Assembly: GCA_003222535.1 (NCBI GenBank)
Contig: QHWJ01000345.1
Span: 1,546 to 65,545 of the forward strand
Direction: 5' to 3'
DNA length: 64,000 bases
Source of the DNA: Acidobacteriota bacterium
GTDB taxonomy: Bacteria > Acidobacteriota > Vicinamibacteria > Vicinamibacterales > CAVVIG01
The position numbers and the translations under genes were made by a program. Within the stretch, counting starts at the first letter, position 1; each line of letters begins with the position of its first letter. The notes under the pieces are model-generated. The model had not been told where the DNA came from. It did no database searches and saw only the letters and a program-made list of their open reading frames with translations. Positions 1 to 64,000 of this stretch are shown one piece after another.

Positions 1-288
1 GCCGCGCGGCGCGACGGCGTTTCGAAAATCCGGATGGGCCGGGACGGCGTCCAGTTCTTTCTGATCCTGCTGAAAGTGATCACGATCTTCAGCCCGCTGC
101 GCCTCTTCCTGCCCATGAGCGCTGCGGCGTTCCTCATCGGTGCCGGATACGCGGTGTGGACGATCATCACGCAGTCGCACGTGACGAACTCGTCGGTGCT
201 GCTGATTCTGCTGAGCGTGGTCATCCTGCTCGTAGGGCTCGTCTCCGAACAGATCTCGTCGCTGCGGTTCGAAGGCCGCCAATCATGA
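1..288 (+). CDS. C-terminal fragment of a GT2 polyprenyl-phosphate glycosyltransferase (ArnC/GtrB-like); 5' end lies outside the window
   Basis: The frame is open from base 1. The tail GVSKIRMGRDGVQFF followed by two hydrophobic helices and SEQISSLRFEG resembles the membrane-anchor end of ArnC-type GT2 enzymes. Its stop overlaps the next start (ATGA at 285-288). Confidence 0.55.
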   Translation, partial: AARRDGVSKIRMGRDGVQFFLILLKVITIFSPLRLFLPMSAAAFLIGAGYAVWTIITQSHVTNSSVLLILLSVVILLVGLVSEQISSLRFEGRQS

Positions 289-1016
289 CGCTTCCGACAG
301 CGCTCGTGGTCGTGCCGACCTACAACGAACGCGACAATCTGCCCCTCCTCGCCACAGCCCTGATGCAGTACCCGAACGTCAGCCTGCTGGTGGTCGACGA
401 TGAGTCGCCCGATGGAACGGGCGCGGTCGCCGACGCGCTCGCGCGCCAGTATCCGGAACGGATCGAAGTGCTGCACCGGAAGACACACCGGGGGCTCGGG
501 CGCTCCTACATCGATGGCATCGCGTCGGTGCTCGATCGTCCGGTCGACGTCATTTGCCAGATGGACGCCGATCTGTCGCACGACCCCCGGCATCTCCCCG
601 ATCTCATTGCGGCCAGCGTGCACGCCGACGTGGTCATCGGCTCGCGGTACGTGCCGGGAGGCGCGGTCGTGAACTGGCCGCGCCGGCGCCGGCTGCTGAG
701 CCGGGTCGCCAATGGGTACATCCGCCTGGTGACGCGTTTGAGCCCGCGCGACTGCACGAGCGGTTATCGCTGCTGGCGGCGCGAGGCGCTCGCCTCGGTT
801 CCGCTCGCCCGCTTCACATCGGACGGTTATTCGTTTCTGGTCGAGATGCTGTACGCGGCGACCGCCGCCGACCTGCGGTTCGCGGAAGTGCCGATCACGT
901 TCGTCGAGCGGCGGCTGGGCGAATCGAAGCTGACCCGGGCCGTGCTGTTCGAATCGGCCATCACGCCATGGCGGCTCATCGCGTCGCGAAACACGCGGCG
1001 CCCGGCGGCGCGTTGA
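285..1016 (+). CDS. GT2 polyprenol-monophosphate mannosyl/glycosyl transferase (DPM1/Ppm1-like)
   Basis: MTLPTALVVVPTYNERDNL, VVDDESPDGT and QMDADLSHDP are classic GT2 DPM1-like motifs. The internal ATG at 285 was chosen over the ORF-track start at 156 because of the ATGA overlap with the upstream stop. Confidence 0.85.
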   Translation: MTLPTALVVVPTYNERDNLPLLATALMQYPNVSLLVVDDESPDGTGAVADALARQYPERIEVLHRKTHRGLGRSYIDGIASVLDRPVDVICQMDADLSHDPRHLPDLIAASVHADVVIGSRYVPGGAVVNWPRRRRLLSRVANGYIRLVTRLSPRDCTSGYRCWRREALASVPLARFTSDGYSFLVEMLYAATAADLRFAEVPITFVERRLGESKLTRAVLFESAITPWRLIASRNTRRPAAR

Positions 1017-1050
1017 CCCCCTTTTCGTGCTATGGTTCAGGGGCCTTTTC

Positions 1051-1857
1051 ATGTCCGCCGCCCCCGCCGAAAAACCCGCGGGTCTGAGTGTCTTCTTCCC
1101 GGCGTACAACGACAGCGGCACCATCGCGAGCATGGTGATCCGCGCCGTGAAGACCGCCTCGGAGCTGACACCGGACTTCGAGATCATCGTCGTCGACGAC
1201 GGCAGCGCCGACGGCACGGCCGAAATCGCCGACGAGCTCGCGCGCACCTACCCGCAGGTGCGGGCCGTTCATCATCCGACCAACCGCGATTACGGTGCCG
1301 CCCTGCAGACCGGATTCCGATCCGCCATCAAGGAATTCATCTTCTATACCGATGGCGATGCACAGTACGACCCGGCGGAGCTGGCGGCGCTCTGGCGCAG
1401 CATGACGCCGGACGCGGATCTCGTGAACGGCTACAAGATCAGCCGCGCCGATCCGCTGCACCGCATCCTCATCGGACGGATCTACCACCACATCGTCAGC
1501 CTCCTGTTCGGCCTGAAGCTGCGCGACGTCGACTGCGATTTCCGCCTGCTGCGACGCGCCATTTTCGAGCGCATCAACCTCGAAAAGACGAGCGGGATCA
1601 TCTGCGTCGAGATGATGAAGAAGATTCAGGACGGCGGCTTCCGCATCGTCGAGGTGCCGGTGCGTCACTACCACCGCGCGTTCGGCAAGTCCGCGTTTTT
1701 CAATTTCCGGCGCCTGTTCAGGACCGGCAGGGACCTGCTGGTGCTCTGGGGCGAGCTCGTGGTCCGCCGCAAGCACCTGCGGCCCGGCATCACTCCGCTC
1801 GCCAGGACCACGGCCGACCCGGCCGACCGCGTCTATCCGAGTCCGCCGCGGCCGTGA
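1051..1857 (+). CDS. glycosyltransferase family 2
   Basis: LSVFFPAYNDSGTI, IIVVDDGSADGT and YTDGDAQYD are GT2 DxD-type motifs. The start could be 1027 (GTG) or 1051 (ATG). Confidence 0.8.
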   Translation: MSAAPAEKPAGLSVFFPAYNDSGTIASMVIRAVKTASELTPDFEIIVVDDGSADGTAEIADELARTYPQVRAVHHPTNRDYGAALQTGFRSAIKEFIFYTDGDAQYDPAELAALWRSMTPDADLVNGYKISRADPLHRILIGRIYHHIVSLLFGLKLRDVDCDFRLLRRAIFERINLEKTSGIICVEMMKKIQDGGFRIVEVPVRHYHRAFGKSAFFNFRRLFRTGRDLLVLWGELVVRRKHLRPGITPLARTTADPADRVYPSPPRP

Positions 1858-2879
1858 CCGCGGAGTACCGCGAGCTCTACCGCGACCGCGCCGTGATGAT
1901 CACCGGCGGCCTCGGGTTCATCGGCAGCAACCTCGCGCGCCGCCTGGTCGAGCTCGGCGCCGACGTGTTGCTCGTGGACTCGCTCATCCCGGACTCCGGC
2001 GGCAACCTGTTCAACATCGACGGCATCGCCGATCGGGTGCGCGTCAACGTGGCCGACATCCGCCAGCAGACGACGATGAACCATCTCGTCCGCGATCGCG
2101 ACGTCATCTTCAGCCTCGCGGGCCAGGTGAGCCACATCGACAGCATGCGGGACCCGTACACGGACCTCGAGATCAACTGCCGGAGCCAGCTCACCGTTCT
2201 CGAGGCGTGCCGCAACCACAACCCGAAGGTGAAGGTCGTCTTCGCCGGTACGCGCCAGGTGTACGGGCGCCCCGACTCTCTTCCGGTCGATGAGAGCCAT
2301 CTCGTGCGCCCGACCGACGTCAACGGGATCAACAAGGCGGCCGGCGAGAACTACCATCTCGTCTACAACAACGTGTTCGGCGTGAGCGCGTGCTCGCTCC
2401 GGCTGACCAACGTGTACGGGCCGCGTCAGCTCATCAAGCACGATCGCCAGGGCTTCATCGGCTGGTTCATCAGGCTTGCGATCCAGGATCAGGCCATCCA
2501 CATCTACGGTGACGGCTCGCAGCTCCGCGATTTCGTCTACGTGGACGACGCCGCCGACGCGTTCCTCCGGGCGGGCGCCAGCGACGCATGCAACGGCGAG
2601 GTGTTCAACGTGGGCGGCGACGAGCCGATCAGCCATCGCGATCTCACGGCGCTGCTCATCAAGGTGGCCGGCCGAGGCTCCGTGAAATACGTCGAGTGGC
2701 CCGCCTCGAAGAAGGCGATCGACATCGGCAGCTTCTATGCTGATTCGACGAAGTTCAAGCGCACCACCGGCTGGACGCCGGCGGTCTCTCTCGCGGACGG
2801 CCTGCGCCGGACCGTCGAGTTCTATCGCGCACACTTCAGCGAGTACGTCCCCGACGAGCCGGAAGCGGAGCGCCTGTGA
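1854..2879 (+). CDS. NAD-dependent sugar epimerase/dehydratase (SDR, extended)
   Basis: VMITGGLGFIGSNL is a Rossmann motif and the body is SDR-like (YGPRQ, GDGSQLRDFVYVDD). A GTGA overlap with the upstream stop sets the start at 1854. The long ORF-track N-terminus (1032) is the out-of-phase tail of another gene. Confidence 0.85.
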   Translation: MTAEYRELYRDRAVMITGGLGFIGSNLARRLVELGADVLLVDSLIPDSGGNLFNIDGIADRVRVNVADIRQQTTMNHLVRDRDVIFSLAGQVSHIDSMRDPYTDLEINCRSQLTVLEACRNHNPKVKVVFAGTRQVYGRPDSLPVDESHLVRPTDVNGINKAAGENYHLVYNNVFGVSACSLRLTNVYGPRQLIKHDRQGFIGWFIRLAIQDQAIHIYGDGSQLRDFVYVDDAADAFLRAGASDACNGEVFNVGGDEPISHRDLTALLIKVAGRGSVKYVEWPASKKAIDIGSFYADSTKFKRTTGWTPAVSLADGLRRTVEFYRAHFSEYVPDEPEAERL

Positions 2880-3982
2880 CGCCGCTCCGCATTCCGTTCC
2901 TATCGCTCGTGCCGGGCGAGGATGCGGCGGACGTGAGAAGCGCGATCGACCGCGTCATTGCCCGTGGATGGTTCGTGCTCGGGCCCGAGGTCGAGGCGTT
3001 CGAACAGGAATTCGCGGCCGCGTCGGGTGCAGCCTGCGCCGTCGGCGTCGGGACTGGCACCGATGCGATCGCCCTCGTGCTGCGCGCGCTCGGCGCCGGC
3101 GCCGGCGACGAGGTGATCACCACTCCCTTGTCGGCCGCTTACAGCGCGCTGGCCATCATGATGGCCGGCGCGCGGCCGGTGTTTGCCGATATCGACCCGG
3201 CCCGCATGACGATCGATCCCGGGCAGATCGCCCGCGCGGTGTCGCCGCGCACGCGGGCACTGCTGCCGGTTCACCTGTACGGGCAACCGGCCGACATGGC
3301 GGCGATCGAGCGCATCGCCGCACGGCACAACCTGGCGATCGTCGAGGACTGCTGCCAGGCGCACCTCGCAACCGCGGGCGGACGGCCGGTCGGCACCATC
3401 GGCGTCGCTGGAGCGTTCAGCTTCTACCCGACCAAGAATCTCGGCGCGCTGGGCGACGGCGGAGCCATTGTCACGAACGATCGCGCGCTGGCCGACCGGC
3501 TCAGGCGGCTGCGAAACGGCGGCCAGACCGACCGGTATCATCATCGGGAACCGGGCATCAATTCGCGGCTGGACGAGATGCAGGCCGCGATTCTGCGCGC
3601 ACGGCTACCGCGGCTCCGGAACTGGACCGAGCGTCGTCGCGCGCTCGCGGCGCGTTACCGCAGCGGGCTCGCCGGCAGCCCCGTGACGGTGCCGCCGGAG
3701 CTCGACCCCGGCCACGTCTATCATCTGTTCGTCGGAAGAAGTGGAGCGCGACGCGATCTGCAGGCGCACCTCGCCGCCAGCGGGATCGAGACGCTGATTC
3801 ATTATCCGGTGCCGATTCCCCGTCAGCCGGCCATGGCGGCGGTCGACCCGGCGGAGTGCCCTGTGGCCGCACGCGTCTGCGACGAGATTCTGTCGCTCCC
3901 GCTTCACCCCGCCTTGCACGACGACGAGGTCGACGCCGTCGCGGCCGCGGTGCGCGTCTTCGAGCCGCGGACAGCGTCCTGA
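2876..3982 (+). CDS. DegT/DnrJ/EryC1/StrS family PLP sugar aminotransferase (ArnB-like)
   Basis: WFVLGPEVEAFEQEFA, SFYPTKNLGALGDGG and INSRLDEMQAAIL are hallmark DegT-family motifs. GTGA overlap with the upstream gene. Confidence 0.9.
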   Translation: MTPLRIPFLSLVPGEDAADVRSAIDRVIARGWFVLGPEVEAFEQEFAAASGAACAVGVGTGTDAIALVLRALGAGAGDEVITTPLSAAYSALAIMMAGARPVFADIDPARMTIDPGQIARAVSPRTRALLPVHLYGQPADMAAIERIAARHNLAIVEDCCQAHLATAGGRPVGTIGVAGAFSFYPTKNLGALGDGGAIVTNDRALADRLRRLRNGGQTDRYHHREPGINSRLDEMQAAILRARLPRLRNWTERRRALAARYRSGLAGSPVTVPPELDPGHVYHLFVGRSGARRDLQAHLAASGIETLIHYPVPIPRQPAMAAVDPAECPVAARVCDEILSLPLHPALHDDEVDAVAAAVRVFEPRTAS

Positions 3983-3995
3983 AAGGACATCACGA

Positions 3996-4958
3996 GTGCG
4001 AGCGTTGATAACCGGCGGGGCCGGGTTCATCGGGTCCCATCTCTCCGAGATGTTGATCGAGCAGGGGCACGAGGTGCTCATCCTCGACAACCTGTCGACC
4101 GGCTCCATCGACAACATCGCCCACCTCAAAGGTCGGCCGGGGTTCGAGTATTTCATCGACAGCGTGAACAACGAGCCGCTGCTCGCCGAGCTGATCGATC
4201 GCAGCGACGTGGTGTTCCATTTCGCCGCAGCGGTCGGCGTCAAGCTGATCGTCGAGCAGCCGGTTTACACGATCGAGACCAACGTGCACGGCACCGAGGT
4301 GGTGCTCAAACACGCCAACAAGAAAAAAAAGCTCGTGGTGATCGCGTCGACGTCCGAGGTGTACGGCAAGAGCGAGGACGTGCCGTTCCGGGAGGATTCG
4401 GATCTGGTGTTGGGCCCGACGCCGAAGCACCGCTGGGCGTACGCCTGCAGCAAGGCGATCGACGAGTTCCTCGCGCTCGCCTACTGGAAGGAACGCAAGC
4501 TCCCCGTCATCATCGTGCGCTTCTTCAACACGGTCGGCCCGAGGCAATCGGGACAGTACGGAATGGTGATCCCCAATTTCGTCCGGCAGGCGCTCGCCGG
4601 CGAGCCCATCACGGTGTTCGGCGACGGCCAGCAGCAGCGGGCCTTCACGCACGTCACCGACGTCGTGGGTGCGTTGCTGAAGCTGGTGGCCGAACCCAGG
4701 GCGATCGGGCAGGTCGTCAATATCGGCAACTCGGAAGAAATCACCATCGAGCATCTGGCGGAGCGGGTGCGGGACCTCAGCGGCTCGAAGTCGCTCATCA
4801 AGTTCATCCCCTACGACCAGGCCTACGAGTCCGGGTTCGAGGACATGCCGCGGCGCGTCCCGGACCTGACCCGCGTCGAAGGGCTCATCGGTTACGCCCC
4901 GAAACACCAACTGGACGAGATCCTGGCCCAGGTCATTGATTATTTCCGCAGGAAATAG
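3996..4958 (+). CDS. NAD-dependent epimerase/dehydratase, UDP-glucuronate decarboxylase / ArnA-C-terminal-like
   Basis: ALITGGAGFIGSHL, STSEVYG and RWAYACSKAIDE (YxxxK) are present. AAAGGA lies upstream of the GTG start. Confidence 0.85.
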   Translation: MRALITGGAGFIGSHLSEMLIEQGHEVLILDNLSTGSIDNIAHLKGRPGFEYFIDSVNNEPLLAELIDRSDVVFHFAAAVGVKLIVEQPVYTIETNVHGTEVVLKHANKKKKLVVIASTSEVYGKSEDVPFREDSDLVLGPTPKHRWAYACSKAIDEFLALAYWKERKLPVIIVRFFNTVGPRQSGQYGMVIPNFVRQALAGEPITVFGDGQQQRAFTHVTDVVGALLKLVAEPRAIGQVVNIGNSEEITIEHLAERVRDLSGSKSLIKFIPYDQAYESGFEDMPRRVPDLTRVEGLIGYAPKHQLDEILAQVIDYFRRK

Positions 4959-5006
4959 CCAGCTGGGCTGCGATTGGGCAGGATGCGCGTATACTGGTTT
5001 TACACC

Positions 5007-5762
5007 ATGAACATCTCGAAAGCGAAGACCCTGAAGCGGCTGGCGCTTTGCGCGGCCACATATCTGCTCGCAGCCTCCACGGCCTCAGCGGAAGTGCACC
5101 TGACAATGCAGAACGGGCGGGTGTCGATCGTCGCAAAGGACGCGACCCTCCGCCAGATTCTCACGGAGTGGGCGCGCGTCGGTCAGACGACCATCGTCAA
5201 CGTCGAGCGGATCCCCGGCGGGCCGGTGTCGCTCGAATTGAACGACGTGACCGAAGGGCAGGCGCTCGAAGTCCTGCTGCGGCCTATCAGCGGCTACATC
5301 ACCGCGCCGCGTCCGGTCGAAGCGGCCAACCTGTCGCGCTACGATCGCATCATCGTCATGCCGACGCTCGCGGGCGCGCGCGCGCCGGTGGCCGCGACGA
5401 CCCCGCCGCCGGTCTTCCAGCAGGCACCGCAGTTCAATCCGCCGCCGCCCGCGGACGATGATGACGATCAGACTCCCGCGACCAACGTCGTCGTGCCGAA
5501 TCCGGGCCGCGGCCCCGTGTTCAACACGTTCCCGCAACCGCAGATGGTGAATCCGCAGACCGGCGTGCCCGGTCAGCCGGTGGTCGGCGGCGTGGTGCAG
5601 ACGCCGAACCAGCCTCCAACGCCGACGATGCCTCCCAGCGCATTCCCCACCGCGCCGTTTGGCGGCGTCGCCGTTCCGGGGATGGTCGCCCCGCCGCCGC
5701 CCCCGCAACCCGGTCAGCCTGGCGCGCCCGGGCAGCCCGTGCGTCGGCCAGGCGGTCAATAG
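5007..5762 (+). CDS. secreted protein with an STN-like N-terminal domain and a proline-rich tail
   Basis: A signal-like segment KRLALCAATYLLAASTASA is followed by VSIVAKDATLRQILTEWARVGQ...GQALEVLL (Secretin/TonB N-terminal-like pattern). A PPPP/QP-rich C-terminus follows. The function is unknown. Confidence 0.55.
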   Translation: MNISKAKTLKRLALCAATYLLAASTASAEVHLTMQNGRVSIVAKDATLRQILTEWARVGQTTIVNVERIPGGPVSLELNDVTEGQALEVLLRPISGYITAPRPVEAANLSRYDRIIVMPTLAGARAPVAATTPPPVFQQAPQFNPPPPADDDDDQTPATNVVVPNPGRGPVFNTFPQPQMVNPQTGVPGQPVVGGVVQTPNQPPTPTMPPSAFPTAPFGGVAVPGMVAPPPPPQPGQPGAPGQPVRRPGGQ

Positions 5763-5765
5763 CAC

Positions 5766-6218
5766 TTGCCTCTGGTCGACGACATGACCGCGGCGATCGC
5801 CGACGCGATGCGCAAGCACGATCCGATTCGGCTGAGCGCGCTTCGCATGTTGAAGGCGGCGCTGATGAATCGAGAGGCCGAACGCGGCCGCGCGCTGGAC
5901 GACGGCGAGTCGCGGCAGGTCGTCGCCTCGCTCGTCAAGCAGCGGAAAGATTCCATCGAACAGTTCACAAAAGGCGGACGACCGGATCTCGCCGACAAGG
6001 AAGCCGCCGAGATCCGCGTGCTCGAAGCCTATCAGCCGCCCGCCGCCGATCCGGCGGCGATCGACCGCGCCGTCGCCGACGCGATCCGGGAGACGGGCGC
6101 GACATCGCCCAAAGACATGGGCCGCGTGATGAAGGCGGCCATGGCCAGGCTGGCGGGACAGAGCGTGGACGGCAAAGCCGTCAACGAGCTCGTGCGTGAG
6201 AAGCTGGCCGGACGCTAA
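5766..6218 (+). CDS. yqeY: GatB/YqeY domain protein
   Basis: The N-terminus aligns by length with YqeY family proteins (xxLxxxxxxDxxxAMRxxD, LSALRMLKAAL), then DSIEQFTKGGRPDLADKEAAEIRVLEAY. TTG start at 5766. Confidence 0.85.
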   Translation: MPLVDDMTAAIADAMRKHDPIRLSALRMLKAALMNREAERGRALDDGESRQVVASLVKQRKDSIEQFTKGGRPDLADKEAAEIRVLEAYQPPAADPAAIDRAVADAIRETGATSPKDMGRVMKAAMARLAGQSVDGKAVNELVREKLAGR

Positions 6219-6228
6219 ACTTTTTTTC

Positions 6229-6323
6229 AGAGGCGTCCGTCTAACCTTGCGAGACGGCACAAACAGCCTCTCATCCATCCTCCTTTAGGCCCTTCCCGCA
6301 AACGCGACGAAGGGCCTTTTTTT
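6229..6323 (+). ncRNA. candidate small RNA / structured 3' UTR behind yqeY
   Basis: Nested helices (agaggc 6229-6234 / gcctct 6266-6271 enclosing ccgtct / agacgg) are followed by the unpaired segment CAUCCAUCCUCCUUU (6272-6286). A strong intrinsic terminator comes next. Confidence 0.3.
6287..6323 (+). terminator. Rho-independent terminator
   Basis: A 9-bp GC-rich stem (aggcccttc 6287-6295 / gaagggcct 6309-6317) is followed by a 7-T run. Confidence 0.8.
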
Positions 6324-6825
6324 GTCCGCTTCCGAACACCCTTCGCGCCCGCCGTCGGGCAGAGGCTCACACCGAAGAGTCGCATCCGGCCTTCGTGAGC
6401 AGCTTCGCGTCAATGCGTTCGCGAGCGTCGCGCTCCTGCGCGTGATTGGATTTCAACGGCTGGCGCTCGAGAAATCCATCGCGGCGATCATGAATGCGCC
6501 GCGCTGCTGTGGATGCCGCGCCGCCGGCTCGGGTGGATCGAGGGCGAACGCCTGCTGGCGACGCTCGTCAAAATTACATAGTCCGCAGTATTGATGGGTG
6601 TCGCGGCCAGCGTCATTCAACCCGCGATGGATCGCACCCGCACGGTCCGCGACTGGCCGCGCTGGCGATTCGGCTCACCGCCATCTGCGGCAGCATGGTG
6701 TCGAGGAATTCGGCGGCGCGTCGAGCTGATTCCGGGACGGGTACGAAAGTTGCTGACTGAATGAAGGCCTGGGCGACAGACAGTCGCCGCTCCGTCCGGA
6801 TGTAGTACGATTCCTGTCCGCACCA

Positions 6826-7569
6826 ATGCGCCGAAACTCTTCACTGTACGCCTCTTCCTTCTCATTCGGTCCGGGTCCGCTTTCGACGGCCCTGAAAGCG
6901 CTGATCGGCGCGAACGTCGTCATGTTTCTCGGGCAGTTCTTTTTCTCGATCGTGACGGACGTGCTCGGCCTGCGCCCCATCTTCGTCGTGCGGTACTTCT
7001 GGGTCTGGCAGCTCGCCACATACATGTTTCTGCACGGTGGGATTTTCCACATCGTGTTCAACATGCTCGCCCTCTGGATGTTTGGGACGGAACTGGAACG
7101 GATCTGGGGGACGCGGTACTTCCTGAAGTTTTATCTCGTCACCGGCGTCGGCGCAGGCGTGCTCACGGTGCTGTTCTCGCTGCTGCCCTTCGAATTCGCT
7201 CAGAGCGTCCACCGCTCGAACGTCATCGGCGCGTCGGGAGCGATCTACGGCCTGTTGCTGGCGTACGCCTTGTACTTTCCGGATCGGCCCATCTACATGT
7301 ATTTCGTGTTCCCGATCCCGGCGAAAATCTTCGTCGCGATCATGGGCGCGATCGCGTTCTTTTCGTCGCTGAGCGATGCAGGCGGCGTCGCCAACGCGAC
7401 ACACCTGGGCGGTCTGCTGGTCGCCTACCTCTTCCTCAAAGGCGCACGGCTCCACCCGATGTCAGAAGTGAAATACCGCTACCTTAAATGGAAGATCAAC
7501 CGCGTACGCAAGAAGTTCGATGTGTACTCGGGCGGCCGTGCGGACGACTACGACCGCCGTGTGCACTAG
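6826..7569 (+). CDS. rhomboid family intramembrane serine protease
   Basis: HGGIFHIVFNMLALWMFG and GASGAIYGLLLAY (GxSG) are present within a multi-TM profile. Confidence 0.9.
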   Translation: MRRNSSLYASSFSFGPGPLSTALKALIGANVVMFLGQFFFSIVTDVLGLRPIFVVRYFWVWQLATYMFLHGGIFHIVFNMLALWMFGTELERIWGTRYFLKFYLVTGVGAGVLTVLFSLLPFEFAQSVHRSNVIGASGAIYGLLLAYALYFPDRPIYMYFVFPIPAKIFVAIMGAIAFFSSLSDAGGVANATHLGGLLVAYLFLKGARLHPMSEVKYRYLKWKINRVRKKFDVYSGGRADDYDRRVH

Positions 7570-8045
7570 GAGAATCTCTTTGATCGTTCGGCACGCGGCA
7601 GTCCTGAAGACCGGATGCTCCACGGCAGCCGCACGCCTCCCACAGCCAGCGCCAGCGTAGATCCCAGCACCGGCAGGCCGTAGCCGCTCGTCAGGATGCT
7701 GTACTTGAACAGCGCGCCGCTGGCGAACTGGAAGTTCAGCGCCATGAAGAACGCGACCAGCGCGAACAGCGGCGTCCAGAAGCCGGCCACCATCGCCGCA
7801 CCGGACGTGATCTCGCCGAGCGGCACGAGCCGCGCGAAGATCGTCGAGTACGGCATCGCCACGCGCTCGAGGTACTGGTGGCTCCACGATCCGGCCGGCA
7901 CGGCCTGCGACCAGTCCGCGAGCTGGCTCGCCAGCAGCGACGTGTCGGTCAACCAGCGGATCTTGCCGAGCCCTTCGAAGATGAAAAAGATCCCGATGCA
8001 GATCCGCAGAATCGACAGCCCCGTGCCCTGACGATCCATCGCCAT
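7566..8045 (-). CDS. DoxX family membrane protein
   Basis: LSILRICIGIFFIFEGLGK is present with four hydrophobic helices (DoxX/TQO-small-subunit-like). Confidence 0.7.
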   Translation of the reverse strand: MAMDRQGTGLSILRICIGIFFIFEGLGKIRWLTDTSLLASQLADWSQAVPAGSWSHQYLERVAMPYSTIFARLVPLGEITSGAAMVAGFWTPLFALVAFFMALNFQFASGALFKYSILTSGYGLPVLGSTLALAVGGVRLPWSIRSSGLPRAERSKRFS

Positions 8046-8060
8046 CGCGTCCTCTTCGCT

Positions 8061-10253
8061 TTACGACCCGGGCTGCAGCGTCTTCGCCGCGCGCTCGAGC
8101 GCGCGAATGACGATCTTCGCCTGCTCTGCGGCGCGCGTGTAGTTGCCGGAGTCGACGGCTTCGCGCACCCCTGGAATCGTCTTCACCCCGTACCCGGTGT
8201 AGAGGCCCGGCGCATAGATCACGTGACGGTACCACGGACGATCCGGCAGCCCGGCGGGCTCGATCAGGTCGCGCTCGGCCATGATGAGCGCGCGGTTGAT
8301 CCGAGCCATCGCGCCGGCCGTGTTCATCTGGCCGGGGGCCGATCCGCCGCCCAGCAGCGTCTCGCCGGTCGAGCGGAGGCTCGCGCCGGCCTTCGCAAAC
8401 GCCTCCGCCGCCGCTTTCATCCCCGCGAAGTCGACGCTCTTGGAACCGTCCGGTGACGCGTGGCTCGCCTGCAGCTCGATCTCGGCGATGTACTCGAGGA
8501 TCTGGCCGCCGTAGGCTTCGTAGTCGAACGGGAGCACCTCGGCGTCGGCGAGGCGCAGCAGCGCGACGCCTGTCACTTGCGCCGCGAGCACGCTGTACTT
8601 GAACTGCGGATCGACGTACTTCTTGAACCAGGTCGGGTTGTCGTACGTCGAGTGATAGCTGCCGTCGCCGCCGCGATCGTTGAGGCCCATGTCGATCGAC
8701 GGGATGCCGACGTGATCGAGGAACGCCGTGTAGTCCGATCCCGATCCCAGGGCGCCGACGGCCGGCGTCTTCAGCGGCGGCTGACCGTCGCGCGCGGGCG
8801 CCTGCTCGCGCGACCGTTCGAGCCACAGGTCGTACAGCGTCTTCGATTGGCCCTCGGGCTGTATCGATTGCGCCAGCTCGTGGACGAACGGGCTGAGCGA
8901 GTGGACCGCGCTGCTGCTGAAGTTCAACCCGCCGGCGCCGGCGTCCCGATTGACGTACACCGCAGCTTTCGCTTTCAACTCTTCCGTCAGGTCCTCCACC
9001 CACTCGGTCGAACCGAGCAGTCCCTGCTCTTCGCCGTCCCAGCTGACGAAGAGCACGCTTCGCCGCGGCCTCCACCCCTTCTTCATCATGTCGCTCATCG
9101 CACGCGCGACGGCCATCATCGAAACGTGACCGCTCACCGAATCCGACGCGCCGAACGTCCACGCATCGCGGTGCGATCCGACGATGATCCATTCGTCCGG
9201 CGCGACCGAGCCGGCCATCCTGCCGACGACGTTGATCAGGCGGCGCTGGCCGTAGTCCATCCGCAGGCTCATGTGAACCTTCGCCGGGCCGGGACCGATG
9301 TGATACGTGATCGGCAGCGCGCCGCGCCACGCCTCCGGAGCGACCGGACCTTTCAGCCGCTTGAGCAGCTCGACACCGTCGCGATAGGACAGCGGCTGCA
9401 CGGGAATCGGCGCGAAGGTCTCGATCTTGTCCATCGGCAGGCGCTCGACGCCCGGCTTCGACGGACGACCGGGCGTCGACGGATCGCCGGGATATCTCGG
9501 CATGTCCATCACACTGCCGCGCTGAATCATCCCCCAGCCGCGGAACGGGCCGTCGGGATACACCTCGCCCTGGAAGTAGCCGTCCTCGTGCGGGTCCGAA
9601 TAGATGATGCAGGCGATCGCGCCGTGCTCGGACGCGACTTTCGGCTTGATGCCGCGCCAGCTGCCGCCGTAGCGCGCGAGGACGATTTTGCCCTTCACCT
9701 CGATGCCCAGCTTCTGCAGCGTCTCGTAGTCGGCCGGGATGCCGAAGTTCACGTAGACGATCTCGCCCGTCACGTCGCCCGACGGCGAATAGGCGTTGTA
9801 CGCCGGCAGGATGCCCGGCTTGTCGGCCCACTGATCGCCGCGGATCTTCTCCTCCTCGACCTGCAGCTTGATTGGGTCCGGCGCGACGATGTCGATGCGA
9901 CGCTGGCCGGGCCAGGGGAGCAGCACGCTGTACTCGTACTTGGTCGCGTCGAGGCCGAACGACTTGAACGCGTCGGCCACGTAGTCGGCCAGCTTGATCT
10001 CGTACGGCGAGCCGGTGTGATGCGGCTCGGCCGTCATGACGTCGAAGTCGGCCTCCGCCAGCTTCGGCGAGGGAGCGGCCTTCATCTCGCGTTCGCGCGC
10101 CGTTTCAGCCGCGCTCGACGCAGCCGAAAACCCCCGGATGCGCGCAGGAGCATTCCCCTGGCCCGAGCCTGGTCCCGAGGCTTGCGCCGATAACCAGGTG
10201 ACGCCGGCCGTCGCGGCACAGAACGCCAGCACCGGAACGCCGAAACGACACAT
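8061..10253 (-). CDS. M28 family metallopeptidase with PA and transferrin-receptor-like dimerisation domains (glutamate carboxypeptidase II-like)
   Basis: GSHRDAWTFGASDSVSGH and WDGEEQGLLGSTEW (M28 zinc ligands) are present, with a C-terminal TfR-like dimerisation region. The start was reset to the ATG at 10253, which has AAGGAGGG upstream and a signal peptide MCRFGVPVLAFCAATAG. Confidence 0.85.
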   Translation of the reverse strand: MCRFGVPVLAFCAATAGVTWLSAQASGPGSGQGNAPARIRGFSAASSAAETAREREMKAAPSPKLAEADFDVMTAEPHHTGSPYEIKLADYVADAFKSFGLDATKYEYSVLLPWPGQRRIDIVAPDPIKLQVEEEKIRGDQWADKPGILPAYNAYSPSGDVTGEIVYVNFGIPADYETLQKLGIEVKGKIVLARYGGSWRGIKPKVASEHGAIACIIYSDPHEDGYFQGEVYPDGPFRGWGMIQRGSVMDMPRYPGDPSTPGRPSKPGVERLPMDKIETFAPIPVQPLSYRDGVELLKRLKGPVAPEAWRGALPITYHIGPGPAKVHMSLRMDYGQRRLINVVGRMAGSVAPDEWIIVGSHRDAWTFGASDSVSGHVSMMAVARAMSDMMKKGWRPRRSVLFVSWDGEEQGLLGSTEWVEDLTEELKAKAAVYVNRDAGAGGLNFSSSAVHSLSPFVHELAQSIQPEGQSKTLYDLWLERSREQAPARDGQPPLKTPAVGALGSGSDYTAFLDHVGIPSIDMGLNDRGGDGSYHSTYDNPTWFKKYVDPQFKYSVLAAQVTGVALLRLADAEVLPFDYEAYGGQILEYIAEIELQASHASPDGSKSVDFAGMKAAAEAFAKAGASLRSTGETLLGGGSAPGQMNTAGAMARINRALIMAERDLIEPAGLPDRPWYRHVIYAPGLYTGYGVKTIPGVREAVDSGNYTRAAEQAKIVIRALERAAKTLQPGS

Positions 10254-10272
10254 CACTGCCCTCCTTGGCGGG

Positions 10273-10635
10273 CTAGCGGTGGAAATAATCGTCAGTGTGA
10301 TCGAGCCAGTCCTGGCGAATCGGGCTGAACACATCGAGCTCGAAAGTATCCTCGAGCGCCTCGGCCTGGTGCTCGACCCGCGACGGGATGTGCAGCAACT
10401 CGCCTTCGCGTACGATGATCTCATCGCCGCCGATCAGGAACTTCAGCGCGCCCTCCAGGATGTAGGTCATCTGCTCGCTCTCGTGCGAGTGCATCGGTAC
10501 GAGGCAGCCGCGCTTCAAGTAGATCTGCGCGAGCATCTCGCGCTCGCCCGTCACGACCTTGCGCGATAGCATTTCGGTGACTTTTTCGAGCGCGATCTCG
10601 TCCCATCGATGCAGACGAACCGTCCGGGTGCTCAT
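10273..10635 (-). CDS. cupin domain protein
   Basis: [22 protein letters not shown]...LHIPSRVEH is a two-motif cupin signature. Internal ATG at 10635 chosen. Confidence 0.75.
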
Positions 10636-10664
10636 GAGGTGGAGCATATACCAACAGGTCCCGA

Positions 10665-10673
10665 TGCTATAAT
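10665..10673 (+). promoter_or_regulatory. extended -10 promoter element (TGcTATAAT) for the E1 gene
   Basis: A perfect TATAAT at 10668-10673 is preceded by TGn. Only 10 nt lie between it and the ATG at 10684, and there is no SD. Confidence 0.45.
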
Positions 10674-10683
10674 CGGGCTCCGC

Positions 10684-12804
10684 ATGAAGGCCGTTCTCAA
10701 CGGGCGAGAGCCGCAGTTGTTCGACGGACTCGCTCGCGAGGATCTGCTCGCCGTCTACCGGTGCATGCTCCTGTCGCGCAAACTGGACGACAAGGAAATC
10801 CAGCTCAAGGGCCAGAGCCAGATCTTTTTTCAGATCAGCGGCGCCGGACACGAAGCGGTGCTTGTGGCCGCGGGCCTCACGCTCAAACCGGCGTACGACT
10901 GGTTCTTTCCGTACTATCGCGATCGGGCGCTGTGCCTGCAGCTCGGGGTCACGCCGCTCGAAATGCTGCTGGCGGCGGTCGGCGCGAAGGACGATCCGGC
11001 TTCAGGCGGGCGCCAGATGCCGTCGCACTGGGGCCACGCGGCGTTCAACATCGTCTCCGGTTCGAGCCCGACCGGCACGCAGGTCCTGCACGCCGTCGGC
11101 GCCGCGGAAGCGGGCGTCATCTACGGCCGCGTGCCCGAGATTCCCGATCGGGAGTCGCGATTCCACGCAGACGAGATTACGTACGTCTCGCTCGGCGAGG
11201 GCGCGACGAGCGAAGGCGAGTTCTGGGAGGCGCTCAACAGCACGTGCATCAAGCAGCTCCCCGTGCTCTTCCTCGTCGAGGACAACGGCTACGCGATCTC
11301 GGTGCCGGTCGAAGTGCAGACGGCGGGTGGCGACATCTCGCGACTCGTGCGATCGTTTCCCGGGCTCCACGTCGACTCGATCGACGGCACCGACTTCTTC
11401 GCCAGCCTGCGCGCGATGCGCGAGGCGACCGCCTACGTGCGCGCGCGCAAGGGCCCGGCCTTCGTGCATGCACGGGTCATCCGTCCGTACTCGCACTCGC
11501 TGTCCGACGACGAGAAGCTGTACAAGCCGCCGGCCGAGCGCGCGGCGGAAGCGCGACGCGATCCGATCGTGCGCTTTGCGGATCTCCTGAAGCTGAACGC
11601 CCTCGCGACCGACGAGGATCTGGCGGCGATGGCCGCCGACGTCGAGCGCGAAGTCACCGAGGCGGCGCTGAAGGCGCTCGCCGCGCCGAAGCCGGCGAAG
11701 GACACCGCCGAGCTGTGGGTGTACTCGCCCGACGTCGATCCCACCTCCGCCGCGTTCGAGACGCCTGCGCGTCCCGAAGGCAAGGCCGAAACGATGGTGT
11801 CGGCGATCAACCGCACGCTCAAGGACGAGATGGCGCGCGACGCGCGGATCGTCGTCTTCGGCGAGGATGTCGCGGACGCCAGCAAGAAGGACGCGCTGCC
11901 GCTCGTGCCCGGCAAGGGCGGCGTCTTCAAGCTCACGCACGGCCTGCAACGGCTCTACGGCGACGACCGCGTCTTCAACTCGCCGATCGCCGAAGCCAGC
12001 ATCGTCGGCCGCGGGATCGGGATGGCGACGCGCAAGCTGAAGCCGGTCGTCGAGATCCAGTTCTTCGACTACATCTGGCCGGCGATGATGCAGATCCGCG
12101 ACGAGTTGACCGTGATCCGGTATCGATCGGGCAACACGTGGTCGTGCCCGATGGTCATCCGCGTCCCGATCGGCGGGTACCTGCGCGGCGGCGGGCCGTA
12201 CCACAGCCAGTCGGGAGAGAGCATCTTCGCGCACTGTCCCGGCCTTCGTATCGCGTATCCGTCCAACGCCGTCGACGCGGCGGGGCTCCTGCGGACGGCG
12301 ATTCGCTGCGACGACCCGGTTCTGTTCCTCGAACACAAACACCTGTACCGCCAGACCTACAACAAGGGTGAATATCCCGGCAGGGACTTCATGATCCCGT
12401 TCGGCCGCGCGAGCCTGCGCCGCGCGGGCGATCACGTCATCGTCATCACCTGGGGCGCGCTCGTGCAGCGGTCGCTGCTGGCGGCGCATCAGGCGGAAAA
12501 AGATCACATCAGCGTTGCCGTCCTGGACCTCCGGACGCTGGTCCCGTACGACTGGGCGGCGATCGCCGCTCACGTGAAGCGGACGAACCGCGTCGTCGTC
12601 GCTCATGAGGATCAGATGGTGTGCGGATTCGGCGGCGAGATAGCGGCGCGGATCGCCGGCGAGCTGTTCGAGCACCTCGACGCGCCGGTGAAACGCGTCG
12701 GCGCGCTGAGCACACCGGTGGCGTACTGCCCGGACCTCGAAGAAGCCATCCTCCCGCAGTCTGCCGACGTGCTGAAGGCCATTCGCGAAACCGCCAGGTA
12801 CTGA
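10684..12804 (+). CDS. 2-oxoacid dehydrogenase E1 component, fused alpha/beta subunits (ThDP-dependent)
   Basis: The N-terminal half has SGAGHEAV...[15 protein letters not shown] (E1 alpha ThDP motif). The C-terminal half is E1 beta/transketolase-like (VFGEDVAD...[12 protein letters not shown]). Confidence 0.9.
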
Positions 12805-12854
12805 CCGCTGAGCTCATGGCGCGACAAGCTCACCAAGAGCGCTGGAGGCCGATC

Positions 12855-12929
12855 TTGAACGGCGGACACGTTCACGTCGAGCGCGTGGGAGGCCGACCGT
12901 TGAACGGCGGGCACGCTCACCATGAGCGC
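12855..12929. repeat. 45-bp-period direct duplication
   Basis: ttgaacggcggacacgttcacgtcgagcgc (12855-12884) is repeated as ttgaacggcgggcacgctcaccatgagcgc (12900-12929). Confidence 0.7.
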
Positions 12930-13006
12930 CCGGCCTGAGCCCTTCGAGTCTCCGCTCGTCCTGAGCGTGTCGAAGGACGAGCAGCTTGCTCAGGACGGGC
13001 CCGTCA
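12914..13006. repeat. dispersed ~95-nt palindromic (REP/MITE-like) element, copy A
   Basis: About 85% identical by eye to 59447-59540. Both read gctcaccatgag..cctgagcccttcga..ccgctcNtcctgagcNtgtcgaaggaNgag..gctcaggac and contain the internal hairpin ctcNtcc/ggaNgag. Confidence 0.75.
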
Positions 13007-13017
13007 GAGGACGAGCC

Positions 13018-14139
13018 GTGCGCGGGCTCTGCGTGCTTTGCGGTATCTGTCTTCTGACGACGTCGCCCGCGGCGCTGAAACCCGACGTCCTCCGATCGTC
13101 GGCCGCCGTCCCGGCGCACATCGCCGGGCGGTTTCGCGAACCCACCGGCTTTCAGCAGTCATCATCAGGCCAGTACTTCGTGTTCGATCGTCGCGCGCAC
13201 GCGGTCTACGGCCTCGACGCCCAGCGGTCCAGCTCGTGGGAAATCATTCAGATCGGAGCCGAGCCGGGGCGCATCATCGAACCGACGGCGTTCGCGGTCG
13301 AGCCGAACGGAACCTTCGTGGTCGCGGACGCGCCGAACAACCGCGAGCGCATCCAGGTTTTCACGCCGGCCGGCTTTCGGATCGGCGGATTCCTCGTCCC
13401 CGGGCGGGTGAAAGCGCGTGTGATGATCGAGAACGCGGTGTTGAACGGCATCGGATCGCTGCAATACACCGGCACCTCGATTCTCATGTCGCTGCCCGAG
13501 ACCGGCGCACTCATCACCGAATACGCCCTGAACGGCGGCGTGAACCGGACCTTCGGCCGTTTGCGCCGGACGGGCCACGAGGACGACCGCGACGTGCATC
13601 TCGCGCTGAACAGCGGGATCCCGCTCGTCGACCCGAACGGCAGCTTCTTTTTCGTGTTTCAGACGGGCGAACCGGTGTTCCAGAAGTACGACGCCGCCGG
13701 ACAGCTGGTGTTCGAACGGCACGTCGAAGGACGCGAGATCGATCAGCTCGTCGGCCGGCTGCCCACCGAATGGCCGGCGCGGCACACGAGCGAGGGCGAA
13801 TTGCCGCTGGTGAGGCCGACGATTCGGACGGCGACGGTCGATCGCACGGGCCGTCTGTGGATCGCGTTCGTCGTGCCCTACACGTATGTCTACGATGGCG
13901 AAGGCGACAAGACCCGAACCGTCCAGTTCCGCGGCGCCGGCCTCATTGCACCGAACAGCCTGTTCTTCGGGAAGAACGGCCAGGTGCTCGTCACACCGGG
14001 GCTGCTCGAATTCGAGCCCGAGGGCGCAGGAAGAGCACGAGGAGCAGGATCGCCGGGACAGCTGAGGTTCCCCATCCAGCCGGTCCAGCCCGTCCAGCCG
14101 ATCCCGCCCGTTCCACCCATCCCGCCAACGGCTTCGTGA
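13018..14139 (+). CDS. secreted beta-propeller-like hypothetical protein (NHL-like repeats)
   Basis: After a hydrophobic leader come repeated blade-like segments (FVFDRRAHAVYGLD, FVVADAPNNRERIQVF, FFFVFQTGEPVFQKYD, LWIAFVVPYTYVYD). The ORF-track N-terminus (12922-13017) is a translated REP element, so the start is uncertain. Confidence 0.5.
   Translation: MRGLCVLCGICLLTTSPAALKPDVLRSSAAVPAHIAGRFREPTGFQQSSSGQYFVFDRRAHAVYGLDAQRSSSWEIIQIGAEPGRIIEPTAFAVEPNGTFVVADAPNNRERIQVFTPAGFRIGGFLVPGRVKARVMIENAVLNGIGSLQYTGTSILMSLPETGALITEYALNGGVNRTFGRLRRTGHEDDRDVHLALNSGIPLVDPNGSFFFVFQTGEPVFQKYDAAGQLVFERHVEGREIDQLVGRLPTEWPARHTSEGELPLVRPTIRTATVDRTGRLWIAFVVPYTYVYDGEGDKTRTVQFRGAGLIAPNSLFFGKNGQVLVTPGLLEFEPEGAGRARGAGSPGQLRFPIQPVQPVQPIPPVPPIPPTAS
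14073..14126 (+). repeat. six tandem 9-mers (NNTCCAGCC-like) encoding PIQPVQPVQPIPPVPPIPP
   Basis: catccagcc ggtccagcc cgtccagcc gatcccgcc cgttccacc catcccgcc lies at the 3' end of the propeller gene, just before the GTGA junction with the ABC ATPase. Confidence 0.7.
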
Positions 14140-15080
14140 TCGCCGCGACTCGCCTGACCCGCCGCTTCGGCTCACGCACCGTGGTCAACGACATCACGTT
14201 CGCGGTGTCTCGCTCTGAAATCGTCGCGCTGCTGGGCCCGAACGGGGCCGGCAAGACCACCACACTGAGAATGCTGGCGGGGCTGATCGCGCCGACCAGC
14301 GGCTCGGTGGCGATTGACGGCGTGCAGCTCACGAAGGCGGCGGGGACGTCGCTGCGCCGCCGCATCGGGTTTCTCACCGAGGCCCCCGGTCTCTGGGATC
14401 GGCTCACCGTTCGCGAGAACCTGCGCATCTACGCCGGCCTTTACGATCTTGCGCACGCCGAACAGACGATCGACCGCGCGCTCGAGATGTTCGAGCTGAC
14501 CGACTGCCGATCGGCGCGCGCCGCTGAACTGTCGAAAGGCATGCGGCAAAAGGTCGCGCTGGCCCGCGCCCTCCTGCACGATCCGGCGATCCTGCTGCTC
14601 GACGAGCCGTCGTCCGGGCTCGATCCCGAGGTGATGCGAATGGTCCGCCGGCTGCTCGAGGAGCGGCGGGCCGCCGGCTGCTCGATCCTCGTGTCGACGC
14701 ACAATCTCGACGAGGCCGAGCGTCTGGCGGATCGCGTCGCCGTGCTCCACGAGCGGCTGCTGGCGATCGATCGGCCGTCGGCGCTGCGGCAGCGGCTGAC
14801 GACCGGGCGCCTGATCGTCCGCGTATCCGGCGATCCGTCCTCCTACATCGAGACAGTGCGAGCGCTCGGACCCGGCTTCACGGACCCGGCGATCGAAGGG
14901 GCGGCGCTCATCCTTCGCGTCGCGGACCTCGACCGGCAGGCCCCCGCCCTGGTGGCGGCGCTGGTCGCCGGCGGCGCGCGGATCCTCGAGGTCCGCGCGG
15001 AGATCCCCGCGCTCGAGGACGTCTATCTTCATCTCGTGGGCGAGACGTCAGAAGTCAGAAGTCAGAAGTCTGAAGTCTGA
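14136..15080 (+). CDS. ABC transporter ATP-binding protein (ABC-2/DrrA-like)
   Basis: GPNGAGKTTT (Walker A), LSKGMRQKVALA (signature) and ILLLDEPSSGLD (Walker B) are present. The GTG at 14136 overlaps the upstream stop (GTGA). Confidence 0.9.
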   Translation: MIAATRLTRRFGSRTVVNDITFAVSRSEIVALLGPNGAGKTTTLRMLAGLIAPTSGSVAIDGVQLTKAAGTSLRRRIGFLTEAPGLWDRLTVRENLRIYAGLYDLAHAEQTIDRALEMFELTDCRSARAAELSKGMRQKVALARALLHDPAILLLDEPSSGLDPEVMRMVRRLLEERRAAGCSILVSTHNLDEAERLADRVAVLHERLLAIDRPSALRQRLTTGRLIVRVSGDPSSYIETVRALGPGFTDPAIEGAALILRVADLDRQAPALVAALVAGGARILEVRAEIPALEDVYLHLVGETSEVRSQKSEV

Positions 15081-15085
15081 CGTTC
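15044..15085. repeat. heptamer-built hairpin (GTCAGAA)3(GTCTGAA)2
   Basis: acgtcagaAGtcaga ... tctgaAGtctgacgt forms an inverted pair. It encodes the ATPase tail SEVRSQKSEV and contains its stop codon. Confidence 0.7.
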
Positions 15086-15098
15086 AAGTGCGATAACG

Positions 15099-15893
15099 AT
15101 GAGGCGGATTCGAACGCTCATCACGAAAGAGTTCCTCGACCTGGCGCGGAACCGCACGGCGCTGCTGCCGGTGGTGATCGTGACCGTGCTGTCGCTCGTG
15201 CTGCCGTTCGGCATCGCCGTCGGCGTCCCGGCGATGACGGGCCACGGTCTGGGCGAGGACGCCGATCTTTTGAGAGTGAGCGTGGCGGTCGGGTCCGGCG
15301 AGGCGCTCTCGAGCGACGCGCGTATCCAGCTCTTTCTGTTCCAGCAGTTCCTGATGCTGTTCCTGCTCACGCCGATAACGGGAGCGATGGCGCTGGCTGC
15401 GCATGCGATTGTCGGCGAGAAGCAGGCGCGCACGCTCGAGCCGTTGCTGGCCACCCCGATCACGACGTTCGAGCTGCTGGCCGCCAAGGTGTTCGGTGCG
15501 CTGATCCCGACGCTTGCCATCTCCCTCGCAGGTCTGGCGCTCTATTTCGCGGGGATCCTGGCGTTCGCCTTGCCCGGGGTGGCGGCCGCGATGGCCAGCG
15601 CCCGGACGCTGATGCTCGTCGTGCTGGTGGCACCGGCGGCGGCGCTCGTCTCCCTGCAGTCGGCGATCCTGATCTCGTCGCGCGCGAACGATCCGCGCAC
15701 CGCGCAGCAGTTCGGGGTCCTCATCATCATCCCGCTGGCCGGGGTCCTGGTCGCGCAGTTCACCGGCTCCTTGTGGCTGTCGGCCGCCGCGCTCGGGCTG
15801 CTCGGTCTGGGCCTGCTCGGCGTCTGGCTTCTCCTGACGCTTCTCAGCGTCGCGGTCTTCGATCGAGAAGCGATCTTGACGCGGTGGAGGTGA
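15099..15893 (+). CDS. ABC-2 type transporter permease
   Basis: It has six predicted hydrophobic helices and follows the ATPase by 18 nt. Confidence 0.7.
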   Translation: MRRIRTLITKEFLDLARNRTALLPVVIVTVLSLVLPFGIAVGVPAMTGHGLGEDADLLRVSVAVGSGEALSSDARIQLFLFQQFLMLFLLTPITGAMALAAHAIVGEKQARTLEPLLATPITTFELLAAKVFGALIPTLAISLAGLALYFAGILAFALPGVAAAMASARTLMLVVLVAPAAALVSLQSAILISSRANDPRTAQQFGVLIIIPLAGVLVAQFTGSLWLSAAALGLLGLGLLGVWLLLTLLSVAVFDREAILTRWR

Positions 15894-16000
15894 CACGCGA
15901 ACCCTCGACGTAGCGCGAGGCTTTCAGCCGAGCGGCCCCCCCCCGCGGCTCGCCTGAAGGGCCCGCCCTCCGATGGCGACGCTTGACAGCGCGACCGCAA

Positions 16001-16020
16001 CTGAATGACCATTCATTCAG
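16001..16020. promoter_or_regulatory. perfect inverted repeat CTGAATGA-N4-TCATTCAG, candidate TetR/FadR operator
   Basis: The two 8-bp arms are exact reverse complements. It is the only such palindrome in the 390-bp gap upstream of the TetR and beta-oxidation genes. Confidence 0.5.
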
Positions 16021-16283
16021 TCATGGCATTGAACGCGGCGGTCCGACGACCTCGCCCGGGGAACCCGGGCACACCGCCCGGCCCTGGCAGTCCGTGGGGC
16101 AAGTCCATCGTTGCACCGAGAGCGGCGAGGCGCCCGTCTGGCAAGGCGCGACGACCGAGAACCGGGGCCCCCGCCGCGCCTGGTTTGCGCGGTGGGGTGG
16201 CAATACCGGGAGTATTTGAGGGAGGAGCAACGCCGCCGGACCCGGGGTCCCCAACGCGGCAGCCGCGTTGGGGTGGAGGCGGG

Positions 16284-16895
16284 ATGCAGCGCCGCTCGAA
16301 TGCAGAGGGAGTTGCACCACGGGCTGCCAAGCGTGACGCCATCCTGCGCGCCGCCATCGACGTCTTCGCCGGGCGCGGATACTTCAACGCCCAGGTCGCG
16401 GACGTCGCCCGCGCCGCGGGCATCGCGGCCGGCACGGTGTACCTCTACTTCAAGAGCAAGGACGACCTGCTCGTCTCGATTTTCGAGCGGAGCATGCGCG
16501 AAGGCCTGGCCGAGGGACGCGCCGCGGTCGCCGACCTCACCGACCCGGGCGCGCGGCTTCGGCGCCTGGCCCGCGGTCACCTCGCGCGCCTGGGGCACGA
16601 CCGCAACCTCGCGATCGTCTTCCAGGTGGAGCTGCGGAGCTCGATAAAATTCATGGAGCGCTTTTCGGCGACGCTGCTGCGCGACTACCTCGGCCTCATC
16701 CGCGAGGCGATTGCCGATGGCCAGCGCGAGGGGCTGTTTCGCGCCGACCTCAAGCCCACCTCCGCCGCGAAGATGCTGTTCGGCGCGCTCGACGAGATGG
16801 CGACCAACTGGATCCTGAGCCGGCGGCGCTATTCACTCGAGGCTGACGCCGACGCGGTGGTCGACCTCTTCATCAACGGCGCCCGGCCACGATGA
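16284..16895 (+). CDS. TetR/AcrR family transcriptional regulator (FadR-like by context)
   Basis: RDAILRAAIDVFAGRGYFNAQVADVARAAGIAAGTVYLYFKSKDDLL is a TetR HTH. GGAGG lies 5 nt upstream of the ATG at 16284. ATGA overlap with the next gene. Confidence 0.85.
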   Translation: MQRRSNAEGVAPRAAKRDAILRAAIDVFAGRGYFNAQVADVARAAGIAAGTVYLYFKSKDDLLVSIFERSMREGLAEGRAAVADLTDPGARLRRLARGHLARLGHDRNLAIVFQVELRSSIKFMERFSATLLRDYLGLIREAIADGQREGLFRADLKPTSAAKMLFGALDEMATNWILSRRRYSLEADADAVVDLFINGARPR

Positions 16896-19060
16896 TCACG
16901 CGAGCGATGGCCGTGCTCGGCGCCGGCACGATGGGTGCGCAGATCGCCGCGCACGTCGCGAACGCCGGCGTCCCGGTCGTGCTGCTGGACCTGACCGCCG
17001 ACATCGCTCGCGACGGGCTGAAGCGCGCGCGCGCACTGAAACCCGACCCGTTCTTCACCGCGGACGCCGCGGCGCTCGTCGCGACTGGCGGCTTCGACGG
17101 CGACCTGTCGAAGCTCGCCGCGGTCGACTGGATCACGGAAGCGGTCGTCGAGCAGCTCGAAGTGAAACGGGCGCTGCTCGAACGTGTCGATGCCGTGCGC
17201 CGGCCGGGCACCATCGTCACGTCGAACACGTCGGGGATCTCGATCGCCGCGATGGCAGAAGGACGGAGCGACGATTTCCGCAGGCACTGGCTCGGCACGC
17301 ACTTCTTCAACCCGCCGAGATACCTCCGGCTGCTGGAAATCATCCCGACCCGCGAGACTGATCCCTCAGTGGTCGAGCGCGTGTCGCACTTCGCCGATCA
17401 CCGGCTCGGCAAGGGAGTGGTCGTCGCGAAGGACACGCCGGGTTTCATCGCGAACCACATCGGCGTCTACGGCGTAATGCAGATCCTCCGGGTCCTCGAG
17501 TCGGGCCAGTACACGATCGAGGAGATCGACGCGATCACCGGCCCGGCGATCGGACGGCCGAACAGCGCGACGTTCCGCACCATGGACATCGCCGGCATCG
17601 ACATCCTGGCGCACGTTGCGAAGAACCTGCATCTCGAGCTGCCCACGATCGTGTCCGCGCTGGTCGAGCGCGGATGGATTGGCGAGAAAGCGGGTCAGGG
17701 GTTCTACAAGCGTGACAAGACCGCCACCGGCTCCGGGATTCTCACGCTCGACCCGGCAACGCTGACGTATCGAGCCAGGCAGTCGCCGAAGCTGCCGTCG
17801 CTCGACGCCGCGCGGTCGATCGAAGACCCCGCGGAACGCATCAAGACCCTCTTCAACGGACGTGACAAGGTCGGTCAGTTCCTGCGCGACACGCTCAGGC
17901 CCACGCTCGAATACACGGCCAGGGTGGCGCCCGACATCGCGTATTCGACCGACGACATCGACCACGCGATGCAGTGGGGGTTCGGATGGGAGATCGGGCC
18001 GTTCGCCATCATGAACGCGATTGGCGTCGGCTCCGGCCCTGAAGGTCGCCAGTCCGATCTGCAGATTCTCAAGGCCGCCAAAGATTGCAACCGCGTCGTC
18101 AGGAAAAACGCGGGCGCCAGCCTCGTCGACATCGGCGACGGCGTGCTCGCCCTCGAGTTCCACTCGAAGATGAACGCCATCGGCGGCGATACCGTGCAGA
18201 TGATGCACGCCGGCGTGAAGGAAGCCGCCACGAACTTCGAGGCCCTCGTCGTCGGCAACGACGCGCCCAACTTCTCCGCGGGCGCGAACCTGATGCTCCT
18301 GCTGCTCGAAGCGCAGGAAGGCAACTGGGACGACATCGACCTGATGATCCGCGCATTCCAGGGAGCGACGCAGGCGCTTCGCTACGCCGACGTCCCGGTG
18401 GTCGTCGCGCCGGCGGGCTTGACGCTCGGGGGCGGCTGCGAGATTGCGCTCCACGGCGATCGCGTGCAGGCCGCCGCCGAAAGCTACATCGGGCTGGTGG
18501 AAGCCGGCGTCGGGCTCATTCCCGGAGGCGGTGGAACGAAGGAGATGCTGGCGCGCGCGGTCGAAGGCCTGCCGGCGACACACGCCGATCTGCTGCCCTT
18601 CGTCCAGCGCGTCTTCGAAACGATCGCGTTGGCGAAGGTCTCGACCAGCGCCGCTGACGCCAGACGCCTTGGCTTCCTGGACGAGGCGGATCGCGTGACG
18701 ATGAATCGCGAGCGGGTGATGGCGGATGCAAAAGCGTACGCGCTCGACCGCGTGCGCGAAGGATACCAGCGGCCGACGCCGCGAACGGCGATTCCGGTCG
18801 GCGGGCAGGGCGTCCTCGCGGCGCTCAAGCTCGGGGTCCACCTCGCGTGGCGCGCGGGACACATCAGCGATCACGATGCGGTGGTCGGACGCGCGCTCGC
18901 GAGCGTGCTGGCCGGCGGGTCGCTGCCGCATCGGACGACAGTCGGCGAGCAGTATCTCCTCGACCTCGAACGCGAAGCGTTCCTCGAGCTCTGCGGCGAG
19001 CGTAAAACGCTGGAGCGAATCCAGCACACGCTGAAGACGGGCAAGCCGTTGAGAAACTAG
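16892..19060 (+). CDS. 3-hydroxyacyl-CoA dehydrogenase / enoyl-CoA hydratase fusion (FadN/FadJ-like)
   Basis: The N-terminus has an NAD-binding motif VLGAGTMGAQIA. 3HCDH motifs follow (HFFNPPRYLRLLE), and the C-terminal region is crotonase-like (FSAGANLMLLL, GGGCEIALH). Confidence 0.9.
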   Translation: MITRAMAVLGAGTMGAQIAAHVANAGVPVVLLDLTADIARDGLKRARALKPDPFFTADAAALVATGGFDGDLSKLAAVDWITEAVVEQLEVKRALLERVDAVRRPGTIVTSNTSGISIAAMAEGRSDDFRRHWLGTHFFNPPRYLRLLEIIPTRETDPSVVERVSHFADHRLGKGVVVAKDTPGFIANHIGVYGVMQILRVLESGQYTIEEIDAITGPAIGRPNSATFRTMDIAGIDILAHVAKNLHLELPTIVSALVERGWIGEKAGQGFYKRDKTATGSGILTLDPATLTYRARQSPKLPSLDAARSIEDPAERIKTLFNGRDKVGQFLRDTLRPTLEYTARVAPDIAYSTDDIDHAMQWGFGWEIGPFAIMNAIGVGSGPEGRQSDLQILKAAKDCNRVVRKNAGASLVDIGDGVLALEFHSKMNAIGGDTVQMMHAGVKEAATNFEALVVGNDAPNFSAGANLMLLLLEAQEGNWDDIDLMIRAFQGATQALRYADVPVVVAPAGLTLGGGCEIALHGDRVQAAAESYIGLVEAGVGLIPGGGGTKEMLARAVEGLPATHADLLPFVQRVFETIALAKVSTSAADARRLGFLDEADRVTMNRERVMADAKAYALDRVREGYQRPTPRTAIPVGGQGVLAALKLGVHLAWRAGHISDHDAVVGRALASVLAGGSLPHRTTVGEQYLLDLEREAFLELCGERKTLERIQHTLKTGKPLRN

Positions 19061-19073
19061 ACGGCGACCCTGA

Positions 19074-19123
19074 CCGCCTCCGCCAAGGCTACGGCGGTCC
19101 GCCGAAGCGTTCCGCGAAGGCGG
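19074..19123. repeat. dispersed 50-nt element, copy 1
   Basis: ccgcctccgccaaggctacggcggtccgccgaagcgttccgcgaaggcgg is the near-exact reverse complement of 54735-54784. Confidence 0.75.
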
Positions 19124-19172
19124 AAAGGGTCGCCTACATTTGATCGCCTGAAAGGGTCGCCCTACATTTGAT
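19123..19172. repeat. direct repeat gaaagggtcgcc(c)tacatttgat x2
   Basis: The copies are at 19123-19144 and 19150-19172. The second copy contains the TTG/ATG start of the next ORF. Confidence 0.7.
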
Positions 19173-19838
19173 GCAGATCATCGACCGCGGAAGCGGACCT
19201 CCGCTCGTGCTGATTCCAGGCCTTCAAGGCCGTTGGGAATACCTGCGCCCCGCCGTCGACGCGCTGTCCGCGTTCTTTCGCGTGCTGACGTTCTCGCTGG
19301 ACGGTGATGATTTCGATGGGTACGCGCGGCAGGTGGCCGCAGCGTTGTCCGGGAAGGGGATCGAACGCGCGACCATCTGCGGCGTGTCGTTCGGCGGCCT
19401 GATCGCCCTCCGCTTCGTGGCGCAGCATCCGTCGCGGGCGAACGCGCTGATTCTCGTGTCGACGCCGTCGACCGGTTTTCATCTGCGCCGCCGGCAGATC
19501 CGCGCGCTCGCCGTCTGCTCTCATTGGCCGCGGTTCGTACGCTGATCAGCGCTCCCGTGTCCCTGTCCGGAATGGCGGCGCGGGCGCGGCTCATCTCAAC
19601 CGTCGACATGAGGCCCGACTGCGAACGGATCGCCGCGCCGACGCTCATCGTGACCGGCGAGCGCGATCTCGATCATGTGGTGCCGGTCGAGGGCGCCGCC
19701 GAGTACCTGCGGCTGATTCCGAATGCGCGCGCCGTCGTGCTGGAGCGGACCGGGCATCTGGGCTCGATTACGCGTCCGGACGCGTTTGCCTCGCTGCTGC
19801 GCGAGTTCGTCGAAGAGCAACGGCATGCCGCTGCATGA
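19168..19838 (+). pseudogene. alpha/beta hydrolase split over two reading frames
   Basis: ORF 19168-19545 carries the HG-like loop and nucleophile elbow GVSFGG. ORF 19524-19838, one frame back, carries APTLIVTGERD and the catalytic-His region ERTGHLG. The two halves together make one ~225-aa hydrolase. Confidence 0.6.
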
Positions 19839-20493
19839 GATTCCGGGCCCGGCCGGCCGGCTCGAAGCGCTCCTCGACGAGCCCGCATCGCGCGGCATCG
19901 GCGCCGACGGCCGGCTGGAGATCGGGCACACCGAAGGCCTGCGAGCGGCGGTCGTGTTCGGCCACCCGCACACCGGATACGGCGGCACGATGCACACGAA
20001 GGTCGTCTATCAGGCGGCCAAGGCGCTCAGCCGCATCGGCTGCGCGGTACTGCGCTTCAATTTTCGCGGCGCCGGTGCGAGCGCCGGCGGGTTCACCGAC
20101 GGACCGGGGGAGATGGACGACTTTCGCGCCGCGCTTGATTTCATGCGCGATCGCTATCCGGACGCCGTGATGTGGGCGGCCGGCATGTCGTTTGGCGCCT
20201 GGATCGCGTTGACCGTTGGCGCCGAGGATCCGCGCGTCTCGACGCTGATTGGCATCGCGCCACCGATCGCACGGTACGATTTCACCTCCGTCGAGCGGAG
20301 CACGACGCCGAAGTTCTTCATCCAGGGCGAGCTCGACGAGATCTGTCCGTTGAAGGTCATGCGCGAGTTCTACGCGCGCGCCGCAGAGCCGAAAGAGCTG
20401 GTCGTCATTGACGGGGCGGACCATCTGTTCGACGGGAAGGTCGCCGAGGTCGCAGACGCGATTGAAGATTTGCTGGAAGACTGGTCCCTCTGA
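19825..20493 (+). CDS. alpha/beta hydrolase (short, YqiA/dienelactone-hydrolase-like)
   Basis: [15 protein letters not shown] and AAGMSFGAW (GxSxG) are present, with a C-terminal DGADHLF. ATG at 19825. Confidence 0.75.
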
Positions 20494-20515
20494 AGCCGGA
20501 CCCCGAGAGGTTCGT

Positions 20516-21678
20516 ATGCATGATGCCGTGATCGTGTCAGCGGTGCGCACAGCGGCCGGCAAAGCGCCGGGCGGAACGCTGCGCGGCACGCGGCCCGACG
20601 AGCTCGCGGCGGCGGCCATGGCCGAAGCCCTGAAGCGGGCGCCGGGAATCGAGCCGCGCGAGATCGACGACGTGATTCTCGGGTGCGCGATGCCGGAGGC
20701 CGAACAGGGCATGAACGTCGCGCGGATCGCAAGCCTGCGCGCCGGCATCCCGGTCGACGCGTCCGCCGTCACCGTCAACCGCTTCTGCTCATCCGGATTG
20801 CAGGCGATCGCGTATGCCGCGGAGCACGTGATGTGCGGCTTCGCGTCGACGATCCTCGCCGGCGGCACCGAATCGATGAGCCTCGTGCCGATGGGCGGCC
20901 ACAAGATCGCGCCGAACCCGACGCTGATCGATCGGTATCCCGACGTGTACCTGAGCACCGGCCTCGTCGCGGAAAACCACGCGCGCGAATCGGGCATCTC
21001 GCGCGCCGAACAGGACGCTTTTGCACTGCGCAGCCACCAGCGGGCGCTCGCGGCGATTGACGGAGGACGGTTCGCGGAAGAAATCGTGCCGGTGACGGCG
21101 ACGGTGGTCGACAGCGGCCCCTTTTTGCGGGAGATCACGTTCGCGATCGACGAGGGCCCGCGACGCGATACCTCGGCCGAGGCGCTCGCGAAGCTGCGGC
21201 CCGCATTTCACGCCGCCGGGACGGTGACCGCCGGCAACTCGTCGCAGACGAGCGACGGCGCCGCGGCGGTCATCGTCACGTCGGCCGCGCGCGCGACGGC
21301 ACTCGGCCTGGCGCCGATGGCGCGCTTCGTGACGTTTGCGACCGCCGGCGTCGAGCCGGAGCGCTTCGGCATCGGGCCCGTACCGGCGATTCGCAAGGCG
21401 CTGAAACTGGCCGGCCTCACGCTCGGCCAGATCGACCTCATCGAGCTCAACGAAGCGTTCGCCGCGCAGGTGCTCGCGTGCCTCAGGGCGCTGCCCATCG
21501 ACCCCGATCGGCTGAACGTGAACGGTGGCGCGATTGCGCTCGGGCATCCGCTCGGCTGCACCGGCGCCAAGCTGACGACAACGCTGCTGCATGAGATGAA
21601 GCGCCGCAACGCGCGGTATGGAATGGTGACCATGTGTGTGGGCGGCGGCATGGGTGCCGCCGGCATTTTTGAGAGAAT

Positions 21679-21682
<4 letters not shown>
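20516..21682 (+). CDS. acetyl-CoA C-acyltransferase (thiolase)
   Basis: [12 protein letters not shown] (active-site Cys), [25 protein letters not shown] and CVGGGMG are present. Confidence 0.95.
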
Positions 21683-23475
<1,793 letters not shown>

Positions 23476-23493
23476 GGTCGCGTTGGGTCCTGC

Positions 23494-23728
23494 AGGTCGG
23501 GTGGGTCGGGTAGGTCGGGTGGGTCGGGCTTGCCCGCCGTAGCTCGCATCGGCCAAGGCGCGTGAGCGAAGGCGGGTGGGTCAGGTAGGTCGAGTAGGTC
23601 GCGTGGGTCAGGGCGGTCGCGTGGGCCAGGTAGGTCGAGGGGTCAGGTACTTCGAGTAGGTCTGGTGGGTCGGGTAGGGGTAGGTGGGTCGAGTAGGTCA
23701 GGTGGGGCAGGGAGGTCGGGTGGGTCAA
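23494..23728 (+). repeat. degenerate hexamer/dodecamer array (GGTSGGGTRGGT-like), G-rich on the + strand
   Basis: There are two blocks (23494-23530 and 23571-23728). The core GGGTGGGTCGGGTAGGTCGGGTGGGTCGGG at 23499-23528 has six G3 tracts. The array ends one base before the ATG of the next gene. Confidence 0.85.
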
Positions 23729-24400
23729 ATGCTTCTGAAACGGAGGAAGGCGCGTTGGTTCGTCGGGCCCTCACTACATGGCCTGCCAGCGCTATCCGCC
23801 CTACCCGCCCTCGCGGCGGCCTGTCTCCTGGTCTCGTGCAGCCCAAGGCCGCCCGAGCCGAAAGACTATACGGCCAGGCTGGCGGCCGATCGTGCGGCGA
23901 AGGATGCGGCCTTCCAGAGCGGCTCGGATCCGGTTCCCGCCGCACGGCACGCCGAGTTGCTGCCGCTCGCGTACTTTCCGATCGATCCCGGATACGACGT
24001 GCCGGCGGTGCTCAAAACCACCGACGACCGCACGGTGTTCCAGATGCCGACATCGAGCGGCGCCCCGCGGGACATGCGGCGTGTCGGATCGCTCGAATTC
24101 ACGCTGAAGGGCCAGGCCTTGAAGCTGACGACCTTCGTGGAAGTGGCCACGCCCACTCACCTGTTCGTGGCGTTCAGCGATCTGACCAGCGGCAACGAAA
24201 CGTACCCGGCCGGCCGCTACGTCGATATCGATCGCAACAGCACCGGCATTTACGAGATTGACTTCAACCGCGCGTACAACCCGTACTGCTACTACAACCC
24301 CACGTACGAGTGTCCGTACCCACCCCCGGAAAACCGCCTGAAAATCCCGGTACGAGCGGGAGAACGAATGAAGAGGTCTGAAGTTGGAAGTCTGAAGTAA
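23729..24400 (+). CDS. DUF1684 family lipoprotein
   Basis: A lipobox-like AACLLVSC is followed by FPIDPGYDV...LTSGNETYPAGRYVD...FNRAYNPYCYYNPTYECPYPPPENRL, as in DUF1684. Confidence 0.85.
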   Translation: MLLKRRKARWFVGPSLHGLPALSALPALAAACLLVSCSPRPPEPKDYTARLAADRAAKDAAFQSGSDPVPAARHAELLPLAYFPIDPGYDVPAVLKTTDDRTVFQMPTSSGAPRDMRRVGSLEFTLKGQALKLTTFVEVATPTHLFVAFSDLTSGNETYPAGRYVDIDRNSTGIYEIDFNRAYNPYCYYNPTYECPYPPPENRLKIPVRAGERMKRSEVGSLK

Positions 24401-24463
24401 GAAGAGAAGTAAGAAGCAAAGCAGACTTCGTATTTCAGACTTCAGACTTCAGACTTCAGACTT
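24374..24463. repeat. heptamer-built hairpin (TCTGAAG)n ... (CAGACTT)n
   Basis: The left arm is gaggtctgaagttggaagtctgaagtaagaag. The right arm is cagacttcgtatttcagacttcagacttcagacttcagactt. The element spans the stop of the DUF1684 gene and ends 2 nt before the HAD ATG. Confidence 0.8.
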
Positions 24464-24465
24464 GC

Positions 24466-25146
24466 ATGTCTTTGCGTGCCATCGTCCTTGACTTCGACGG
24501 CGTGATCGCGAACAGCGAGCCGCTGCACTTCCAGGCGTTCCGGGACGTCCTCGCCGAGGAAGGCGTCACCCTGACGGAGGGCGACTACTACGCACGGTAT
24601 CTCGGCTTCGACGATGTCGCGGCGTTTCAGGCGATCGCCGTGGCCTGCGGCGGCGCGTGGACGACGGCGCACATCGGGGAGCTCGCCGCGCGGAAAGCAG
24701 CCCGGCTCGAATCGCTCGAGTGCGAGGTGTCGATATTGTTTCCGGGCGCCGCCGGCGCGGTGCGTCGCGCGTCCGCGGCGGTGCCGATCGCGATCGCATC
24801 CGGCGCGCGCGGCGTCGAGATCCGCCGCGTCCTCGATCGTGAAGGTCTCGCGGCGTGTTTCACGGCGATTGTCGCCGCCGGGGACACGGCCGCCGGCAAG
24901 CCGGAGCCGGATCCCTATCTGCGTGCAGTGACGCTCCTTGCACCGGCCTGCGGCGGCCACCTCGCCGCATCCGAGTGCGTGGCGATCGAGGATTCGCATT
25001 GGGGCCTGGAGTCGGCGCGCGCCGCCGGATTGCGAACGGTCGCCGTCACGCACACCTACGAAGCGGCCGCGCTGGCGAGCGCCGATCTGGTGATCGCCTC
25101 CCTCGACGAGCTGGATCTGCGCGCTTTGGCCCGCCTCTGTTCCTGA
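24466..25146 (+). CDS. HAD family hydrolase (beta-phosphoglucomutase-like)
   Basis: IVLDFDGVIANSEPLH (DxDG), GKPEPDPY and EDSHWGLESARAAG are present. Confidence 0.85.
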   Translation: MSLRAIVLDFDGVIANSEPLHFQAFRDVLAEEGVTLTEGDYYARYLGFDDVAAFQAIAVACGGAWTTAHIGELAARKAARLESLECEVSILFPGAAGAVRRASAAVPIAIASGARGVEIRRVLDREGLAACFTAIVAAGDTAAGKPEPDPYLRAVTLLAPACGGHLAASECVAIEDSHWGLESARAAGLRTVAVTHTYEAAALASADLVIASLDELDLRALARLCS

Positions 25147-25345
25147 AACCGGGTCAAGCGCGAACATCAATCCAAACAGTTGGATTCAGGCCTGTTTTTG
25201 CATCTTTCTTAGCGTCCTTCCATCTTTACCCGCCGCTCGCCAGCCGGAGATACTGGCTTACATCCGGACACTGGGTCGATTGGATACAGCGTACGGCTGC
25301 GGGATTTGATCGCAATCGATCTCGACTTTTCAGGAGGAGAACGGG

Positions 25346-28184
25346 ATGAAACTTCGTTTTATCGCTCTCGCGGCGCTCGCGCTCTTCATCACGAGCGGAG
25401 AGGCGGGCGCGCAGATTCAGGGCGGCAACCTGACCGGCGTGATCAAGGACGACCAGGGTGGTGTGCTGCCGGGCGTCCTGGTCACGGCGCAGGGTGTCGA
25501 CGCGACGCGAACCTTCACGACGGAATCGAACGGCGAGTTCCGTTTCCTCAACCTGGCGCCAGGTCCGTACAAAGTGACGGCCGTTCTGCCGGGCTTCACG
25601 ACGCTCGTGCGCGAGGGCATCGTCGTCGCGGTCGGCAAGAACGTCGAGCTTCCGATGACGCTCAAGATCGCGGCGGTCGCTGAAACGATCACCGTGAGCG
25701 GCGAGTCGCCCGTCATCGACACGAAGGCGACCGGCACGGCGACCAACTTCACCTCCGACGAGCTCACGAAGATCCCGACGTCGCGCGATCCGTTCGCGCT
25801 CATGCGCTCGGTCCCCGGCGTGCTGGTGGACCGCGTGAACATCGGCGGCAACGAGACCGGCCAGCAGTCCAACTTCGCCTCCAAGGGCACGCGCCCGCAG
25901 GACGCCGTCTGGACACTCGACGGTATCGTCGTCACCGACATGGCGGCGACCGGCGCCTCGCCGACGTATTTCAACTTCGACAACTTCGAAGAGATCCAGG
26001 TGTCGACGGCGGGCCAGGACATCAAGCAGCCGACCGGCGGCATGGGGCTGAACTTCGTGGTCAAACGGGGCACGAACCAGTTCCATGGCGGCGTGCGGGG
26101 CTACTTCGACAGCGAGGGCATGGAGAGCGACAACGTACCCGCGGAGCTGCGCGCGGCTGGTGTAACGCACGCCACGACGGATCACAACAAGCAGATCTCC
26201 GACTACGGCCTGGACATAGGCGGCCCCATCCTGAAGGACAATGCCTGGTTCTACGGCTCGTACTCGATTCAGGACATCCGGCTCGTTCGCCGCGCGGGCG
26301 CATTGGTCGATCGCACGCAGCTCAAAAACCCGAATATCAAGCTGAACTGGCAGGCCACCAAGAGGGACATGGTGAGCTTCCTGTATCTCGACGGCTTCAA
26401 GATCAAGGACGGCCGCAGCCCGGCGACAGCCGGCATCAACTTCGACGCGCCGACGGCGACCTACCACCAGGACAACGCCTATGCCGATACGCTGCTTCAC
26501 GGCCTCTGGAAGCTCGCCGACGACCGCGTCATCGGTTCGAACATGTTCCTGTCGGCGAAGTACGCGTACTACAACACGGGATTTGTCCTGGATCCGATCG
26601 GCGGCCTCGACCTGCAGGCGGGCCGGAGCTTCACCACGGCCCAGTCCTTCGGCTCGATCAATCAGAGCCTCAACGTCCGGCCCCAGAAGGTGGCCAACAT
26701 CGACGCCAATTCATTTCTGAACGCAATGGGGGCGTCGCACGCTGTGAAATACGGATTGCGTCTACCGGCAGGGATCGGGTGGCAATCGCGCCGACTACCT
26801 CGATTTCTACGCCGGCGACACGATCACCCGGAACCGCGTCACCGTGGACGTCGGGATTCGCTACGACCGCCAGTGGGGCAAGGCGCTGCCGTCGAACACG
26901 CTGGCGAACGCGGCGTTCCCAAACGTCGTGCCCGGCATCGTGTTCTCCGGATACGACGCGCCGTTCACCTGGAACAACTTCTCGCCGCGCGCGGGCGTGA
27001 CGTATGCTCTCGATCAGGCGCACAAGACCGTGGCGCGGGCAAGCTACGCCGGCTACTCGGGACAACTCAACACCGCCGCGGTCGGCTACGTGAATCCGAC
27101 GTCGACCGCGGGGTATGCCGCGTACCGCTGGGCCGACACGAACGGCGATCATCTCGCGCAGGCGAACGAGGTGAACCTCAATCAGTTCATCACGGCCGCC
27201 GGCGGCTTCAACCCGGGCAGCCCGACCGCCGTCACCTCGGCGAATCGGATCGATCCGAATCTGAAAGCGCCACGGACGCAGACCGTTGTAGCAGGCATCG
27301 ATCGCGAGCTGAGGCCCAACCTGGCGCTGCAGCTGAACTACAGCTACACCCGGACGTCGAGCCTGTTCGGCAACTTCACCGGTCCGAACACGCCTCGAGT
27401 GGGTGTGACGCTCGCCGACTACACCCCAGCGCCAATCGGCTTCGCTGGCACGCTCCCTGACGGCACGCCGTATAACGTGACCACCTACATCCCGAGCGCC
27501 GCGAAGATCGCGACCGGCGGAAACGGCTTCCTCCTCACGACGATTCCTGACTTCTACACCGACTACCATGGCGTCGAAGTCAGCGTCGTGAAACGGCTGT
27601 CGAACAGGTGGATGGGCCGCGTCGGGTTCTCATGGAACAACGCCCGCGAGCACTTCACGTCGCCGGCGGGCCGCTACGACACGAACGGCAATCCGACGCC
27701 GACGACGACAGAACCTCTCGTGGATGGGGGGCAGTTCGTCCCGCAGGCGGGCGCCAGCGGTCTGACGTCGTACATCAACGCCAAGTGGCAGTTCAACGCG
27801 AACGGACTCTATCAGGCCCGATACGGCATCGAGGTCAGCGCGAATGTCTTCGGCCGGCAGGGCTACCCGTTCCCGCTCTTCCGCCAGAGCGCTTCGGCCA
27901 TCACGAGCGCCGGCGCCATGGGCGCGGACTCGGGTCTGCAAGTGCTCGTCACGCCGACAATGGACTACTTCCGATACGACAACCTGTGGGATACCGACCT
28001 TCGTGTTGCGCGCGCGTTCAAGTTCCAGCGATTGAACGTGCGCGCGATCGGCGATCTGTTCAACCTGCTCAACGCAAACATGGTACTCGTCAGGAACAAC
28101 AACCTCGCGTCAACCTCATTCAACGCAATCTCGCAGAACCTCAGCCCGCGGATTTTCCGCGTCGGCCTTGTCGTCGGGTTCTAA
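25346..28184 (+). pseudogene. TonB-dependent receptor with N-terminal CarboxypepD_reg domain, interrupted by a +1 frame change near 26762
   Basis: AGGAGG lies upstream and a signal peptide is present. GVIKDDQGGVLPGVLVTAQ marks CarboxypepD_reg and a plug follows (DELTKIPTSRDPFALMRSVPGV). The terminal F (RVGLVVGF) is in the second frame. The frames join as ...SHAVKYGLR | YRQGSGGNRADYLDFYAGD... Confidence 0.7.
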
Positions 28185-28206
28185 TGCGTTTCGGAGGTTT
28201 GTTTCA

Positions 28207-28235
28207 GGGCGGGGCGGCCGGCCCCGCCCTTTTTT
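28207..28235 (+). terminator. Rho-independent terminator of the receptor gene
   Basis: The stem gggcggggc / gccccgccc has a 5-nt loop and is followed by TTTTTT. Confidence 0.85.
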
Positions 28236-28261
28236 GTTATCCTGACCCCGGAACCGGTGAG

Positions 28262-29170
28262 TTGATCAAAGAGCATCTCGTTCACGCGTTCGCACACGCC
28301 GCCCTCAGCCCCGATCCCGATCTCGCGGTGGCGGCGCTGATGATCGCGCGCGTCGAGTACCCCAGGCTCGACGCCGGACTCTATCTCGATCGGCTTGATG
28401 CCATCGGCCGCGAGGCCGGACGCCGGGTCGCCGCCGCGGGGGCCGCGACCCGCGATGCGCCCCCGGATGTGGATGCCGACCGTTACGCCCAGGTGATGGC
28501 ATTGAACGACTACCTGTTCGACGAGATGCGCTTCGTCGGCAACCAGGAGCAGTACGAAGATCCGCGCAACAGCTTCCTGAACGAGGTGCTCGATCGTCGC
28601 ACGGGGATTCCCATCACGCTCGCCCTGCTCTACATGGAAGTCGCCAGGCGGGCGGGCCTCCACGTCGAAGGCGTCAACTTCCCGGGGCACTTTCTGCTTC
28701 GGTGTCCGGCCAGACGAGGCCTGCGATACGCCGAGGATCTCATCATCGACGCGTTCCACGGCGGCGCGGTGCTCTCGCGGGAGCTGCTTCGGCACCAGGC
28801 CGGTGCGCGCGAAGACGAGGAAGATCCGGCGCGGTACGAGTCGCGCCTGCTGCCCCACGCGACCAAGCCGCAGATCCTGTCGCGGATGCTGATCAATCTC
28901 AAGCGGGCCTACGTGCGGATGCTGTCGTTCCCGCAGGCGCGCGACGTCACCGAGCTGCTCGTCGCCGTGGATCCGTCGGCGATCAACGAGCTGCGCGACC
29001 GCGGATTGCTGGCGTACCATCTGAAGGATTTTTCAGCCGCGCTCCGCGATCTCCAGGCGTTCCTCCAACTCACGTCGACCGTCAAGCTGGACTACGACGA
29101 GCGCAAGGATCGCGCGCAAATCTGGGAACATGTGAAGACGCTTCGCAAGAGGGTGGCTTCGCTCAACTGA
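28262..29170 (+). CDS. SirB1/YchA-like transglutaminase-like + TPR protein
   Basis: NSFLNEVLDRRTGIPITLALLYMEVARRAGL...GVNFPGHFLL is followed by a TPR-like tail. The TTG start at 28262 lies downstream of the terminator. The ORF-track start (27608) is an artefact. Confidence 0.7.
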   Translation: MIKEHLVHAFAHAALSPDPDLAVAALMIARVEYPRLDAGLYLDRLDAIGREAGRRVAAAGAATRDAPPDVDADRYAQVMALNDYLFDEMRFVGNQEQYEDPRNSFLNEVLDRRTGIPITLALLYMEVARRAGLHVEGVNFPGHFLLRCPARRGLRYAEDLIIDAFHGGAVLSRELLRHQAGAREDEEDPARYESRLLPHATKPQILSRMLINLKRAYVRMLSFPQARDVTELLVAVDPSAINELRDRGLLAYHLKDFSAALRDLQAFLQLTSTVKLDYDERKDRAQIWEHVKTLRKRVASLN

Positions 29171-29181
29171 GGCTCCGCCTC

Positions 29182-29277
29182 GTCATGGCTGATGCTTACA
29201 TCCGCTTGTCATGGCTGATGGCTAATGGTCCGGGCACTCCATAGACCATAGCCATTAGCCATCAGCGATCAGCCATG
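29182..29277. repeat. heptamer-built hairpin (TGGCTRA)n ... (GCCATYA)n
   Basis: gtcatggctgatggctaatggtc (29208-29230) pairs with gaccatagccattagccatcagcgatcagccatg (29245-29277). It lies between two convergent genes, and the stop of the minus-strand gene sits in the right arm. Confidence 0.8.
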
Positions 29278-29954
29278 GTGCGAACGCGTTTCCGGCCCTC
29301 CGGACACTCTTCCAGCAGAGGACACACCGAGCAGTGTGGGTCCCGCTCCGTGCAGGTCGCGGCACCGTGGTGCGAGAGGTAGCTGAACGCGCGGCGAAAT
29401 GCGTCGACCGATCGCGGCAGCTCGCAGGTGAGGGCCTCCTGAACCGATCGGGCCTGCTTCCGGAAATCATCGCTCGCGTCGCCGTAACCGAGCCGCCGGC
29501 CGACCCGGCTGACGCGCGCGTCGACCGGCAGAATGGGATGATCGGCGGCAAAGAGGAGCATCCGATGGGCACCACTCTCGCCAAGCTGGGGCAACGGCTT
29601 GAGCGCGCGGCGCGCGGCGGCGAGCGGGCCGCGGATGACGGCGGGCAGGCTCGGTGAGCGGCGGAACAGGTCGACGCCGGTTCGAAGGGCGCGCAGCCGG
29701 TTCTCGGCGTACGGTCCGGCCAGGGCGACGCTCTCCTCGAGTTTTTTCTGCGGCGCACGCCACATCGCGTCCGGAGTCAGCGCGCGAATCCGCTTGAGCG
29801 CGGTCAACGCCGCGTCCCGCTTGCGCGGCGTCGAGTGCACCGACAGCACTTCCCACACGAACAGTGTGAACGGATCCCTGGGCGGCGTCGGCAGCGGGCC
29901 GTAGAACTTCCGCAGCGCATCCAGCGTGTCCTCGAGCCTCGACACGGGGGACAC
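29262..29954 (-). CDS. HhH-GPD / endonuclease III-like protein with a 4Fe-4S loop
   Basis: LPQLGESGAHRMLLF (HhH) and a C-terminal CTERDPHCSVCPLLEEC cysteine cluster are present. Confidence 0.65.
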   Translation of the reverse strand: MSPVSRLEDTLDALRKFYGPLPTPPRDPFTLFVWEVLSVHSTPRKRDAALTALKRIRALTPDAMWRAPQKKLEESVALAGPYAENRLRALRTGVDLFRRSPSLPAVIRGPLAAARRALKPLPQLGESGAHRMLLFAADHPILPVDARVSRVGRRLGYGDASDDFRKQARSVQEALTCELPRSVDAFRRAFSYLSHHGAATCTERDPHCSVCPLLEECPEGRKRVRTMADR

Positions 29955-29974
29955 TGTACTTCAGCTGTGCGGTG

Positions 29975-31345
29975 TTATCGTGTCGCGGCGATCTCTTCGT
30001 ACAGGATAGCCGCCGAGATAACACCGCCGTGAAAATTGCCCGCGTCGAGCTTCTCGTTCGGCGCATGCGCGTTCTCATCCGGCAGGCCTACTCCGAACAG
30101 GACCGACGGCAGCCCCAGTTCTTCCTGGAAGGTGGACACCACTGGAATCGATCCGCCTTCACGCGTGAACACCGGCTTCCGGCCGAAGCCTTTTTCGATG
30201 GCGCGGCCGGCGGCCTGGACGAATGGATTGTCGTAGGCGGTCATCCACGGCTTCCCGCCGTGCATCCGCGTGATCTTCAGCTCCACGGTCTTCGGCGTGA
30301 TGTCCCGCACGTGCGCCTCGAACAGCTCCGCGATCTTGTCCGGATGCTGGTTCGGCACGAGCCGCATGCTGACCTTCGCCATCGCGACGGCCGGGAGCAC
30401 CGTCTTCGCGCCCTCACCCGTAAACCCTGAGAGGAGCCCGTTCACTTCGAACGTCGGCCGCGCCCAGGTGCGCTCGAGCGTCGTGTAGCCGGTTGCGCCG
30501 AACAGCTTCGGGATGCCGAAGTCGTTCCTGAACTTCTTCTCGTTGAACGGCAGCGACGCCCACGCCTTCCGCTCTTCCTCCTGAAGCGGCGCCACATCGT
30601 CGTAGAAGCCGGGAATCCGGATCCGGCCGCCACGGTCCTTCATCTGGGCGATCATCTGCGACAGGACGAACGCCGGGTTCGCGACGGCGCCGCCGAACGA
30701 TCCCGAGTGCAGGTCGGTGCTGCTGCCGCGCAGGTCGATCTGGAAGTACACGAGACCTCGGAGGCCGTAGCAGATCGACGGCACGCCGCGCGCGAACATC
30801 GGCGAGTCGGAGATGACAACGACGTCCGCCTGCAGCTCGTCCTTGTGCGCGCGGATGAAGTCGTCCAGGTTTGCGCTGCCGACCTCTTCCTCGCCTTCGA
30901 GGATGAACCGCATGTTCGCCGGCAACCGTGCGTTCTGCTTCAAGTGCGCTTCGACCGCCTTGAAGTGCATGAAGACCTGTCCCTTGTCGTCGGCCGACCC
31001 GCGCGCGTAGATCTCGCCGTCGCGCACCGTGGCCTCGAACGGCGGCGATTCCCAGAGCTCGAGCGGATCCACGGGCTGCACGTCATAGTGGCCGTAGAAC
31101 AGAATCGTCGGCGCGCCGGGCGCCCCGAGCCAGTCGCCGTAGACGACCGGGTTGCCGGGCGTGGCGACGAGCCGGACGTTCTGCAGACCGATCCGTCGCA
31201 TCTCGTCGGCGCACCAGTCGGCGCAGCGCCGCACGTCGCCGGCATGCTGGGGCAGCGCGCTGATGCTCGGAATCGCGAGGAACGACTTCAGCTCCTCGAG
31301 ATACCGTTCGCGGTTGACGTTGATGAAATCGATGACGTTGTCCAT
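29975..31345 (-). CDS. M20 family dipeptidase
   Basis: LFYGHYDVQP, RGSADDKGQ and ILEGEEEVGS are present, with a C-terminal GLPDENAHAPNE. ATG at 31345. Confidence 0.9.
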   Translation of the reverse strand: MDNVIDFINVNRERYLEELKSFLAIPSISALPQHAGDVRRCADWCADEMRRIGLQNVRLVATPGNPVVYGDWLGAPGAPTILFYGHYDVQPVDPLELWESPPFEATVRDGEIYARGSADDKGQVFMHFKAVEAHLKQNARLPANMRFILEGEEEVGSANLDDFIRAHKDELQADVVVISDSPMFARGVPSICYGLRGLVYFQIDLRGSSTDLHSGSFGGAVANPAFVLSQMIAQMKDRGGRIRIPGFYDDVAPLQEEERKAWASLPFNEKKFRNDFGIPKLFGATGYTTLERTWARPTFEVNGLLSGFTGEGAKTVLPAVAMAKVSMRLVPNQHPDKIAELFEAHVRDITPKTVELKITRMHGGKPWMTAYDNPFVQAAGRAIEKGFGRKPVFTREGGSIPVVSTFQEELGLPSVLFGVGLPDENAHAPNEKLDAGNFHGGVISAAILYEEIAATR

Positions 31346-31361
31346 GCCCACAGTCACTCCG

Positions 31362-32165
31362 TCAGGTGGCGGCCGCGGTGTCGGCGCCGACGACTGCCAC
31401 CGGAAGCTCGAGATGAAATCGAAATCCGCCATTCACCGGATGCTTGATTTCGAGCGATCCGCCGTGAGCCTGGACGATCTGCCGGCAGGCCGCGAGATCG
31501 CTCGACCATGCCGGTTCGTCGCCGTCGTCAGCCGCGCGATCGTCGACCTCGATGACGAGGCGTTCATCACCGTGCAAGGGATCGCCGCGCCGCGTGGCCA
31601 GCCTCACCGCCACCGACTCGCGCCCCGCGAGCGACGAGCGGGCTGTGGGGCGTGCCAGCAGCGTCGCCAGCACTTTCTCGAGCTGGCGGCCATCCACGTA
31701 CATCAGGGGGAGACGGTCGGCCAGCGCCAGGTGCAAGCCGACACCCGAGGCGTCGAGCTCCCGCCGCATCCCGCCGACGGCGCGGGCGACCAGCTCGTTG
31801 ATGTCCTGCCACCGGCGCTTCAGCGCCGACGCTTCGGTGAACGCGAGCAGATTGCGGACGATGCCCGCCGCACGCGTAGCGTTCTCCTGGATCTCGCGCA
31901 GGGCGGTGGCGGACGCGGCCCCGAGCCCGCCCGCCGCGATCATCAACTCGGTGTTCCCGATGACGCCCTGCAGCGGGCCCTTGAGTTCCTGCGCGAGGCC
32001 GGACATGAGCTGGCCGACATGAGCGAGCTGCTGGTGCTCGCTGACCTGGGCGCGGGTCGCGGCGAGCTGCTCCCGAAGCTGCGCCTGCGCCCGCCGCCAC
32101 CTCAGGTCGCGGACGATCAGCAGCGCGACCAGGGCCACCGCCACCGAGATTCCTACAGCGTCCAT
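31362..32165 (-). CDS. membrane-anchored histidine-kinase-like protein with degenerate catalytic motifs
   Basis: It has one N-terminal TM helix. A DHp-like segment LMSGLAQELKGPLQGVIGNTEL carries Q where the phospho-acceptor H is expected. The GHKL-like tail lacks recognisable N, G1 and G2 boxes. Confidence 0.65.
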   Translation of the reverse strand: MDAVGISVAVALVALLIVRDLRWRRAQAQLREQLAATRAQVSEHQQLAHVGQLMSGLAQELKGPLQGVIGNTELMIAAGGLGAASATALREIQENATRAAGIVRNLLAFTEASALKRRWQDINELVARAVGGMRRELDASGVGLHLALADRLPLMYVDGRQLEKVLATLLARPTARSSLAGRESVAVRLATRRGDPLHGDERLVIEVDDRAADDGDEPAWSSDLAACRQIVQAHGGSLEIKHPVNGGFRFHLELPVAVVGADTAAAT

Positions 32166-32968
32166 CGACCGTCTTCGTTCGCGGCGCGCCCGTCCGTCCT
32201 CAGCTTTTCGAGGTGGGCCCGTACGTTTTCCCGCGCGGCCGGCATCAGTGCCGGCGCGAGACCATCATAGATGGATTCGGCAATGGCCTGCACGGTGTCG
32301 TGGCCCGCGCGAAGCGCGTCGAGGACCTGCCGCTCGCGCTGGCGGCGATGTTCGAGGTACCCGAGGAGCACGGTCCGCGGATCGTCGATGGCCGGACCGT
32401 GTGCCGGCAGCAGCCGCCGCGGGGCGAGGGTGAGGAGGCGCTCGAGCGACGCAAGGTATTGCGCGAGATCGCCGCCGCGGCTCCAGTGAATCATGACGCT
32501 GCTGCCCTGCGCGACGAGATCGCCGGTGAAGATGGTCCCGCTTGGCCGGTGCCAGAACGCCATGTGGTCCGGCGAGTGCCCCGGCGTGTGCAGCGCCGTC
32601 AACGGCTCTTCAGCGGCGACGATCACGTCTCCGTCGCCTGCCGATCGCCACGCCACGCCATACTGCGCGTCCTCTTCCGGCCACGGGTACTTGGTGAAGA
32701 CCGCTTCAGGAAACGCGGCCGCGATCGCCGGCGCGCCGCCGGCATGATCGCGGTGACCGTGCGTCACGAGGACCCTCTCGAGCCGCGCGCTGCGCGCGTC
32801 CAACGTCCATGTGAGCTCTTCCAGATGCGCCGATTCGCCGACGCCCGCATCGATCAAGCCCGCCGATCCTTCGCCGCCGATCAGAAGGTACGTGTTGTTG
32901 CCCGGGCCGGTCATCGGGCCCGGGTTGTGGGCTGTGAGCAGCTGCGGCTCGAAGCGGGTCACAAACAC
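32153..32968 (-). CDS. MBL-fold metallo-hydrolase
   Basis: VLVTHGHRDHAGG and TPGHSPDH are present. The GTG start abuts the TAG stop of the upstream gene. Confidence 0.85.
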   Translation of the reverse strand: MFVTRFEPQLLTAHNPGPMTGPGNNTYLLIGGEGSAGLIDAGVGESAHLEELTWTLDARSARLERVLVTHGHRDHAGGAPAIAAAFPEAVFTKYPWPEEDAQYGVAWRSAGDGDVIVAAEEPLTALHTPGHSPDHMAFWHRPSGTIFTGDLVAQGSSVMIHWSRGGDLAQYLASLERLLTLAPRRLLPAHGPAIDDPRTVLLGYLEHRRQRERQVLDALRAGHDTVQAIAESIYDGLAPALMPAARENVRAHLEKLRTDGRAANEDGRWTL

Positions 32969-34306
32969 CTAGAAACTATATCGAACCGCGGCCGCGACGT
33001 GAGAATTCCGATGGTATTGGCCGAGGAAGTCGTCGCTGTGGCCGGTGACGAGGACGGCTGTGACGGTGCCGCGCCAATGAGGGCCGCGTGCCTGCGAGTA
33101 CTCCGCCTTGCCGTACTCGCCGTGGAGGTTCTGGCGGATGGCGCTCTCGAATGCCAGGCTGCGGTTTGGATCGATCGTGTAGGACGCACGCGCCACGAGC
33201 GACCGCGTCATGCCGCGATCTGGAGCAAACGTGAGCGCGGGGCGGCGGACGGTGATGGCTTCGCCCGCGTAGCCGCCGGCGATCATCCACTCACCCGTCT
33301 GCCGCTCGACTTGCATCACGTACAGAACGTACTCGTCCGTCGCCGGCGACGATGACGTGAAATAACCGAGTTCGCCTTTGAGCGTGAACCACCGCGTCGG
33401 CACGGCCGCGTCAGCGCCGTACGTCCGGATCGCGGGATAGGTGCGGCGGATCACGATGTACGGAGAGCTCGCGGAGCACGCAGAGCACGTCTTCTCCGCG
33501 GTCTTTACCGTCTCTCGGCTCGACGTCGTGGCGACGTCGATGTTCGGCAAGTGGTTGAAGCCGTTGAAAAACGACAACGAGTACTCGAACCCGGACCCGG
33601 TGTGGCCCCATCGCAGACCGGTTTCGCGTCCATCCGGCAGCACCGATCCGGCGTCCACGATCGGAATCGGCGCCGCGTCAGCCGGCACGACGGTCCACCG
33701 CTGGTTTGCGAGCGGCACGCGGCTCGGGGTGAAGCGCGGCACCCAGACGGCCTCGAGCGTCTCGTTCTCGATCTGCGCGACGCCGCGAACGCCGGTCACG
33801 GCGAGAAACCCGGCGTCGACCACATTGGTGAAGTCGCGCGGCGCGAAACGGTCGGTCGGGTTGATGATGTCCGCCTTGCCCCACCGGATGAACTGCTTGC
33901 CGGCGTCGACGGTGAACGGCCCGCGCGTGAGCGTCGCGGTCAGGCGGCGGATGGAGGCGCGTGGCCTCCTGGCGCTGCGGTCGTCGAGATCGAGGCGCCA
34001 TCTCTCGTCGACCTGGTCGTGCGAGTTGGCTCGCAGATCGAGTGCGCCCCCAAGCTGCATCCACGGCACCGGCTTGAAAAACACCTCCTCGCGGAGCAGC
34101 AGGTCGCCGACGGCACGAGTCGGATCGTTGGACGCCTGTTGCGGAAACAGGAGCCCGCGGCCTTCGACGAAACCGCGCCCGGTCAGCGCCTGCGCCGACG
34201 TCTCTGCGCACCACAGCATTCGAACGCCGTCATATCTCGAGGACAAGAGGGACGCGAGGCACACGAAGGTGATTCGGCACCAGCGCGAGAGGGGCGGTCG
34301 CCGCAT
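32969..34306 (-). CDS. outer-membrane beta-barrel protein (DUF1302/porin-like), function unknown
   Basis: A signal-like N-terminus is present, with alternating beta-strand patterning throughout and an aromatic C-terminal end ...AAAVRYSF. The ATG at 34306 was chosen; the upstream part of the ORF track is Arg-rich junk. Confidence 0.6.
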   Translation of the reverse strand: MRRPPLSRWCRITFVCLASLLSSRYDGVRMLWCAETSAQALTGRGFVEGRGLLFPQQASNDPTRAVGDLLLREEVFFKPVPWMQLGGALDLRANSHDQVDERWRLDLDDRSARRPRASIRRLTATLTRGPFTVDAGKQFIRWGKADIINPTDRFAPRDFTNVVDAGFLAVTGVRGVAQIENETLEAVWVPRFTPSRVPLANQRWTVVPADAAPIPIVDAGSVLPDGRETGLRWGHTGSGFEYSLSFFNGFNHLPNIDVATTSSRETVKTAEKTCSACSASSPYIVIRRTYPAIRTYGADAAVPTRWFTLKGELGYFTSSSPATDEYVLYVMQVERQTGEWMIAGGYAGEAITVRRPALTFAPDRGMTRSLVARASYTIDPNRSLAFESAIRQNLHGEYGKAEYSQARGPHWRGTVTAVLVTGHSDDFLGQYHRNSHVAAAVRYSF

Positions 34307-34328
34307 GGTAACGACGCTTCGCCTCAAA

Positions 34329-34363
34329 CCGCCGAGTGACGATGAGCGGTCGGTCCGCGAATC
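34329..34363. repeat. dispersed ~33-nt element, copy 1
   Basis: ccgccgagtgacgATgagcggtcggtccgcgaAtc recurs at 61884-61917 as ccgccgagtgacgCgagcggtcggtccgcgaCtc, in the same orientation. Confidence 0.65.
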
Positions 34364-34410
34364 TTCGTTACCAGGCGGCCGCTGTGCGGCTGCTAAGACA
34401 GCTTCTATCA

Positions 34411-35193
34411 CTACTGTCTTCGAATCGCCTGCAGCGTGAAGTCCTCGTCCTTGAGCGGCAGGTTGTATTCCAGCTTCTCGAGCGTCATCCGCGTGCGAGT
34501 GCCGCGCTTGAGGTCCGACATCTCGAGCAGCCGGGCGGTCCATATGCCCTGCACGTTCTGAAAACCGGAGTAGTTCAGGCGGCGCACGACCAGGTCCTTC
34601 ACGTAGCTCTCGATCCGCGCGAACGCGTAGTTGTCTTTCCGGATCCACACGATCGATCGCGTGTACTGCGACGACCTGGATTCCCGCGGGGTCGACTGAA
34701 TCTTCCAGCAGGCGGCCCCGTCCACGGCTTCCTCGCCGCCGAGCGCGTACTCGTACTGGCTGACGTCCCGCTCCTCGAGGTCCTCGAAGCTGAAATCGGT
34801 GCCGAAGAATCTCGTCGAGCGGTCCTGCAGCGCGATCCGGCGGTCGCGCTCGATGGCCGGCGTCCACATCCACTGGTCCGACGCGCGGTCGGGATGGTTG
34901 ACCACGAGGAGCGCCACGCCCTTCACTTCCGCGGGCAGCGTGAAACGCAGCACGACCCTGCTCTGCCCGTGCGAGCCGAGCCGCTCGAGGGTCCACCGTT
35001 TGTCACTGATCCTGCCGTTGTGGTCGAACACCTGCAGCAGCCCTTCGTAGCGCTGCGACCTGGCGTCGGTGCGCTTTTGCGCTTCCTCGACGATCTGACG
35101 GGCGTTGTCGGCTGCGTTCATTGGATATCGCCAGGCTGCGAAGAGTGCCACGCAGACGAACAGCGTTTTTCCTGGCCGACCTGGCCGACCCAC
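34411..35193 (-). CDS. LolA-like outer-membrane lipoprotein-sorting protein family (PF17131-like)
   Basis: WMWTPAIERDRRI, FFGTDFSFEDLEERD and the body length are typical of LolA_like proteins. The start is uncertain: the GTG at 35193 gives the signal peptide MGRPGRPGKTLFVCVALFAAWRYPMNA. Confidence 0.7.
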   Translation of the reverse strand: MGRPGRPGKTLFVCVALFAAWRYPMNAADNARQIVEEAQKRTDARSQRYEGLLQVFDHNGRISDKRWTLERLGSHGQSRVVLRFTLPAEVKGVALLVVNHPDRASDQWMWTPAIERDRRIALQDRSTRFFGTDFSFEDLEERDVSQYEYALGGEEAVDGAACWKIQSTPRESRSSQYTRSIVWIRKDNYAFARIESYVKDLVVRRLNYSGFQNVQGIWTARLLEMSDLKRGTRTRMTLEKLEYNLPLKDEDFTLQAIRRQ

Positions 35194-35252
35194 CCGACCT
35201 ACCTGACCCACCCGACCTGCCTCGCCTACCTGACCCACCTGACCCACCTGCC
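35171..35252 (-). repeat. degenerate hexamer array, G-rich on the minus (sense) strand
   Basis: The plus strand reads cctggccgacctggccgacccacccgacctacctgacccacccgacctgcctcgcctacctgacccacctgacccacctgcc. It is the same family as 23494-23728. It begins 2 nt from the permease stop codon, and the chosen LolA-like start (35193) lies within it. Confidence 0.85.
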
Positions 35253-35254
35253 CT

Positions 35255-37807
35255 TCACTCATATTCCAGCGCCTCGACGAGCGATCCGTGCACCGCCGAT
35301 TCCGCCGGCCAGATCGCCGCGATGAACGCAGCGCTCAGAATCGTCGGCACCAGCGCGAGCACGGTCCCAAACGGGAACGCGTAGTCCAACCGCATGCCCA
35401 CGATGTCGCGATGCACGATCTGCAGGATGTAGTAGAGATTGACCGCGCCCAGCGAGAAGCCGAGTGCGAGGCCGAGCGTGCCGATGCCGAGCGCCTCCAG
35501 CCAGATGGTCCGGCGGATCTGACCGTGCAGTCCGCCCACGGCCCTCAGCACGCCCAGTTCCCGGCGTCGATCGGTGATGGACACGGTCAAGGTGTTCACG
35601 ATGCCGAGAATCGCGACGAGCACCGCAACGGCGATCTGCACGGACGTGAGCCCGAACCATTGGTCGGTGATCTTCAGGATGTAGCCCTTGAGCTCGGCGT
35701 TCGTCAGCACGAACACCTGCCGCTGGCCCGCGTACCGTTCGAGAATCCGCCGGCGGACGTCCGGCACCCGGGCGCCCGGCTTCACGTACACGCGAAACGC
35801 GTTCAAGGAGTCGTCGTCCCAGTACCGCACGAACACGCTGCGGTCCATGAGGATTGTGCCCTGCTGGTCCGAGTAGTCGACGATGATGCCCGCGATCGGC
35901 AGACGGATGAGGCCATTGGGGGCGGGAATGTCGAGCCGCTCACCGAGCGTGAGATGCTTGAGCTGCGCCAGATTGTCGGACACCATCAGGCCTTCCCCGG
36001 CCGCGGTCCGCCGGTACATCTCGTCAGCATTTCCCTCGACCGGTGCCCGGCGCGCCGTCTGGGCAATGCTGGCCATCTCGACGGCCACGACCATCACGGG
36101 CGTCTTACGAAACACGACCCGCGCTTCGCGCACCATCTGCACGCGCTCGACTCCCGGAATCGCCGCCACCTCGGGCGCCATCGTGGCCGGAAACCGAATC
36201 GTGCGGACGGTGATGCTGTGCGACGGCATGATGAACAGGTCCGGATTGAGGGTCGTGTTCATCCAGTCGATGATCGAGTCGTAGCTGGCGCGCGCCATGC
36301 CGGCAAACGCCACGACCAGCGCGAGCGAGAGCATGAGCGCGGCGACGCTCGCTGACGTCCGTCGCGGCGACTGAATCAGGCTGTCTGCGGCGAGAGCACC
36401 TTCGACCGGCCGCAGCCACTTCAGCACCGGCCGAATGGCTTTTGCCATCGCCAGCGACAGCAGCGGGCTGACGAGCAGCGCGACGACAATGGCGAGCACG
36501 TACCCCGTGTAGAAGACCGGCCGCGATCGGCCGATGGAGAGGCAGACGATCGACACGGCACCAAGCACCAGCGCGAGGATCGTCCGCAGGCGGCTTTCTC
36601 CCGCCGACAAGACCTGATACTTGCCCTTCTGAAGCGCCTGGACGGGATCGACGCGGGCCGCGTTGCGCGCGGGAATCGCAGCCGCCACGATGCTGGTCGT
36701 GACACCGATGCCGAGCGCCAGCACGAGCAGCGCCGGACTCGCGGACAACTCGCCGGCGTGCTGCGCCACGCCGTAGGAATCGCCAATCAGCGTCGCGATC
36801 GACGCCGCAATGGCTCTGGCGATCAGGATGCCGAAGGCGAGACCACCGAGCGAGCCGACCACGCCGGTGACGGCGCTTTCGCCGAGGAACAGCCATCGAA
36901 TCTGCCCGCCAGTGGCGCCGAGCGCGCGCAGAATTCCGATTTCAGCGCGCCGCTCGGTCACCGCAATGGCGAACGAGTTGTAGATGATGAACATCCCGAT
37001 GAAGAGCGCGAACAGGCTCGAAATGCCCACCATCATCGAATAGGCCGCCAGCATGTCCTCGAATTGCCGGCCGCGGCCCGACGGCGGCTCGACCTGGAAG
37101 CCCGGACCGAGCATCGCGCTCAGCTCCTGCTCGCAGTCCTTCAGTGTGCGCCCGGGCCTCACCGCGAGGTCGATCCGATCGAACGTGCGGCCGCGTCCGA
37201 ACATCTTCTGCGCCGCGTAGATGTCCATGATCGCCAGGTTGCCGCCGAAGGCGCTCGCCAGCCCTGACGATTTCATGACGCCGCGCACGGTGAACGACTG
37301 CTCGCCTTCCGCCGTGCCGAGCGTCAGACGGCCGCCGACGGTGATGTGGTTCCTCCCGGCGAGCTCTTTCGAGAGCATGATCGAGTCGGGCTGGGCGAGA
37401 AAGACGAGGGGATCGTCGACGAGCGCCTCGTCGCCGCTCTCGAGGTCGTAGTCGCGCAGGGTGCGGTCCCCCGTCATGTCGATGCCGAGCACGAGCAGGC
37501 TGCCCTGGCCGTTGAGATTCGTGTCGACGACCGCTTCGATCACCGGAACCGCCACGCGCACGGTCGGCGCGGCCTGCACCTTCTCCAGCACCCCTTCGTT
37601 GAATCCGGCCTCTCCGGCCGTGACCTCCAGCTCGGTCTTCCCCGCAATGCGGTCGACCGTCCGCGAAAACGCAAACAGCACACTCGAGTTCGCGGTGTGC
37701 ATGCCGACGAACACGGCGACGCCGAGCACGATGCCGCCGGTCGTCAGCGCCGTCCGGAGCACGTGCTTGCGGAAATACGGCCAGCTGATCAGCCCGAGCA
37801 GAATCAT
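35255..37807 (-). CDS. ABC transporter permease, double FtsX/MacB-type (850 aa)
   Basis: There are two FtsX domains (ERRAEIGILRALGATGGQI and DRRRELGVLRAVGGLHGQI), each preceded by a large periplasmic segment. Confidence 0.9.
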   Translation of the reverse strand: MILLGLISWPYFRKHVLRTALTTGGIVLGVAVFVGMHTANSSVLFAFSRTVDRIAGKTELEVTAGEAGFNEGVLEKVQAAPTVRVAVPVIEAVVDTNLNGQGSLLVLGIDMTGDRTLRDYDLESGDEALVDDPLVFLAQPDSIMLSKELAGRNHITVGGRLTLGTAEGEQSFTVRGVMKSSGLASAFGGNLAIMDIYAAQKMFGRGRTFDRIDLAVRPGRTLKDCEQELSAMLGPGFQVEPPSGRGRQFEDMLAAYSMMVGISSLFALFIGMFIIYNSFAIAVTERRAEIGILRALGATGGQIRWLFLGESAVTGVVGSLGGLAFGILIARAIAASIATLIGDSYGVAQHAGELSASPALLVLALGIGVTTSIVAAAIPARNAARVDPVQALQKGKYQVLSAGESRLRTILALVLGAVSIVCLSIGRSRPVFYTGYVLAIVVALLVSPLLSLAMAKAIRPVLKWLRPVEGALAADSLIQSPRRTSASVAALMLSLALVVAFAGMARASYDSIIDWMNTTLNPDLFIMPSHSITVRTIRFPATMAPEVAAIPGVERVQMVREARVVFRKTPVMVVAVEMASIAQTARRAPVEGNADEMYRRTAAGEGLMVSDNLAQLKHLTLGERLDIPAPNGLIRLPIAGIIVDYSDQQGTILMDRSVFVRYWDDDSLNAFRVYVKPGARVPDVRRRILERYAGQRQVFVLTNAELKGYILKITDQWFGLTSVQIAVAVLVAILGIVNTLTVSITDRRRELGVLRAVGGLHGQIRRTIWLEALGIGTLGLALGFSLGAVNLYYILQIVHRDIVGMRLDYAFPFGTVLALVPTILSAAFIAAIWPAESAVHGSLVEALEYE

Positions 37808-38562
37808 GGCTGATCCTCGGGACGGCCCCGGCGCCGGCGCACGTCTTCGACGATGCGGCCGTCGCGGAGCGCGATGGTGCGCTCGCAGCTCCGCGCGACG
37901 TCCATGTCGTGTGTGACGATGACGACGGTCGATCCGAGGCGGCTATGGACGTCGCGGATGAGCGTCAGGATCTCTTCGCCGCTGCGTGTGTCGAGATTCC
38001 CGGTCGGTTCGTCCGCCAGCAGGATCGGCGGGTAGATCGACAAGGCACGCGCGATTGCCACGCGCTGGCGCTCGCCGCCGGAGAGCTCCTCGGGCAGATG
38101 CTGAAGCCGGTGGCCAAGCCGGACGAGATTCAGGAGCTCCCGGGCGCGGTCGTCGACTTTCTTGCGCGGCCAGCCCCGCAGGTGCAGCGGCAGGCCGACG
38201 TTTTCCACACAGGAGAGCGTCGGCAGCAGGTTGAAGAATTGAAAGACGAATCCGATCTTGTCCCGGCGCACTCTCGTCAGCCCATCGTCGGACAGATCGG
38301 CGAGCGGCGCGCCGTCGATGCTGACCTGGCCCGAGGTCGGCCGATCGAGACCACCGATCAGATTGAGGAGCGTCGATTTGCCGGAACCCGAGGGCCCGAT
38401 GATGGAGACGATCTCGCCGCGTGGAATGGCGAGGCTGACGAGGTCGAGCGCGACGACGTCGCGCGCGCCGCCGAACTTCTTGGTGACCAGGTGCAACTCG
38501 ACCATCGCCGGCGCAGTACGCGTGTCTGCAGCGGAGGCGGCGGCCCCGGTGGCGGTGGTCAT
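37804..38562 (-). CDS. ABC transporter ATP-binding protein (MacB/LolD type)
   Basis: GPSGSGKSTLLN, LSGGERQRVAIARAL and ILLADEPTGNLD are present. There is a 4-nt overlap with the permease. Confidence 0.95.
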   Translation of the reverse strand: MTTATGAAASAADTRTAPAMVELHLVTKKFGGARDVVALDLVSLAIPRGEIVSIIGPSGSGKSTLLNLIGGLDRPTSGQVSIDGAPLADLSDDGLTRVRRDKIGFVFQFFNLLPTLSCVENVGLPLHLRGWPRKKVDDRARELLNLVRLGHRLQHLPEELSGGERQRVAIARALSIYPPILLADEPTGNLDTRSGEEILTLIRDVHSRLGSTVVIVTHDMDVARSCERTIALRDGRIVEDVRRRRGRPEDQP

Positions 38563-38567
38563 GGCGC

Positions 38568-38597
38568 ATTATGTGAATAGTTTCACAAGATTGTCAA
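38568..38597 (-). promoter_or_regulatory. sigma70-like promoter of the ABC operon: TTGACA -18 nt- CATAAT, 5 nt before the ATG
   Basis: The minus strand reads tTTGACAatcttgtgaaactattcaCATAATgcgccATG. There is no SD between the -10 element and the start codon. Confidence 0.55.
38572..38587. promoter_or_regulatory. perfect TGTGA-N6-TCACA palindrome (CRP/FNR-family consensus)
   Basis: tgtgaatagtttcaca lies in the promoter spacer and overlaps the -10 hexamer. Confidence 0.5.
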
Positions 38598-38652
38598 ATA
38601 TCGTTTGGAATCGCGCTGTTTTGAACGCCCACACGGAGCGCGGCTAGATGCC

Positions 38653-38795
38653 TCAGGTACCGCCGAACCCGATCGTGACCTGATCGTTCTCGACGATCAC
38701 CGGAACGGCGCGGCGCCCCTTGCTGTACCCGAGCATGCGCTCGAGCTCGCGGCTTGCGTGTGTGGTCAGGTGTCCTTGCCGTAGATCGTGACCAT
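38653..38795 (-). pseudogene. glutaredoxin-like small ORF with an in-frame TGA at the first redox-Cys position and a frame change
   Basis: AAGGGAG lies 6 nt upstream of the ATG at 38795. The ORF reads MVTIYGKDT-TGA-PHTQA, and one frame back it continues RELERMLGYSKGRRAVPVIVENDQVTIGFGGT-stop at 38653. Confidence 0.45.
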
Positions 38796-38890
38796 GTTCA
38801 CTCCCTTCAACAATGCAACGCGGCTGCGAGCAATAGAGGGCGCCGCGCATCAGCGGCTCGTTCGCGACGTTCAGCCGAGGCGAGCCCCTC

Positions 38891-39000
38891 CGCTGAGGCG
38901 CGATGAACGTTTCTTACGGTAGACAGTCCCTTTCGTGCTTTTCGTGCTTTCGTGCATTTCGTGCTTTTCGCGGTGTGGTTTTAGGATACTCGCCTCAGCG
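38891..39000. repeat. (TTTCGTGC)n array flanked by a 10-bp inverted repeat
   Basis: tttcgtgcttttcgtgctttcgtgcatttcgtgcttttcg occupies 38931-38970. The flanks cgctgaggcg (38891-38900) and cgcctcagcg (38991-39000) are inverted. Confidence 0.75.
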
Positions 39001-39092
39001 CGTGTCATGCCCGACACCCCGGGCGAGGCCCGCGTCTTCCCGGGAGTCGGCATGGCAAGCGCGGCAGCCTCATCGTAGAATACCCGACCACC

Positions 39093-40703
39093 GTGGCCCT
39101 GCCCACAACGACCACCGAAACGTTCACGGCGGAAGAAATGCGCGCGCTGGCGCCGTACTTCACGAACACGGATCGGCCCGTCTTCGCGCTGACGAACCTG
39201 CCGGAAACGGTGAAGGGCGCGCTCTTCGCCCGCTACTCACGATCGGCGAAGTCGGTGCGCCGGCTGTTCCTCGACGAGTTCATCGGCAAGGTTGGCGCGA
39301 ACGCGGCTGGACAGGCGAGCACGGCCGGCACGGAACGCGCCGACAAGCTGTATGCGCGCGTGCTCGGCGACTACGGAGACGACTCGGTCGCGCAGCTCGG
39401 CGGCGCCCACATCGCGTGCGAAGGCGTGTCGAACGTGCTGACGAAAGTGCTCGAGTGGGGCCGCCTGATGGCGTATCTCGAGCAGTCGACGCGGTATGTG
39501 CCGTACACCGATCGGCGGAACGGCCGCTGGAACTATCACGTGCCGGCGGAGATCGAGCGTTCACCTCTTCACGAGGCCTTCCTCCGCACGCTCGATCACG
39601 CGTTCGACACCTACGCGCGGTGGATTCCCTTGATGGAAGCGCACTTCCGCGCGAAGTACCCGAAGTCGCCGGAGGATTCCGACGCTGTCTACAAGTCGGT
39701 GATCCGCGCCAAGGCGCTCGACACGCTGCGCGGACTGCTGCCGGCGGCGACCTTGTCGAACGTGGGGCTGTTCGGCACGGGCCAGGCGTTCGAGGCGCTG
39801 CTCCTTCGCATGTTCGCGCACCGGCTCGAGGAGGTCCGCGGCTGCGCACAGCTGATGCTGACCGAGCTCCGTCAGGTGATTCCGGCGTTCCTCGCGAGGC
39901 TCGATCAGCCGGATCGCGGCGGCCGCTGGACCGACTACATCGCGGATACGCGCCGCGCCTTCGAAGCCCTCACCCAACCGCTCCTGAGCGACACGATCGC
40001 CGAGCCGCGGGGCGAGGTGACGCTCACCGACTTCGATCCGGAGGGCGAGACGAAGGTTGTCGCCGCGGCCCTGTATCCGGCGTCGGCGCTTCCAGACGAT
40101 CAGCTGCTCGCGCTCGCGCGCCGCCTGAGCGCCGACGATCGGACCGCCATCCTCCGCGCCTATGTCGGCGGCCGCGCGAACCGCCGCCACAAGCCCGGCC
40201 GCGCCTTCGAGCGCACCAGCTATCGCTTCGACGTGCTCGCCGATTACGGCGCGTTCCGTGATCTGCAGCGCCACCGGCTGCTGACGATCGAGTGGCAGCC
40301 GCTCAGCGCGCGGCATGGATACACGGAGCCGGAGGCGATCGAGGAGGCCGGCGCGGTCGCGGACTGGCGGGCGGTGATGGGTCAGTCAGCGGATCTCTAC
40401 GAGCGCTTGTGCGCGAACGGCCTCCGCGACATCGCGCCGTACGCCGTCGTGATGGCGTATCGCGTGCGGTTCTACATGGACATGAACGCGCGGGAAGCGA
40501 TGCACGTCATCGAGCTCCGCACGTCCCCGCAGGGCCATCCGTCGTACCGGCGGGTCTGTCAGCTGATGCACCGCGCGATCGCCGACGAGGCCGGGCATCG
40601 CGCGATTGCCGACGCCATGCAGTTCGTGGATCACTCGGAGGTGGAGCTCGAACGCCTGCACTCGGAACGCCAGATGGAGAAAAAGCGTCGGGCGACCGGC
40701 TGA
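39093..40703 (+). CDS. ThyX (Thy1) superfamily protein, long tandem-domain form
   Basis: KGALFARYSRS lies near the N-terminus and AFRDLQRHRLLT (RHR motif) in the C-terminal half. At 536 aa it is about twice the length of canonical ThyX. GTG start. Confidence 0.7.
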   Translation: MALPTTTTETFTAEEMRALAPYFTNTDRPVFALTNLPETVKGALFARYSRSAKSVRRLFLDEFIGKVGANAAGQASTAGTERADKLYARVLGDYGDDSVAQLGGAHIACEGVSNVLTKVLEWGRLMAYLEQSTRYVPYTDRRNGRWNYHVPAEIERSPLHEAFLRTLDHAFDTYARWIPLMEAHFRAKYPKSPEDSDAVYKSVIRAKALDTLRGLLPAATLSNVGLFGTGQAFEALLLRMFAHRLEEVRGCAQLMLTELRQVIPAFLARLDQPDRGGRWTDYIADTRRAFEALTQPLLSDTIAEPRGEVTLTDFDPEGETKVVAAALYPASALPDDQLLALARRLSADDRTAILRAYVGGRANRRHKPGRAFERTSYRFDVLADYGAFRDLQRHRLLTIEWQPLSARHGYTEPEAIEEAGAVADWRAVMGQSADLYERLCANGLRDIAPYAVVMAYRVRFYMDMNAREAMHVIELRTSPQGHPSYRRVCQLMHRAIADEAGHRAIADAMQFVDHSEVELERLHSERQMEKKRRATG

Positions 40704-40713
40704 GTATCCAGAG

Positions 40714-40893
40714 TCCTCGGTTCTTGGTGCTTTGTGCTTCGTCCGTCCAAGGTCCTTAGTACTCCATTTCACAAGTACGGCGACGTATTTCGTGACGGCG
40801 ATCGGTGCCCTATTTCAGAAACGCTGTACTAAGGACCAAGGCCGGACCACGGACCAGGAACGGACCGGGCACCAAGAACAAAGGACCAAGGAC
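40714..40893. repeat. long hairpin built from GGTCCTT/AAGGACC-like heptamers
   Basis: The left arm ...ggttcttggtgctttgtgcttcgtccgtccaaggtccttagtac pairs with the right arm gtactaaggaccaaggccggaccacggaccaggaacggaccgggcaccaagaacaaaggaccaagg. It lies between convergent genes. Confidence 0.75.
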
Positions 40894-40925
40894 GTCGCGT
40901 TCACATCGAGTTTGTGAGACAGGTT

Positions 40926-41453
40926 TCAGTCCTTGGCCCAATAGCGGGAATACTCGTCGAGGAACGTCAACGACGCGAACGACCGCATCCGATCGAAGAA
41001 CAGCACCCCGTCAAGGTGGTCGGTCTCGTGCTGGATGACGCGGGACGGAAAATCGTGGACGCGCAGCTCGATGCGGTCCCCCTTCCTGTCCAGGGCGCGG
41101 ACCGTGATTTCCCGCGCGCGGGGGACGCGGCCCCGGATGTTGGGGATGCTCAGGCAGCCTTCCCAGTCTTCGAGGACATCGCCGCCGACGATCGTGATTT
41201 CGGGATTGACGATCGCGAGCGGCTCGGCCTCGTTCTCGCCGTTCTCCCCGTTGTCGAGCGACGCGACGAACAGGCGCAGGCCCTCGTGCACCTGCGGCGC
41301 GGCGAGACCCACGCCGCGGTACTCGCTCATCGTATCGATCATGTCGTCGATCAGCTTTTGGATCGCCGCGCTCTTGAGCTCGGTTTTCTCGAGCGGACGC
41401 GCCATAGTGCGCAGCACCGGATGCCCCATGCGCGCGACTTTCAGAATGGACAT
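40926..41453 (-). CDS. def: peptide deformylase
   Basis: GVGLAAPQV, EGCLSIP and HETDHLDG are present. Confidence 0.95.
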   Translation of the reverse strand: MSILKVARMGHPVLRTMARPLEKTELKSAAIQKLIDDMIDTMSEYRGVGLAAPQVHEGLRLFVASLDNGENGENEAEPLAIVNPEITIVGGDVLEDWEGCLSIPNIRGRVPRAREITVRALDRKGDRIELRVHDFPSRVIQHETDHLDGVLFFDRMRSFASLTFLDEYSRYWAKD

Positions 41454-41462
41454 ATCCTTCGA

Positions 41463-41470
41463 ATTATACT
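41463..41470. promoter_or_regulatory. back-to-back -10-like hexamers in the 28-bp def/NUDIX divergent gap
   Basis: The minus strand has TATAAT (41468-41463) 9 nt before the def ATG. The plus strand has TATACT (41465-41470) 11 nt before the NUDIX ATG. Confidence 0.35.
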
Positions 41471-41481
41471 GGCACCTTTAA

Positions 41482-41931
41482 ATGTCCGTTCTGCATCCGC
41501 ACGACGAGTCGCACGCCTATCAGTTCTGTCCGCGGTGCGGCGGTCCGCTCGAGCGGCGGCTGCTCAAGTCCGCCGAACCCGAGCGCCCCGTCTGCACACG
41601 CTGCGGCTTCGTCTTCTACCTCGATCCGAAGATCGCCGTGGGCACGATTATCAACACGACGAATGGCCGGCTGGTGCTCGTGAAACGTGCGATCGAGCCC
41701 GGGTACGGCAAGTGGGTGTTTCCGGGCGGCTACGTCGACCGTGGCGAATTGCTGACCCTGGCCGCGATCCGGGAAGCGCGCGAAGAATGCGGCCTCGACG
41801 TCCGGCTGGAGGGTCTCGTCAACATCTACTCCTACCCCGGCCGCGCACCCGTCATCGTCGTCTACGCGGCGACGGCAATCGGCGGAGCGATGTGCGATCT
41901 GAGCGGCGTGCGGCACCCGATTCCGGTCTAG
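41482..41931 (+). CDS. NUDIX hydrolase with an N-terminal zinc ribbon
   Basis: CPRCGGPL...CTRCGF is present, with the Nudix box GGYVDRGELLTLAAIREAREECGL. Confidence 0.85.
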   Translation: MSVLHPHDESHAYQFCPRCGGPLERRLLKSAEPERPVCTRCGFVFYLDPKIAVGTIINTTNGRLVLVKRAIEPGYGKWVFPGGYVDRGELLTLAAIREAREECGLDVRLEGLVNIYSYPGRAPVIVVYAATAIGGAMCDLSGVRHPIPV

Positions 41932-42058
41932 AGTGGCCTAGCCGCAGGCTGGCCTGTCTTCTGCAGCCATCTCATACAGCTTTCAGTTTCCGTCGAAGAA
42001 TCAACAGTATGCTCTTGCGGACCGCGCAGAGATGTGCGCGCCCGCACAGGTTTGTAAG

Positions 42059-43399
42059 ATGAACAGCCCGCTGTCTCTGATCGGCGCGCTCGCCGCCGCG
42101 GCTGTGGTCACGGTTGGCTGTGGCTTCGAGCATTCACGTAGCGTGCTCGGGCCGAGCTCGACCGACGGCGCCGCGAGCGGCAACACGAACACGCCAACGG
42201 GCCCGTCGCTCGTCGGCGCGTGGACCTCGAACACCCTCGCGACGCTCGCAAGTCCCGGCAGCTGCGGCAACTTCCAGTACCAGATCATGAGTCAGACGAC
42301 GACGGTGATTGCGGGCACCTTCTCGGGCGTCTGCGGCGGGGGCATCACTATCTCCGGTACTGTGACGGGAGTGCTCAGCGGGACGTCGGTGGCGCTGACG
42401 GTCACCGGTACCGCCAGCATCGCTGGCGTTCAGAGCTGCGCCGTTTCGCTGAGCGGGACGGGCACGATCCAGGACAACGGCTACACGCTCGTCGCGCCCT
42501 TCACGGGGACGACGTGCCTGGGCCCGGTGAGCGGGACGGAAGTGTTGCGCCGGCCGCAGCCTGCAGTCCAGGTCACGTTCGATTCGCCAACGCCGGTGTC
42601 GCCGGCGCCGAATGCGTTCATCTCCAGTCTGCGTCCGACGTTTACCGTGGCCAACCCGCCGCGGTCAGGACCCGTCGGCTCGGTCTCCTATCGGATTGAA
42701 GTGGCCAGCGACGAAGCGTTCTCGAGCATATTCGAAACGTGGACTGTCGCCGAGCAGCCGAATCAAACGTCCTTCGATACGCCAAAGGATCTCGCGAACA
42801 GCAAGGTCTATTACTGGCACGTACGCGCCTCTGATCCGACGACGACCGGCCCGTGGTCGCGGACGCTGGCGTTGCAGGTGCAAGATGCACCGGCGCCGAG
42901 CAACTCCGGGCAGGACGCCATCGACCTGCATCAGGCGACAGTGAGCGGCGGCTCGCCGGGCGACGTCGCGAACTGGCCGGTCACCGCACGGCTCTCCGTG
43001 CTCGACTTTCAATCAAGCGGCGTCGCGGTGCAGTTCACGAAGAAGGACGGCCCTGGCCGCTGGCCCGATGTCGTCCCGCCAGGCTGGGACGGCGCGCTCC
43101 AGTACACGCTGTGGATGGTCGTGAACGTCGACGGCCACTGGTATACCGCCGGAGGCGTGGAGTATTGGTACGGGCTCGGACGGAGTGGCGGCCAACCGTC
43201 GCGATTCACCTCAAACTGGTATTACAGCGCGGAGGTCTGGGGGCCGCTTGCGAGGCATCAGCCCTCGCCGGGTGAACAGGTCGGCTTCTTCGTCACGGCG
43301 GGAGACGCGCGGGCGAAGGACGTCCGGGCCGTTACTGAGCGTTCAAACGTCGTGATGGTTCCGTTCCCGAGCGATGGCGGCGCGTATTATCCCTTCTAA
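42059..43399 (+). CDS. lipoprotein of unknown function
   Basis: The lipobox is AAAVVTVGC. The N-terminal domain is Thr/Gly-rich, an Ig-like middle follows (YYWHVRASD), and the ~190-aa C-terminal domain is unassigned. Confidence 0.6.
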   Translation: MNSPLSLIGALAAAAVVTVGCGFEHSRSVLGPSSTDGAASGNTNTPTGPSLVGAWTSNTLATLASPGSCGNFQYQIMSQTTTVIAGTFSGVCGGGITISGTVTGVLSGTSVALTVTGTASIAGVQSCAVSLSGTGTIQDNGYTLVAPFTGTTCLGPVSGTEVLRRPQPAVQVTFDSPTPVSPAPNAFISSLRPTFTVANPPRSGPVGSVSYRIEVASDEAFSSIFETWTVAEQPNQTSFDTPKDLANSKVYYWHVRASDPTTTGPWSRTLALQVQDAPAPSNSGQDAIDLHQATVSGGSPGDVANWPVTARLSVLDFQSSGVAVQFTKKDGPGRWPDVVPPGWDGALQYTLWMVVNVDGHWYTAGGVEYWYGLGRSGGQPSRFTSNWYYSAEVWGPLARHQPSPGEQVGFFVTAGDARAKDVRAVTERSNVVMVPFPSDGGAYYPF

Positions 43400-43520
43400 G
43401 AAGGGCTGAAGAGTCGAGACTCGAGGGCTCGGGGCTGAGGGGAACCTCGGTCCCGGGCTCTTGCTGGTTGCGCTCGAAGTCCTCTGCCGTGAGCCCGGTT
43501 TTTCTCCTATACTGAGGCCC

Positions 43521-45299
43521 ATGAAGTACCTGACCTCTGCCGCCTTCATCATTCTGCTCGCAGCCGTGTTCGGCTCCGACACAGCAGCGAAGGGCAAACA
43601 GGCGCCGGCACGGGAGCCGGACATGTGCACCGTTCCGCCGGGTGCGCAGCCGCTGCTGCCCGCGAGGCTGTTGCCGGGGATGGGCGTCACCAGGAACTTT
43701 CCCGTGACGACGACGTCCGAGGAAGCCCGACAGTTCTTCCTGCAGGGCGTGTCGCAGATTCACTCGTTCTGGTTCCAGGAATCGGAGCGATCCTGCACGC
43801 AGGCGCTGCAGTCCGACCCGAACATGGCGATGGCGTACTGGTGCATCGCGTTGAGCGCCGCCGGCGACTACCGTCCCGCGTTCCAGTTGATGCGTGACCC
43901 GTCGGGCGGGGGTCCGCGTGGCGGCAGCGCACCGGCGGAGCCGGGCGCCGAGGCGGTGGCGCGCTCGACCAGCGGCGCCGCGCTCGACCCGCAGGTTCGC
44001 GCCCGGGAAGCGATCGGCAGGGCGATGGCGCTTCGCGACAACGTCACGCCGCGCGAGCGGCTCTACATCGAAGCGCAGGCGGCTCGCCGGGCTCCCGGCC
44101 CCAAGGATGCCGCCGACGCGGCCTACATCACCGGTCTTCGCAAGCTCGTCGCCGCTTACCCTGGCGATCTCGAAGCGAAGTCGATGCTCGGTCTCGCGAT
44201 CGACAACGGGTTCGAGTCGGTCAGCAAGGCCCCGCGCGCGCACACGATGGAAGCCATCGCGCTCCTCGAAGAGGTGGTCGCAAAGGACGACACGCATTTC
44301 GGCGCGCATCACTACCTGATTCACGCGTACGAAGGCAGCAAGATGCCGGAAAAGGCCTGGCACGCGAACCAGCGCTATGCAGGGCTCGTCACGAACATCC
44401 CACACGCGCTCCACATGCCGGGTCACATTTACGCGCAGAGCGACAAGATCCAGGAAGCGATCTCGGCCTTCTCGGCGGCCGCGGCCAACGAGCAGAAATG
44501 GATCGCGTCCGACACGCTCTATCCGACCGGGCACTACGGCCACAACGTCCACTTCCTGATTCACGCGCTGAACCTGGGCGGCCGCTACGACGATTCGATG
44601 AAATGGGTGCAGGATCTCTTTACCTACAAGGAAAACCCGCGCGAACGCAACGGGAACAACCAGCGCGGCGTCTGGCGGCAGGGCTACTTCGGGCTGATCA
44701 AGAGCGTCGTCCGCTTCGAAAAATGGAATGAGATTCTCGACGGCAAAACGATCCCTGTGTACGACAAACCCGAGCAGCAGGCGTGGCGCCACTGGGCGAT
44801 GGGGCTGGCGTACTCGGCCACGGGACAGCCGGACAAGGCGAAAGCGACCGCCGCCGACATGCGGAAAGATCTGGACGAGGTGACGTCCTCGAAGGAACCG
44901 ATCGGCATCGCCCTGCAGGAGCTCGAAGCGACCATCGCGGCCCGGGGCGGCGATCGCAGGAAGGCGTACGACCTGTACCACAAAGCGGCGGACCGCGAGG
45001 CGGCGATGATGTACACGGAGCCGCCGGCGTATCCGCGACCGGTCGTGGAAGGATGGGCGAACGTCGCGCTGGCGCTCGGTGACCATGCGACCGCCGAGAA
45101 GGAGTACCGCGAAGCGCTCGGCCGCGAGCCGGGCAGCGGTCGCGCGTTCTTCGGGCTCGCCGCAGCGCTCGACGGCCTCGGCAAAACCAGCGACGCACGC
45201 GAGGTGCGCGGCCGCGCGGCCAAGGCCTGGGCCAACGCCGACGCGAACCTGCCGCAGGTGCAGCAGCTCAAGACGTCGACCGCGGCGCCGCAGCAATAA
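43521..45299 (+). CDS. secreted TPR-repeat protein
   Basis: The signal peptide is MKYLTSAAFIILLAAVFG. Repeated helical TPR-like segments follow. Confidence 0.7.
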   Translation: MKYLTSAAFIILLAAVFGSDTAAKGKQAPAREPDMCTVPPGAQPLLPARLLPGMGVTRNFPVTTTSEEARQFFLQGVSQIHSFWFQESERSCTQALQSDPNMAMAYWCIALSAAGDYRPAFQLMRDPSGGGPRGGSAPAEPGAEAVARSTSGAALDPQVRAREAIGRAMALRDNVTPRERLYIEAQAARRAPGPKDAADAAYITGLRKLVAAYPGDLEAKSMLGLAIDNGFESVSKAPRAHTMEAIALLEEVVAKDDTHFGAHHYLIHAYEGSKMPEKAWHANQRYAGLVTNIPHALHMPGHIYAQSDKIQEAISAFSAAAANEQKWIASDTLYPTGHYGHNVHFLIHALNLGGRYDDSMKWVQDLFTYKENPRERNGNNQRGVWRQGYFGLIKSVVRFEKWNEILDGKTIPVYDKPEQQAWRHWAMGLAYSATGQPDKAKATAADMRKDLDEVTSSKEPIGIALQELEATIAARGGDRRKAYDLYHKAADREAAMMYTEPPAYPRPVVEGWANVALALGDHATAEKEYREALGREPGSGRAFFGLAAALDGLGKTSDAREVRGRAAKAWANADANLPQVQQLKTSTAAPQQ

Positions 45300-45308
45300 C
45301 GACGCGTG

Positions 45309-45364
45309 CGTAGGGCACCGCTGACGTAGGGCACCGCTGACGTAGGGCACCGCTTTAGCGGTGC
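45309..45364. repeat. 16-mer tandem repeat x3 ending in a hairpin
   Basis: cgtagggcaccgctga occurs three times (the last copy is diverged). The hairpin is ggcaccgc-ttta-gcggtgcc at 45345-45364. Confidence 0.8.
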
Positions 45365-45411
45365 CTCTCGAACGGCGGGTCTTTCGGGTCCACCCTCTTC
45401 TATTTGTCTTT

Positions 45412-46314
45412 CTATCTATCGAGAACCGCGCCGACCAGATCGCCGAGTTGCCGCGGCGTGAAGTCCTTGCCTTCGACCGTCGCCGCAAGCCGGCCTTCGC
45501 GATCGATGACGGCGGTCTGCAGCGAGTGCGTGATCAGCCCTTCCTCCGCCCAGTACTGAATCCCGAACGCGTTGCAGACGCGCTCGATCTTCGCGGCGTC
45601 GCCGGTCAGGAAGTGCCAACCCGGCCCGCCGGCGCGCTGCGATGCCGCGTAGCGCGTCAGGACCTGCGGCGTGTCGTACTTCGGATCGAAGCTGATGGTC
45701 AGCAGCACGAGATCCCGACCCATCCGCGCGGAGAACCGTTCGCGAACGGCTCGGAAATTCTCGATCATCCTCGGGCAGTAGTCGGGCAACGGACAGCGCG
45801 AGTAAATGAAGGTGACCGCGACGACCTTGCCCTTCAGCGACGAGAGCGCCATCAAAGCGTTGGACTGATCAGTCAGCTCGAAGTCCGGCACCGGCGACCC
45901 GACGGGCACCAGGACCGGCGTGGCCGGCGTCTGCTGCAGGCCCGCATCGACCGCGGCGGCCGACGTCACCTCGACGCGATCGACCCAGGAGCGACCGCCC
46001 GCGCCACGCTTCACGGCCAGCCGGAATCGCACCCGATCGCCGGGCTTCAGCGCCACCTCGCGCGCGGCGCCCTTCAAGTCGAACGGCATCGTCATCGCGT
46101 CCATGAACCCGGGAAACGCGTCGTGCGAGATCGTGACGATGGACCCGGGCTGATCGACGCGGAGGATGAGGCCCGTGGAGGAGTAGTGCTGCGCGCACGC
46201 GGCCGCGCCAACACCAAATGCAACCACGAAGACACGAAACAACGCCGAAACACACGAAGAAAACCATTTAACTCTTTTTCGTGTCTTCGTGCTTTCGTGG
46301 TCCCGGTAGCTCAC
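45412..46314 (-). CDS. SCO1/SenC family copper chaperone with an N-terminal CusF-like domain
   Basis: FIYSRCPLPDYCP (CxxxC) sits in a thioredoxin-fold body. MDAMTMPF lies in the N-terminal domain. The start is ambiguous: 46314 (ATG), or 46242 (TTG, giving MFRVFVVAFGVGAAAC). Confidence 0.8.
   Translation of the reverse strand: MSYRDHESTKTRKRVKWFSSCVSALFRVFVVAFGVGAAACAQHYSSTGLILRVDQPGSIVTISHDAFPGFMDAMTMPFDLKGAAREVALKPGDRVRFRLAVKRGAGGRSWVDRVEVTSAAAVDAGLQQTPATPVLVPVGSPVPDFELTDQSNALMALSSLKGKVVAVTFIYSRCPLPDYCPRMIENFRAVRERFSARMGRDLVLLTISFDPKYDTPQVLTRYAASQRAGGPGWHFLTGDAAKIERVCNAFGIQYWAEEGLITHSLQTAVIDREGRLAATVEGKDFTPRQLGDLVGAVLDR
46216..46301. repeat. heptamer-built hairpin (CACGAAR)n ... (YTTCGTG)n
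   Basis: aaatgcaaccacgaagacacgaaacaacgccgaaacacacgaagaaaa pairs with tttttcgtgtcttcgtgctttcgtggt. It shares the lead-in aaatgcaaccacgaa with 54598. Confidence 0.8.
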
Positions 46315-46317
46315 CGT

Positions 46318-47769
46318 TCAGTCTGAGAGCCCTTCCGCCTTCTTCTCGGCGGCGGTGATTTTTCCGCCCGCGGCGACGACTTCCGACTCGCGGTCGAGGA
46401 CGAGCTGCGGCACCGGCACGCATCGCGAGACGACCTCGGCCGTGTCGTTGATCTTGAGCTGGCGCATCAGGAACAGGAAGCGATCTTCGAGGGACTGGCC
46501 GATCGCACTGCGCCTTTCGTCGCTGATGCCCCACATGCGCGGCTTGAAGGGCCCGATGGCCTTCTTGCGGGCCTTGTAGATGAACTGCTCCTCGGTGTCC
46601 CTGGGCTTGCGCTCTTCGAGGGCGTTCTCGCGGATCCAGGCGTACATCTCGGCCTTGAGGTCGGCCGGGAACTGAGCGTGCTCGTAGACCATGTTCTGGA
46701 AATCGGTCGCGAGGTGAATCTCGCAGGCGCCCGCGCGCGGGAAGGCGTCGAAGGCCTCCGGCGGCAGCGTCGACGCGCCGTGCTGCACTGCCCCGCCGAG
46801 ACCGTAGTCCTTGCGCGCCACGTGCGACAGCTCCTCGAGCGTCTTGAGATCGATCTTGACGTCGGTGCGCACGGTCCCATCGGCGTTGATGAAGCCGCCG
46901 TGCGCCGTCCCGGTCTGTACGCTGATCTTGCTCAACCCGACGAGCGTGGCGCCCCGCCTCTTCAGCGCGGCGTTGTAGCCGTCCATGTACGCGTGCAGTT
47001 CGTGAACGTCCGAGTTCTTGCCGCCGACCTCGCCGATTTCTCCACCGACCGAGACGATGATGCCCGATGGCTGATGCTTGCGGATGAACGCCGTGAACTC
47101 GGCCGCCAGGTTCACGTTCACCTCCTGCTGCTCGGCCAGCGTCGGCTTGTCGAGGTCGACGAGCGTCGAGGTGTCGATGTCGATGTTGTAGAAGCCGGCG
47201 GCGATCTCCTCCTTGATCAGCGCGCGCAGCCCGGCGAGCTCCTGGTCGCGATCGGGACTGTTGTATTTCTTCGCATTGGTCTGGACGTGATCGCCCTGAA
47301 TGAACAGCGGGCCGGAAAAGCCCTCGCGCAGCGCCGCACCCAGGACCACGGCGACGTACTCGTGGGGCCGCTGCTCGGTGTACCCGATTTCCGAGCGCGC
47401 GATCTCGAAGATGAAGGCGCCGGCTTTCAGCTGCTTCGCGGCACGGACAACGGCGCGCGCGGTGTCGTACGACATCGCGCGCACGTTGATCGCCGGCACG
47501 GTGAAGCCGCCGGCGTCGCCGCGGCCCATGGCCATGTAGAGGTCGTGGATCGAGGCCGGCCGGATGCCGGCTGCCGCCGCAAGGCTGCGGACGATCCAGC
47601 GCGCGGTCCCGCGAAGCTCGGCGTCCTGGCCGAACACCGACGTCCACACGAGACGGTCCACAAGGGCGCCGGTGACCGCCCCGGTGTCGCTGACGCTGAC
47701 GCGGTCGCTCAAGACGGTGGCCGCCGGCTTGACGGCGTCGCTCATCTCTCTCAGGGATTGGAACGTCAT
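46318..47769 (-). CDS. class II fructose-bisphosphate aldolase family protein (long form)
   Basis: FTVPAINV, IQGDH and GTAHG-type motifs (SVQTGTAHGG) are present. Confidence 0.8.
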   Translation of the reverse strand: MTFQSLREMSDAVKPAATVLSDRVSVSDTGAVTGALVDRLVWTSVFGQDAELRGTARWIVRSLAAAAGIRPASIHDLYMAMGRGDAGGFTVPAINVRAMSYDTARAVVRAAKQLKAGAFIFEIARSEIGYTEQRPHEYVAVVLGAALREGFSGPLFIQGDHVQTNAKKYNSPDRDQELAGLRALIKEEIAAGFYNIDIDTSTLVDLDKPTLAEQQEVNVNLAAEFTAFIRKHQPSGIIVSVGGEIGEVGGKNSDVHELHAYMDGYNAALKRRGATLVGLSKISVQTGTAHGGFINADGTVRTDVKIDLKTLEELSHVARKDYGLGGAVQHGASTLPPEAFDAFPRAGACEIHLATDFQNMVYEHAQFPADLKAEMYAWIRENALEERKPRDTEEQFIYKARKKAIGPFKPRMWGISDERRSAIGQSLEDRFLFLMRQLKINDTAEVVSRCVPVPQLVLDRESEVVAAGGKITAAEKKAEGLSD

Positions 47770-47785
47770 GGAGGAGCTCCAATGG

Positions 47786-47828
47786 TAGGGGTTAGGGCTT
47801 ATGGCAAAGGGCTTAGGGCTTAGGGCTC
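47786..47828. repeat. (GGGCTTA)n heptamer array
   Basis: taggggttagggcttatggcaaagggcttagggcttagggctc lies between the thiI stop and the aldolase start. It shares ggcttatggcaa with 59900. Confidence 0.75.
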
Positions 47829-49038
47829 AAAGACTCCCTGGCATGACGTCTGATATCTGTGCAGCCGAGTATTGTACCACCGGGAATCGAAAGTCCTCCA
47901 CGGACGCGGCGGCCACGGCCGAGGCGACCATGGCATCGACGGGAAGCGCCAGCTCGGCCTGTTCGACCTGGGCGAGCCTCGCGCGCGTCGCTGGATGGCG
48001 CGGCGTGAACAGCGTGCAGCAATCCTGGTCGGGAATGTTCGAGATGGGCAGCGTGCCGATCCGTCCCGCTTCCGCGGTGATCTCGTCCTTGTCCATCCCC
48101 ACGAGCGGCCGCAGGATCTCGAGTGCCGTCGCCTGCGCGATGGCCGTCATGTTTTCGACCGTCTGCGACGCCACCTGCCCGACGACTTCCCCCGTCACCA
48201 GCGCGCGGGCATGCGCCCGCCGCGCCAGGCGCTCGGCGATACGCAGCATCAGACGCCGATAGATCACGACGCGCAGCTCGGGCGCCACGGAGAGGACGAT
48301 CTGCTGCTGCAGCTCGCCGAACGGCACCATGATCAGGCGCGATCGGAGCTGATGGGTCGTGAGCAGCGCGGCGATCTCGCGGACCTTCTCCTGGGACGCG
48401 CGCGACAGAATCGGGTAGCTGTGAAAATGAATCAGCAGCACCGGGCAGCCGCGGCGCATCATGCGATACGCGGCGACGGGGGAATCGATGCCGCCCGACA
48501 GCAGGCACGCCACACGGCCGCTCGTTCCCGTCGGCATGCCGCCCGCGCCCGGCTCTTTGCCGAAGAAATAGAACGCGCCGTCCGGCAGCATCTCGATGTG
48601 CACGGTAAGGGCGGGGTGCTCGAGATCGACGCGCCAGCCCCTCGCCTGCTTGATGATCCCGCCCACTTCGCGTTCGACCTGCGGCGACGTGAACGGCAGC
48701 CGCTTGTCGGAACGCGTGGCCGAGACGCGGAACGAGTCGGCCTCACGGCCGCCCAGGTCGGTGAGAATTGCGGACGACAGCGCGCCGAAGTCGTGCGGGC
48801 CCCGATTGGCGTACGAGAAGTTCGCGATGCCGAACACCCGCCGCAGCCGATCCCGCACCTCGTCCCACGGCGTGTCCGGTCGCAGCTCGAGCTCGATGCG
48901 ACCGGTAACCGATCGCACGGCCGCCACGTGCAGCCCCGCGAGCGCGCCTTTGATATTGCGCACGAGCAGCTGAATGAACCACGGGCGGTTCTTGCCCTTC
49001 AGCGCAAGTTCCTTGTAGTGAACAACGATCGACTTCAT
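47827..49038 (-). CDS. thiI: tRNA 4-thiouridine(8) synthase ThiI
   Basis: MKSIVVHYKELALKGKNRPWF (THUMP region) and LLSGGIDSPVA (PP-loop) are present. ATG at 49038. The ORF-track N-terminus is translated repeat. Confidence 0.9.
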   Translation of the reverse strand: MKSIVVHYKELALKGKNRPWFIQLLVRNIKGALAGLHVAAVRSVTGRIELELRPDTPWDEVRDRLRRVFGIANFSYANRGPHDFGALSSAILTDLGGREADSFRVSATRSDKRLPFTSPQVEREVGGIIKQARGWRVDLEHPALTVHIEMLPDGAFYFFGKEPGAGGMPTGTSGRVACLLSGGIDSPVAAYRMMRRGCPVLLIHFHSYPILSRASQEKVREIAALLTTHQLRSRLIMVPFGELQQQIVLSVAPELRVVIYRRLMLRIAERLARRAHARALVTGEVVGQVASQTVENMTAIAQATALEILRPLVGMDKDEITAEAGRIGTLPISNIPDQDCCTLFTPRHPATRARLAQVEQAELALPVDAMVASAVAAASVEDFRFPVVQYSAAQISDVMPGSL

Positions 49039-49040
49039 GA

Positions 49041-49196
49041 ATCTGGTAATTGGGTAATTGGGTAATCTGGTAATCTGGTAATTGGATTGGGTAATTGGGG
49101 TCATTGATTGGGTAATTGATTGGTTGATTGATTGGTTGATTGAGCCGTCAATCGTCAAATTCAATCACCCGATTACCAGATTACCCGATTACCAGA
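49041..49196. repeat. composite array: (GGTAATY)n, (TTGATTGG)n, then inverted (GATTACC)n
   Basis: ctggtaattgggtaattgggtaatctggtaatctggtaattgg is followed by gattgggtaattgattggttgattgattggttgattg. Then comes cccgattaccagattacccgattaccag. The array fills the hpnE-thiI gap and includes the hpnE stop. Confidence 0.85.
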
Positions 49197-50559
49197 TGCA
49201 AAGCTCCGCCGCGCGGTGTCCCGATCTGACCGCGCTCTCGATGGTCGCCGGCAGACCCGTATCGATCCAGTCGCCGGCAAGGAAGAACCCTTTCACGCCC
49301 GTTTCGGTCGACGGCCGCGCGGGCGCTCCGGGCGCGAGCGAGAACGTCGCGCGAGGCTCGCGCACGACGCTCGCCCGCAGCAGACGCGCGCTGCGCACCT
49401 CGGGCAGCGCCTCCAGCAGCTCGTCGTGCGCGACTTGAATCAGCTCGTCGTTGGATCGCGCCAGGATCGACGCCGCACCGCTCGACACCAGCGACAGATG
49501 CGACGCCTCGTCTCCAAACACGAGGCGCTTGTCGAAGACCCATTGCATCGCGCGGCCGGGGAGGCCGATGAACGGCTCGTCCAGCACGCGGCGATCGAAC
49601 CAGAGATTGACGGTCACGATGGGAGACGACGGCAAGCGTCTCGCGCGATCGAGGAGATCGCGAAGCGCAGGCGGCTCGCGTTCGAACAGCTCGGGAAACG
49701 CGAACCACGGGACCGACGAGATGACGCGGGTCGCGGTCCACCGCTCGTCGCCGGATTCGACGGCCGCCACCTCACCACCCCCGTCGCCGTCGTCGCTCAC
49801 GACAACCTTCGCGAGCGCACCAGTGCGGACCGTTCCTCCGTGGCGCTCGATGTACTCACGCGCGGGCTCCGCGTACATCAGGTGGAGCGGTTTGGTCGGA
49901 AGGGCGATGGCGGCGGCTTGGGCGTCGTCCCCGAGCATCTCCGCGAGCACCCGCGCGAAGGTGGGCGCCGCGGCCTGATCCGGCGGCTGATTGAGCGCCG
50001 CGAGCGCCAGCGGGGTCCACAGCATCTCACGAATGCGCGGCGTCTGGCCGTTTCGCACGAGCCAGCCCTCGACCGTCTCTCCCGGCGACGCCGCTTTCAT
50101 GGTCGACCCCGGCCGGAGCTCTCGGCGCGCGTGCTTCAATGGCGTCGCCATCCCCAGCGCGGACAGACGATCCCGCCACGAAAGCGCCTCCCACTCGAGC
50201 ACCCCGGCGACGAGATGGAACGGTGCCGGCAGCGCCGGACATGCGAGGCGCGTGCGCCGCAGGGCGCGATCGATCATCGTCACCGCGAGCTGCGGATCGA
50301 GGCGCACGTTGTCCAGCGCGCCGACGTCGCGCAGGAACGCGAAGGTCTCGGTATAGCACCCGAGCAGAACGTGCTGTCCGTTGTCCACGAGCTCGCCCGT
50401 CTCGCGGTCGGGAAACGCGGTCGCGCGTCCCCCGAGGCGTCCACGCGCTTCGAGCACGAGCACGCGCGCGCCGCCCCGGGTGAGGCGGGAGGCGGCGCTC
50501 AGGCCGGCAAAGCCGGCGCCGATGACGATGACGTCGAAGCGGGTCAGGTCCACAGCCAT
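49189..50559 (-). CDS. hpnE: hydroxysqualene dehydroxylase (FAD amine-oxidase/phytoene-desaturase fold)
   Basis: VIVIGAGFAGLSAA...LEARGRLGGR is present, and the gene lies directly downstream of two squalene/phytoene-synthase genes. Confidence 0.8.
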   Translation of the reverse strand: MAVDLTRFDVIVIGAGFAGLSAASRLTRGGARVLVLEARGRLGGRATAFPDRETGELVDNGQHVLLGCYTETFAFLRDVGALDNVRLDPQLAVTMIDRALRRTRLACPALPAPFHLVAGVLEWEALSWRDRLSALGMATPLKHARRELRPGSTMKAASPGETVEGWLVRNGQTPRIREMLWTPLALAALNQPPDQAAAPTFARVLAEMLGDDAQAAAIALPTKPLHLMYAEPAREYIERHGGTVRTGALAKVVVSDDGDGGGEVAAVESGDERWTATRVISSVPWFAFPELFEREPPALRDLLDRARRLPSSPIVTVNLWFDRRVLDEPFIGLPGRAMQWVFDKRLVFGDEASHLSLVSSGAASILARSNDELIQVAHDELLEALPEVRSARLLRASVVREPRATFSLAPGAPARPSTETGVKGFFLAGDWIDTGLPATIESAVRSGHRAAELCIW

Positions 50560-51368
50560 TGCCTCAGCGCGATGAGCGCCTGCCGCGGGCGCGGCACGCG
50601 GGCGCGCGCCGTGAACACGTCGTGCCCGCTGCGCTCGATGCGGGTGAGCGTTTCCGAATACACCGCGCGCATGATTTCAGCGGCGACGAGCCGCCTGCGA
50701 TCTTCGGGGGGCAGCGCGTCCTTCGCGCGCCTGTAGAAGTCCCGCGCGCGGCGGCACTCGAACTCGATGAGGCGCCGGACCGGTTCGGTCACGACGCCGG
50801 CGGCAAGGTCCTCGACGGCGCAGCCGTGCGCCCGCAGATCTTCGAGCGGCAGGTACACCCGCCCGCGCTCGAGATCGCCCTTGACGTCCCGCAGGATGTT
50901 CGTCAGCTGCAGCGCCACGCCGAGATTCAGCGCGTACTCGCGGGCGCCCGCGGTGCGGCAGCCGAAGATGCGGATGCAGATCATGCCGACGGCGGACGCC
51001 ACGCGACGGCAGTACTCGAAGACATCCGGGAATGTCTCGTAGCGCGTGATATCGAGATCCATCGCGACGCCGTCGATGACGTCCTCGAACGCCTGGCGCG
51101 GCAGATCGAATGGCGCGATGAACGGCTGCAGCCGGCGCCCCTGATCCGTCGACGGCGTCCGGCCGTCGAAGGCGCGCGCGAGCTCGTCACGCCAGAACCG
51201 CACGGCCTGCCGCCCGGCCGGCAATCCGCCCCCGACGCCTTCAACCCGCGGCGCCTCGTCCACCGCATCGTCCACTGCGCGGCAGAAATCCCAGACGGCG
51301 ACGATCGCCCGCCGCTCGCCGGGGGGCAGCACCAGAAACGAATAGTAGAAGCTCGTCTTGCGCGCCAT
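50544..51368 (-). CDS. hpnD: presqualene diphosphate synthase
   Basis: SFYYSFLVLP, FCRAVDDAVDE and YCRRVASAVG...LQLTNILRDV are present. The ATG shares one base with the hpnC stop (TGATG). Confidence 0.85.
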   Translation of the reverse strand: MARKTSFYYSFLVLPPGERRAIVAVWDFCRAVDDAVDEAPRVEGVGGGLPAGRQAVRFWRDELARAFDGRTPSTDQGRRLQPFIAPFDLPRQAFEDVIDGVAMDLDITRYETFPDVFEYCRRVASAVGMICIRIFGCRTAGAREYALNLGVALQLTNILRDVKGDLERGRVYLPLEDLRAHGCAVEDLAAGVVTEPVRRLIEFECRRARDFYRRAKDALPPEDRRRLVAAEIMRAVYSETLTRIERSGHDVFTARARVPRPRQALIALRQWLWT

Positions 51369-52303
51369 CACACGCGTGAGGGCCAGCGCGAGGCCCTCCA
51401 GAGAATGAGCGGGACGTCGCGTGCGCCGAGCGTCGGGCGGCACGTCAGCAGCGCGGCGGCCGCCCGCTCGACGTGCTCGAGCATGCGCGCGCCGCCGAGC
51501 CAGGTGAAGCGAAGCTCGTATCGCAGGCGCCCCCGCACCGCGTCGCACACCTCGCGCCCAGCCTCGAAGCAGTTGCGTGTTTCGGCCACGCACTGACGGA
51601 GCGCTGCGATCCACGATTCGTTCAGCCATGGGCCGTTCAGATCCATCTCGCGGGCCCTGCAGGCGGCCGTCACGTCTCGCGGCACGTAGAGCCGGCCTGC
51701 GATCCAGTCGCGACCGAAGTCCTGCCAGAAGTTCGTGAGCTGCAGCGCGGTGCACAACGCGTCCGCGGATCGATCGAGCCCCTCGTCCCGGTACCCGGCA
51801 ATCCGCAGCACGAGCCGTCCCACCGGATTTGCCGATCGTCGGCAGTAGTCGAACAGCTCGGCCCACGAATCGTAGCGCGTCGTCATGGTATCCTGACCGA
51901 ACGCGCTCAGCAGATCGTCGAACAGCGCGATCGGCAGATCGAGCGAGCGGATCGAATGCGCGAGCGCGGCGACGATCAAATCATCGCGATCGCGCGGCGG
52001 CTCGGCCGATCGTTCGGCCGCCATGGCCGCGCCGAGCCGCCGCTGCCACGCGTCGAGCCGCTCGAGCCGGTCGGCGGCGGGCGCCGTGCCCTCGTCGGCG
52101 ATGTCGTCCGCGCGGCGCGCGTACGCGTAGACCGCGGCCACGTGAGGGCGCATCGGCGGAGGCAGAAGGCGCGAGGCCACGGGAAAATTCTCGTAATGCG
52201 ACCGGGCCAGCGCCTCGCACGCCGCGTAGGCCCGCGCGAGGTCGGGATGTGATGACGGCGTGATGGGGTGACGAAGTGAAGGAGCGAGGGCAGGCGGCGA
52301 CAC
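51368..52303 (-). CDS. hpnC: hydroxysqualene synthase
   Basis: HYENFPVASRLLP, YARRADDIADE and YCRRSANPVG...LQLTNFWQD are present. GTG start, with uncertainty. Confidence 0.85.
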   Translation of the reverse strand: MSPPALAPSLRHPITPSSHPDLARAYAACEALARSHYENFPVASRLLPPPMRPHVAAVYAYARRADDIADEGTAPAADRLERLDAWQRRLGAAMAAERSAEPPRDRDDLIVAALAHSIRSLDLPIALFDDLLSAFGQDTMTTRYDSWAELFDYCRRSANPVGRLVLRIAGYRDEGLDRSADALCTALQLTNFWQDFGRDWIAGRLYVPRDVTAACRAREMDLNGPWLNESWIAALRQCVAETRNCFEAGREVCDAVRGRLRYELRFTWLGGARMLEHVERAAAALLTCRPTLGARDVPLILWRASRWPSRV

Positions 52304-52346
52304 GTCGCCGTCACGTTACCACGTCACGCCACCGGCACGTCACTCC
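52298..52346. promoter_or_regulatory. cluster of ACGT-core repeats incl. CACGTCAC x2 in the hpnC / 52355 divergent gap
   Basis: The cluster reads acacgtcg, tcacgtta, CACGTCAC (52320-52327), CACGTCAC (52336-52343). The two exact copies are 16 nt apart. Confidence 0.4.
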
Positions 52347-52354
52347 CTCTGGCC

Positions 52355-52852
52355 TTGCAGATGCGTGACGTTTTCGCCGCCGCGGCCGCTTTCATTCTGC
52401 TCCTCGTCGCGGCCAGCCTGGCGACGACGCTGCAGACGTATCGCCGGCGGCGGCTGCGCGCGCGCGACTCCGAGCGGGCCCTGGGGCGCACGATCATCGC
52501 CGAGATCCCGGCGGGCGACGGCCTGGTCCTGTTCAGCGAGGACGCGGTGCGGTTTTACCACGGCGAGCGCTCCATCGACAAAGATCTCGTCGTCGCGGCT
52601 CGAGTGCTGATCAACGGCTCGCCCATCGCGGCCTGCGTGTCGCGCCGGCATCCCGGCGAGGCGCTGAGGCAGGCCACGAGCTTCGAGGATCGGCCGGACG
52701 GCATTGAGCGCGACCGGTGGGACGTCGCCATCGAGACGGCGACAGGAACGGTGCTCGTCGAGTGCGGCGCAATTCGCGAGCGCGTATCCCAGGAGCTTGC
52801 GCGGTCGGTGTTCGACGCGGTGAAACGCGATCTGGAGCGGAGAGATCGCTGA
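52355..52852 (+). CDS. hypothetical single-pass membrane protein
   Basis: It has one N-terminal TM helix (FAAAAAFILLLVAASLATTL) and then a ~130-aa soluble domain. I recognise no family. Confidence 0.5.
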   Translation: MQMRDVFAAAAAFILLLVAASLATTLQTYRRRRLRARDSERALGRTIIAEIPAGDGLVLFSEDAVRFYHGERSIDKDLVVAARVLINGSPIAACVSRRHPGEALRQATSFEDRPDGIERDRWDVAIETATGTVLVECGAIRERVSQELARSVFDAVKRDLERRDR

Positions 52853-52917
52853 ATTTGGAATTTGGAATTCAGAATTTGGAATTCGGTCACGCATTCCAAA
52901 TTCCAAATTCCAAATTC
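52851..52917. repeat. heptamer-built hairpin (GAATTTG)n ... (CAAATTC)n
   Basis: gaatttggaatttggaattcagaatttggaattcg pairs with attccaaattccaaattccaaattc. It lies between convergent genes and starts inside the stop codon of 52355-52852. Confidence 0.85.
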
Positions 52918-52930
52918 TTACTTCTTAATT

Positions 52931-53467
52931 TCACCACTCTGTCTCCGTCACTCCCGCGCGGTGATTGATGACCCGTGCGAGGACGAAGAGCAGGTCGGAC
53001 AGGCGATTCACGTACCGGAGCAAGACCGGATCGATCGGCGGATGGAGCGCGACGATGCGGCGTTCCGCGCGACGGCAGACGGTGCGTGCGACGTGGAGCG
53101 CCGCGCCGGCGGAGGTGCCTCCAGCCAGAATGAAGCGGCGAAGCGGCGGCAGTTCTTCCTCGAGCCGATCGATCAGCTCTTCGAGCCGGACGATATGGGC
53201 GTCGTCGATCACCGCTTTGGTGACGCGCGGGGCCAGCCTGTCGGAAGGATCGGCGAGCTGGGCTCCGAGGGCGAACAGATCGCGTTGGAGCGCGAGGAGC
53301 TCCTCGTCCAGCGTGGGATCGAGCGATGACGCGCGGACAAAGCCGAGCCAGGCGTTGAGCTCGTCGACCTCGCCATAGGCGTCGACGCGCGCGTCGTCTT
53401 TGCGAGCGCGTGTGCCGTCGAAGAGCGACGTCTCGCCGGCGTCGCCCGTGCGCGTGTAGATTTTCAC
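52931..53467 (-). CDS. ATP:cob(I)alamin adenosyltransferase, PduO type
   Basis: MKIYTRTGDAGETSLFDG...RVDAYGEVDELNA is the canonical PduO N-terminus. Confidence 0.9.
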   Translation of the reverse strand: MKIYTRTGDAGETSLFDGTRARKDDARVDAYGEVDELNAWLGFVRASSLDPTLDEELLALQRDLFALGAQLADPSDRLAPRVTKAVIDDAHIVRLEELIDRLEEELPPLRRFILAGGTSAGAALHVARTVCRRAERRIVALHPPIDPVLLRYVNRLSDLLFVLARVINHRAGVTETEW

Positions 53468-53484
53468 GGGACGGATTATACGAA

Positions 53485-54183
53485 ATGGCCGTCAGGAAGA
53501 AGGTCCGCCGCGCGCTGCCGCTCCCGGTGCCATCCGATCGCCGCCGGTTCCGCCGCCGCCTGCTGTCGTGGTACCGGCGTCACGGCCGCGATCTGCCCTG
53601 GCGGAAGACCGACGACCCGTACCATATCCTGGTGTCCGAGATCATGCTGCAGCAGACGCAGGTCGACCGGGTGCTGCCGAAATACGCCGAGTGGCTGGAC
53701 AAGTACCCGTCGATGGCGGCGCTGGCGGCGGCGCCCGAGCGGGAGGTGACCGAGACGTGGTACCCGCTGGGCTACAACATCCGTCCACGCCGTCTCCAGT
53801 CAATCGCGCGCGAAGCCGTCGCGAGCTACGGCGGTCGGCTGCCGCCAGACGAAGCGACGCTGCTGTCGTTCAAGGGCATCGGGGCTTACACGGCAGGAGC
53901 CATTCGCAGCTTCGCGTTTCGCGAGCGCGCGGCGATTGTCGACACGAACGTCGCGCGGGTGCTCTTCCGCGTCTTCGTCGCCGAGGGCGATCCGAAGAGC
54001 CCCTGGATGAAGCGTCATCTCTGGACGCTGTCCGAAACACTCGTGCCGTCGCGTCACGTGTTCGATTTCAATCAGGCGTTGATGGATTTCGGTGCGATGG
54101 TCTGCGTCGCGCGGAATCCGAAGTGCCTCATCTGCCCGATGGCAAAGAGCTGCCGGGCCTATCCGTTCGCTCCGGGCACATGA
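53485..54183 (+). CDS. A/G-specific adenine glycosylase-like (MutY catalytic domain only)
   Basis: WYRRHGRDLPWR, YHILVSEIMLQQTQV, GIGAYTAGAI and the FeS loop CVARNPKCLICPMAKSC are present. It has no C-terminal NUDIX-like domain. Confidence 0.8.
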   Translation: MAVRKKVRRALPLPVPSDRRRFRRRLLSWYRRHGRDLPWRKTDDPYHILVSEIMLQQTQVDRVLPKYAEWLDKYPSMAALAAAPEREVTETWYPLGYNIRPRRLQSIAREAVASYGGRLPPDEATLLSFKGIGAYTAGAIRSFAFRERAAIVDTNVARVLFRVFVAEGDPKSPWMKRHLWTLSETLVPSRHVFDFNQALMDFGAMVCVARNPKCLICPMAKSCRAYPFAPGT

Positions 54184-54563
54184 CGACGATTGTCGTCGCC
54201 GCCGCGGTCGTCGAGCGGGACGGCCGGTTTCTGGTCACGAAACGGCCGAAGGGCGCCCACCTCGAGGGATGCTGGGAATTCCCCGGTGGCAAATGCGACG
54301 CCGGCGAGGCGCTCACTCTGTGTCTCGCGCGCGAGCTTCTCGAGGAGCTCGACGTCAACGCTCGAATCGGCGAGGAACTGCTTACGACGACTTACACGTA
54401 TCCGGAGCGCGCCGTCCAGCTGCATTTCTTCCGTTGCGAGCTGTTCGCGGAGCCGCGGCCTCAGCTCGATCAGGAGATGCGGTGGGTACCTCGCGAGGAG
54501 TTGGCGGCGCTCGAGTTTCCTCCGGCGGACGCCGAGTTGATTCGCAGGCTGATGCAGGTCTGA
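54180..54563 (+). CDS. MutT-type NUDIX hydrolase
   Basis: WEFPGGKCDAGEALTLCLARELLEEL is the Nudix box. ATGA overlap with the glycosylase gene. Confidence 0.85.
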   Translation: MTTIVVAAAVVERDGRFLVTKRPKGAHLEGCWEFPGGKCDAGEALTLCLARELLEELDVNARIGEELLTTTYTYPERAVQLHFFRCELFAEPRPQLDQEMRWVPREELAALEFPPADAELIRRLMQV

Positions 54564-54570
54564 GCCACTC

Positions 54571-54735
54571 GGACGGTCTGGAGACCGTCCCCTACCGTCT
54601 AAATGCAACCACGAAAACACGAAGATCCACGAAGAACGCGAAGAAGACTTTGTACAAAGAATTCTTCTTCGTGATCTTCGTTGGCTTTCGTGCCTTCGTG
54701 GTTGTATTTGGACTCTCCGGTAGGGGACGGTCTTC
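54571..54735. repeat. ~165-nt near-perfect hairpin with (CACGAAR)n / (YTTCGTG)n arms
   Basis: The outer arms are ggacggtctggagaccgtcccctaccg / cggtaggggacggtcttcc. The inner arms are aaatgcaaccacgaaaacacgaagatccacgaagaacgcgaagaag / cttcttcgtgatcttcgttggctttcgtgccttcgtggttgtattt. The loop is actttgtacaaagaatt. Confidence 0.85.
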
Positions 54736-54784
54736 CGCCTTCGCGTAAAGCTTCGGCGGACCGCCGTAGCCCTGGCGGAGGCGG
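54735..54784. repeat. dispersed 50-nt element, copy 2 (inverted relative to 19074-19123)
   Basis: ccgccttcgcgtaaagcttcggcggaccgccgtagccctggcggaggcgg abuts the ygfZ stop. Confidence 0.75.
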
Positions 54785-55795
54785 TCAGACCGTCCCGGCA
54801 GTGACGAACGGCAGCGTCGTGACTTCCGCGCTCGCGTCTGCGACTGTCAGCTTCGTTCCGGGCTCGACGAAATCGCGGTGCACGTACCCGAGCGCGATCG
54901 GCCGGTTCAGCGCCGGCGACCGCGTGCTGCTCGTCACCCGGCCGACCTCGCGATCGCCGCTGCGAATCACGGCACCGGGTGCCGGCACCTGCCGGCCGTC
55001 GATCAGCAGACCGACCAGCTTGCGCGCCACGCGGCCATGCCCGCGGTGCAGCACGCGGATCACGACCTCCTGCCCGACGTAGCAGCCTTTCGTGAAGCTG
55101 ATGGCGCGCGACTCGATGCCGGCCTCGAGCGGGATCGTGTCATCGCCCATGTCGCGGCGAAACAGCGGCACGCCCGACTCGATGCGGATGGCTTCGGCGG
55201 CCGGCTCGTCGGCCTCCACGACGTCAACGGCGCCGAGCGCCGTTTTGAGCGCGCCGGCCTGCTCGCGTTCCACGTACACGTCGTAGCCGGGTTCGCCGGT
55301 GTCGGTGACGCGCGCGACAATCGCGGTGCCGCCGCCCCAGGGCGCACGAAGATTGCCGTGCTCCGCGAGATCGCGCAGCCGCTCGGCGGAGAGACCCGTC
55401 ACGACGCCTGCAATCGCCTGCGCCGCCCGAGGGCCGACCACCGCGATCTGCGCAAACGTGTCCGTCGCGTCGCCGAGCTGCACGTCTTCCGTGAAGATGA
55501 ACTGATCGAGCTTCGCCAGCACGCCGTCCTTGACGTCGCCGGCCATCGTCAACAGCATGACGTCGCCGAGCTCGTAGACATGAAGATCCGCGATCATCCG
55601 GCCCTGCGCGGTGAGATACGCGGCGTAGCAGCCCTGCCCCGCCTTCAGCGCGACGACATCGTTGGTGAGGAGGCCCTGGAGATACGCCGCGCGGTCCGCG
55701 CCGGACACCACGATCCGTCCGCGACCGGACCGATCGATGAGCGCCGCGCGGTGACGGGCGGCGTCGTACGCGGCGGGGGAAACAGCTGGAATCAT
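54785..55795 (-). CDS. ygfZ: folate-binding YgfZ / GcvT-like protein
   Basis: AALIDRSGRGRIVVSGADRAAYLQGLLTND and the C-terminal KGCYVGQE motif are present. Confidence 0.85.
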   Translation of the reverse strand: MIPAVSPAAYDAARHRAALIDRSGRGRIVVSGADRAAYLQGLLTNDVVALKAGQGCYAAYLTAQGRMIADLHVYELGDVMLLTMAGDVKDGVLAKLDQFIFTEDVQLGDATDTFAQIAVVGPRAAQAIAGVVTGLSAERLRDLAEHGNLRAPWGGGTAIVARVTDTGEPGYDVYVEREQAGALKTALGAVDVVEADEPAAEAIRIESGVPLFRRDMGDDTIPLEAGIESRAISFTKGCYVGQEVVIRVLHRGHGRVARKLVGLLIDGRQVPAPGAVIRSGDREVGRVTSSTRSPALNRPIALGYVHRDFVEPGTKLTVADASAEVTTLPFVTAGTV

Positions 55796-55812
55796 GATGC
55801 TATGCTGAAGGC

Positions 55813-57489
55813 ATGCCGACGTCCCATTCTATCCGCGCGATGCTGGCCGCGCTGGCCCTGCCGCTCGCCGCCGCGGCCCAGCAGCCGCCGGTCCCGCCGG
55901 CGCTGCAGGAAGCGGGCGCGACGAGCTTCACGATCTTCCTTGGTGGCGCGCCGATCGGAACGGAACAGATCGCGGTCAACCGCCTGGCGGCCGGCTGGAC
56001 GATCGCCAGCACCGGACGACTGGGCGCGCCGATCGACATCGTCGCCCGGCGCCTGCAGGTGCGATACACACCGGAGTGGCGGGCCGTCGAGCTCACGCTC
56101 GATGCCACGGTCAGAGGACAGGCGCAAACCATCCGGACAGTCGTCGAAGGCACGACGGCGAAGAGCGACCTCGTCGTGGCCGGACAGGCGACCGGGAAGA
56201 CCGATACGGTCGATCCGGATGCGCTTCTGCTGCTGCCGACCGGCTTTTTCAGTCCATATGAAGCCCTCGCCGCGCATTTGAGGACGGCCGCGGCCGGCAG
56301 CGAGATGCCCGTGTACCTCGTGCCCCAGGGGTCGATCCGGGTGCGCATCGGCGAGTCATCCGGCGAACAGATTCAGACGGCGGCACGAATGGTTACGGCG
56401 CGGCGCACGCACATCACGCTGGTGCTGACGGCCGCTCAGATCGATGCGGATCTCTGGACCGATGACGCCGGCCGGATGATCCGGTTCAGCGTCCCCGCGC
56501 AATCGCTCGAAGTCGTGCGGGAGGACATCGCCGCGGTCTCGTCGCGCAGCGTGACCATCTCGAGGCCGAACGACGAGCAAGTGAATATTCCGAGCAATGG
56601 ATTCTCCCTCGTCGGCACGCTGTCGAGGCCGGCGCAGGCGGGCGGCACGCGTCTGCCCGCCGTCGTGCTGGTCGGCGGCAGCGGACCTGCCGATCGCGAC
56701 AGCGTCGTGTTCGGCGTCCCGGTTCTCGGCCAGATCGCCGGAGCCCTCGCCGACGCCGGTTTCATCGTCGTCCGTTACGACAAGCGCGGCATCGGGCAGA
56801 GCGGCGGCCGCGCCGAGTCGGCCTCGCTGGCCGATTACTCGGAGGATGTGCGCGCGACGATCAAGGTGCTGGCGGACCGGAAGGACGTGGATCCGAAGCG
56901 CATCGCCGCGATCGGCCACAGCGAAGGCGGGCTCGTCGCGTTGATGGCCGCGGCAAAGGACAAGCGCATCGGGGCCGTCGGCCTGATCGCCACGCCGGGA
57001 ATCACCGGCGCCGACATCGTGCTCGCGCAGCAGCAGCGGTTGCTGAGCCGCATGAAGCTGACGCCCGAGGAGAAGCAGGCGAAGGTGGACGCGCAGAAGA
57101 AAATCCATGAGGCGGTGATGACCGGGAAGGGGTTGGAGCTGCTGCCGCCTGACGTGCGACGCAGCGTCGACAACGCGGAGTTCCAGAGCCTGCTCATGAG
57201 CGATCCGGCGAAGCTTGTGCAGGACGTGCGGCAGCCGCTGCTCGTCGTGCAGGGCGAGCTCGATACGCAGGTCGAGCCCGAGAACGCCGACAAGCTCGAG
57301 GCGCTCGCGCGGAAACGCAAGAACGCGCCGCCCGTCGAGGTCGTGAAAGTGCCCGGCATCAACCATTTGCTCGTGCCGGCGACGACCGGCGAAGCCGACG
57401 AGTACGGCACGCTCAAGGACAAGCAGGTCAGCCAGGTGGTCACTCAGGCGATCGTCACGTGGCTCAAGAAGACGCTCCCGACGCGCTGA
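55813..57489 (+). CDS. secreted alpha/beta hydrolase with an N-terminal beta-rich domain
   Basis: A signal peptide is present, with IGHSEGG (GxSxG) and a C-terminal PGINHLL. Confidence 0.8.
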   Translation: MPTSHSIRAMLAALALPLAAAAQQPPVPPALQEAGATSFTIFLGGAPIGTEQIAVNRLAAGWTIASTGRLGAPIDIVARRLQVRYTPEWRAVELTLDATVRGQAQTIRTVVEGTTAKSDLVVAGQATGKTDTVDPDALLLLPTGFFSPYEALAAHLRTAAAGSEMPVYLVPQGSIRVRIGESSGEQIQTAARMVTARRTHITLVLTAAQIDADLWTDDAGRMIRFSVPAQSLEVVREDIAAVSSRSVTISRPNDEQVNIPSNGFSLVGTLSRPAQAGGTRLPAVVLVGGSGPADRDSVVFGVPVLGQIAGALADAGFIVVRYDKRGIGQSGGRAESASLADYSEDVRATIKVLADRKDVDPKRIAAIGHSEGGLVALMAAAKDKRIGAVGLIATPGITGADIVLAQQQRLLSRMKLTPEEKQAKVDAQKKIHEAVMTGKGLELLPPDVRRSVDNAEFQSLLMSDPAKLVQDVRQPLLVVQGELDTQVEPENADKLEALARKRKNAPPVEVVKVPGINHLLVPATTGEADEYGTLKDKQVSQVVTQAIVTWLKKTLPTR

Positions 57490-58883
57490 CGCACCCCTGC
57501 CTTGAACGTGCGCTCGATCTCGCGCGCGAGTACATCGCTTCTCGATCCGCTCGTCCCGTCTGGCCGACGACCACTCTCGACGAGCTCCGCGGCGCGCTTG
57601 GGGGTCCGCTGGCCGCCGATCCGATCGACTCCACGGCCGTCATCGAGGCGCTCGCCCGCTGGGCAGAGCCCGGGCTCGTGACGACCACCGGACCCCGCTA
57701 CTTCGGCTTCGTGACCGGCGGCGCCCTGCCGGCGACGGTCGCGGCCGAGTGGCTCACCGCGGTCTGGGATCAGCCGGCGGGTCTCTACGTCCTCTCCCCC
57801 GCCGCGGCCGTCGTCGAAGAGGTGGCCGGGGCGTGGCTGATCGCTCTGCTCGGGCTGCCGGAGGGAGCCAGCGTCGGCTTCGTCACGGGCTGCCACATGG
57901 CGAACTTCACGGCGCTCGCGGCGGCACGTCACGAGCTGCTGCGCCGCGCCGGCTGGGATGTCGAGGCGGACGGTCTGCAGGGCGCGCCCCTGCTGCGCGT
58001 CATCGTCGGCGACGAAGTGCACGTGTCGGTAGTCGGCGCGCTGCGGATGCTCGGGATCGGCTCGCGTCAGGTCGTCCGCGTTGCGGCCGACGATCAGGGA
58101 CGGATACGGCCGGACGCGCTCGCCGCCGCGCTCGACGGCGGCCAGGTTCGCGGAAGTCCAACGATTGTCTGCGCGCAGGCGGGCAACGTGAACACCGGAG
58201 CGTTCGATCCGATCGACGCGATTGCCGACATCACGACCCGATACAAGGCCTGGCTGCACGTCGACGGCGCGTTCGGCCTGTGGGCGGCTGCGAGCGGGGC
58301 GCTGAAGCACCACGTCCGCGGCGTCCAGCGCGCCGACTCGTGCGCGACCGACGCGCACAAGTGGCTGAACGTACCGTACGACTCCGGCCTGGTGTTCGTC
58401 GCGCATCCGGCTGCGCATCGCGCGGCGATGAGCCTCAGCGCGGCGTATCTCGTGCGATCGCCGGATGAGCCGCGCGAACCAATGGACTGGACACCCGAGG
58501 CGTCTCGCCGCGCCAGAGGGTTTGCGGTGTATGCCGCGCTGCGCTCGCTCGGGCGGAGCGGTGTGGAGGATCTTGTCGATCGCTGCTGCCGGCTGGCACG
58601 TCGCTTCGCGGATCGCCTCCGCGAAGCGCCGGCGATTGAGATCCTCAACGACGTCGTGTTGAACCAGGTGCTCGTCCGTGTCGTACCGCCGAACGCTGAC
58701 GCGGACGCTGCGACACGCGAGACGCTGCGGCTCGTGCAGGAAGAACGCGTCTGCTGGCTCGGCATCACCCGCTGGCACGGCAACGACGCGATGCGAATCT
58801 CGGTTTCAAACTGGTCGACGACCGAAGAGGACATCGATCGCTCGGCCGAGTCGATTATCCGGGCCGCACGTCTTCAGGGCTGA
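57459..58883 (+). CDS. PLP-dependent decarboxylase (group II, aspartate aminotransferase fold)
   Basis: [13 protein letters not shown] (PLP Lys) and HVDGAFG are present. The GTG start overlaps the upstream gene by 31 nt, so the start is uncertain. Confidence 0.85.
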
Positions 58884-59347
58884 AGAGCGAATCCCTGGAC
58901 GGCCCGCAGCGCGTCCTCGTACCGCAGAGCCTCGATCGGATCGAGCCGGGACGCTTTGAGGGCGGGCAGCAGGCCGCTGACGAGGCCGACGATCATCAGG
59001 ATCGCCGACGTGATCGCCACGAGTTGCACCGACAGCACGAGGTGGATATCGGTCACCCGGCTGGCGTCGTCCAGGAGCTCGGCGAGAAACGGCCGCGGGC
59101 TGAGCAGCCACACGAGCCCCCACGACACCGCGATGCCGACGCCGCCGCCGGCAAACGTCGTCGCCAGGCCCTCGAGCAGGAACTGAAGCAGAATCTCCCG
59201 GCGCTTCGCGCCAAGCGCCTTGCGCACGCCGATCTCACGCGTTCGCTCCTGGACGTTCACGAACATGATGTTCATGATCCCGACGCCGCCGATGGCGAGC
59301 GTGAGAACGCCGATTCGACAGCTGGACGAGGGCCGGACACCGGAAGT
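58874..59347 (-). pseudogene. 3' remnant of a MacB/FtsX-type ABC permease
   Basis: Only the last FtsX domain is present: [36 protein letters not shown]...[10 protein letters not shown]. An in-frame TGA lies at 59348-59350 and there is nothing permease-like upstream. Confidence 0.7.
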
Positions 59348-59446
59348 TCAACACAACGGCCGGCACCTCCCGGCTTTTCAGCTGTCGCTGAACCTTGAGA
59401 GCTGAGACGCGGGAACGTTTAACCGCGGACCACGCTGGTTCGACGA

Positions 59447-59540
59447 GCTCACCATGAGGCGCTCATCCTGAGCCCTTCGACTCGCCGCTCATCCTGAGCC
59501 TGTCGAAGGATGAGCCGCTCGCTCAGGACAGGCCTGTCGA
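59447..59540. repeat. dispersed ~95-nt palindromic (REP/MITE-like) element, copy B
   Basis: See 12914-13006. Both copies have the same orientation. Confidence 0.75.
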
Positions 59541-59562
59541 AAGCCAGACTTTCACCACGGGC

Positions 59563-59571
59563 TGTTAAGAT
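59563..59571 (+). promoter_or_regulatory. extended -10-like element TGtTAAGAT, 8 nt before the FHA ATG
   Basis: ctgttaagatacgcgtcaATG has no SD. Confidence 0.35.
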
Positions 59572-59579
59572 ACGCGTCA

Positions 59580-59864
59580 ATGTGGATCCTGCGGAGCGCC
59601 GAGACCGAGACGACGTTTCGCCTGCGATCCGGCGCCGTCAAGACCGTCGGCCGCGCGCCGCGCGCCGACTTCGTCGTCCATGCCGCCCTTGTCTCGCGCC
59701 TGCACTGCCGGCTGACCGCCACCGACGACAATCTCGAAGTGGTGGATCTGACGAGTACGAACGGCACGTTCGTCAACAACAGACGCGTCGAAAAGGCGCA
59801 TCTGTCGGCGGGCGATCGTCTTCGCGTGGGACGCGTGGAGTGGATCGTCATGGCTGAGGGCTGA
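59580..59864 (+). CDS. FHA domain protein (stand-alone, 94 aa)
   Basis: VGRAPRADFVV...VSRLHCRL...DLTSTNGTFVNNRRV is the FHA signature. Confidence 0.85.
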   Translation: MWILRSAETETTFRLRSGAVKTVGRAPRADFVVHAALVSRLHCRLTATDDNLEVVDLTSTNGTFVNNRRVEKAHLSAGDRLRVGRVEWIVMAEG

Positions 59865-59954
59865 GGGCTGAGGCAGCTCGTCATGGCCGAGGGCTAATGG
59901 CTTATGGCAATGGTGGATGGTTCCGTCTTTCGGCCATCAGCCATCAGCCATGAC
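59847..59954. repeat. heptamer-built hairpin (GGCTGAG/GGCTAAT)n ... (GCCATCA)n
   Basis: gtcatggctgagggctgagggctgagg...gtcatggccgagggctaatggcttatggcaatgg pairs with ggccatcagccatcagccatgac. Both convergent genes stop inside it. Confidence 0.8.
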
Positions 59955-60587
59955 AAGAAACGGATTGGTGCGGCGCTCGTGGCCGATGGTGGTGTCGGGT
60001 CCGTGTCCCGGATGAACGATGGCATCGTCGCCGAACGGGAAGAGGACCGTGCGGATCGAGGAGATCAGCGTGTTGAAATCGCCTCCCGGCAGATCCGTGC
60101 GGCCGATCGCGCCGGCAAACAGCGTGTCGCCGACGAACAGCTCCTTCGCCGTTCGGCCTTTTTTGCCGACCTGGAGACAGACGCCGCCGGGGCAATGACC
60201 CGGCGTGTGGTGCGGCCGCACTTCGCAGGCGCCGAACACGATGACGTCGCCCGGCGTGTAGAACACGTCGATCGGCGGCTGGGGCTCGACCGTCAGGCCA
60301 AACATCGCCCCCGACTCGACGGCGCGCTCGTAGAGAAACAGATCGTCCCGATGCAGGTAGACGGGCGCGCCGAGGAGTCGCTTCGCGGCCGCCACGCCGG
60401 TGACGTGATCGACGTGGGCGTGGGTCAGCAGAATGTGCCGGATCGCCAGCGCGTTGCGCCCGGCGAACGCCAGCAGGCCTGCCACCTCGTCGCCGGGATC
60501 AACGAGCACGGCGTCCCTGGTCTCTTCACAGCCGACCACGAAGCCGTTCTTGAAGAATGGGCCGACGGCCTGACTCTCAATTATCAT
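59937..60587 (-). CDS. MBL-fold hydrolase (glyoxalase II-like)
   Basis: ILLTHAHVDHVTG, TPGHCPGG and GDTLFAGAIGRTD are present. Confidence 0.9.
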   Translation of the reverse strand: MIIESQAVGPFFKNGFVVGCEETRDAVLVDPGDEVAGLLAFAGRNALAIRHILLTHAHVDHVTGVAAAKRLLGAPVYLHRDDLFLYERAVESGAMFGLTVEPQPPIDVFYTPGDVIVFGACEVRPHHTPGHCPGGVCLQVGKKGRTAKELFVGDTLFAGAIGRTDLPGGDFNTLISSIRTVLFPFGDDAIVHPGHGPDTTIGHERRTNPFLVMADG

Positions 60588-60595
60588 GGTCGCCG

Positions 60596-60949
60596 ATGAT
60601 CTTAGCCGTACTCGACGACCTCATGTTCACCTCGAAGATCAAGACCGCCGCGAGCCAGCTCGGCGTGGCGGTCACGTTCGCGCGATCCGCTGACGCGGCG
60701 CTCGGTGAGATGCGAAAGGCATCGCCGACGCTGGTGATCTTCGACCTCAATAACGCCCGCATCGATCCGCTTGGCATCGTCGCGATGATGAAACAGGATG
60801 CGGCGCTGGCGTCCATTCCCACGATCGGATACGCGTCTCACGTGCAGACCGAGATCATTGCGGCCGCGCGTCAGGCGGGCGTCGGCGAAGTGATGGCGCG
60901 GTCCGCCTTCACGCAACAGATCGGCGAGATCCTGGGAGGGCACCGCTGA
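60596..60949 (+). CDS. stand-alone receiver (CheY-like) domain protein, partly degenerate
   Basis: ILAVLDD and LVIFDLN (acceptor Asp) are present. The conserved T/S position is S and the conserved K position appears to be R (EVMARS). Confidence 0.6.
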   Translation: MILAVLDDLMFTSKIKTAASQLGVAVTFARSADAALGEMRKASPTLVIFDLNNARIDPLGIVAMMKQDAALASIPTIGYASHVQTEIIAAARQAGVGEVMARSAFTQQIGEILGGHR

Positions 60950-60988
60950 AGCGGCGCCCCACGTACCGCTGACGCGGCGTCCAACAGG

Positions 60989-61895
60989 GTGACGCAGCCG
61001 ATGACGCTCGTCGACGTGTTTCGCGCCCGCAAGCGGATTGCGCCGCACGTCCGACCGACGCCGCTCCTGCGATGCGTTCAACGCGGTGATGGCCCGGCTC
61101 GAGCGGCCGGGCGGCGCGCCTCCGCAGCTGGTCACCGCGTCGGCCGGCAATCACGGCCGCGCGCTCGCCGCGGCCGCCGAAACGTTCCGTCTCCCGCTGA
61201 TCGTCTTCACGCCTGCCGACGCGCCGAAAACGAAGCTGGAGGCCATCCGGCGCCATGGCGCCGAGTTGCGCGCCGACGGCCGTGACTACGACGATGCCGA
61301 GCGGCGTGCGAAAGCCTTCGCGACCGACGCCGGCGCCGCGTTCATTTCGCCCTACAACGACGCCGACGTCATCGCCGGCGCGGCGACCGTCGCGCTTGAA
61401 ATCTTCGAAGATGCGCCCGGCACCGATGCGCTGGTCGTGCCCATCGGCGGCGGGGGGTTGATCAGCGGCGTCGCGACCGTGGCCAAAGCCATCGAGGCGC
61501 GCACCGAAGTGATTGGGGTCGAGGCGGACGTGTCGTGTGCATTTCAGACGAGCGTTCGGGCCGGCCGTCTCGTGGAGATCGTGCCGGGCGCCACGCTCGC
61601 CGACGGCCTCGGCGGCAACCCTGACCCCGAAACGATCACCTTCGCCTTCATCCAGCGGCTCGTCGATCGCATCGTCACCGTCAGCGAGGACGACCTGTCA
61701 GCCGCGATCGCCGGCCTCGCGGCGACAGAACATCTCGTGGCCGAAGGCGCGGGCGCCGCCGGGGCCGCGGCACTGGTCGGGAAACGCATCGATGTCCGCG
61801 GCCGCCACGTTGCGGTGATCGTGTCGGGCGGCAATATCGATCGGGCGCGGCTCGCATCGCTGCTGAGCAACGACGCTTCTCAATCCGCCGAGTGA
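60989..61895 (+). pseudogene. threonine/serine dehydratase (PLP fold type II) with an internal deletion plus frame change
   Basis: Frame A reads MTLVDVFRARKRIAPHVRPTPLL (to ~61069). Frame B then reads DAFNAVMA...VTASAGNHG...PIGGGGL...SGGNID. About 26-30 residues are absent, including the SFK PLP-lysine motif expected between TPL and RGAFN. Confidence 0.7.
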
Positions 61896-61917
61896 CGCGA
61901 GCGGTCGGTCCGCGACT
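61884..61917. repeat. dispersed ~33-nt element, copy 2
   Basis: See 34329-34363. Confidence 0.65.
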
Positions 61918-62039
61918 CAGGGCTTGACAACAACACGGTTGATCCAGGCGGCTCCGCGCATTGTGGAGATGGGCGGCAATCGTGCGAAACGGTCCGCCGT
62001 CCTATTCCGGGAACGCCATATTGGTTCGAACCTTCGTCG

Positions 62040-62336
62040 GTCACCGCGAGCGAGGCGAAGAGCGAGTTCGGGCGCGTTTTGGAGATGGCCGTCCAGGGCG
62101 GCGCCGTTGTGATCACGAAGCACGACGCCCCCAAGGCCGTGCTGATCTCGGTTGAGGATTTCAACGCTCTATCGCGGGCGACCGAGACGAGGCTTGATAC
62201 ATTGAGCCACGAATTCGACGCGCTTCTTGCTCGAATGCAGACACCCAGAGCGCGGTTGGGAATGAAATCGGCGTTTTCAGCCTCAGCGAAACAGTTAGGA
62301 AAGGCTGCGGTAGCGGCGGCTCGAAGGCGTGGCTAA
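62040..62336 (+). CDS. Phd/YefM family antitoxin (start codon unresolved)
   Basis: VTASEAKSEFGRVLEMAVQGGAVVITKHDAPKAVLISVEDFNAL is a canonical Phd fold start. The first in-frame ATG (62079) would cut off beta-1 and alpha-1, and no canonical start lies in frame upstream. Confidence 0.65.
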   Translation, partial: VTASEAKSEFGRVLEMAVQGGAVVITKHDAPKAVLISVEDFNALSRATETRLDTLSHEFDALLARMQTPRARLGMKSAFSASAKQLGKAAVAAARRRG

Positions 62337-62351
62337 GGGCCGGGGATCAGG

Positions 62352-63206
62352 GTGCTGGAGCGCGTCATCACCGCAGAGGCCAACGAGCATCCGCAGTCAG
62401 AGGCCTGCGTCCCGTGGTGGAGTTTTTCGAAAACTGTTCTCGCTGCCGCGGCGCTGGTCCTCGTCAGCCGGCGCCGCATCGATCTCGACGGGCCGATCGC
62501 CGGCGCGCCATACACGCTCCGACAGCTGCTGCAGCACACTTCAGGGCTTCCTGATTACGGCCCGATTCCCGAGTACCACGCTGCGGTTGCTGCGCGCGAG
62601 CAGCCGTGGTGCGTCGATGAGCTGCTTCGTCGCGCGAACGCGTCGACGCTGCTCTTCAAGCCCGGCGAGCGATTCGCCTACTCGAACATCGGCTACTTGT
62701 TTGTACGCCAACTGATCGAGCGCGTGGCCGATGCCAATCTGAACACCGCGCTCAGGGCGCTGGTCTTCGATCCACTGGGGATCGAGGGCGCGTTCGTCGC
62801 GAGCACCGTGGAGGAGTTTGACCGGATCGTCTGGAGGAACGCCCGCGGGTACGACCCGCGCTGGGTGTATCACGGGTGCGTCATCGGATCGCTGTGGTGG
62901 GCGGCGGTCTTTCTTCATCGCCTGATGCACGGTGAGCTGCTAGGTCCGGAACCCAAGCGCGCCATGCTCGAACCGCGCCCCTACGACGCGGACGGAGATC
63001 CGCCGCCCGGCTACGGGCTCGGAGTAATGTGTGAGGATAGCGCGCGCGGCCGTCTTGCCGGCCACGCGGGCTCTGGTCCCGGCAGTACGGTTGTTGTGTT
63101 CTCGTTTCTCGATCTGACGACGCCGAGGACGTTAGCAGCGGCAGTGGATGTCGACGACCCCGACACGTTCCCGAAACTCATCGAACATCTTGGAACGCTC
63201 GTTTAA
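62352..63206 (+). CDS. beta-lactamase-family serine hydrolase (short form)
   Basis: SFSK (SxxK), YSNIGY (YxN) and HAGSGPG (HxG) occur in the right order. GTG start, 15 nt after the Phd stop. Confidence 0.75.
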   Translation: MLERVITAEANEHPQSEACVPWWSFSKTVLAAAALVLVSRRRIDLDGPIAGAPYTLRQLLQHTSGLPDYGPIPEYHAAVAAREQPWCVDELLRRANASTLLFKPGERFAYSNIGYLFVRQLIERVADANLNTALRALVFDPLGIEGAFVASTVEEFDRIVWRNARGYDPRWVYHGCVIGSLWWAAVFLHRLMHGELLGPEPKRAMLEPRPYDADGDPPPGYGLGVMCEDSARGRLAGHAGSGPGSTVVVFSFLDLTTPRTLAAAVDVDDPDTFPKLIEHLGTLV

Positions 63207-63849
63207 CCGCAGGGCGAGGCGTCGTCCGTGCATCTATGTGCTCGCTGGAACGAACGGCGCCGGCAACAGCAGTGTAGCCGGCGCGATGTTCCGCCAATCC
63301 GGCGCAGACTACTTCAATCCTGACGAAGCGACAGGGCGGATTCTGGCCGGCAATCCAGGCATTTCGACGGCGGAAGCCAACAGTGCTGCCTGGCACGAGG
63401 GGAAGCGGCTTCTGGAATACGCAATTGCCGAACGTCTGGACTTCGCACTCGAAACCACGCTTGGAGGACATACCATCACCGCGCTTCTCCAGAAGGCGTT
63501 GGCGGCGGGAATCGAGGTGCGCATTTGGTTCGTGGGACTGAGCAGTCCCGAGCTGCATATCGCGCGTGTTCGAGCGAGGGTTGCTCGAGGCGGACACGAT
63601 ATCCCGGAAGAGAAGATTCGTGAGCGCTACGACCAGAGTCGGATCAATCTGATTGAGTTGATGCCGAAAGTCACCGAGCTGAGAGTTTACGACAACAGCA
63701 CTGAAGCGGATCCACACGCTGGCCGACCTCCCCAGCCGATGCTGATCCTTCACCGAGCCGAGCGGAAAATGGTCGAGATGATTGACCTGCCCAAGACACC
63801 TGATTGGGCCAAGCCTCTGGTCGTCGCAGCGATCAAGCTTGTCAAATGA
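63190..63849 (+). CDS. zeta-toxin / COG4185-like P-loop kinase family protein with an atypical Walker A
   Basis: VLAGTNGAGNSS (GxxGxGKS/T with N at the Lys position), YFNPDE, ETTLGG, VRARVARGGHDIPEEKIRERY and RVYDNS are present. A TTG start is proposed at 63190; the ORF track starts at 63148. Confidence 0.7.
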   Translation: MERSFNRRARRRPCIYVLAGTNGAGNSSVAGAMFRQSGADYFNPDEATGRILAGNPGISTAEANSAAWHEGKRLLEYAIAERLDFALETTLGGHTITALLQKALAAGIEVRIWFVGLSSPELHIARVRARVARGGHDIPEEKIRERYDQSRINLIELMPKVTELRVYDNSTEADPHAGRPPQPMLILHRAERKMVEMIDLPKTPDWAKPLVVAAIKLVK

Positions 63850-63855
63850 GCTCAC

Positions 63856-63983
63856 GTTCGCCTGACCGATGACGAACGCCGCACGTTGGAACAGCGTGCC
63901 GACCAGGAAGCACGAACCGTCAGCAATACGTTCGCAAGCAGTTGCGGGACGTGCTCAGCAAGGAAGGAGCGTTACGTGCCTGA
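63856..63983 (+). pseudogene. ribbon-helix-helix (CopG/antitoxin-like) ORF readable only across frame changes
   Basis: One frame reads VRLTDDERRTLEQRADQEARTVS. An adjacent frame continues QYVRKQLRDVLSKEGALRA-stop. The only nearby ATG (63846) is in the second frame and hits a stop after 8 codons. Confidence 0.4.
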
Positions 63984-64000
63984 GCGGCACGTTGGACTTC

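Follow-up and report, generated by a model that had tools for sequence, protein, structure and literature searches.

A probably decaying Phd/zeta-like kinase toxin-antitoxin module, split by a serine hydrolase gene, in one Acidobacteriota lineage

Three neighboring open reading frames near the right end of the 64,000-nt stretch of Acidobacteriota DNA analyzed here (the window) encode a Phd/YefM-like protein, a serine hydrolase, and a zeta-like P-loop kinase. Our data indicate that this locus probably descends from an ordinary type II toxin-antitoxin (TA) module of two genes, a kind of pair common in soil bacteria, and is now a rearranged, decaying remnant confined to one lineage. Since the antitoxin-toxin pair has been split, the antitoxin has lost its start, and the ATP site of the toxin appears to be knocked out, the locus looks like a decaying remnant rather than a new three-part system.

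Results

We found that the three open frames (Phd-like, 62040-62336; hydrolase, 62352-63206; kinase, 63148 or 63190 to 63849) remain open in every sister contig read. A spacing of 15 nt separates the Phd stop from the hydrolase GTG, which is preceded by an SD-like GGGGA, while the hydrolase and kinase frames overlap by 17 nt with TTG 63190 as the kinase start and by 59 nt with ATG 63148. A first-pass annotation had described the three frames, the 15-nt gap and the 17-nt overlap, the SFSK, YSN, and HAG motifs, and a P-loop reading GTNGAGNSS with an AAC codon, and all of these are present in the sequence. Its domain calls also agree with profile searches: the Phd-like protein matches PhdYeFM_antitox (PF02604; 2.5e-14) and TIGR01552 (1.1e-11), the hydrolase matches Beta-lactamase (PF00144; 7.6e-36), and the kinase matches Zeta_toxin (PF06414; 1.5e-10) over profile positions 4-190 of 199 with 41.3 bits, the curated cut-off being 22.3 bits. 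A sigma-70 promoter scan of 61600-64000, which is uninformative for this phylum, found none. Feature coordinates are collected in Table 1.

Table 1. Features of the locus and its flanks (positions in the window)
Feature	Position	Strand	Remarks
PALP (threonine-dehydratase-like) gene, 3' end	61618..61896	+	left copy of 283-nt segment
DinB-family internal fragment, 77 nt, about codons 58-82	61939..62015	-	rearrangement scar abutting Phd remnant
Phd/YefM antitoxin gene remnant	62028..62336	+	profile match; body and C-terminus intact
Left junction copy, AGGGCCGGGG	62336..62345	.	canonical Phd-stop/kinase-start sequence
Serine hydrolase, complete, 284 aa, beta-lactamase/S12 fold	62352..63206	+	SFSK, YSN, HAG; cargo of 865-nt insert
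Zeta-like P-loop kinase ORF	63148..63849	+	native coding part from 63211
Right junction copy, AGGGCGAGGCG	63211..63221	.	same Phd-stop/kinase-start junction sequence
Ribbon-helix-helix (NikA/MobC-like) gene remnant	63850..63983	+	no start, frame break

The pair of an N-extended Phd gene and a zeta-like kinase gene occurs at 491 loci in a collection of species-representative genomes, the best 80 of which were compared. In 80 of these best 80 loci the kinase directly adjoins Phd, with the kinase GTG overlapping the Phd TAG, and in all 80 the Walker A lysine is kept; the hydrolase gene lies within 5 kb of the pair in none. These loci come from Acidobacteriota, Rokubacteria, Gemmatimonadota, Methylomirabilia, and others, and their kinases share 60-84% protein identity with that of the window, which is unusually conserved. 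Within the window's own family, three genomes contain the plain pair and one contains the hydrolase alone, and none of 60 relatives contains the Phd-hydrolase-kinase triad. No NCBIfam model covers the Phd/zeta-like kinase family, sequence searches detect no solved structure for it, and a search of the literature for COG4185 found nothing.

The triad is found only in the species-level lineage of the window, whose contigs are 98.7-99.7% identical in DNA. The first-pass annotation had named a triad unique to this genome as telling against a system, and the triad is indeed unique at the level of a lineage (contigs of at least 98.7% DNA identity). This distribution bears on whether the three genes could form a functional operon, acting either as a tripartite TA or defense-like unit or as a TA pair that serves as an addiction device keeping the hydrolase as cargo, with a short Phd (from ATG 62085 or ATT 62004) as the antitoxin and the kinase translated by coupling to the hydrolase. 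The arrangement and three open frames kept in every lineage contig are consistent with such an operon, as are the tight gene spacing and the SD-like sequence ahead of the hydrolase. However, since the triad is confined to contigs so nearly identical, its conservation there reflects only shared ancestry. Co-occurrence beyond the one lineage was absent (0 of the 80 best loci and 0 of the 60 relatives), and a PADLOC-DB search with the Phd, hydrolase, and kinase proteins gave no match at E <= 0.01. We therefore consider a functional operon unlikely. The more specific proposal of the first-pass annotation, an unusual tripartite TA or defense module with a wall-directed effector pair, is not supported, on these same counts and in view of the stand-alone homologues and the cytoplasmic location of the hydrolase described below.

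We compared each flank of the hydrolase gene with canonical junctions. On the left, homology to the canonical junction breaks off sharply after ...GCTAAGGGCCGGGG, and on the right, homology to canonical kinases picks up again at AGGGCGAGGCGTCGTCC. Between these points lies an insert of 865 nt (62346-63210) in which the hydrolase ORF is flanked by 6 and 4 nt; thus the window has 865 nt of foreign DNA between Phd and kinase where canonical loci overlap by 8 nt. The insert is bounded by imperfect direct repeats of 10-11 nt, the two junction copies of Table 1, established by aligning each flank with canonical junctions. These repeats were not reported by a generic repeat finder, which missed them because the copies differ by an indel. 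An insertion flanked by repeats, which the first-pass annotation had listed as evidence against its reading if recent, is therefore essentially what is found, its recency aside. The insertion has left the native GTG of the kinase stranded at 62329, so that only ATG 63148, TTG 63190, and GTG 63238 are left as kinase starts, the first two of which lie within the hydrolase gene.

The antitoxin gene is truncated at its 5' end. The first-pass annotation began the Phd gene at 62040, a position that reads GTC and provides no start codon. The Phd frame contains no ATG, GTG, or TTG from the upstream stop (61893-61895) to TTG 62079, and the next ATG in the frame is at 62085. Similarity to canonical members begins at about 62028 (EPSSVTASEAK...). 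Canonical Phd genes start 15-42 codons upstream and encode a conserved FRNxRGE...EPSSV segment, which in the window is replaced by the DinB scar and foreign DNA. Hence the window has no complete antitoxin gene with its own start adjoining or overlapping the toxin gene. From V62040 onward the remnant has zero deviations at conserved columns. The C-terminus is the toxin-binding part of Phd/YefM antitoxins, and its intactness is a point in favor of a functional operon. Translation from ATG 62085 would give 83 aa, and this short protein, or one begun at ATT 62004, could still neutralize the toxin, which speaks against decay; the NCBI annotation of the sister contig L016 starts its Phd gene at an ATT codon.

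The hydrolase retains the residues that are conserved in its family. Its AF2 model has a pLDDT of 93, and the best fold matches are 3wwx, 4y7p, and 3pte (TMq 0.75-0.81, E about 1e-16). The motifs SFSK (residues 24-27), YSN (110-112), and HAG (238-240) are in place, with S24/K27, Y110/N112, and H238/G240 invariant across the family alignment, and among columns conserved at 90% or more the protein departs at a single one (L43I, a conservative change). The Pfam match begins at profile position 44, and we considered whether the gene was 5'-truncated; this was ruled out by the lengths of the homologues and the confident model. Homologues form a large family of stand-alone genes of 283-300 aa in unrelated contexts; among those listed outside the window's cluster, 105 of 119 are 270-345 aa long with the same N-terminus, and in the loci read none lies beside TA genes. 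That the homologues stand alone counts against a functional operon.

The first-pass annotation had supposed that the hydrolase carried out a second cell-wall-related chemistry. In the model, residues 1-23 fold into two short strands, and they contain no hydrophobic leader; the N-termini of the family are alike. Since the catalytic serine is residue 24, there is no room for a signal peptide, and neither the export signal nor the membrane anchor of a wall-acting DD-peptidase is apparent. A hydrolase without a signal peptide is expected to be cytoplasmic, so that an action on the cell wall in situ is unlikely. It most likely works in the cytoplasm as a D-stereospecific amidase/peptidase or an esterase, in a role that has nothing to do with the TA pair.

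We found that the kinase has a zeta/PezT-like fold in its AF2 model, which is of medium confidence (pLDDT 72.8). A Foldseek search with this model returned zeta (3q8x_B, 1gvn_B) and PezT (2p5t) at the top with E-values of 1e-4 to 6e-3, TM scores of 0.39-0.47, and identities of 10-14%; PDB sequence searches with the kinase gave no match. At the stretch equivalent to the UDP-GlcNAc-binding motif GTxR (EGTxR) the kinase reads ETTLGG(H/R)T, and GTxR is not evident by eye. The P-loop at 63247-63273 reads GTNGAGNSS, with AAC (Asn40) at 63265-63267, and does not conform to the Walker A motif GxxGxGK[ST] with its catalytic lysine. This lysine is present in 194 of 194 canonical relatives, none of which has Asn, and in 118 of the 120 best protein matches; of the two exceptions, one is the N-allele cluster to which the window belongs and the other a gene call whose start lies past the P-loop. 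The role of the Walker A lysine in P-loop NTPases is established, and by analogy Lys40Asn (AAA to AAC) should abolish phosphotransfer.

We next consider variation within the lineage. AAC (Asn) is present in the window and in the sister contigs L017, L018, and L019, while L003 and L016 have AAA (Lys). The listed members of the kinase cluster comprise 12 Asn and 3 Lys sequences, and Asn40 is found in 13 of 24 lineage kinase sequences. The first-pass annotation had left it to close homologues to say whether the Asn is conserved: it is shared by three sister contigs and is polymorphic in the lineage as a whole. Its further suggestion that the Asn might be a sequencing error can be set aside, as AAC recurs in L017, L018, L019, and 12 of the 15 listed cluster members; since independent assemblies carry K40N, the substitution is real. 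Other sister alleles have changes at columns that are at least 93% conserved (A38G, W127L, G107A, R165P, and V129M), and one allele has an internal deletion that takes out the P-loop. R91Y is found throughout the lineage and is absent from the 194 canonical sequences. In the alleles P0003, P0126, and P0130 the lysine is kept and there is no lesion beyond R91Y and F101L.

Retention of the lysine in some alleles would fit a functional operon, and its loss from the majority allele argues against one. It is quite unlikely, in our view, that the insertion made a working unit in which the TA operon captured a cargo enzyme, with the addiction module driving expression of the hydrolase and ensuring its retention, and the Lys/Asn polymorphism reflecting ongoing selection between 'armed' and 'disarmed' forms in the soil population.

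We also asked whether the Asn40 protein might persist as a pseudokinase, without catalysis but with a new function: it could, for instance, sequester the Phd fragment, or bind nucleotide or substrate and not turn it over. Asn is the most frequent allele among the sequences sampled, and at conserved columns it carries no further change beyond R91Y and F101L, which the whole lineage shares. However, other alleles have different damaging changes, including the deletion, a pattern that looks like decay and not like a selected new function, and Asn was found in 0 of 194 relatives outside the lineage. A pseudokinase is therefore very unlikely, and the evidence favors the disarmed toxin that the first-pass annotation had offered as its fallback.

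Tests for relaxed selection were not significant and do not add to the case for decay. Within the lineage the kinase has 5 synonymous and 10 nonsynonymous changes, which give a dN/dS of 0.5-0.66, the canonical median being 0.22, but flanking genes have the same excess at such shallow divergence (p=1.0), and the measure does not single out decay of the kinase. Polymorphic kinase substitutions fall at conserved columns in 8 of 22 cases versus 53% expected by chance (p=0.14), and the comparison of kinase (8/22) with hydrolase (1/12) for enrichment at conserved columns is not significant (Fisher p=0.11). The L003 kinase has a 4-5-fold higher substitution density, synonymous sites included, which may reflect recombination.

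The locus lies among further gene remnants. The 283-nt PALP segment occurs a second time (95.4% identical) just past the kinase, as seen in sister contigs and in C314, a contig of the same genome, and the PALP gene has an 86-nt deletion that takes out the PLP-lysine motif. In C314, L003, and L016 the full DinB gene is found on the right side of the cassette. Sister contigs share only the first 36-39 nt of the ribbon-helix-helix (RHH) remnant, and the last ~110-125 nt of the contig (from 63889 to its end, 14 nt beyond the window) are unique to the window contig. A continuation of the RHH gene was not found in the genome's other contigs, in JGI metagenome contigs, or downstream of canonical kinases. 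Furthermore, the contig carries four private SNPs, and from the first of these (~63567) onward, over its last ~450 nt, it departs from every sister contig and from C314, so the contig end may be a join of two copies or strains. That the Asn codon or the gene order is itself a sequencing or assembly artifact is hardly credible despite this contig end, since the AAC codon and the full gene order recur in independent NCBI, JGI, and ENA assemblies and the doubtful part of the contig begins downstream of the P-loop.

Discussion

Our preferred reading of the locus is decay of a two-gene TA module, and the following course of events, whose order we infer from the present arrangement, would account for it. 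In the ancestral module a Phd/YefM-type antitoxin gene came first and the gene of a zeta-like P-loop kinase toxin second, the two coupled translationally through overlapping GTG...TAG. In an ancestor of the present soil Acidobacteriota species, a complete and unrelated serine hydrolase gene inserted exactly into this stop/start overlap, parting toxin from antitoxin and leaving the kinase without the start codon native to it. Phd lost its 5' end, including the start codon and presumably the promoter and operator, at the junction with the DinB fragment, and antitoxin expression may consequently be weak or absent. The cassette came to rest between duplicated PALP and DinB pieces and beside a mobilization-type RHH remnant. 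With antitoxin supply and coupling compromised, loss-of-function alleles of the toxin may have been tolerated or favored, and the Asn40 kinase would be one that has lost its activity. Of the three genes, probably only that of the hydrolase still serves a function.

Read in this way, the locus would be a clear example of chromosomal TA decay, in which an insertion breaks coupling, the antitoxin loses part of its gene, and toxin alleles that have lost function segregate in the population. It is also a caution that three tightly packed genes do not make a system. The triad itself matters little, and it is the background Phd/kinase family that deserves more attention.

Comparison with known systems

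[quoted passage not shown] The module described here resembles these systems in having a P-loop phosphotransferase toxin and, in its canonical relatives, an antitoxin gene immediately upstream. It differs from them in that the antitoxin is of the Phd/YefM type, not epsilon or PezA, and in that the Walker lysine is replaced by Asn in the window. The same antitoxin fold and family (PF02604, TIGR01552) are found in Phd/Doc and YefM/YoeB, as is the canonical layout in which the antitoxin comes first and the toxin overlaps it; in contrast to those systems, the toxin here is a zeta-family kinase and not Doc or YoeB, and the canonical antitoxins of the window's family have an extra N-terminal extension of 15-42 residues.

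In tripartite TA systems (omega-epsilon-zeta, HigBA-SecB-like TAC, and PaaR-PaaA-ParE) the third gene codes for a regulator or a chaperone and accompanies the pair from lineage to lineage. The window shares with them three neighboring same-strand genes that include a toxin and an antitoxin, but its third gene encodes an enzyme, which does not co-occur with the pair elsewhere (none of the 80 best loci), and the position of the hydrolase breaks the translational coupling of the pair.

The hydrolase has the fold of MEROPS S12 enzymes, including the R61 DD-peptidase of Streptomyces (3pte), D-stereospecific amidohydrolase (3wwx), alkaline D-peptidase (4y7p), and D-amino-acid amidase (2drw). It differs from them in its identity of 19-24%, its N-terminus (about 40-60 residues shorter), and its lack of a signal peptide, while sharing the SxxK, YxN, and HxG motifs, which are conserved in the hydrolase family alignment.

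A further parallel is the Rv0366c-Rv0367c pair of Mycobacterium tuberculosis, a non-canonical PezAT-like pair of a zeta-family kinase and a non-epsilon antitoxin, in which the kinase is without the UDP-GlcNAc-binding residues, its substrate being unresolved, and the toxin is bacteriostatic and neutralized by the upstream gene (PMC6362051). The antitoxin of that pair, likened here by description, is a predicted RHH protein, whereas that of the module described here is of the Phd/YefM type.

Composition of the three-gene region

A Phd-like gene, a serine hydrolase gene and a zeta-like kinase gene lie within 62040-63849 as three open reading frames on one strand. Our data suggest that this triad is probably best explained as the decaying, rearranged remnant of a Phd/zeta-like toxin-antitoxin (TA) pair, in which the toxin allele is disarmed and an inserted hydrolase is intact. 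The features described in the first-pass annotation were present: ORF coordinates bear out the 15-nt gap between the Phd-like gene and the hydrolase and, counting the kinase from TTG 63190, the 17-nt hydrolase/kinase overlap, while the hydrolase carries SFSK, YSN and HAG motifs and the kinase P-loop reads GTNGAGNSS, with Asn40 encoded by AAC at 63265-63267. NCBIfam agreed with Pfam on the Phd (TIGR01552), and no NCBIfam model matched the kinase.

Open reading frames of the triad and their Pfam matches
Feature	Coordinates	Strand	Pfam match (E-value)
Phd-like ORF	62040-62336	same strand as other two	PhdYeFM_antitox (2.5e-14)
Hydrolase ORF	62352-63206	same strand as other two	Beta-lactamase (7.6e-36)
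Kinase ORF	63148/63190-63849	same strand as other two	Zeta_toxin (1.5e-10); AAA_33 too

The canonical two-gene pair

Screening a single genome from each species yielded 491 loci encoding a kinase relative, and the best 80 (from Vicinamibacterales, Bryobacterales, Terriglobia, Rokubacteria, Gemmatimonadota and others) were compared in detail. A Phd gene abuts the kinase and the Walker A Lys is kept in all 80; kinase identity to the window is 60-84% across phyla. The Lys was also found in 118 of the 120 best kinase protein matches, the two others being the window's own cluster and a gene call beginning past the P-loop. Neighbors of the canonical loci read in detail are other TA pairs, RES-Xre, HigBA and PIN among them. 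Our data indicate that the canonical pair is very widespread and, in the best 80 loci, unusually conserved across phyla.

The triad occurs in none of the 60 relatives examined, and none of the best 80 loci has the hydrolase within 5 kb of the kinase, so that the novel tripartite TA or defense module proposed in the first-pass annotation was not supported. A functional neo-operon of Phd, hydrolase and kinase is unlikely. Within the window's own taxonomic family, the plain Phd/kinase pair is found in three genomes and the hydrolase alone in one. The canonical family is the more worthwhile target.

A hydrolase in the Phd/kinase junction

At the canonical junction (...CGC GTG GCT AG...), the kinase GTG start overlaps the Phd stop. 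We found that the DNA on the left flank of the hydrolase matches this junction through GCTAAGGGCCGGGG (62345) and departs completely beyond it, and that the right flank is wholly unlike it until AGGGCGAGGCG (63211) and thereafter tracks the canonical kinase 5' end. The 865-nt insert between them comprises the hydrolase ORF preceded by 6 nt and followed by 4 nt. Given these homology limits, each side retains one copy of a 10-11-nt stretch from the original junction, and the two form an imperfect direct repeat around the insert, as would be expected for target duplication or microhomology-mediated insertion. These data indicate that the hydrolase is a complete gene inserted into the junction. 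The native kinase GTG, now at 62329, leads into the hydrolase in the wrong frame. Kinase initiation is left to ATG 63148 or TTG 63190, both within the hydrolase gene, or to GTG 63238, use of which would cut strand 1.

The hydrolase is a member of a large protein family (283-300 aa) whose other members are 72% or less identical to the window copy and alike at the N-terminus; those homologues that were read stand alone in unrelated neighborhoods. The window copy departs at 1 of 77 columns of at least 90% conservation (L43I, conservative). Since its catalytic Ser is residue 24, a point missed earlier, it lacks a signal peptide. Its AF2 model is confident (pLDDT 93) and matches 3wwx, 4y7p, 3pte and 2drw (TMq 0.75-0.81), which are a D-stereospecific amidohydrolase, an alkaline D-peptidase, the R61 DD-peptidase and a D-amino-acid amidase, respectively. 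Together with homologues P0156-P0274, it forms a compact, cytoplasmic subfamily (~283 aa) of the S12/beta-lactamase fold, with 23 residues ahead of the catalytic Ser versus about 60 in R61 and the pLDDT still 93. This hydrolase subfamily is common in soil Acidobacteriota.

Truncation of the Phd gene

The codon at 62040 is GTC, which the first-pass annotation had missed, and ATG, GTG and TTG are absent from the Phd-like frame from the upstream stop (61893-61895) down to TTG 62079. In 56 of the 78 canonical loci that were tallied, a codon other than GTG encodes the aligned Val, so that the antitoxin start must lie 7-42 codons upstream (15-42 in most). The upstream segment is conserved when translated across phyla (...FRNxRGE..EPSSVTASEAK), and this N-terminal extension (FRNxRGE) is a conserved feature of the canonical Phd. 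Phd homology in the window, as in its sister contigs, starts only at about 62028 (EPSSV); upstream of this point, the opposite strand carries a 77-nt fragment from the interior of a DinB gene. These data indicate that the Phd gene is 5'-truncated in this lineage's contigs. NCBI annotates the Phd gene of sister contig L016 from an ATT codon. Since the protein read from 62040 as far as its stop shows zero deviations at conserved columns, a shorter product initiated at ATG 62085 could retain toxin binding. A direct repeat of 20-22 nt (81-85% identity; GCGCATTGTGGAGATGGGCG at 61956-61977, GCGCGTTTTGGAGATGGCCG at 62072-62093) links the DinB fragment with the Phd gene and could reflect rearrangement microhomology or chance.

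Kinase alleles

The Walker A Asn is real, yet polymorphic: the codon is AAC in the window and sister contigs L017, L018 and L019 and AAA (Lys) in L003 and L016, and the members listed of the 90% cluster comprise 12 Asn and 3 Lys. The Walker A lysine has an established role in P-loop NTPases, and zeta-toxin mutants at this residue are reported to be non-toxic. Because of this role, the Asn allele should be inactive. Other lineage alleles carry A38G (P-loop), W127L, G107A, R165P or V129M, each of which hits a column with 93-100% conservation among 194 canonical sequences. Quantitative tests of the lineage gave no significant sign of relaxed constraint. An internal deletion in one 133-aa allele of the triad kinase (P0140) joins ...RRARR to IWFVGLSS, removing the P-loop and about 100 residues. 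R91Y is common to all lineage members and absent from the canonical set. A mosaic allele (P0004) is identical to the triad lineage over its first ~50 residues, including the part derived from the hydrolase 3' end; its remainder is 16% diverged and canonical-like, with R91 kept. This allele arose by recombination with a canonical copy, or else it is a chimeric assembly.

Rearranged surroundings and the contig end

Sister contigs L003, L016 (GCA_003222505.1) and L017-L019 share 98.7-99.7% DNA identity and, in order, PALP, a DinB piece, the truncated Phd, hydrolase, kinase, a 36-nt RHH piece, a 283-nt PALP 3'-end duplicate (95.4% identity with the left copy), full DinB(-) and MFS(-). Another contig of the window's genome (C314) begins inside the kinase and continues exactly as the sisters' right-hand side, its positions 1-355 giving the majority junction (kinase, 36 nt, PALP 3' fragment, DinB). 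The window (G000:C63:1546-65545) stops 14 nt short of the end of its contig. At 63850-64000 lies an RHH remnant with a frame break and a weak NikA-like match (E 0.0026, below cut-off). Its final ~110-125 nt (from 63889) have no copy in the genome's other contigs or in JGI metagenome contigs, and four SNPs private to this contig lie from about 63567 onward, in its terminal ~450 nt. Given this unique tail and the private SNPs, the contig end may be a second copy, a strain join or a chimeric end. The flanking direct repeats of host DNA, taken with the weak NikA-like match, would be compatible with a circular element having integrated through a single crossover.

Two further indels separate the window from L016. 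The threonine-dehydratase-like PALP gene (61038-61895) lacks 86 nt at 61074/61075 (L016 3841-3926) encoding ...SLKLESLQRSSSFKARG, the PLP-lysine motif, and is thus frameshifted and dead in the window genome; the gene is intact in L016 (330 aa). Conversely, 88 nt at 58995-59082 are missing from L016 (elsewhere 99.6-100% identical), in a region previously flagged as a MacB remnant.

Relation to known zeta-like kinases

The best Foldseek matches of the kinase model were zeta and PezT (E 1e-4 to 6e-3), with TM just 0.39-0.47 for a model of medium confidence; a sequence search against the PDB gave no match. The Mycobacterium tuberculosis pair Rv0366c/Rv0367c has a non-epsilon antitoxin and lacks UDP-GlcNAc-binding residues (PMC6362051). 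As for that pair, UDP-GlcNAc should not be taken for granted as the substrate of the kinase described here.
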